This document shows positions 1 through 64,000 of a DNA stretch of 64,000 nucleotides, piece by piece; the stretch's first letter is position 1; each line of letters starts with the position of its first letter. Origin of the DNA: Octopus vulgaris (Eukaryota); assembly GCA_951406725.2 (NCBI GenBank), contig OX597832.1, forward strand, positions 39,618,001 to 39,682,000. The letters are read 5' to 3'. A program made the translations under genes and the position numbers. The notes below the pieces were generated by a model. The model ran no database searches and was not told where the DNA came from. It saw nothing but the letters and a program-made list of their open reading frames with translations.

Positions 1-29973: not shown

Positions 29974-30190
29974 ATCCAAACAAGAAAACACAAAAAAACA
30001 CAACAACGCGAGGACGTGGAACAAATATAGTATTATTGGACGCTCAGGAAAGAAGGAAAGAAGGAGGGTTTAACGTTTCGAGCGGAGGTCTTCGTCGGAA
30101 ACATAGGAAGAAGGAAAGATCCAGAGAAGGGAAGACAGAGGAAAAAAAATCGCCAACGGTACACACGGGGTTACATTTTGAAAGACCGGA
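29970..30190 (-). mobile_element. Penelope-like pseudo-LTR fragment ending in (TA)n
   Basis: Contains a minimal hammerhead (30068-30102) and the TTTCCTGAGCG motif shared with 60650-60928. Confidence 0.7.
30068..30102 (-). ncRNA. Minimal type-I hammerhead ribozyme variant
   Basis: GUUU-CCGACGA-AGACCUCCGCUC-GAA-ACGU-U-AAAC: 4-bp stem I, palindromic ACGU stem III, U4->C core change, imperfect stem II. Confidence 0.6.
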
Positions 30191-30344
30191 AGGAATATAT
30201 ATATATTTGTGGGTGCATGTGTGAGAGAAAGAAGGGCAGCATGGGTGTGTGCCTGTGTGTCTGTGACTGACGAAACTATCGGTTCTTGAGTCACTTTAGT
30301 GATTTTTCTGCTTATTTATAAAACATGCATTCATGTTCTTTTCC

Positions 30345-31062
<718 letters not shown>

Positions 31063-31229
31063 GCTCTCTTAGTAGCATAGGTTCCATATTTTTGCAAATC
31101 GCTGAAACGCACAAACCTGTATATGACAGTTTTCACGTATACGCAAGAAGACACCTACACTAATATTCAAGGTATGTATCATACATACATAGACACACAA
31201 ATACAGATAGAAAGACACCACACACACAT

Positions 31230-31269
<40 letters not shown>

Positions 31270-31424
31270 ACACACACATGCACGCACACGGAATTTTGCC
31301 ACTGAACAAGTCGCGGTTTTAAAGCGACGAAAATATTTTGACAAACTAAATTTAAATGTTGATGTGAATCTACCAGTTTTTTGTGTGTTTTGAAATGGCA
31401 TATAAACACCTTCAACACTGCAAT

Positions 31425-31462
<38 letters not shown>

Positions 31463-31649
31463 TAATTAAGGGTTTAGCAACGAATTGCCTCACCAACACA
31501 CCGAATTTAGAAATAGCAGTCAAAGAGATATAGCTATTCCTTCTACTAAAAGGGGGATCTCAGTAAAAACACAGCACTTGAAAGGCAAACACAGACAGGT
31601 AAGAAAGAAAGAATGAAATGACGGCAATCTATCATGCAATTTTAAGTTA

Positions 31650-31741
31650 CCTACGGACGTACGTTTCGAGATCAAGTTTTAGGATAGCATAAGAATTAGA
31701 AAATTCTACTTTACCCAAACTTCTTCTCTCATCGGCGAAGG
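31650..31741 (-). ncRNA. Type-I hammerhead ribozyme (long stem II, CCGAUGA core)
   Basis: CCUUCG-CCGAUGA-[GAGA..AAGUUU ... AAACUU..UCUC]-GAA-ACGUACGU-C-CGUAGG: stem I 5/6 bp, palindromic stem III, GUC site. Confidence 0.72.
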
Positions 31742-32552
31742 ATACCACAATTATGAATAATTGTATATTAAATTTTGAGATACTAGAATGCATCATCTCA
31801 ACTCAGTGTCAGAGCGAGCCAAAGCATGACCAGTACCACGAAATTCAAAGTTTGAATGAAAGTTTGTGTCACCAGCCCCCTTCCACCCGCGTGTAGCCAA
31901 GACAAAATGCTGCGGTCATTTACTGGGATAAAATATGGTTATCAGTAATAATAAAGGGTGAAATTAATTAATTAGGGATAATTATCAATTACACCAAGTA
32001 GATTTCGGCATGTAAAAGCCCCATTCGAGGAAAATTTAAGTAATACTAAGTAATTAAGGGTTTAGCAACGAATTGCCTCACCAACACACCGAATTTAGAA
32101 ATAGCAGTCAAAGAGATATAGCTATTCCTTCTACTAAAAGGGGGATCTCAGTAAAAACACAGCACTTGAAAGGCAAACACAGACAGGTAAGAAAGATAAA
32201 TTCGGTGTGTTGGTGAGGCAATTCGTTGCTAAACCCTTAATTACTTAGTATTACTTAAATTTTCCTCGAATGGGGCTTTTACATGCCGAAATCTACTTGG
32301 TGTAATTGATAATTATCCCTAATTAATTAATTTCACCCTTTATTATTACTGATAACCATATTTTATCCCAGTAAATGACCGCAGCATTTTGTCTTGGCTA
32401 CACGCGGGTGGAAGGGGGCTGATGACACAAACTTTCATTCAAACTTTGAATTTCGTGGTACTGGTCATGCTTTGGCTCGCTCTGACACTGAGTTGAGATG
32501 ATGCATTCTAGTATCTCAAAATTTAATATACAATTATTCATAATTGTGGTAT

Positions 32553-32644
32553 CCCGCGCCGATGAGAGAAGAAGTTTGGGTAAAGTAGAATTTTCTAATT
32601 CTTATGCTATCCTAAAACTTGATCTCGAAACGTACGTCCGTAGG
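32553..32644 (+). ncRNA. Type-I hammerhead ribozyme, inverted copy
   Basis: CCGATGA 32559-32565, GAAA 32627-32630, CGTACGTC 32631-32638; stem I CCCGCG/CGTAGG. Confidence 0.7.
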
Positions 32645-32841
32645 TAACTTAAAATTGCATGATAGATTGCCGTCATTTCATTCTTTCTTTCTTACCTGTC
32701 TGTGTTTGCCTTTCAAGTGCTGTGTTTTTACTGAGATCCCCCTTTTAGTAGAAGGAATAGCTATATCTCTTTGACTGCTATTTCTAAATTCGGTGTGTTG
32801 GTGAGGCAATTCGTTGCTAAACCCTTAATTACTTAGTATTA

Positions 32842-32892
<51 letters not shown>

Positions 32893-33018
32893 GTATGTAT
32901 ATATACAGGCATACATATAAATAAACACATACACATATGTATGACTAAATATATAAACACATACATATATATATATAAATACCCACATTTACACACACAC
33001 ATGCAGACAGACAGATAG

Positions 33019-33071
<53 letters not shown>

Positions 33072-33299
33072 ACAGTTTGTAAAATTGTGCTCAGATGATA
33101 TATTTAGTCGATCAAATTCTAACATAACTGGATTTCCACATTTTATTTTTTATTTTTGTATTTTCGCATGAACTTCCGTGTTTTGTTTTTTTTTAACAAC
33201 AGACTCCAAATCTATGTTTGCATCGCAATAGTAACTATATCGCGTTGAATATTTAAATAGCAAAAGTGTAACGAGGTGGCGCTGTGTTGTTAAAGGAGA

Positions 33300-34419
33300 A
33301 GAATTCATAAAATGTTTTCAGTATTACAATAGCTTCTGAGCAAATGTTATTTGTTAATCAAATTAAAATTAATACTATTTTGTATTCAGGATTAGTAAGA
33401 GCCTGTCAATAAAATTATTTTCTATTTCCGTTCTTTTCACTTTAAGTCATAAAGTTTATAAATCGGAAATATTAAATGACTTTTATTACGCCTTGTTTCC
33501 AAATGACTTCTTAGTGGCATCTTTCTGGAATTAGTGTTTTTTAATTTGCTGCCGGTACACTCACCTGCGTTCTGATAATTAATTTCATGCTTACCAATAT
33601 ATAGTTCTTCGCAACTCGGGAATTTAATACAATAAATATGATTTCTGCTTTTACAATTCATATTTGTATTTGTACTGGGATTTCTCTTCCAGTCTTTCTG
33701 TTGATAAAATTACCAGTATGTATAAATTAACATGTATTGCAATTATTTTCAGTGAAGTAAGATGCTGTGAAGTTTTTATCGTTGTTTTTGTAAACCAAAT
33801 TTTGTCTTTGTCAGTAATTATTTCAACTCTCTTCGTTTGTCGTTTTACGTTACATTCATTTAGTAATTAAATCCATTAATTTACCGCTTTGTCTGATGAT
33901 AAGCAAGTTCGATTTGATGCCATGAAAATATTCTGATTACGTGGATTATATGTCCCAACGGAAGGTACTTTATCCTGTTCTTATGTTCCTCTTTCTTGAG
34001 TTGCTTGAAGTTATTCTATGGGCATTCCTTTTGCACGTTCTATATTATTTTTGCATTAGTAAGGTTGATTATTATTGCTGCTTAAGTGGGAATTCGTTGT
34101 GTTCAGCAATCCGTTCGTCTCTGACAATAACAAAAACGTTTTGCACGTTATATTTGGTACGATTTCGATGACATAATTTAAAGCTGGGATACTAGTGAGT
34201 GTCCATGATTTATAATAAATATTCATTCGCTATTATCTTTAGAAATAGCAATTTTGTAGTGTTCACATCCTTTGTAAATTTCCGAGTTTGGTGTAAATTG
34301 TTCAGGAAAAAATTTGAATTTTTCTAAAGTGTCTACAGAAAACAGGCATCAAGAAATCTTTCCTTGGGTTCTCTATATATCGTCTAAAATCAGTGCCATA
34401 ATTTTCTTATTCTTTTTCT

Positions 34420-34450
<31 letters not shown>

Positions 34451-34830
34451 GTTGTACAGTTACTGTTTCAAGTCTCTCATTACTGAGAGTTTGCATATAT
34501 TGGAGTAAACACGATACCCATGGTTTCGCCTTTAATTTGTAGACACTTTTAATCGCAGAGAAAGAAAATATTCTAAACAATAAAACTGACAGCGTCTACC
34601 AATAAAGTCCATAGTAAAAGTCTATTGAGAATCGTCTCTATGTTTTTCGATCCATTATTTCATTGTAGTTGTTCCTAAATTATAAGAGACATTTGTTAAG
34701 AGGTTTATAGGTTTACCACATCAAAATTAACCATCAACGAATTCAGTTCTATTGTTTTAGGCAAAACAGACAGGAAATCAATGACATCCCGAATGAAATT
34801 CCATATTTCAACTTTCAGATAATCTACAAA
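33300..34830 (-). mobile_element. Highly decayed Penelope-like element (RT + GIY-YIG)
   Basis: Minus translation: FIRDVIDFLSVLPK..LMVNFDVVNL, LQIKGETMGIVFTPIYAN, RFLDACF (RT motifs); MNCKSRNHIYCIKFPSCEELYIG..SHL..IFPIYKL (GIY-YIG). Many stops and frameshifts. Confidence 0.85.
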
Positions 34831-34967
34831 TATTTTATTATTATCAAAAAAACATGTGAAAAGTAAACTACACATTTGATTGACTATCGAATTTCACAGA
34901 GTCACACCATATAATGTATAAAATATATAATGTGTGAAATGTATGCTCAAAAGTTAGGAAATTTATA

Positions 34968-35350
34968 TGGATATGGAAGCACTCCGTCGGTTACGACGAC
35001 GAGGGTTCCGGTTGGTCCGATCAATGGAACAGCCTGCTCGTGAAATTAACGTGTAAGTGGCTGAGCACTCCACAAACACGTGTACCCTTAACGCAGTTCT
35101 CGGGGATATTCAGCGTGACACAGAGAGTGACGAGGCCGGCCCTTTAAAATACAGGTACAACAGAAACAGGAAGTAAGAGAAAGTTGTGGCGAAAGAGTAC
35201 AGCAGGGATCACCACCATCCCTGTCGGAGCCTCGTGGAGCTTTAGGTGTTTTCGCTCAATAAACACTCACAACGCCCGGTCTGGGAATCGAAACCGCGAT
35301 CCTACGACCGCGAGTCAGCTGCCCTAACCACTGGGCCATTGCGCCTCCAC
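34968..35350 (-). mobile_element. SINE family B (tRNA-like head), full length, 12-bp TSD
   Basis: Head TGGAGGCGCAATGGCCCAGTGGTTAGGGC..GGTTTCGATTCCC (A/B boxes); TSD AGGAAATTTATA at 34956-34967 and 35351-35362. Confidence 0.95.
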
Positions 35351-35439
35351 AGGAAATTTATAAATATATGAATTAAAAACTGATTCTACAATAATTCTGC
35401 TACATGAACTATGTTATTGTATGGAAATATGCTTTTCTA

Positions 35440-36080
35440 CTCTAGACACAAGGCCCGAAATTTGGGAGGAGGAGGCTAGTCGATTAGATCGACCCCAGAC
35501 GAAATACCTATTTCTATACTACCCACAAGGGGCTAAACACAGAGAGGACAAACAAGGACAGACAAACGGATTAAGCCGATTATATGGATTCTTCGCCGCT
35601 GCCTGTTGAGATTTTCCTCTTGTGCTGGAGTTGCTTACGCAGAGTTATTTTATTAACAAGTGTATATTAATTGTTTATTGGCTGCCTTTTGACTGCATAT
35701 TAACTACAAAGCCGCATATTGCTTTCAAGTTTTGGCACAAGGCTAGCATTTTCGGGGAAGGGATAGGTCAATTTGATCGACCCCAGTGCTACACTGATAT
35801 GACGAGATAGTGAAGATGCCGACGACCGCTCGGTTCAAAGTCTCCCTTGACCACAAGTGGCCTGAACTCTTTACATGAACACCACCCTGTACATAACTCC
35901 ATGTCCCCCTACATGGCCTTGCTTTTTGCTGTTTGAGCCAAAAAATTAACTAACTAACTAACATATTTTATTGACCCCGAAAGTCGACCTCAGCGGAATT
36001 TGAACTCAGAAAGTAAAGACGGGCGAAATGCTGCTAAACATTTTGCCCTGAGTGCCAACGGTTCAGCCAGCTCGCCACCT
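35440..36080 (-). mobile_element. SINE family C fragments
   Basis: Pieces at 35440-35585, 35720-35790 and 35965-36080 match family C. Confidence 0.8.
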
Positions 36081-36706
36081 GACATGACTATACATAAGCC
36101 ACATGTTACATGGGTATTGACTGTTTATAAGGCTGTCTACTGCCTGCGTAATAGCTGTGTACTTTCCCCCCGTGAATTCCCTGTGTATTAGCTGTGCAAT
36201 GTTCATCAAGGTGTATAAATCTGGTTTTTGTTTTCTTAGAATATGTAGGACCCGTTTTAGTGTTATTGACTGAGATCAAATTTAATCTGAATATGAAGAA
36301 TGGCTGGCGTGTTTGGTCGTTAGATATAGAATTAATTAGAATCCGTAATGTTTGATTAATGGCGTTAATTAGCAATAATGCCTCTCGTTTTTTTTTATGA
36401 AGTAATTACTTGAGGCTATGAAACTGTCGTAAATTTCTCAGTAGTATAAGATTCTTTAAAAAGCTTTGAAGGAGAAACATGTTGCCTAAGGATTGGAAAA
36501 TCACAGTTTACAGATTGTAAAACAGCATCAAAGAGGCTTTCTTTCCATTGTCGTAAAGGTACCTCTATCATGTTTTTAAAAAAAAACTTCTTCCAGGTGT
36601 GGCAAGAAGTTTGCTTCCCAACCACATGGTTCCGGGTTCAATCCCACTGCGTGATACTTTTGCTAAGTGTCTTTTACTATAGCAGCGGGTCGACTAAAGC
36701 CTTTTT

Positions 36707-37380
36707 ATTTACAGAGACAAGTGTCAAAAAAAAGTCAATCATCAACAGATTCAAATTTCAAGTAGTTTTAACATATGATTAGTTATTTATAATAATATTA
36801 TGACTGGTGGTAGTTTTTTGAATACCCATAAACATACGTGAATACATGGAAAATCAGTTACCTTCCTCGTATATAAGATAAAGTATTAATATTTTAATAT
36901 TAATATTTAATATAATATTTAATATATATATATATCATATCTACTAAGAATTTTTTTATTCTTTACAGTTATAGATGTACTAAACATGAAATACCGACCT
37001 ATTCAAAGTACTAGTAGCTTTAATATATAATTGATTTAGTTATGATAATAAAATTTCTAATGGGAGTTTTTGAGAGACCATTTACATGCGTGAACACATG
37101 AAAAACCAGTTTCAATCTTCAATATTAATATTAAAATATTAATACTTCATTTTATTTACGCGGGAGGTAACTGATTTTGTTGTGTATCCACGTATGTTTA
37201 TGGGCATTCAAAAAACTACCACAAGTTATAATATCATTATAAATAAATAATTATATGTTAAAACTACTTGAAATTTGAATCTGTTGATGATTGACTTTTT
37301 TGTAACACTAGTATCTGTAAATATAAGCATTAAAGAATGCTTAGTAGATATAATATTGATATAAAAATATTGAATACTAA
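36707..37380. repeat. Old inverted/tandem repeat (~200-bp arms)
   Basis: 36708-36903 is the diverged reverse complement of 37125-37321. Confidence 0.88.
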
Positions 37381-37807
37381 AGGTGTATATTAAGTTTCCT
37401 ACACAGGTGACAGTATCATTGTGGTTTGTTTGAAATTCAATTAAGCACGTTTCTCATGAATATGTAGATGATATTTTATAATATAATTTATTAAACTAAG
37501 TTAGAGGTAAACCTATTGATTTATAGTGATTGTAGCTTTAGTAATTTTAGTTTACTATATATAAAAAAAAATGTATCAATTGCATTTGGTAACGTTTAAG
37601 TTTTCTTTTGTTTAAAAGTTGTAATGACCATAACTACTGCTCACAAATATGGATGACGCGATATTGTAATATGATAAATATTTAGCAGTTTTTGATACGT
37701 CATATTTTTTGTTGACTTCCATATTGTAACAAATGCACGTGCAATTACATGATGAATGTTACCGCTCTCTATCTCTCTCTCTTTTTCTCTCTCTCTCTCT
37801 CACTCTT

Positions 37808-37844
<37 letters not shown>

Positions 37845-38127
37845 AATAACTAGTTCACCCTAACTGTAACAGCACCATCAATAACAACTATTAAGTGTAA
37901 CAAACGCACGCGCGCAGCTATATCATACATATTTGTTCATAAGTATGTATATATATATATAAAGTGAGATAGGGGTTGTGAGTGTAACCCTCCATGGGAT
38001 AACATATATCCAATATACTGCCAGTAAAGCACCCAACAAAGTTAATACATAAATGTTAAGAATTGCGATGCAATTAATTCATTTACTGTATTATATGGGC
38101 AAAGGTAAAATGTTTTACCACAAATTC

Positions 38128-38283
38128 ATAATACAAAATAAGAAAATGGAGAAATACATCTTAATCAATAATCAACTACCAGATAATACCTAATCACATA
38201 ATTTATTAAACCACTACATGTGATTAGGTATCATCTGGTAGTTGATTATTGATTTAGATGTATTTCTCCATTTTCTTATTTTG

Positions 38284-38289
<6 letters not shown>
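38128..38289. repeat. Hairpin, ~72-bp arms, 18-nt loop, abutting (TA)n
   Basis: 38128-38199 pairs with 38218-38289 with few mismatches. Confidence 0.92.
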
Positions 38290-38343
<54 letters not shown>

Positions 38344-38460
38344 ATATAAGTATGTATATATGTATATATATATACATATATATATGTGTGTGTGTGTATG
38401 TGTGTGCGCGTGTGTGTGTATATATATATATATATATACCCTAATTTTTATATATATATA

Positions 38461-38627
38461 TACGACGGACTTCTTTCAGTTTCTGTGTACCAAGTCCACT
38501 CACAAGGTTTTGGTCGGTTCGAGGTTATAGTAAAAGATACTGGCTCAAGGTGTCACGCCGTGAGAGTGAGCCCGGAATCATCTGGTTGGGACGCAAGCTT
38601 TTTGCCATACAGCCACGCATGCGCCTA
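38461..38627 (-). mobile_element. SINE family A, diverged 5' half
   Basis: ACGACGGACTTCTTTCAGTTTC..CACTCACAAGG..CAGCCACGC matches family A. Confidence 0.82.
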
Positions 38628-39047
38628 TAGCAGTTTACAGCTTTCCAATATTTTACATCTCTCTCGCATACAATATCAGCGGCTGAGATGGATGGGCCGA
38701 CAAGTATTTCAGTGATATTTTATTTAATCTGCCCCCGAAGCATGTTTAATAGTAAATTATGTGCAACAGGATTTGAACTTTGAACGTAGGGTCGAAAATA
38801 AATTGTACGTCTAGTTAATGAGCATCACATCACTACTTTAGCTGCTACGGTAAATTTAATGCTTCGCTGCAGAGGTCTTACAAGATCAAAACTTGAGCTG
38901 CCTCCTGTTCTTGCTGCAATCATTAAAATATTATTTAGCATTTAGCAAATATTGTCTTTCCGGCACAACATAATTATTTCGAATTAAATTAAAGTTAACA
39001 GTATACACAGTAACACACACACACACACACACACACCCATACACACA

Positions 39048-39087
<40 letters not shown>

Positions 39088-39150
39088 TATATATATGGAG
39101 TATTGTGAATGTATATAGTTAAGGGATGTGTATGTGTGTATGTCTGTGCG

Positions 39151-39226
<76 letters not shown>

Positions 39227-39239
39227 TAGATAGATAGAT

Positions 39240-39274
<35 letters not shown>

Positions 39275-39865
39275 AACACATACATGTATGTATGTATGTA
39301 TGTATGTATGTATGTATGTAGTATGCGTGTGTGTGTGTATGTATGCAAGCATGCATGCATGTATGTATCTTTAGCAGAACATCTGAAATGCATAAATTTC
39401 ACATATCGTCCATAATTTAATTGCGCTCAACAGATGTGTCATTAAGATAAACACTATCGTTTGTATAATTACATAATCGTGATACATAATTTAAGTTAAA
39501 TTTAATTGATGTAAGTCAAATTAATTTAGAAAGAAACTGTTTACCCAAATCATAAGAAATATAGTGCTATGATATATATATGTGTGTATATATATAGTTT
39601 TAAAGTGAAGATTTGTTTCTGGCGATATGTAAGTTACATGTATACCTTTGTGTTTCAGTACGTATGCTTTATGTTTATATATGTGTATGTATATATTTGC
39701 GTCTGGTAACTTATGTATATAAGGAAAATAAAAGAAAAAGACAAACATACCTAAAACTCTAAATTTTGAATAAGTTAATATACGAATATCTACCTGTCTA
39801 CCTATGTCTGCCTACCTACCTACCTATATACATATATGTGTATATACATGTAAATACGTATATAT

Positions 39866-40028
39866 AGGCGCAGGAGTCGTTGTGTGGTAAGTAGCTTGCT
39901 TACCAACCACATGGTTCCGGGTTCAGTCCCGCTGCGTGGCATCTTGGGCAAGTGTCTTCTGCTATAGCCCCGGGCCGACCAATGCCTTGTGAGTGGATTT
40001 GGAAGACGGAAACTGAAAGAAGCCTGTC

Positions 40029-40105
<77 letters not shown>

Positions 40106-40315
40106 TGTGTCTGTGTTTGTCACCCTAGCATTGCTTGACAACCGATGCTGGTGTGTTTACGTCCCCGTCACTTAGCGGTTCGGCAAAAGAAACCGATAGA
40201 ATAAGTACTGGGCTTACAAAGAATAAGTCCCGGGGTCGATTTGCTCGACTAAAACAAGGCGGTGCTCCAGCATGGCCGCAGTCAAATGACTGAAACAAGT
40301 AAAAGAATAAAAGAA
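39866..40315 (+). mobile_element. SINE family A, full length
   Basis: tRNA-like head GGCGCAGGAGT..GTGTGGTAAG..GGGTTCAGTCCC, central conserved domain, internal (TA)n(TG)n, AAAGAAT tail. Confidence 0.95.
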
Positions 40316-40796
40316 TATATATATGATATATGCATGTATGTCAATGTGCGTGTGTGCATCTATATGTGTGTACGTGTGTATTCACGTATTTACATGTATA
40401 TACACATATATGTATATAGGTAGGTATGTGGGTAGGCAGGTAGGTAGGCAGGCAGGCAGGCATAGGTAGACAGGTAGATATTTGTATATTAACTTATTCG
40501 TAAGTTTATAGTTTGGGTATGTTTGTCTCTTTTATTTTCCTCCTCCCATCGCTCTTTCGATATCTCGATATATTTTAAACCAATAACAGTATTCTGATCG
40601 AAATGTTTTAAATATCTTTTAATTTGATTTGATTGAATTTCATTTAATTATGTATCAAAAGTGAGTAATAATACATTTTTGAGTGTTTATCTTAATGATA
40701 CAGCTGTCGAGCAGAGTAAACTTAATGTGAAATTTATGCTTTTTTTATCTTTTATGTTAAATATGTTCTGCTTAAAGATTGTCTTAGCCGATTACC

Positions 40797-40899
<103 letters not shown>

Positions 40900-41145
40900 A
40901 GTATCTCCCATTTTAGCTTTATTGCAGTGTAATAACTTGACGGAGTTTAACGACCTGTTATTAATTGACACCTTAATTACCTTGGATTTATTCTTTGATG
41001 TTTATACGTCAATCCTCTATCGGGATATACATACACACACACATATATGTATGTATTATATATATATATATATATGAATATATATATATACGTGTGTATG
41101 CATGTATTATGTATACATAGGTATATAAATATGTATGAATGTTTC

Positions 41146-41194
<49 letters not shown>

Positions 41195-41222
41195 CATACA
41201 TACATGCATCATGCATACATAC

Positions 41223-41259
<37 letters not shown>

Positions 41260-41359
41260 ATAAATGAGCGTCTATGTATGTATATATATATATGTGTGTG
41301 TGTGTGCACAAATATACATATACATATGCATACTTATGCATGCATATATGTATTATATA

Positions 41360-41399
<40 letters not shown>

Positions 41400-42108
41400 T
41401 GTCTATGTATGTATGTATGTATGTATGTATGTATGCATGTATGTATGTATGTATGCACATATATGTCTGAAGAAAAAAAGGACTGGATTGTCACGGCTAG
41501 AACGTCTTTGATACTGTCTAATGTCTACTCGATCAATATTCACAACTCCATCAACAACAGCAACAACAACAGCAACAACAACAACAACAACAATTGCGAG
41601 GTTACTTCCGCTGATCTCACTAAAGTCATTAAACAAATGAACAAAGCGAAATCACATCAAAGCAAACTCTCGCCCACCTACACTCGACGTCAACGGGAAA
41701 TAAAACGAGAAAACTAACAGTTTCCATTTAAAAACGTATTCACAAGGCATTCTCTCTTAACCGTTCTCTCTCGCTCTGTCTATCTGTCTTTCTCACCACC
41801 TCTCTCTATCTCTCATTCCTTCTCTCTTTCTCTCTTTTTAGCTTTCTCTCTTCTTTCCGACTACATGTTACACACGAATAAGCCTCCGTTTATTATATAA
41901 ACTGTGGGAACAGTATTCGTTCTTGCGGTGGTTTTATCGCATCTGGCTTTGGTCAAAACTTTTTCATTGTGTGGAGTAAATATCTCACGGAATAAATCTA
42001 TCGCATCGATTTCTTTGAAAAACAATGCATCGCAAATTTATTGAAATCAGCCAATCTTCTAGCAACTGCGCATGGTCATTTGAAGCATGTACACACAAAC
42101 GCACGTGT

Positions 42109-42167
<59 letters not shown>

Positions 42168-42302
42168 TACATACACACATACAGACACACACATATATAT
42201 ATATATTTACACAACCACTCTCACGCGTGCACACATATAGATTGCATTCAGTTGTGAACAAAAAAGACAGACATATATATATATGCATATATATATATAT
42301 AC

Positions 42303-42357
<55 letters not shown>

Positions 42358-42596
42358 TACATATATACATATATACATATATATATATATGTATATATAT
42401 ATATGTGTATATGTATGTAGGTATGTACTGACTGCAAATACTAGATAGGTCCAGTTTTGTGTGTAGTCTGCTGCAGTGTGACAAAATAACATAAAATAAT
42501 AAAATACTTAGGAAAAATGATAATAAAAGGAAACGTGGACTCCAAGCCATATTGTTTGGAATAGGTTTTAATGCTTAACCATTCAGATAAATGATA

Positions 42597-42900
<304 letters not shown>

Positions 42901-43679
42901 TAGGAGGGAGGGAGGAATGGAGGGAAGAAAGGAGGGGGGAGCAAGGGGGGAGGGAGTAGTAGGAGAAGGAAAAACAGGCAGAAGTAGACAAACATATCGT
43001 ATTTGATCTTATTACGGAGAGAATTATTTCCAAATACTGAGAACTACGAAATATTCTACAGTATTTTGTCGTAATTGTTGTCGAATATCGGCGGGAATGG
43101 ACTTTGAAGAATTCTTTTATGCTCTGCCAGGCTCCGTTGATAGCATACTTTTACTATCGACATCCCCGTATATGCACGCAGAATCCGATATATTCTATGC
43201 GGTGTTAGGTGGACAACGCAGTTACCACACGATCTGTATCTGTGGCTTAATCCAGTAATCCATCGTTGGGGGCCACAATGAACACTTCGCACTTCATGGG
43301 AATATTAGAAAAGTAACCACAAATTGATGTGATATTCCATGTGGTTTTTGTGGTTTTGTGGTCTTGTGGTTCTTTATCGTTTTTTAGGTTTTAATGTCAT
43401 CTGTAGAAGAAAAAAAAAGAAAGTGAAATCAACGATACGGACGTAGAGTCAAAGAGAAAGGTTTTTATATCATTTGGTAGTGGACAGGACTGGACTGGTG
43501 TTTTTTGGGGGGTTTTTGCTGCTGTTGTGGTCGTTGCTTTTTATTGAAATATTTTGGGATGGTAGTGGATGATTATTGTAGTTTTCTGTTGTTGTTATTG
43601 TTGTTGCGGTGGTAGTGGTTTGATGATGATGATGATAGAAAGAAAGAAAGGAAAAGAATATGACGATGACGACAACAAA

Positions 43680-44014
43680 GAAGAAGGAGGAGCAGAAGAA
43701 GAAGAAGAAGAAGAAGAAGAAGGAGGAGGAGGAGAAGAAGAAGAAGAAGAAGAAGAAGAAGAAGAAGAAGAAGGGGACGAAGGAGGAGAAGAAGAAGAAG
43801 AAGAAGAAGAAGAAGAAGAAGGGGAAGAAGAAGAAGAAGAAGAAGAAGAAGAAGAAGAAGAAGAAGAGGATGAAGAAGAAGAAGAAGAAGAAGAAGAACG
43901 AAGAAGAAGAAGAAGAAGAAGAAGAAGAAGAACGAAGAAGAAGAAGAAGAACGAAGAAGAAGAAGAAGAAGAAGAAGAAGAAGAAGAAGAAGAAGAAGAA
44001 GAAGAAGAAGAAGA
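43680..44014. repeat. (GAA)n polypurine microsatellite
   Basis: Direct reading. Confidence 0.97.
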
Positions 44015-44513
44015 ATGAAACAGAGAGGAAAAGAAAGAGAGAGACATAAAGAACACAGATTGAGACAGATGACAGATGAGGAAAGAAAGAAAGAGACAGA
44101 GGAAACCATAAATGGAAACAACAGAAAAACCCACAATAGAGATCACGTGACAGTAAAGAGTAATGACAACCTCACAAACTGCAATGATTGAGATGATACG
44201 AACTGTAGAATGTTCAATTACAGTATCGCTTCGATCTATTTAATCTGTTTATTTCACCACGCCAATATATATATATATATGGCAGCGTATAAATAGGATT
44301 GCGTAATGTGATTTAGAGTTTCAAATGAAATTCATTAGCGCAGACCACAATTGGTAAGCATTCGTTTGGTGGCCGTTGAAAAGACTTGAAAGTTTAACAT
44401 AAACAGGAAGACATTTTATGAAAGAGTCGGCGGCGGCGGCGGTAGAGGGGGGAAAGGCGGGAAAATCACGTTACGTTAACGTTTAATCATATATGTATGG
44501 GAAAGTGTGTATG

Positions 44514-44554
<41 letters not shown>

Positions 44555-44557
44555 ATG

Positions 44558-44613
<56 letters not shown>

Positions 44614-44673
44614 TATATGTATATATATATATGTATATATATCCATATATATATACATATCTATTTCCAAGTA

Positions 44674-44734
<61 letters not shown>

Positions 44735-45098
44735 GTATGTATGCATGTATATATATGTGTGTGACTGTGCCTATATGTGTGTGTCTGTATGTGTGTGTCT
44801 GTGTGTGCGTGTATGCGTGTGTGTGCGTGCACGTGTGTGTGTGTGTGTGACTATTGTTAATGAATCACGCAGCATTTATTTTGCAAAAATATTTATTTCC
44901 TTCAATTAATTAATTATTTAATCAATTAATTAAGTATTAACAATAGTTTTCTGTACATAAATTTTAGAAACTCAACCACATTGAAGTGTAATTTATATTT
45001 TAATCTAATAATTAACGAGATCAAATTAATTGTAATAAATATTATTGGCCTTGTCCTTTGATGTTGTTATTGCTTCTGTTTGTTTTGTTTTTGAGCCG

Positions 45099-45448
<350 letters not shown>

Positions 45449-45984
45449 ACAGAAGCAGGAGCGTCGAGCAAGATACATTTTAAAATGACGCAAGCACGAC
45501 CACCACCACCGATTCCAACACCAACACCACCATTACCAACGCCGCCAAAAACACAGACATTAATAGAACGACAACAGCGACCGTTCTTTTTCTAAGAAGC
45601 CTGTCAGAAAATAGAAAAAGTGTTGAGTGACATTAAGCTGAAGATAACAAGGAATAGCAGACCAGTCTTCTTTAACACGCTGGAGGAAGCGCAAGAACGC
45701 ACTGAGAAATAAACATTATTATTATATAAATGTATTTCGATTAAGACGATGAGACTGGAGCGAGTGACGCAGGCCCAGGTCGAAAAATGATTATGACCGG
45801 TCTTGACCGTGGGAGACGCTTTGGCACAGTTGAGGTAAAATTCTTAACTTAAGAATTAGCCAAAGAAAATGCAACGACAACTCTCAAAATTGAGGAATTG
45901 CGGCTAATTTCGACATATCTCGGTTGAGGAGTTGTCAAAATAAGGGTGGCAGAGGAGCTACCAGAAGTGGACATCTCTTTGCTG

Positions 45985-46330
45985 GTAGCAGTCTCCTTAT
46001 GAGAGCTCAAAATCTCTCGTGGAAGCGTCATCCAACCAAAATGCAAGTATATGGGAAACTACCAACTGTGTCATCTCTTGTGAAAGGTAAGAGAGTCCAG
46101 TTTGCTGGACATTGTTGTAGAGCTGAAAAAGAGGTAATTTCTACTCTTCTCCTCTGGAAGCCATTTACTCGCAATACCAGAAGGCGCACACTCTCCTACC
46201 CTGATGTAATCTCCAGGGATACAGGCATCAAGCAACAGGACCTCCGTAATGCCATGATGGACCGTGAAGTCTGGCGTAGCATGGTAAATTCCATTGTCTC
46301 GACCACGGTCGAACAATGATGATGATGATG
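45985..46330 (+). mobile_element. RTE/RTEX-type LINE 3' end with (TGA)n tail
   Basis: LLMRAQNLSWKRHPT..YGKLP..RVQFAGHCCR..LLLWKP..DTG..AMMDREVWRSMV; stop at 46319 running into (TGA)n. Confidence 0.92.
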
Positions 46331-46670
46331 TATTATACGGTGTAGAGAACAAAATAAATAAGTCCACAAAATGGGATGCTAAGGTTGGTCAAGCATGGGC
46401 ATGGAATTGTGGTTACACACCGATCTAGTAGCATCGAAGTCATCCCTGAACTGATCAACCTCCCTAATGGAACACAGTTATTTTAGAAGTAGAGAGCAGG
46501 AAGCCAAGATGCGCATCTTTGGCGAAACAAAGAAAAACCTTAACAACAACAGCAGCAGTACCAACAACAACACCAACAACAGCCTCAGTACCAAGAGCAG
46601 CAGCATTCAAAACAACGACAGCATTAACAGAAAGAGTAGCAAGAGAGATCCATTCCACATCAGCAGCAAG

Positions 46671-47060
46671 TGGAGGCGCAATGGCCCAGTGGTTTGGGCA
46701 CCGGACTCGCGGTCGGAGGATCGCGGTTTCGTTTCCCAGAACGAGCGTTGTGTGTGTTTATTGAGCGAAAACACCTAAAGCTCCACTAGGCTCCAGCAGG
46801 GGTGGTGGCGACCCCTGTTGTACTATTTCGCCCCAACTTTCTCTCACTCTTTCTTCCTGTTTCTTGTCCACAACTTCCTACGCAACCGCTGAGCTTGGAT
46901 GCGCATTCATCCATCCGTCGATGCTTTTGGTGTCGGGGGTTGACCTGCTTTCTCTTCTGCGGGTCTTACAAATAGCAAAGGACCACGTTTCGGACTTCTA
47001 CCACTACAGAGGCGCGATCTTGCGAGCTCTGGGACGAAGATGGCTTCGCTCAACAGCAAC
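46671..47060 (+). mobile_element. SINE family B head with alternative 3' region
   Basis: Same head as 62491; diverges after TTCTCTCACTCTTTCTTCCTGTT. 3' boundary approximate. Confidence 0.82.
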
Positions 47061-47315
47061 ATCAGCAGCAAAAATCGGTACCACGCCCACGAAAAATAAA
47101 AACAATAAGATCCCCTACACCATCGCAATCGAGAGAAGCCTTACCCACACCAGTCGACCAAACCACCAGCTTAGAAATTCAAGACTGTGCAAACATACTT
47201 CTCCCTCTGCCACATATTTTTCAGACGGTAAAAAAACTCGTCCAACAAGGAAAACAGTCTCGGAATCTCACTAGAATGGATTCTGATGAAAAGAAAATGA
47301 AAAAAAATTACAAAA

Positions 47316-47745
47316 GGTGCGTGTCAAGAAGCTTGCGTCCCAACAACATGGTTCTGGGTTCAGACCTCGGGCAAGTGCCTTCTCCTATAGCTTAGGGCTG
47401 ATCAAAGCCTTGTTAGTGGATTTCGTGGACGGAAACTGAAAGAAGCCCATCGTATATGTGGGTGTGTGAGTGTGTGTGTGTGTGTGCATGTGTGTGTGTG
47501 CGCATGTGTGTGTGTGTGTTTATGTTATGTATGTATGTATTTGTGTGTCTGTGTTTGTCCTTCTACCATCACTTGAAACCGATGTTGGTGTGTTTACGTC
47601 CCTGTAACTTAGCGGTTCGGCAAAAGAGACCGATAGGAAAAGTACTAGGCTTCCAAAGAATAAGTCCTGGGGTCGATTTGTTCGACAAAAGGCGGTGCTC
47701 CAGCATGGGCGCAGTCAAATGACTGAAACGAGTAAAAGAGTAAAG
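47316..47745 (+). mobile_element. SINE family A, diverged
   Basis: Matches 39866-40315 throughout. Confidence 0.9.
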
Positions 47746-48009
47746 TGAAAGAGATCAGAGGAAGAGACGTAGAAACCAACAGACCACCACACACCCACAC
47801 ACCCTACACCAACGCAACTACAAACTTCTCCAACATTACAAACACCTCAACAAACAAAAATACATTGCAATCCAGACCAACATGAACAGCACTCTCAAGC
47901 TATGATTAATAACATGGCCCGAGACACAAACAAGAACTTATTAAAATATTCAAAAATACACAGACGTTATTTTAAATGAATACATCTCACTCCCGCTAAA
48001 GGCTACAAT

Positions 48010-48435
48010 ATTTCCAGCGCGTTGTTGGCGATGAGCAGGTGTGGTCGCCGTCTCTAAGACTCGTTTTTTCACAGCTTGTCTCTGTGGCTGAGCTGCAGTC
48101 TTGGATCAAGCACCTAGACTGGTGTCAGGCGCTCACAATCCTCAGTCGGTCGAGCAACGCAGTCGATGTTCCAATCTGGAGTTTTATAGAGGGTTAGTGG
48201 CGGGCAAGTTCGACGACGTTCTCGGGGAGACTCTGGGTGTCGATGAATATCAACTGGCTAGTCTGTTCCGGAGGACCTTCGGACCAGGGCCTATGGATAA
48301 TTTCCAGAAATCCTTGACCAGAAAGTGCTATTGGAGGCCATTGTCGGTTCGTGATAAACTCTACAAGCACGGAAGTGCTGTAATCCGGACTTGCCCGAGA
48401 TGCGTGAAGAGCAACGAAACTGCTCCAAGCGAATG
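48010..48435 (+). mobile_element. Tx1/L1-clade LINE fragment (zinc-binding region after RT)
   Basis: EFYRGL..MDNFQKSLT..PLSVRDKLYKHG..TCPRC..NET resembles the zf-RVT region of L1/Tx1 ORF2. Confidence 0.72.
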
Positions 48436-48469
48436 AACCTACTCTACGCATGCGCCTATACACGTTGAA

Positions 48470-48631
48470 GAGTGTAGTGCTATGTTCTGTATGTTATATA
48501 TACTTGTAAGTCCTGGTGATTTTGTTATGTATTTGTCTGAATGTTTTTTTATTATACCAAATGCGCCCACATTCGAGTTACCTCTATTTCCAGGTCTTTG
48601 TATTTTGAAAGTTTCTCCATTTCTTTTAGAG
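48470..48631 (-). mobile_element. Second Dong-like RLE fragment next to a (TTA)n array
   Basis: SLKEMEKLSKYKDLEIEVTRMW identical to 11385-11450; internal deletion. Confidence 0.93.
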
Positions 48632-48634
48632 AAA

Positions 48635-48660
48635 TATTGATATTATTATTAATGTTATTA

Positions 48661-48703
<43 letters not shown>

Positions 48704-48719
48704 CATTATTATTATCATT

Positions 48720-48750
<31 letters not shown>

Positions 48751-48830
48751 CTATTATCATCATCATCATCATCATCATTATTATTATTATTATTATTATT
48801 AATATTATTGTTGTTGTTGTTATTATCATT

Positions 48831-48923
<93 letters not shown>

Positions 48924-48950
48924 ATTATTGTTGTTGTTCATGTTATTATT

Positions 48951-48985
<35 letters not shown>

Positions 48986-49071
48986 TATTATTATTATTAT
49001 TATTATCATCATCATCATCATTATTATTATTATTATCATTATCCCTTCTTCTTCTTCTTCTTCTTCTTCTT
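48635..49071. repeat. (TTA)n/(TCA)n/(CTT)n array
   Basis: Direct reading. Confidence 0.96.
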
Positions 49072-49449
49072 GGTATGCATTCTATATATATTTAGTGTGG
49101 GTGTTTGTTGTGGTGGTTACTTTTAGCTTCTTCACACTTTGTCCTATTAAATGAGTTTGTTGAGAGATTGTTGGTCCTTTTAGAAGTCGGTAAGCTTCAT
49201 TCTCGTACATTCTGTGTTGTTATTGTAGGACGGCGGAACGCGAAAGATAATTAGAAATTAATATCTCATAGAACAGCAACACAAGTCAACGAGAAGTGCA
49301 ACAACAACAACAACAACAATAACAACACCAGCCAAAGCAAAAGCAGCAGCAATAGCAAGAACATAAACATCAGTGGCAAGAATTAAAAGCAGCAGCAACA
49401 GCAATAGCAGCAAGAATAAATAGATGCAATGGCAAGAGAAAGAAGACAA

Positions 49450-49831
49450 GGGTGGTGGCGGTGGTGGCGGTGGTCGTGGTGGTGGCGGTGGTCGTGGTGG
49501 TGGTCGTGGTCGGCGGCGTCGTCGTCGTCATCGTCGTCATCGTAGTCGTCGACGTTGTCAAGGCAGTGGTCGTCGTGGCAGCGACGACGGCTACGGCATC
49601 CGACCCACACAGCGGTGATGCTGAGAACGATGACGGTGATGATGATGATGATGAGGAGGAGGAGGAGGAGGAGGAGGAGAAGGAGGAGGAGGAGGAGGAA
49701 GATGATGATGACAATGATGGTGATGATGATGATGGTGATGATGATGGTGATGGTGATGATGATGATGATGATGATGATGGTGATGATGATGGTGATGGTG
49801 ATGATGATGAAGATGATGATGACAATGATGC

Positions 49832-49862
<31 letters not shown>

Positions 49863-50189
49863 GATGATGGTGATGATGGTGATGGTGATGATGATGACGA
49901 TAATGATGATGGTGGTGACGATGATGGTGATGATGATGACGACGACGATGATGGTGATGATGATGGTGATGATGATGATGATGGTGAGGAGGAGGAGGGT
50001 GGAGGAGGAGGTGGAAGATGTTTTGACGATAATGAGAATAGTAATGATGACGATGATGACGACGTCGGTAACGAGGAGGGAGAAGTGGGTGGGGGTGGAC
50101 GACGATGATGATAATGATTATGGTAATGTCGAACGACATTATCATAATTATCAAGAGAACGAATGAAGAAGGATGAGAGAAGTGTGAAA

Positions 50190-50262
<73 letters not shown>

Positions 50263-50284
50263 GGTGGTGGTGGTGGTGGTGGTG

Positions 50285-50343
<59 letters not shown>
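49450..50343. repeat. (GGT/GAT/GAG)n region and (GTA)n(GTG)n(GTA)n array
   Basis: Direct reading. Confidence 0.93.
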
Positions 50344-50769
50344 TCGAGAGAAAGAAGAGGAGTGGTGATACAGAAAGTAGAATAAATCATAAAACTAGAA
50401 GCATAAAGACGAATATATTGAAATATTTTATATATAGAAATTTAATTAAATTTGATTATGGTTTCATCTTTTATGAATATCAGCATCACTGTTAGTTGTT
50501 ATTATTGTTGTTGCTGTTGTTATTATTATTATTAATATCATCATCATCATCGTCGTCGTCTGATCCATAGGTTTTCAATGTGTTGTATTCAACTCAAGTT
50601 TGATGGAAACACGTTTGGGTTTCGGCTGATTTTTTTGATTTTTTTCATTATTGTCTGACTTCCTTAGATGTGTCTGATAATTGGTTAATTATTTTACATT
50701 CTAAGTTAAAAGAATTGCCTGTTTAGATTTAAACACTTATTATTTAACGTAGTAGACACCAATAAATTA

Positions 50770-51347
50770 TTTGGATTTCACTGCTGGTTCTTTGGTGCAC
50801 TTGGCATCTCTCAATTGCTTACATTTAACCACTGGTTCATTCACGTGACTGACATCCCTCAGTTGCTTATATTTTACCACCGGTAAGCTCCCACAGCTGA
50901 TAACACCCAATTCTTTATATTTAACCACTGATTGGCTCACAGGACTGACATCACTCAATTTCTTAAATTTAATCACTGGTTGGATCAATTTGCTATTACC
51001 TATTTCTTTACTACCCACAAGGGGCTAAACACAGAGAGGACAAACAAGGACAGACAAACGGATTAAGTCGATTATATCGACCCCAGTGCGTAACTGGTAC
51101 TTATTTAATCGACCCCAAAAGGATGAAAGGCAAAGTCGACCTCGGCGGATTTGAACTCAGAACGTAACAGCAGACGAAATACCGCTAAGCATTTCGCCCG
51201 GCGTGCTAACGTTTCTGCCAGCCCACCACCTTATTTGCTATTACCGCTCAGTTGTTAGTTCACGAGGCTGATATCTTACAGTTGTTTGAATTAAACCACT
51301 ACTGGTTCCTATATCCGTCATCTCTCAGTTGGTTAAATTTAACCACC
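50770..51347. repeat. Old degenerate 48-bp minisatellite interrupted by a SINE
   Basis: TTTAACCACTGG..CTGACATC.CTCA.TT recurs at 48-nt spacing (seen as the 16-aa repeat VVKxKxLxDVS in ORF 50767-51018). Confidence 0.85.
51001..51232 (-). mobile_element. SINE family C, full length, 13-bp TSD
   Basis: TSD ATTTGCTATTACC at 50988-51000 and 51233-51245. Confidence 0.95.
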
Positions 51348-51840
51348 GCTACGTTCCCACGACTAACACGGGCTCAATTGTTTATATCTTATCACTGCTA
51401 CGTTCCCACGACTAACACGGGCTCAATTGTTTATATCTTATCACTGCTACGTTCCCACGACTAACACGGGCTCAATTGTTTATATCTTATCACTGCTACG
51501 TTCCCACGACTAACACGGGCTCAATTGTTTATATCTTATCACTGCTACGTTCCCACGACTAACACGGGCTCAATTGTTTATATCTTATCACTGCTACGTT
51601 CCCACGACTAACACGGGCTCAATTGTTTATATCTTATCACTGCTACGTTCCCACGACTAACACGGGCTCAATTGTTTATATCTTATCACTGCTACGTTCC
51701 CACGACTAACACGGGCTCAATTGTTTATATCTTATCACTGCTACGTTCCCACGACTAACACGGGCTCAATTGTTTATATCTTATCACTGCTACGTTCCCA
51801 CGACTAACACGGGCTCAATTGTTTATATCTTATCACTGCT
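51348..51840. repeat. Minisatellite, ~10 identical 49-bp units
   Basis: Unit GCTACGTTCCCACGACTAACACGGGCTCAATTGTTTATATCTTATCACT, head to tail without spacers. Confidence 0.98.
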
Positions 51841-52439
51841 TGATTCACACATTTAACAACTAATTACATAGATTTAATCACTTAATGTGATATTTAAAGA
51901 GGCTGATGATGTTTTTTTACTGTAGGTGGGTTTAATGTTTTCAAGGATCCAAACATTATTGCGTTGTTAACAAGGTTGCATTGCAAAGTCAGATATGGTT
52001 TCAGATTTGATCTCAGTGCACGGCATCATGGAAATATACTTCTTTATATAGCCTTGTATTATCATAGAAAGAAACGGTACGGAAACCTGCCAGATTGGAT
52101 CGTTCCTACTCTTTCTTTATGACCGATTTAAAACGTTACCCGATTCAGCACCTCTGTATGGCACATAATTAGGTGCCTTGAGCGGATTGAGCTTACTCGG
52201 TCGCAATTATCCTTTCTAAGTCTAAGGTAAAAACTAGCGTCCTCCCTTCCTCCCACAAGTCCTAGAGGGCCTGGAAACAGTCAAAGAAGCTGCTTGTTTC
52301 CTCTCACTTAATAGAACAAAAAGACTGATTTAGTAATATAGTCGGGCTCGAAACCTACAGGCTCATGAAACCGAAGATCGCATGTATTTTTTATGCGTTT
52401 AAGCCGAGAATAAAATATTACGTCCTCTAAACGGGATAT

Positions 52440-52620
52440 CAGTCCGTCTCGAATTTAACTCTCAGATATCACTGATATTCATTTGCAGCTGAATATGCTA
52501 AAGTAACGTGAAATGTAATGCTTTTCTTTCAAGGGCACAACGCGCTGCCCATTCGAGAATCGAACATATGAGTGAATGATCGTGAACAGAACACTGTAAC
52601 CATAGTGCCACGTGCTTTCA
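52440..52620 (-). mobile_element. Old tRNA-derived SINE with CORE-like domain
   Basis: Minus: TGGCACTATGG (A box)..GTTCGATTCTC (B box)..GTTGTGCCCTTGA..CATTACATTTCACG. Confidence 0.55.
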
Positions 52621-52664
52621 CTTTTGTCATCTAAGTGAATTATAATAGGGGAGTCATCAAAGTA

Positions 52665-52899
52665 CCTATTTCTTTATTACCCACAAGGGGGCTAAACACA
52701 GAGAGGACAAACAAGGACAGACAAATGGATTAAGTCGATTACATCGACCCCAGTGCGTAACTGGTACTTATTTAATCGACCCCGAAAGGATGAAAGGCAA
52801 AGTCGACCTCGGCGGAATTTGAACTCAGAACGTAACGGCAGACGAAATACCACAACGCATTTCACCCGGCGTGCTAACGTTTCTGCCAGCTCGCCGCCT
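52665..52899 (-). mobile_element. SINE family C, full length
   Basis: Near-identical to 51001-51232. Confidence 0.95.
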
Positions 52900-53479
52900 C
52901 ATGTCATCTAAGGATCTATTTACATCATTCATCTTTGCAAAGACGTCTTCTGAGTTCGTATTTACGTCATTTAACGTTGCCAAAACGAAAGGAGACTCTC
53001 TCGCTGCAAATGAGCGACAGCAAAACATCTCCTCCAGAGGACGAGACGCAATTAGCGTGTTTAATGAAATTGTTCATTTGGCATTCGAAACTGCACCGCA
53101 AAACTTACCGTTCTGCGAAGAAGCTTGCAGCTCTTCTGGAATGCAGGTGCATAAGTTAACACACCCGCACACAAACACAATGCGCGTGCACGCGTACACA
53201 CACACACATTATTAATTGTAGAAGGAAGTGGAGAATGATTCATTATGGATAAGGCGGGCGGGTGCCAGAGAAAACAAACGAAAGCTAAGAGTGAAAAATA
53301 AATACTCGGAACTTATTGATACAAAATGACTGCTGGGTGGGCGAAGCTGCCTCCTCTGATTTCATAAAGTGGTTGCTTGGAGGACTGGAGATGAAGCAGT
53401 GAGCTCTTTCCTGTCCAGTTTGGCCCTCAAAGAAAGTTTGGTCAAAAGAACAAGGGACATTCCTTGGTAGAATAAACAC

Positions 53480-53897
53480 AAGGCGACGAGCTGGCAGAAA
53501 CGATAGCACGCCGGGCGAAATGCTTAGCGGTATTTCGTCTGCCGTTACGTTCTGAGTTCAAATTCCGCCGTGGTCGACTTTGCCTTTCATCCTTTCGGGG
53601 TCGATAAATTAAGTACCAGTTACGCACTGGGTCGATGTAATCGACTTAATCGCTTGGTCTGTCCTTGTTTGTCCCCTCTATGTTTAGCCCCTTGTGGGTA
53701 ATAAAGAAATAGGTATTTCGTCTGCCATTACGTTCTGAGTTCAAATTCCGCCGAGGTCGACTTTGCCTTTCATCCTTTCGGGGTCGATAAATTAAGTACT
53801 ATTTACGCACTGGGGTCGATGTAATCGACTTAATCCGTTTGTCTGTCCTTATTTGTCATCTGTGTGTTTAGCCCCTTGTGGGCAATAAAGAAATAAG
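53480..53897 (+). mobile_element. SINE family C, head + two tandem bodies
   Basis: ~183-bp body repeated; junction GAAATAG|GTATTTCGTC at 53712/53713. Confidence 0.95.
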
Positions 53898-55326
53898 AAT
53901 AAATACTGCTTGGTGCCGTTGGACAGGGCTGTTCTGTTGGAAGGGGCAAAAATCCTTCACCCCCAAAAAACAGTTGATGAAGCAAAAGCCTACGACGACA
54001 GCCTGTAAGATCGCGTTACGTGAAACTCCGAATTGCTGAGAAGCGAATTATTGAAGTTATTCAAATAAACAAACTCTGTTATATGCATTGAGTACATTTC
54101 TCTCGGTTGCAGCTCTAAATATTGTGTGTATGTGTGTGTGCGTGCGTGTGTGTGTGTGTATGTGTGTGAGTGTGAGTGTGTGTTTCTATGTATGCACTTG
54201 TGTATGTGTACGCGCACGAGTATGTATGTGCGCGCGTGTGTGTGTGCCTGTGTGTCTGTGTGTGTTTGTGTGTCTGTGTGTTTACGCGTTATACGTGTAT
54301 TTACAGAATTAGATTAATGAGTTTAAATAATGTAACGTTTGCATTTGACACCGTTGTTTCAAATATCCCACTCTATGTATTTCAATCACACAAACAATCG
54401 CACACAAGAGCGAACGCACACACACACACACACACATACATGCACGCACGCATACACACACACACGCACTCATTTTCGCATAGACACACATGCACACAAA
54501 TAATACGCACACTCATAAGAAGACGTTGACACACATACGCAGACATACGCAGACAGCCAGAATTACTTAGTTTCACGCTACTTGTATAACTATGTATTAG
54601 CTAATCGATATCCATTTAACCTCGCTATATTTAACAACCATTGTAGTCTCTTAATAAATCGGACATAAATTTCATTATATTCCTTAATAAATTTATTACA
54701 ATAAGGTTTAGTTTGTGACCGGCGCAAGAATAGATACGACGTGACATGTAGCGCGGTCAACTAGACTGGGCTTGGCGCATGAATTCACACGTAAAAAGCC
54801 CCTGGTTATAGAAATAGCAGACGATACAGCTAAGTTTATCATTGAATTGAATTATCAATGACGTCACGATAACTGTCGGTTATGTATTGGAATAAATATA
54901 AATAGTAATTAGTTATAAATCATTTGTTTTAATTCGATATTGAAAATTAGATTTGATAATTTAAATGAATATAGTTCGTGTGTGATGTAAAGTTTGTTAA
55001 TTTATTACATCTGAATATAAACTGTATTTATCCTCGAGAAAATCTGCCAAGTGAAGGAACTTTGAGATGGTTTGACTGGACAAATACTTATCCATGTGAT
55101 GCGACAATTTATGTATGCGTGTATATATGTGTGTATGCATATATGTGTGTACGTACGTACTATGTGTGTATGTATGTGTGTATGTATGTATGTATGTATG
55201 TATGTATGTATGTATGTATATATGTATGTATGTATGTATGTATGTACATATATGTGTGTGTGTGTATGCATGTATGTGTGTATGTACGTACTATGTATGT
55301 GTGTATGTATGTATATATGCATGTAC

Positions 55327-55379
<53 letters not shown>

Positions 55380-55382
<3 letters not shown>

Positions 55383-55686
55383 AGGCGCAATGGCCCGATG
55401 GTTAGGGCAGCGAACTTGCGGTCGTAGGATCCTGGTTTCGATTCCCAGACCGGGCGTTGTGAGTGTTTATTGAGTGAAAACACCTAAAGCTTCACGAGGC
55501 TCCAGCAGGGGGTGGTGGCGACCCTTGTTGTACTCTTTCGCCCCAACTTTCTCTCACTTTTTCTTCTGTTGGCCTGCTCGCTTAGCCAGCGGGGTGGAGT
55601 CATTTGAAGGTTAAAACAATGCGAAGCGCATTGTGACCAGCGATATGTAGCAACAACTGATAGCCTGGTCGGTCACGGTGATCACG

Positions 55687-55691
<5 letters not shown>
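55380..55691 (+). mobile_element. SINE family B with GGTCACGGTGATCACGGTGAT tail
   Basis: Family B head, distinct 3' region, between (GT)n and (TA)n. Confidence 0.9.
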
Positions 55692-55723
<32 letters not shown>

Positions 55724-56509
55724 ATATGAATTAGAAGCGGCCACACACATTCAATGTACTTGCTTTGCTTTTTCGCCAATCGGCTGCGATTTGACACAGT
55801 GGAGATAACTCTCAATGTGCTGTGTATTAAAATATCTGAAAGTCATAGGCAGGCGAAACAACTCACTCCAGGTTCCATCCATGGGTGATGGACATGGATG
55901 GTACACAATTTTTGTGGCTTATCAACATCACGTACCCGAATAGAACCGGGGAGAAGTTGAATAGCCTATCCATGGTATATGTTAAGTTGTATAAAAACCA
56001 TCTGCTGCTATACTCGAACGATGCACGCGTAATTCATATTCGAATATGAATTAGGGGTAGCGCGAGAGTTGCAAACATTATCGAATATACCTGCTCAATG
56101 TATGTGTTTAGCTTGTTCGCCGGTCGGCTGCGACTTCACATGGTGGAGATGACTCTCTCAATAGTAGGACCACATGATGTATAAGATTCACGAACAAGCA
56201 TATCAAATATATTTCCATCATTAGCTGCCTAATGGATATCGTTATGTTACGGGGGAGATGTTTCCTACTTCCTTCAAAGTCATGAAAACAATATTAAGTC
56301 TATGATTATATTTCCATTCCAAGGCTTTATAGATAATGTTGCTTCACGATTGAACGTGTCACACAGAAGATATCTCTTATAATTGTAATTGAAGTAAGGC
56401 AATTTTTTTCTTATGTGATACTATAGATAAACGTGTAAAACAAATTTTTAACTTCCCTTTTAATGCCTTTGTTGAAGTACCTTTTTGGTGTATCAACGAT
56501 TGCTGACAG

Positions 56510-56818
56510 TTTTGTTTTTGTTTGTTCCTTCTCGAGCCATGCCTGGCTCATAAGGGCCGGTTTCCCAGTTTCCTTGGCGTATTGGTTCCCAATTGGATGG
56601 GACGCCGGTCCGTCGCAGGTGAGCTGCAAAATGCAAGAGGAAAGAGGTGAGAGAAAGTTGTGACGAAAGAGTCAGCAGAGGTTTGCCATTACCTTCTGCC
56701 GGAGCAGCGTGGAGATTAAGCGTTTTGCTCATAAATACACATACATCGTCTGAGATTCGAACCCGCGCTCCCTTGACCGTGAGTTCTCTGCTCTAACCAT
56801 TAGGCCATATGCCTCCAC
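56510..56818 (-). mobile_element. SINE family B, diverged, third tail type
   Basis: Minus head TGGAGGCATATGGCCTAATGGTTAGAGC..GGTTCGAATCTC; tail ..GGCTCGAGAAGGAACAAACAAAAAC. Confidence 0.85.
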
Positions 56819-57059
56819 TGATTGCTGAGAGTAAGGGAGTGGCTGCAGACCGAAGAACTGGCCCCGAATGTTACAATGCTGTGTACTCCACTAAACATAC
56901 ATAGTGGTCACTTGGTGGTGTTAAATCGGATGTTGGATAAAACCTACCATTCCAGAACAGAAACAGTCAACCAGACAAACTTCCACATAGCGGTTACCAA
57001 ATTTCACTAATACGGCTTTGATCTATCTGGCTCTTTCATAAAAGGTATTATTCCCAAGA

Positions 57060-57478
57060 AATGCGGCGAGCTGGCAGAAACGTTAGCACGCCGAGCGAAA
57101 TGCTTAGCGGTAACTTCGTCTGCCGTTACGTTCTGAGTTCAAATTCCGCCAAGGTCGACTTTGCCTTTCATCCTTTCGGGGTCGATTAAATAAGTACCAG
57201 TTACGCACTGGGGTCGATGTAATCGACTTAATCCGTTTGTCTGTCCTTGTTTGTCCTCTCTGTGTTTAGCCCCTTGTGGATAGTAAAGAAATAGGTATTT
57301 CGTCTGCCGCTACGTTCTGAGTTCAAATTCTGCCGAGGTCGACTTTGCCTTTCATCCTTCCGAGGTTGATTAAATTAAGCACCAGTTACGCACTGGGGTC
57401 GATATAATTGACTTAATCCGTTTGTCTGTCCTTGTTTGTCCTCTCTGTGTTTAGCCCCCTTGTGGGTAGTAAAGAAAT
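57060..57478 (+). mobile_element. SINE family C dimer with 17-bp TSD
   Basis: TSD AGGTATTATTCCCAAGA at 57043-57059 and 57479-57495; same internal junction as 53712. Confidence 0.95.
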
Positions 57479-57999
57479 AGGTATTATTCCCAAGATGACG
57501 CGTAGTGGGATCGCATGCAGAGCAAAGTAGCTGCGAAACCAGCTTCCGTCCATATACAGTCAACAATAAACGATTGCAAGACGGAAATATTACCCATCAT
57601 CATATATTCATTTCGTTTAACTTTTTTTTTCAATAACTAGTAAATGATGGCATGTTCAATATTTAAATCTCCCATTAAATCAACAAAAATAACCAAAGTG
57701 CTCTATATATATGAAACCAAGTTTAAATGTTATAAGAAATTTATGTATTTATAAATGTTATACATCGTGAATATCTTTTCATGTACGGGAAAATCATATG
57801 TGAAAGAATACTTAATGCATTTTAACATATTGATATGGTTATGAATATGTTAAAAATATTGAATATCCTTTCATATACGTAACTGTTTAGCGATCGTGTA
57901 TAGTGATTCATTTAATTTTATCTTGATAAAACTACTTGCAAAAATGTAATTTCTCTAGAAGTTATTCGCCATCTCTCATAAAACAGGATGTCTTCAAAC

Positions 58000-58202
58000 T
58001 AATGCAGGAGTCACTAAAAATAGCAGCCAAATCTCCCTCGAATCTCACTATGCCATCTTATAAATATAGATAGAAAATAAAAGAAAGGACACTTTCGATA
58101 ATGCAGGAGTCACTAAAAATAGCAACCAAATCTCCCTCGAATCTCACTATGCCATCTTATAAATATAGATAAAAAATAAAAGAAAAGACACTTTCGATAA
58201 TG
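58000..58202. repeat. 99-bp tandem duplication (2 copies)
   Basis: TAATGCAGGAGTCACTAAAAATAGC.. at 58000 and 58099. Confidence 0.95.
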
Positions 58203-58467
58203 TAGACTTATGTCTACATCATTATGTCTTATGATTCCATTCACATCTACGGCGTTCTATAGCAATATTAAATAGAACTCAAATACTTGGATGATGGTAT
58301 TTCATTGTATCGACCATGGTGGGATAAAGGCGCAGCTGAAGTCGGCAAGATTTGAACTCAGAATGTAATTATGCGTAATTAAATACTGCAGCCATATTGA
58401 TCGACGCTCTAACCCAATGGTTTTCGGCCATTTTTGATTTCTGTTTTTATTCTATTGAATCTCCATA

Positions 58468-59205
58468 GCGCATGCTCAATAGGATTACGGAATGTCATAA
58501 TAAACCTTAAAAATTATGGGGCTAGTATTGTTGCTCGAAAATATTGGAATCCCTATTTGTTGTACATTCTGTGGCATCCTAAAACGAAAAGAGACCCACG
58601 TGTGAATTACTATGTCACGATAATTATCAAACCGAGTTCTTAATATAGAAATTTGAAAATGTACAAAATATGGTCTTTAACTTCGAATAAGTAAATTCAT
58701 TATAATACATTTCATACCAAAGTATATAAAAAGAAACATATTTCACACTGTGTATAAATTACCATGGTAATAAAAAAAAATGCATTTATGAAGTCGAATC
58801 TATATAACGGCGGAAGTACGAAACCGAAATAATTATAGGCAAAGATAATTCGCATTATGATAATCATATTAATGGAATAGTTATGCAAATTAAACTAATT
58901 ATTACTAAATTATTTTTGATTGATTACTTGTAAATTTATAAAAATTATCATTTTTAGATTGAGTTATTGCGTAAAGATAAGATTAGTCTTTGTACAGAAG
59001 TGTTTTGTTAAAATTCAGTATAAGATAATTTAACTTAATTAATTTTTAATAAACTTAATTTCGATAAACTAAACAAATTTCTTGTGATAAAAGGATGCCA
59101 TAGAATGTACAACATATAGGGATTCCAATATTTTTGAGTAAAAATGCTAGTCCCATACCTTTTAAGGTTTATTATGACATTCTGTGACCCCTTTTGAGCG
59201 TGCGC
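58468..59205. mobile_element. Fold-back / long-TIR MITE-like element
   Basis: 58468-58580 is the diverged reverse complement of 59092-59205; AT-rich ~510-bp interior; no clear TSD. Confidence 0.65.
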
Positions 59206-60279
59206 AATTGTCAAGTTTAGTTTCGTACTTTTTAAGGCAACGCTTGTAGTATTTTATATATGTACCGTGTTTCTCCCAATGGTGTGGCAGCCTCTAATAA
59301 ATGACGCTCAAACGCCGACTAATTAAAATAGTGTGACAGTTACAATATAAAGAAAATATACTATAAAATCGATAATAATTGTCGTACTTGTTTATTATCA
59401 TACGGAAAGATACTGAACAGCAGCTAGTGTTATGAGCTGTATAATTTTAAAAATATTTATTAATCATTAGAAAATCATTAACAAAATCTAAAATGACATG
59501 CCATGCAACGAAGAGAAGGCGAAAATGACTATGACTAAATTCTCGAAGACAGCTACATGCCAAACTATTGCACATTGGTTGATTGAATTGAATATTAACC
59601 GATAAAATGCGATCACCACGCAAACGGCCACGCATCTTTGCACTTTCATTCGCAACCTAGGAATATATTGTCAGACACACAGTAGACACGACTATAATAT
59701 TTTGTTGTCGGTCAATGCGTGCCTCTGACAGATATCCTATCCCTCCTACAGTAGGCAGCACAAGGCCTGACATTTTGTGGGAGGAGGCTAGTCGACTACG
59801 GCGCCTCCAGTACTCGACTAATACTTCTTTTATTGACCCCGAAAGTCGAGCTCGGCGAAATATTTTACACATAGGTACAATCTGGATTTTATCATTTAAT
59901 TTGCACTCTCGTACATTCATATATACATACATACATACATACATGCATGCATACATACATACATACATACATACATGCATACATACATACATACATACAT
60001 ACATTCATATATACATACATACATACATGCATACATGCATACATACATACATACATACGTACATACATACATACATACATACATTCATATATGCATACAT
60101 ACATACATGCATCCCCTTCCCTCTGCTCCCTCACTCCCCCTCTCCCTCTTTCCTCCTTCCTCCCCCCTCCTCCCCTTCCTTCTCCCCATCCTCTCATCTT
60201 CCCCCTCTCCTCCCCTTCTCCCCCCTCTTCTCCTCACTACACCACACGACTTCACACATCACATCATATATGATGTGCC

Positions 60280-60620
60280 ATACTAATACATACACCAACT
60301 AATACATACTAATACGTACTAATACATACTAATACATACTAATACATACACCAACCCTATACATACACACGTCCAGACCCCTCATACGCACTTATACTCT
60401 CTCATACACACACACACACACACTTATACATACTAATACGTACTAATACATACTAATACATACTAATACATACACCAACCCCATACATACGCACGTCCAC
60501 ACCAATCCTACGCACTAATACTCTCTCATACACACACACACACACACACACACCCTTATACATACTAATACATACACCAACCCTATACATACACACGTCC
60601 AGACCCCTCCTACGCACTAT
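60280..60620. repeat. Low-complexity minisatellite, ~3 units of ~100-120 bp
   Basis: CATACTAATACATACACCAACCC.ATACATAC.CACGTCCA recurs three times. Confidence 0.88.
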
Positions 60621-60649
60621 TAGCTGGTCCTTCAACCATATTATCAACC

Positions 60650-60926
60650 CTATTATCTCCCCTTATTTCGCTCTCGCGTCTCATGTTTGATCTTTGACCT
60701 CTGGCCGAAATCAGATCACCATGTTGATTCGTTAGCTACTGCACGCATTTTTTTCTCTCCTTCTTTCTGTGTTTTTTTTTCTCTCTGTGTATCTTTCTGT
60801 TGAAGAGCGTAGGCTCGAAACGTTAAAGACTTGTTTTATTTATATTTCCTGAGCGCCATACTAATACAATTGTTCGTTTGTTTTCCACCTGCCTTCGTCT
60901 TTTGTCTATTTTCATAAAGCTTCCCG

Positions 60927-60928
<2 letters not shown>
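60650..60928 (+). mobile_element. Penelope-like pseudo-LTR fragment ending in (TACA)n
   Basis: Pyrimidine-rich, contains a minimal hammerhead and shares downstream motifs with 29970-30190. Confidence 0.7.
60792..60829 (+). ncRNA. Minimal type-I hammerhead ribozyme variant
   Basis: UCUUU-CUGUUGA-A-GAGC-GUAG-GCUC-GAA-ACGU-U-AAAGA: 5-bp stem I, 4-bp stem II, palindromic stem III, A6->U core change. Confidence 0.68.
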
Positions 60929-60957
<29 letters not shown>

Positions 60958-62128
60958 CATACATACATACATTCATATATGCATACATACATACATACAT
61001 ACATACATACATACATACATACATACATACATACATACATACATACATACATACACACTTTCCCATACAGGCATCTCCCACAAATTTAGGTCTGTATTAA
61101 ATATCAATATATAGGTAACTTCCTCTATATCTACAATCAAACCTTACAACTAATTAATGAGTGAAAATATCTAAACGGAGTGGATTTTATTCTTTCCTTT
61201 TTTTTTTGGTAATTATTTGTTTTTAGGTTTCCATTTATTCTTTTATTTATTTAGCTAGAATGTGTTGATCGAAACAGAAATGGACAATACGAACGATTTT
61301 TAATCTCTACATTTAAACGTAACCGAATCAATCAGAAACGTTTTTTTTTATTATCATTATCTTATCATTTTTGTTTTATTTTACTTTCTAGAGTTTTTCA
61401 AAGAATTCTCTCGTGAAATAACAATGGAATCGTGGTTTTTTGTTTTTCAAAAGACGTATATTTATCGGTTTCAAATTAAATGAAACAAAAACTGTTTGTA
61501 AATATATCAAATATATTTATGTCACTGTTTGCTTTTGGGTTGTTGTTTGTCTTTTTTTTTGTGTGTGTGTTCCTGAAGACAAACAGAATTTATTTAAACT
61601 GTTTGAATTTTTATTCAGCGATGTTGATTTTCTTTCTTTTACTATTTATTTACTTCAATATATTTGACAAGGAAACTTCATTGAAACTGGTGAGGTTTTA
61701 CTAAGAAAGGATGAAAAGAGCATCTGTTGTACCTACAATTACTCTAACACGTAGCCAGATTCCATTTCCGACCAATCATCAGGCGTTGCTTATAATCAGA
61801 AATGGTGATGAACATTTTCGTATTTTTAATTCAGAATGAGATCTGAATTCCGTTTATTATTTATATGGTTTTTAGCTTTTGGATTGATAAAATCATTACT
61901 TTACGGAGTTTTTTTCTGGTTCTTTGCCTTTCTGGGTCCATATCCTGCTGAGATCATTTTTGCCTTTCATCTCTTCCAGATCGAAAGGGATAAAGTACCA
62001 GTCATGTACTGGGGACACCTTATTTAACTTATCGCCTCACCCAAAATTTCTGGCCGTATGCTTATGTATGTTTGTCTGTATTGATGTATGTGAGTGAGTG
62101 AATGAGTGAATGAGTGGTAGACGGAAAT

Positions 62129-62168
<40 letters not shown>

Positions 62169-62221
62169 GTGTGTGGTTGTGTCTGTGTTTGTCTCCTACA
62201 CACACACACACACATATATAT

Positions 62222-62379
62222 ACAATTTCCGTCTACCAAATCAACTCACAAGGTTTTGGTCGGCCCGAGGCCCGAGGCTGTAGTAGAAGACAAATATCCG
62301 AGGTTCCACACATTGGGACTGAACCCAGAACCATGTGGTTGGTAAGCAAGTCTCTTACCCCCACAGCTACGCTTGCGGC
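62222..62379 (-). mobile_element. SINE family A, 5' half
   Basis: Matches family A; a short inverted copy of its central domain lies at 62115-62130. Confidence 0.85.
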
Positions 62380-62490
62380 TACTTATTTGTTTGCAACAAC
62401 GGTGTTGGTCAAGTGTTACATATTTGTGCAGCAAATTGTAAAATGTGTTTCAAATATATTTTGGAAGAATATGTTTTATTTAACATTACG

Positions 62491-62887
62491 TGGAGGCGCA
62501 ATGGCCCAGTGGTTAGGGCAGCGGACTCGCGGTCATAGGATCGCGGTTTCGATTCCCAGACCGGGCGTTGTGAGTGTTTATTGAGCGAAAACACCTAAAA
62601 GTTCCACGAGGTTCCGGCAGGGGATGGTGGTGATCCCTGCTGTACTCTTTCACCACAACTTTCTCTCTCACTCTTACTTCCTTTTCTCTGTTGTACCTGT
62701 ATTTCAAAGGGCCGGCCTTGTCACTCTCTGTGTCACGCTGAATATCCCCGAGAACTACGTTATGGGTTCACGTGTCTGTGGAGTGCTCAGCCACTCACAC
62801 GTTAATTTCACGAGCAGGCTGTTCCGTTGATCGGATCAACTGAAACCCTCATCGTCGTAACCGACGGAGTGCTTCCATCATCATCCA
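62491..62887 (+). mobile_element. SINE family B, full length, flanked by an 85-bp direct duplication
   Basis: Near-identical to the reverse complement of 34968-35350; flanks 62405-62489 and 62888-62972. Confidence 0.95.
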
Positions 62888-63302
62888 TTGGTCAAGTGTT
62901 ACATATTTGTGCAGCAAATTGTAAATTGTGTATCAAATATATTTTGGAAGAATATGTTTTATTTAACATTACATCCGCACTTTTTGGCAAGAAGCATAAA
63001 ACACAGAAAGTGCGCAAGTTCTGATGGACAGCAAATACCATAAATTAGATAACGTCGTAAATTTCTAAGGAAATATCAAAAAATGCAAGAGCAGAAATTT
63101 ATCTTTATCTATTTTAGTAACAAATAAAGTTTATTTCAGTCTGTTTGAATCTGTTTCTTTTACAAATTCTCAAAGAAGCAAACTTTATTATGGTTTATTC
63201 CAACGTAATAAATAATAATGTTCAAGGATTTATTACGATGTATTACTATACGTTATATTCATATAAAATATTATATTTCATGTATCGTACAAGGTACATG
63301 TA

Positions 63303-63704
63303 TTACTCTTTTACTCTTTTACTTGTTTCAGTCATTTGACTGCGGCCATGCTGGAGCACCGCTTTTAGTCGAGCAAATCGACCCCGGGACTTATTCTTTG
63401 TAAGCCCAGTCCTTATTCTATCGGTCTCTTTCGCCGAACCGCTAAGTGACGGGGATGTAAACACACCAGCATCGGTTGTCAAGCAATGCTAGGGGGACAA
63501 ACACAGACACACAAACATATACACACACACTTATATATATATATACATATATACGACGGGCTTCTTTCAGTTTCCGTCTACCAAATCCATTCACGGGGCT
63601 ATAGCAGAAGATACTTGCCCAAGATGCCTGCCACGCAGTGGGACTGAACCCGGAACCATGTGGTTGGTTAGCAAGCTACTTACCACACAGCCACTCCTGC
63701 GCCT
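63303..63704 (-). mobile_element. SINE family A, full length (small internal deletion)
   Basis: Matches 39866-40315. Confidence 0.95.
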
Positions 63705-64000
63705 ACAAAATAATAATGTTAAGAAAATATATTATAACGAAATTCTTAATTGAAATGCCATCAGATGACCATTTTGAAAGCGGACGCTAGTCGACTACGG
63801 CGCCTCAAGTACTCGACTAATACTTCTTTTATTGACCCCGAAAGTCGACCTCGGCGAAATATTTTACACATAGGTAAAATCTGGATTTTATCATTTAATT
63901 TGCACTCTCAGGATTTCGAGACTCGAAACAAATATGCCTTGTAAGCACCAGCTTACAATATAAACCTACTCTACGTTATTGAATATTTCGCCTTAAATTC

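Follow-up and report, generated by a model that had tools for sequence, protein, structure and literature searches.

A palindromic insertion of a hammerhead-bearing repeat between (TA)n tracts of the octopus genome, and a fusion of its unit to a young Penelope-like element at both predicted cut sites

The closest described systems to the repeat studied here are the non-LTR retrozymes of animals and the EN+ Penelope-like elements (PLEs). The consulted sections of PMC7229834 and bioRxiv 10.64898/2026.07.22.740005 name the mobilising enzyme of animal retrozymes only as a proposal, and those of PMC8557442 call the function of PLE hammerheads unclear. Retrozyme monomers have been circularised by RtcB in vitro (PMC7229834), and target-site duplications of retrozymes are described as longer than 4 bp when present. 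The species named in the consulted text of Li, Clavereau and Pollet 2026 (bioRxiv 10.64898/2026.07.22.740005) include no mollusc; that study reports that Xenopus retrozymes resemble pLTRs. For PLEs, inverted insertions have already been described (PMC8557442), a dimer model of hammerhead cleavage has been put forward (PMC4209133), and a purified protein nicks and extends both strands, with two internal start sites (PMC11167929). Neither cephalopod retrozymes nor fusions between families at hammerhead cut sites were the subject of any paper returned by our literature search, whose coverage was incomplete.

The locus lies in a stretch of 64,000 nucleotides of Octopus vulgaris DNA (contig OX597832.1, positions 39,618,001 to 39,682,000; the window), from a 2.8 Gb, microsatellite-rich genome. 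The palindrome at window positions 31459..32845 is one ordinary young insertion of a non-coding hammerhead repeat. Its features are given below, with the unit numbered in RNA sense such that nt 1 is window position 32248 in the right arm.

31425..31460, no strand: left (TA)n target microsatellite (TRF period 2, 18 copies)
31459..32196, minus strand (RNA sense): left arm, a 150-nt 5'-truncated piece (unit nt 439-588) and one full 588-nt unit, whose 3' end (unit nt 588) abuts (TA)n
31650..31741, minus strand: left-arm type-I hammerhead, CCGAUGA core, 61-nt stem II region, ACGUACGU, predicted cut after 31656; a private change gives a U-U mismatch in stem I
32098..32196, no strand: unpaired 99-nt loop, the portion of the 5' piece in the left arm that has no counterpart in the right arm
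32197..32845, plus strand (RNA sense): right arm, unit nt 538-588 and a full unit (32248-32835), followed by the first 10 nt of a further unit and (TA)n
32553..32644, plus strand: right-arm type-I hammerhead, core at 32559-32565, predicted cut after 32638; a private change gives a C-A mismatch in stem I
32844..32895, no strand: right (TA)n target microsatellite, from repeat detection

The first-pass annotation had described a palindrome built from a 588-bp unit, with arms of about 640 bp, a loop of about 99 bp and about 3 mismatches, both ends abutting (TA)n. The inverted arms (31459-32097 and 32197-32835) were indeed 639 nt each with 99 nt between them, they differed at exactly 3 sites (31738/32556, 31739/32555 and 31872/32422), and TA tracts were found on both sides. 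A direct repeat of 150 nt (31459-31608 = 32047-32196) has a spacing of 588. The inversion joint at 32196|32197 is 5'-to-5' with no overlap, and both outer ends of the palindrome are 3' ends, at unit nt 588 on the left and nt 10 on the right. Also as annotated, the unit is non-coding, the longest stop-free stretch in the doubled 588-nt unit being 67 aa; its G+C is 217 of 588 bases (37%). No target-site duplication was discernible inside (TA)n at insertions of the unit.

The window contains other PLE-type insertions. An older 5'-truncated Neptune-type PLE at 30455-31132 (minus strand) has a GIY-YIG fragment (frame 30794-31132), a canonical minimal hammerhead near 30530-30505, and its 3' end in (AT)n at 30349-30454. 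A link between it and the palindrome was rejected: it inserted separately, is older, and nothing in it matches the unit. A second short PLE 3' end, at about 29965-30200 (minus strand), carries a CCGACGA-core hammerhead, a core also present in a young Neptune-type family of the genome, and ends in (TA)n. The (TA)n tracts serve as landing pads on which such insertions are stacked. Farther away, a 228-aa open frame at 11480-12166 (minus strand), adjoining a long (TTA)n tract, presumably represents the C-terminal part of a non-LTR retrotransposon protein, which it resembles.

Each arm showed the type-I hammerhead layout that had been annotated (CCGAUGA, a stem II of about 60 nt, a palindromic stem III and GUC), namely stem I (6 bp), CCGAUGA, the 61-nt stem II region, GAAA, the self-complementary ACGUACGU and GUC; stem III is palindromic and 2 bp long, and C17 of the predicted hammerheads lies at 32638 (plus strand) and 31656 (minus strand). 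The Rfam hammerhead families gave no match, either at the gathering score in the whole window or at E<=10 in 31300-33000, probably because the long stem II defeats the models. The motif is nevertheless supported, because stem I covaries in 10 homologues found by sequence: three of its six pairs were changed on both sides and 96.6% of cells were paired. In the slid-alignment control at most 39% of cells were paired, and since the rows are related we take this as support rather than as a probability.

Two of the three arm differences had been placed in stem I, and relative to the family majority each arm does have one private change, at adjacent sites, each breaking one stem I pair. This was not a family-wide pattern: across 69 loci, unit nt 306-311 were touched only by the changes at this locus and by one CpG change. 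Selection for a broken stem I was rejected, and we read the mismatches as decay of the palindrome copy at this locus, because no such trend was seen among the 69 loci. Older subfamilies, and relatives found by sequence, have the canonical CUGANGA core; U4C is present in the youngest expanding subfamily, and elsewhere in the same genome a sister family and a Neptune-type PLE have it too. The U4C core has been reported as less active while still permitting viroid infectivity (PMC3088659). The circular monomer was predicted to fold at -155.8 kcal/mol (z -4.7, 25 shuffles); the monomer's hammerhead fold was 3.9 kcal/mol less stable than its minimum-energy fold. Being self-complementary, stem III agrees with the dimer model of PMC4209133.

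A genome search with the unit gave 2,059 candidates; the 40 that were scored yielded 146 matches on many contigs, the full-length ones 95-100% identical. A 19-mer from the young core had 251 exact matches genome-wide and a 20-mer that the unit shares with older and sister families had 3,852, the reversed control giving 0 in each case. The first 100 of these 3,852 matches represented 61 unselected loci, comprising 36 single, 8 tandem and 17 head-to-head copies; tail-to-tail inversions were found at none of the 61. The 69 young loci were picked from the best matches and from hammerhead-bearing matches and are biased to long copies. Among them 37 were head-to-head palindromes, the commonest layout in this young-copy sample, and hence the palindrome is nothing special at this locus.

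The 109 arms of this sample had 3' ends at unit nt 588 to +13 (59 arms), at nt 96-119 (35) or elsewhere (15), and in 95 of them a TA-type repeat followed, in agreement with the (TA)n targeting proposed by the first-pass annotation. It had also suggested a search for permuted starts and tandem arrays elsewhere in the genome: 5' ends were scattered across the arms, 18 of the 109 arms exceeded two units (the longest being 3,680 nt), and arrays of up to six units head to tail occurred at dispersed loci, with a hammerhead motif in each full unit. Two words that are complementary by eye, at unit nt 541-549 and 35-43 (window 32788-32796 and 32282-32290), lie around the short 3' start region; they are kept in the sister family and in L086, and may form a structure that presents the priming site.

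Copying by a Penelope reverse transcriptase (RT) had been proposed as well. The PLE-type ends, the multimeric units and the young PLEs with RT and GIY-YIG in this genome favor the proposal; the palindrome layout is not special. A non-autonomous element had been proposed too, and at none of 96 loci (the 69 young loci and 27 older or cut-site loci) did a PLE RT/EN fragment adjoin the unit with no TA run in between; a PLE coding fragment lay nearby at 5 of the 96, always across a TA run. Contigs from a sequencing run of a second organism were at least 93% identical over the part of the unit compared. A look for expression listed no run on record as RNA that contains the unit. Fourteen sequencing runs guessed to be RNA contained 40-76% of the unit's words, and the contigs of one run covered 31498-32083; these could be of DNA origin and we do not rely on them. 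A splice-donor-like word occurs at window 32644 (unit nt 397), just past the cut site, and an acceptor-like word about 100 nt later, at 32748 (nt 501). Both kinds of word also occur, by eye, in the sister family and may mark a retained intron as in PLE pseudo-LTRs; no spliced joint at these words was listed in the run contigs, which indicate presence only. Together, these features identify the unit as a putative non-LTR retrozyme of an already known type, for which cleavage and circles are predicted.

The palindrome had also been regarded as a possible source of double-stranded RNA for editing by ADAR. The copies lend this idea no support, as the 140 locus-private substitutions in RNA sense included A>G 9 times and T>C 29 times (p 0.03), the reverse of the A-to-I signature. 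Misreading of U by the RT may be the cause of the T>C excess. The change 417A>G was considered as recurrent editing and dismissed, being mostly a subfamily marker.

What is new is a fusion of the unit to a young Neptune-type PLE family, here called N4, exactly at both predicted cut sites. It occurs in L197 (G000:C5:66722700-66726200), a palindrome whose unit part (nt 193-391) breaks off at C17, with foreign sequence taking over from there. In both arms this sequence is the 3' end of N4, starting at nt 1.1, the first base past N4's own predicted cut site. The unit and N4 have no letters in common at the joint, which is exact in the right arm and has G replacing C17 in the left arm, and the outer ends are N4's own long end on one arm and short end on the other. 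The N4 allele concerned has 4 exact matches genome-wide, split evenly between L197 and the N4 insertion L213. Most simply read, the joint would mean that each RNA was cleaved at its predicted site, after which the two were ligated or an RT jumped from one to the other.

A search for N4 gave 1,066 candidates, with copies 95-99.7% identical. Its unit is 4.6 kb (L311, frameshifted) and its hammerhead has a UUGACAA core and a 5-bp stem I. In one copy, L302, the RT+GIY-YIG frame is open over 713 aa; none of 21 loci showed an N4 ORF that is fully intact. The L302 protein has a C-terminal GIY-YIG, a DKG motif, a CX2-5CxxC linker and a CCHH motif, by which PMC8557442 characterizes Neptune in the sections consulted, the Hydra clade having DKT and no CCHH. 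By these motifs N4 appears to be Neptune-type rather than Hydra-type. Similarity between the unit and N4 is weak (63% over 104 nt) and AT-rich. We give N4 about even odds as the RT of the unit, a proposal that rests on one event; N4 is a candidate because at least two other young PLE families exist in this genome.

Other families were noted in the course of these searches. L085 and L090 (G000:C16) belong to a further young PLE family, in which open frames of 781 aa recur that are 59% identical to N4; its hammerhead has a UUGAUAA core. L061 (G000:C1:93329500-93337500) is a full-length Neptune-type PLE with a 949-aa RT+GIY-YIG ORF, and it adjoins a palindromic insertion of the sister retrozyme family, whose 547-nt unit has a CCGAUGA core and a covarying stem I. 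This genome also has more than ten further hammerhead types whose stem II is long (30-70 nt) and whose stem III is palindromic (L082, L086, L087, L112, L197, L241, L246, L267 and others), stem I pairing having been part of the search filter.

Further chimeras were sought in three ways. The search for the unit's 5' half followed by a purine succeeded in 1 of 12 hits, and that for the N4 3' half, run without a control, gave 5 hits, consisting of the 2 L197 arms and 3 inversion centres starting exactly at nt 1.1. A scan of the fetched loci found no clear additional case, a weak negative because its pattern also missed L197.

Copies beginning at the predicted cut site were sought genome-wide by pattern. 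Long copies starting exactly at nt 392 accounted for 7 of 20 hits; of the remaining 13, five had their end at nt 386-391, three were deletions, one was a substitution and four were short matches that probably arose by chance. Controls of the same design had no such copy among 7 hits at nt 380 and 3 among 12 at nt 402 (binomial p 0.02, from two controls that were sorted by eye). Around the cut site, the 109 arms sampled showed no enrichment of 5' ends (6 versus 4.3 expected). The excess is modest, and as a footprint of cleavage it is suggestive only. Dispersed fragments in L246, L247, L255 and L256 that matched the cut-site pattern by chance resemble the 5' start of 18S rDNA with upstream spacer. 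Together, the single chimeric event in L197 and the cut-site 5' ends suggest that hammerhead cleavage may occur in vivo.

The two arms of a palindrome appear to share a source. Subfamily was identical between arms in 32 of 33 callable palindromes, the exception being a 100-nt rearranged fragment, and locus-private variants were common to both arms at many palindromes. A short and a long 3' end were paired in 22 of the 25 palindromes with both ends classifiable (p 8e-5; 12 others had an unclassifiable end), the present locus being one of two short/short exceptions. Among N4 palindromes, 8 of 11 two-armed loci fetched had short/long pairing. Across the family the inversion joints are scattered, with small variable overlaps at the centres, which ruled out classic twin priming with a fixed joint. 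By analogy with PMC11167929, the short/long pairing would fit a dimeric PLE enzyme with two-strand nicking and two internal starts. The variant patterns of L169 (G000:C1:50429800-50437300) and L170 (G000:C1:115909500-115916000) have period 3 and period 2, respectively, and L005 is a mixed dimer with non-identical tandem units. These patterns fit multimeric templates or later duplication at the DNA level rather than a monomer circle, and the periods in L169 and L170 suggest multimeric circles or duplication in blocks.

Based on these data, we put the probability at roughly three in four that the palindrome is a retrozyme insertion written into (TA)n by a Penelope-like RT-endonuclease in trans, with the young Neptune-type family N4 as the best candidate. 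We infer the following course throughout. A tandem source copy would be transcribed and its hammerheads would cut, probably at a low rate and in dimeric form or aided by protein, because of the U4C core and the 2-bp palindromic stem III. The 588-nt monomer would then be closed to a circle, or the RT would jump end to end across the cut. A dimeric enzyme may nick both (TA)n strands and extend both 3' ends on RNA of one source, the starts usually lying in two regions about 100 nt from each other and synthesis running more than once round, after which the two cDNAs would be joined head to head.

An account that we consider unlikely, yet the strongest competitor, retains the same enzyme class and takes an uncut linear multimer from a tandem source array as the usual template, leaving the ribozyme largely a passenger and circles minor. 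It accommodates the periodic or mixed haplotypes within arrays L169, L170 and L005, the slower U4C core of the youngest subfamily and the 109-arm sample without a 5'-end excess at the cut site, and cleavage was unneeded for PLE insertion in vitro (PMC11167929). It is at odds with the cut-site chimera L197, the exact cut-site 5' ends (7 versus 0 and 3), the preservation of stem I through compensatory change, and arrays that reach six units at dispersed loci.

The first-pass annotation itself had asked whether the unit is always the pLTR of an autonomous element. That units are 5'-truncated pseudo-LTR arrays of an unsampled autonomous PLE we regard as improbable, given that none of the 96 loci continues into RT/EN sequence, that units stand head to tail up to six times, and that the ends of the fetched PLE families do not clearly match them. 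Nonetheless, those 96 loci come from a family with thousands of matches, Xenopus retrozymes resemble pLTRs (bioRxiv 10.64898/2026.07.22.740005), and the donor/acceptor-like words past the cut site in the unit and sister family (by eye) recall intron-bearing pLTRs. Finally, an assembly fold-back or a DNA-level inversion (breakage-fusion, MITE-like) without reverse transcription, for which speak the lack of a read or contig shown to span the palindrome centre and the variable small overlaps at inversion centres that also fit DNA repair, is highly improbable when the flanks are unmirrored, the arms differ in length, ends and 3 bases, and 37 of 69 loci have the same build, fixed 3' ends and the short/long rule.

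Returning to the trans-mobilised retrozyme, we tentatively propose, at somewhat less than even odds, that hammerhead-cut RNAs of different families may be joined in the germ line, by an RtcB-type ligase or an RT jump, and copied by N4 from both nicked strands with two start sites. If true, L197 would be a genomic fossil of PLE and retrozyme ribozymes cutting in vivo within the transposition cycle, an animal retrozyme would ride one specific, identifiable PLE, and new retrozymes could arise through halves swapped at the cut site. The element type and palindrome layout are already known, and it is the footprint that matters: the L197 fusion gives a concrete enzyme-RNA pair and exact predicted sites, making the hammerhead role and the mobilising enzyme directly testable.

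The unit has the short tandem hammerhead units, the non-coding low-GC sequence and the dispersed, recently mobile copies of non-LTR retrozymes. With the metazoan ones, as presented in the consulted sections of PMC7229834 and bioRxiv 10.64898/2026.07.22.740005, it shares non-coding tandem units with one type-I hammerhead each and no LTR layout, a GC content under 45-50% (here 37%), a predicted highly self-paired circle and proposed PLE mobilisation. At 588 nt it exceeds the 170-400 nt of PMC7229834 and lies inside the 51-972 bp range of bioRxiv 10.64898/2026.07.22.740005. Unlike the retrozymes described there, it has a 61-nt stem II region and, in the youngest subfamily, a U4C core; strict (TA)n targeting and two-armed insertions are without description for retrozymes in those sections. 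Retrozymes are characterised by expression as linear and circular monomer RNA; the unit is described here from genomic copies.

Its insertions are of PLE type, with fixed 3' ends and an optional tail, variable 5' truncation and an inverted 5'-truncated partner. EN+ PLEs (Neptune, Hydra, Naiad; PMC8557442, PMC4209133, in the parts consulted) likewise show 5' truncation, partial tandems, an inverted 5'-truncated copy, an optional 3' tail, a (TA)n bias and a hammerhead with a palindromic stem III. The unit differs from them in lacking an ORF, and with it the RT + GIY-YIG ORF between pseudo-LTRs of an autonomous PLE, in its tail of about 100 nt compared with 30-40 bp, and in its 6-bp stem I and long stem II compared with the minimal PLE hammerhead motif. 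The core substitution is that of the viroid U4C variant (as cited in Perreault et al. 2011, PMC3088659), and here it marks the youngest expanding subfamily. In the reported in vitro work on PAc Poseidon (Frangieh et al. 2024, PMC11167929, as far as consulted), insertion did not depend on cleavage and none of the reads had an end at the cut site, whereas here genomic copies begin or join at that site. The nicking and extension of two strands, the two internal starts and the predicted dimer of Poseidon match the two arms and two end classes of the insertions described here.
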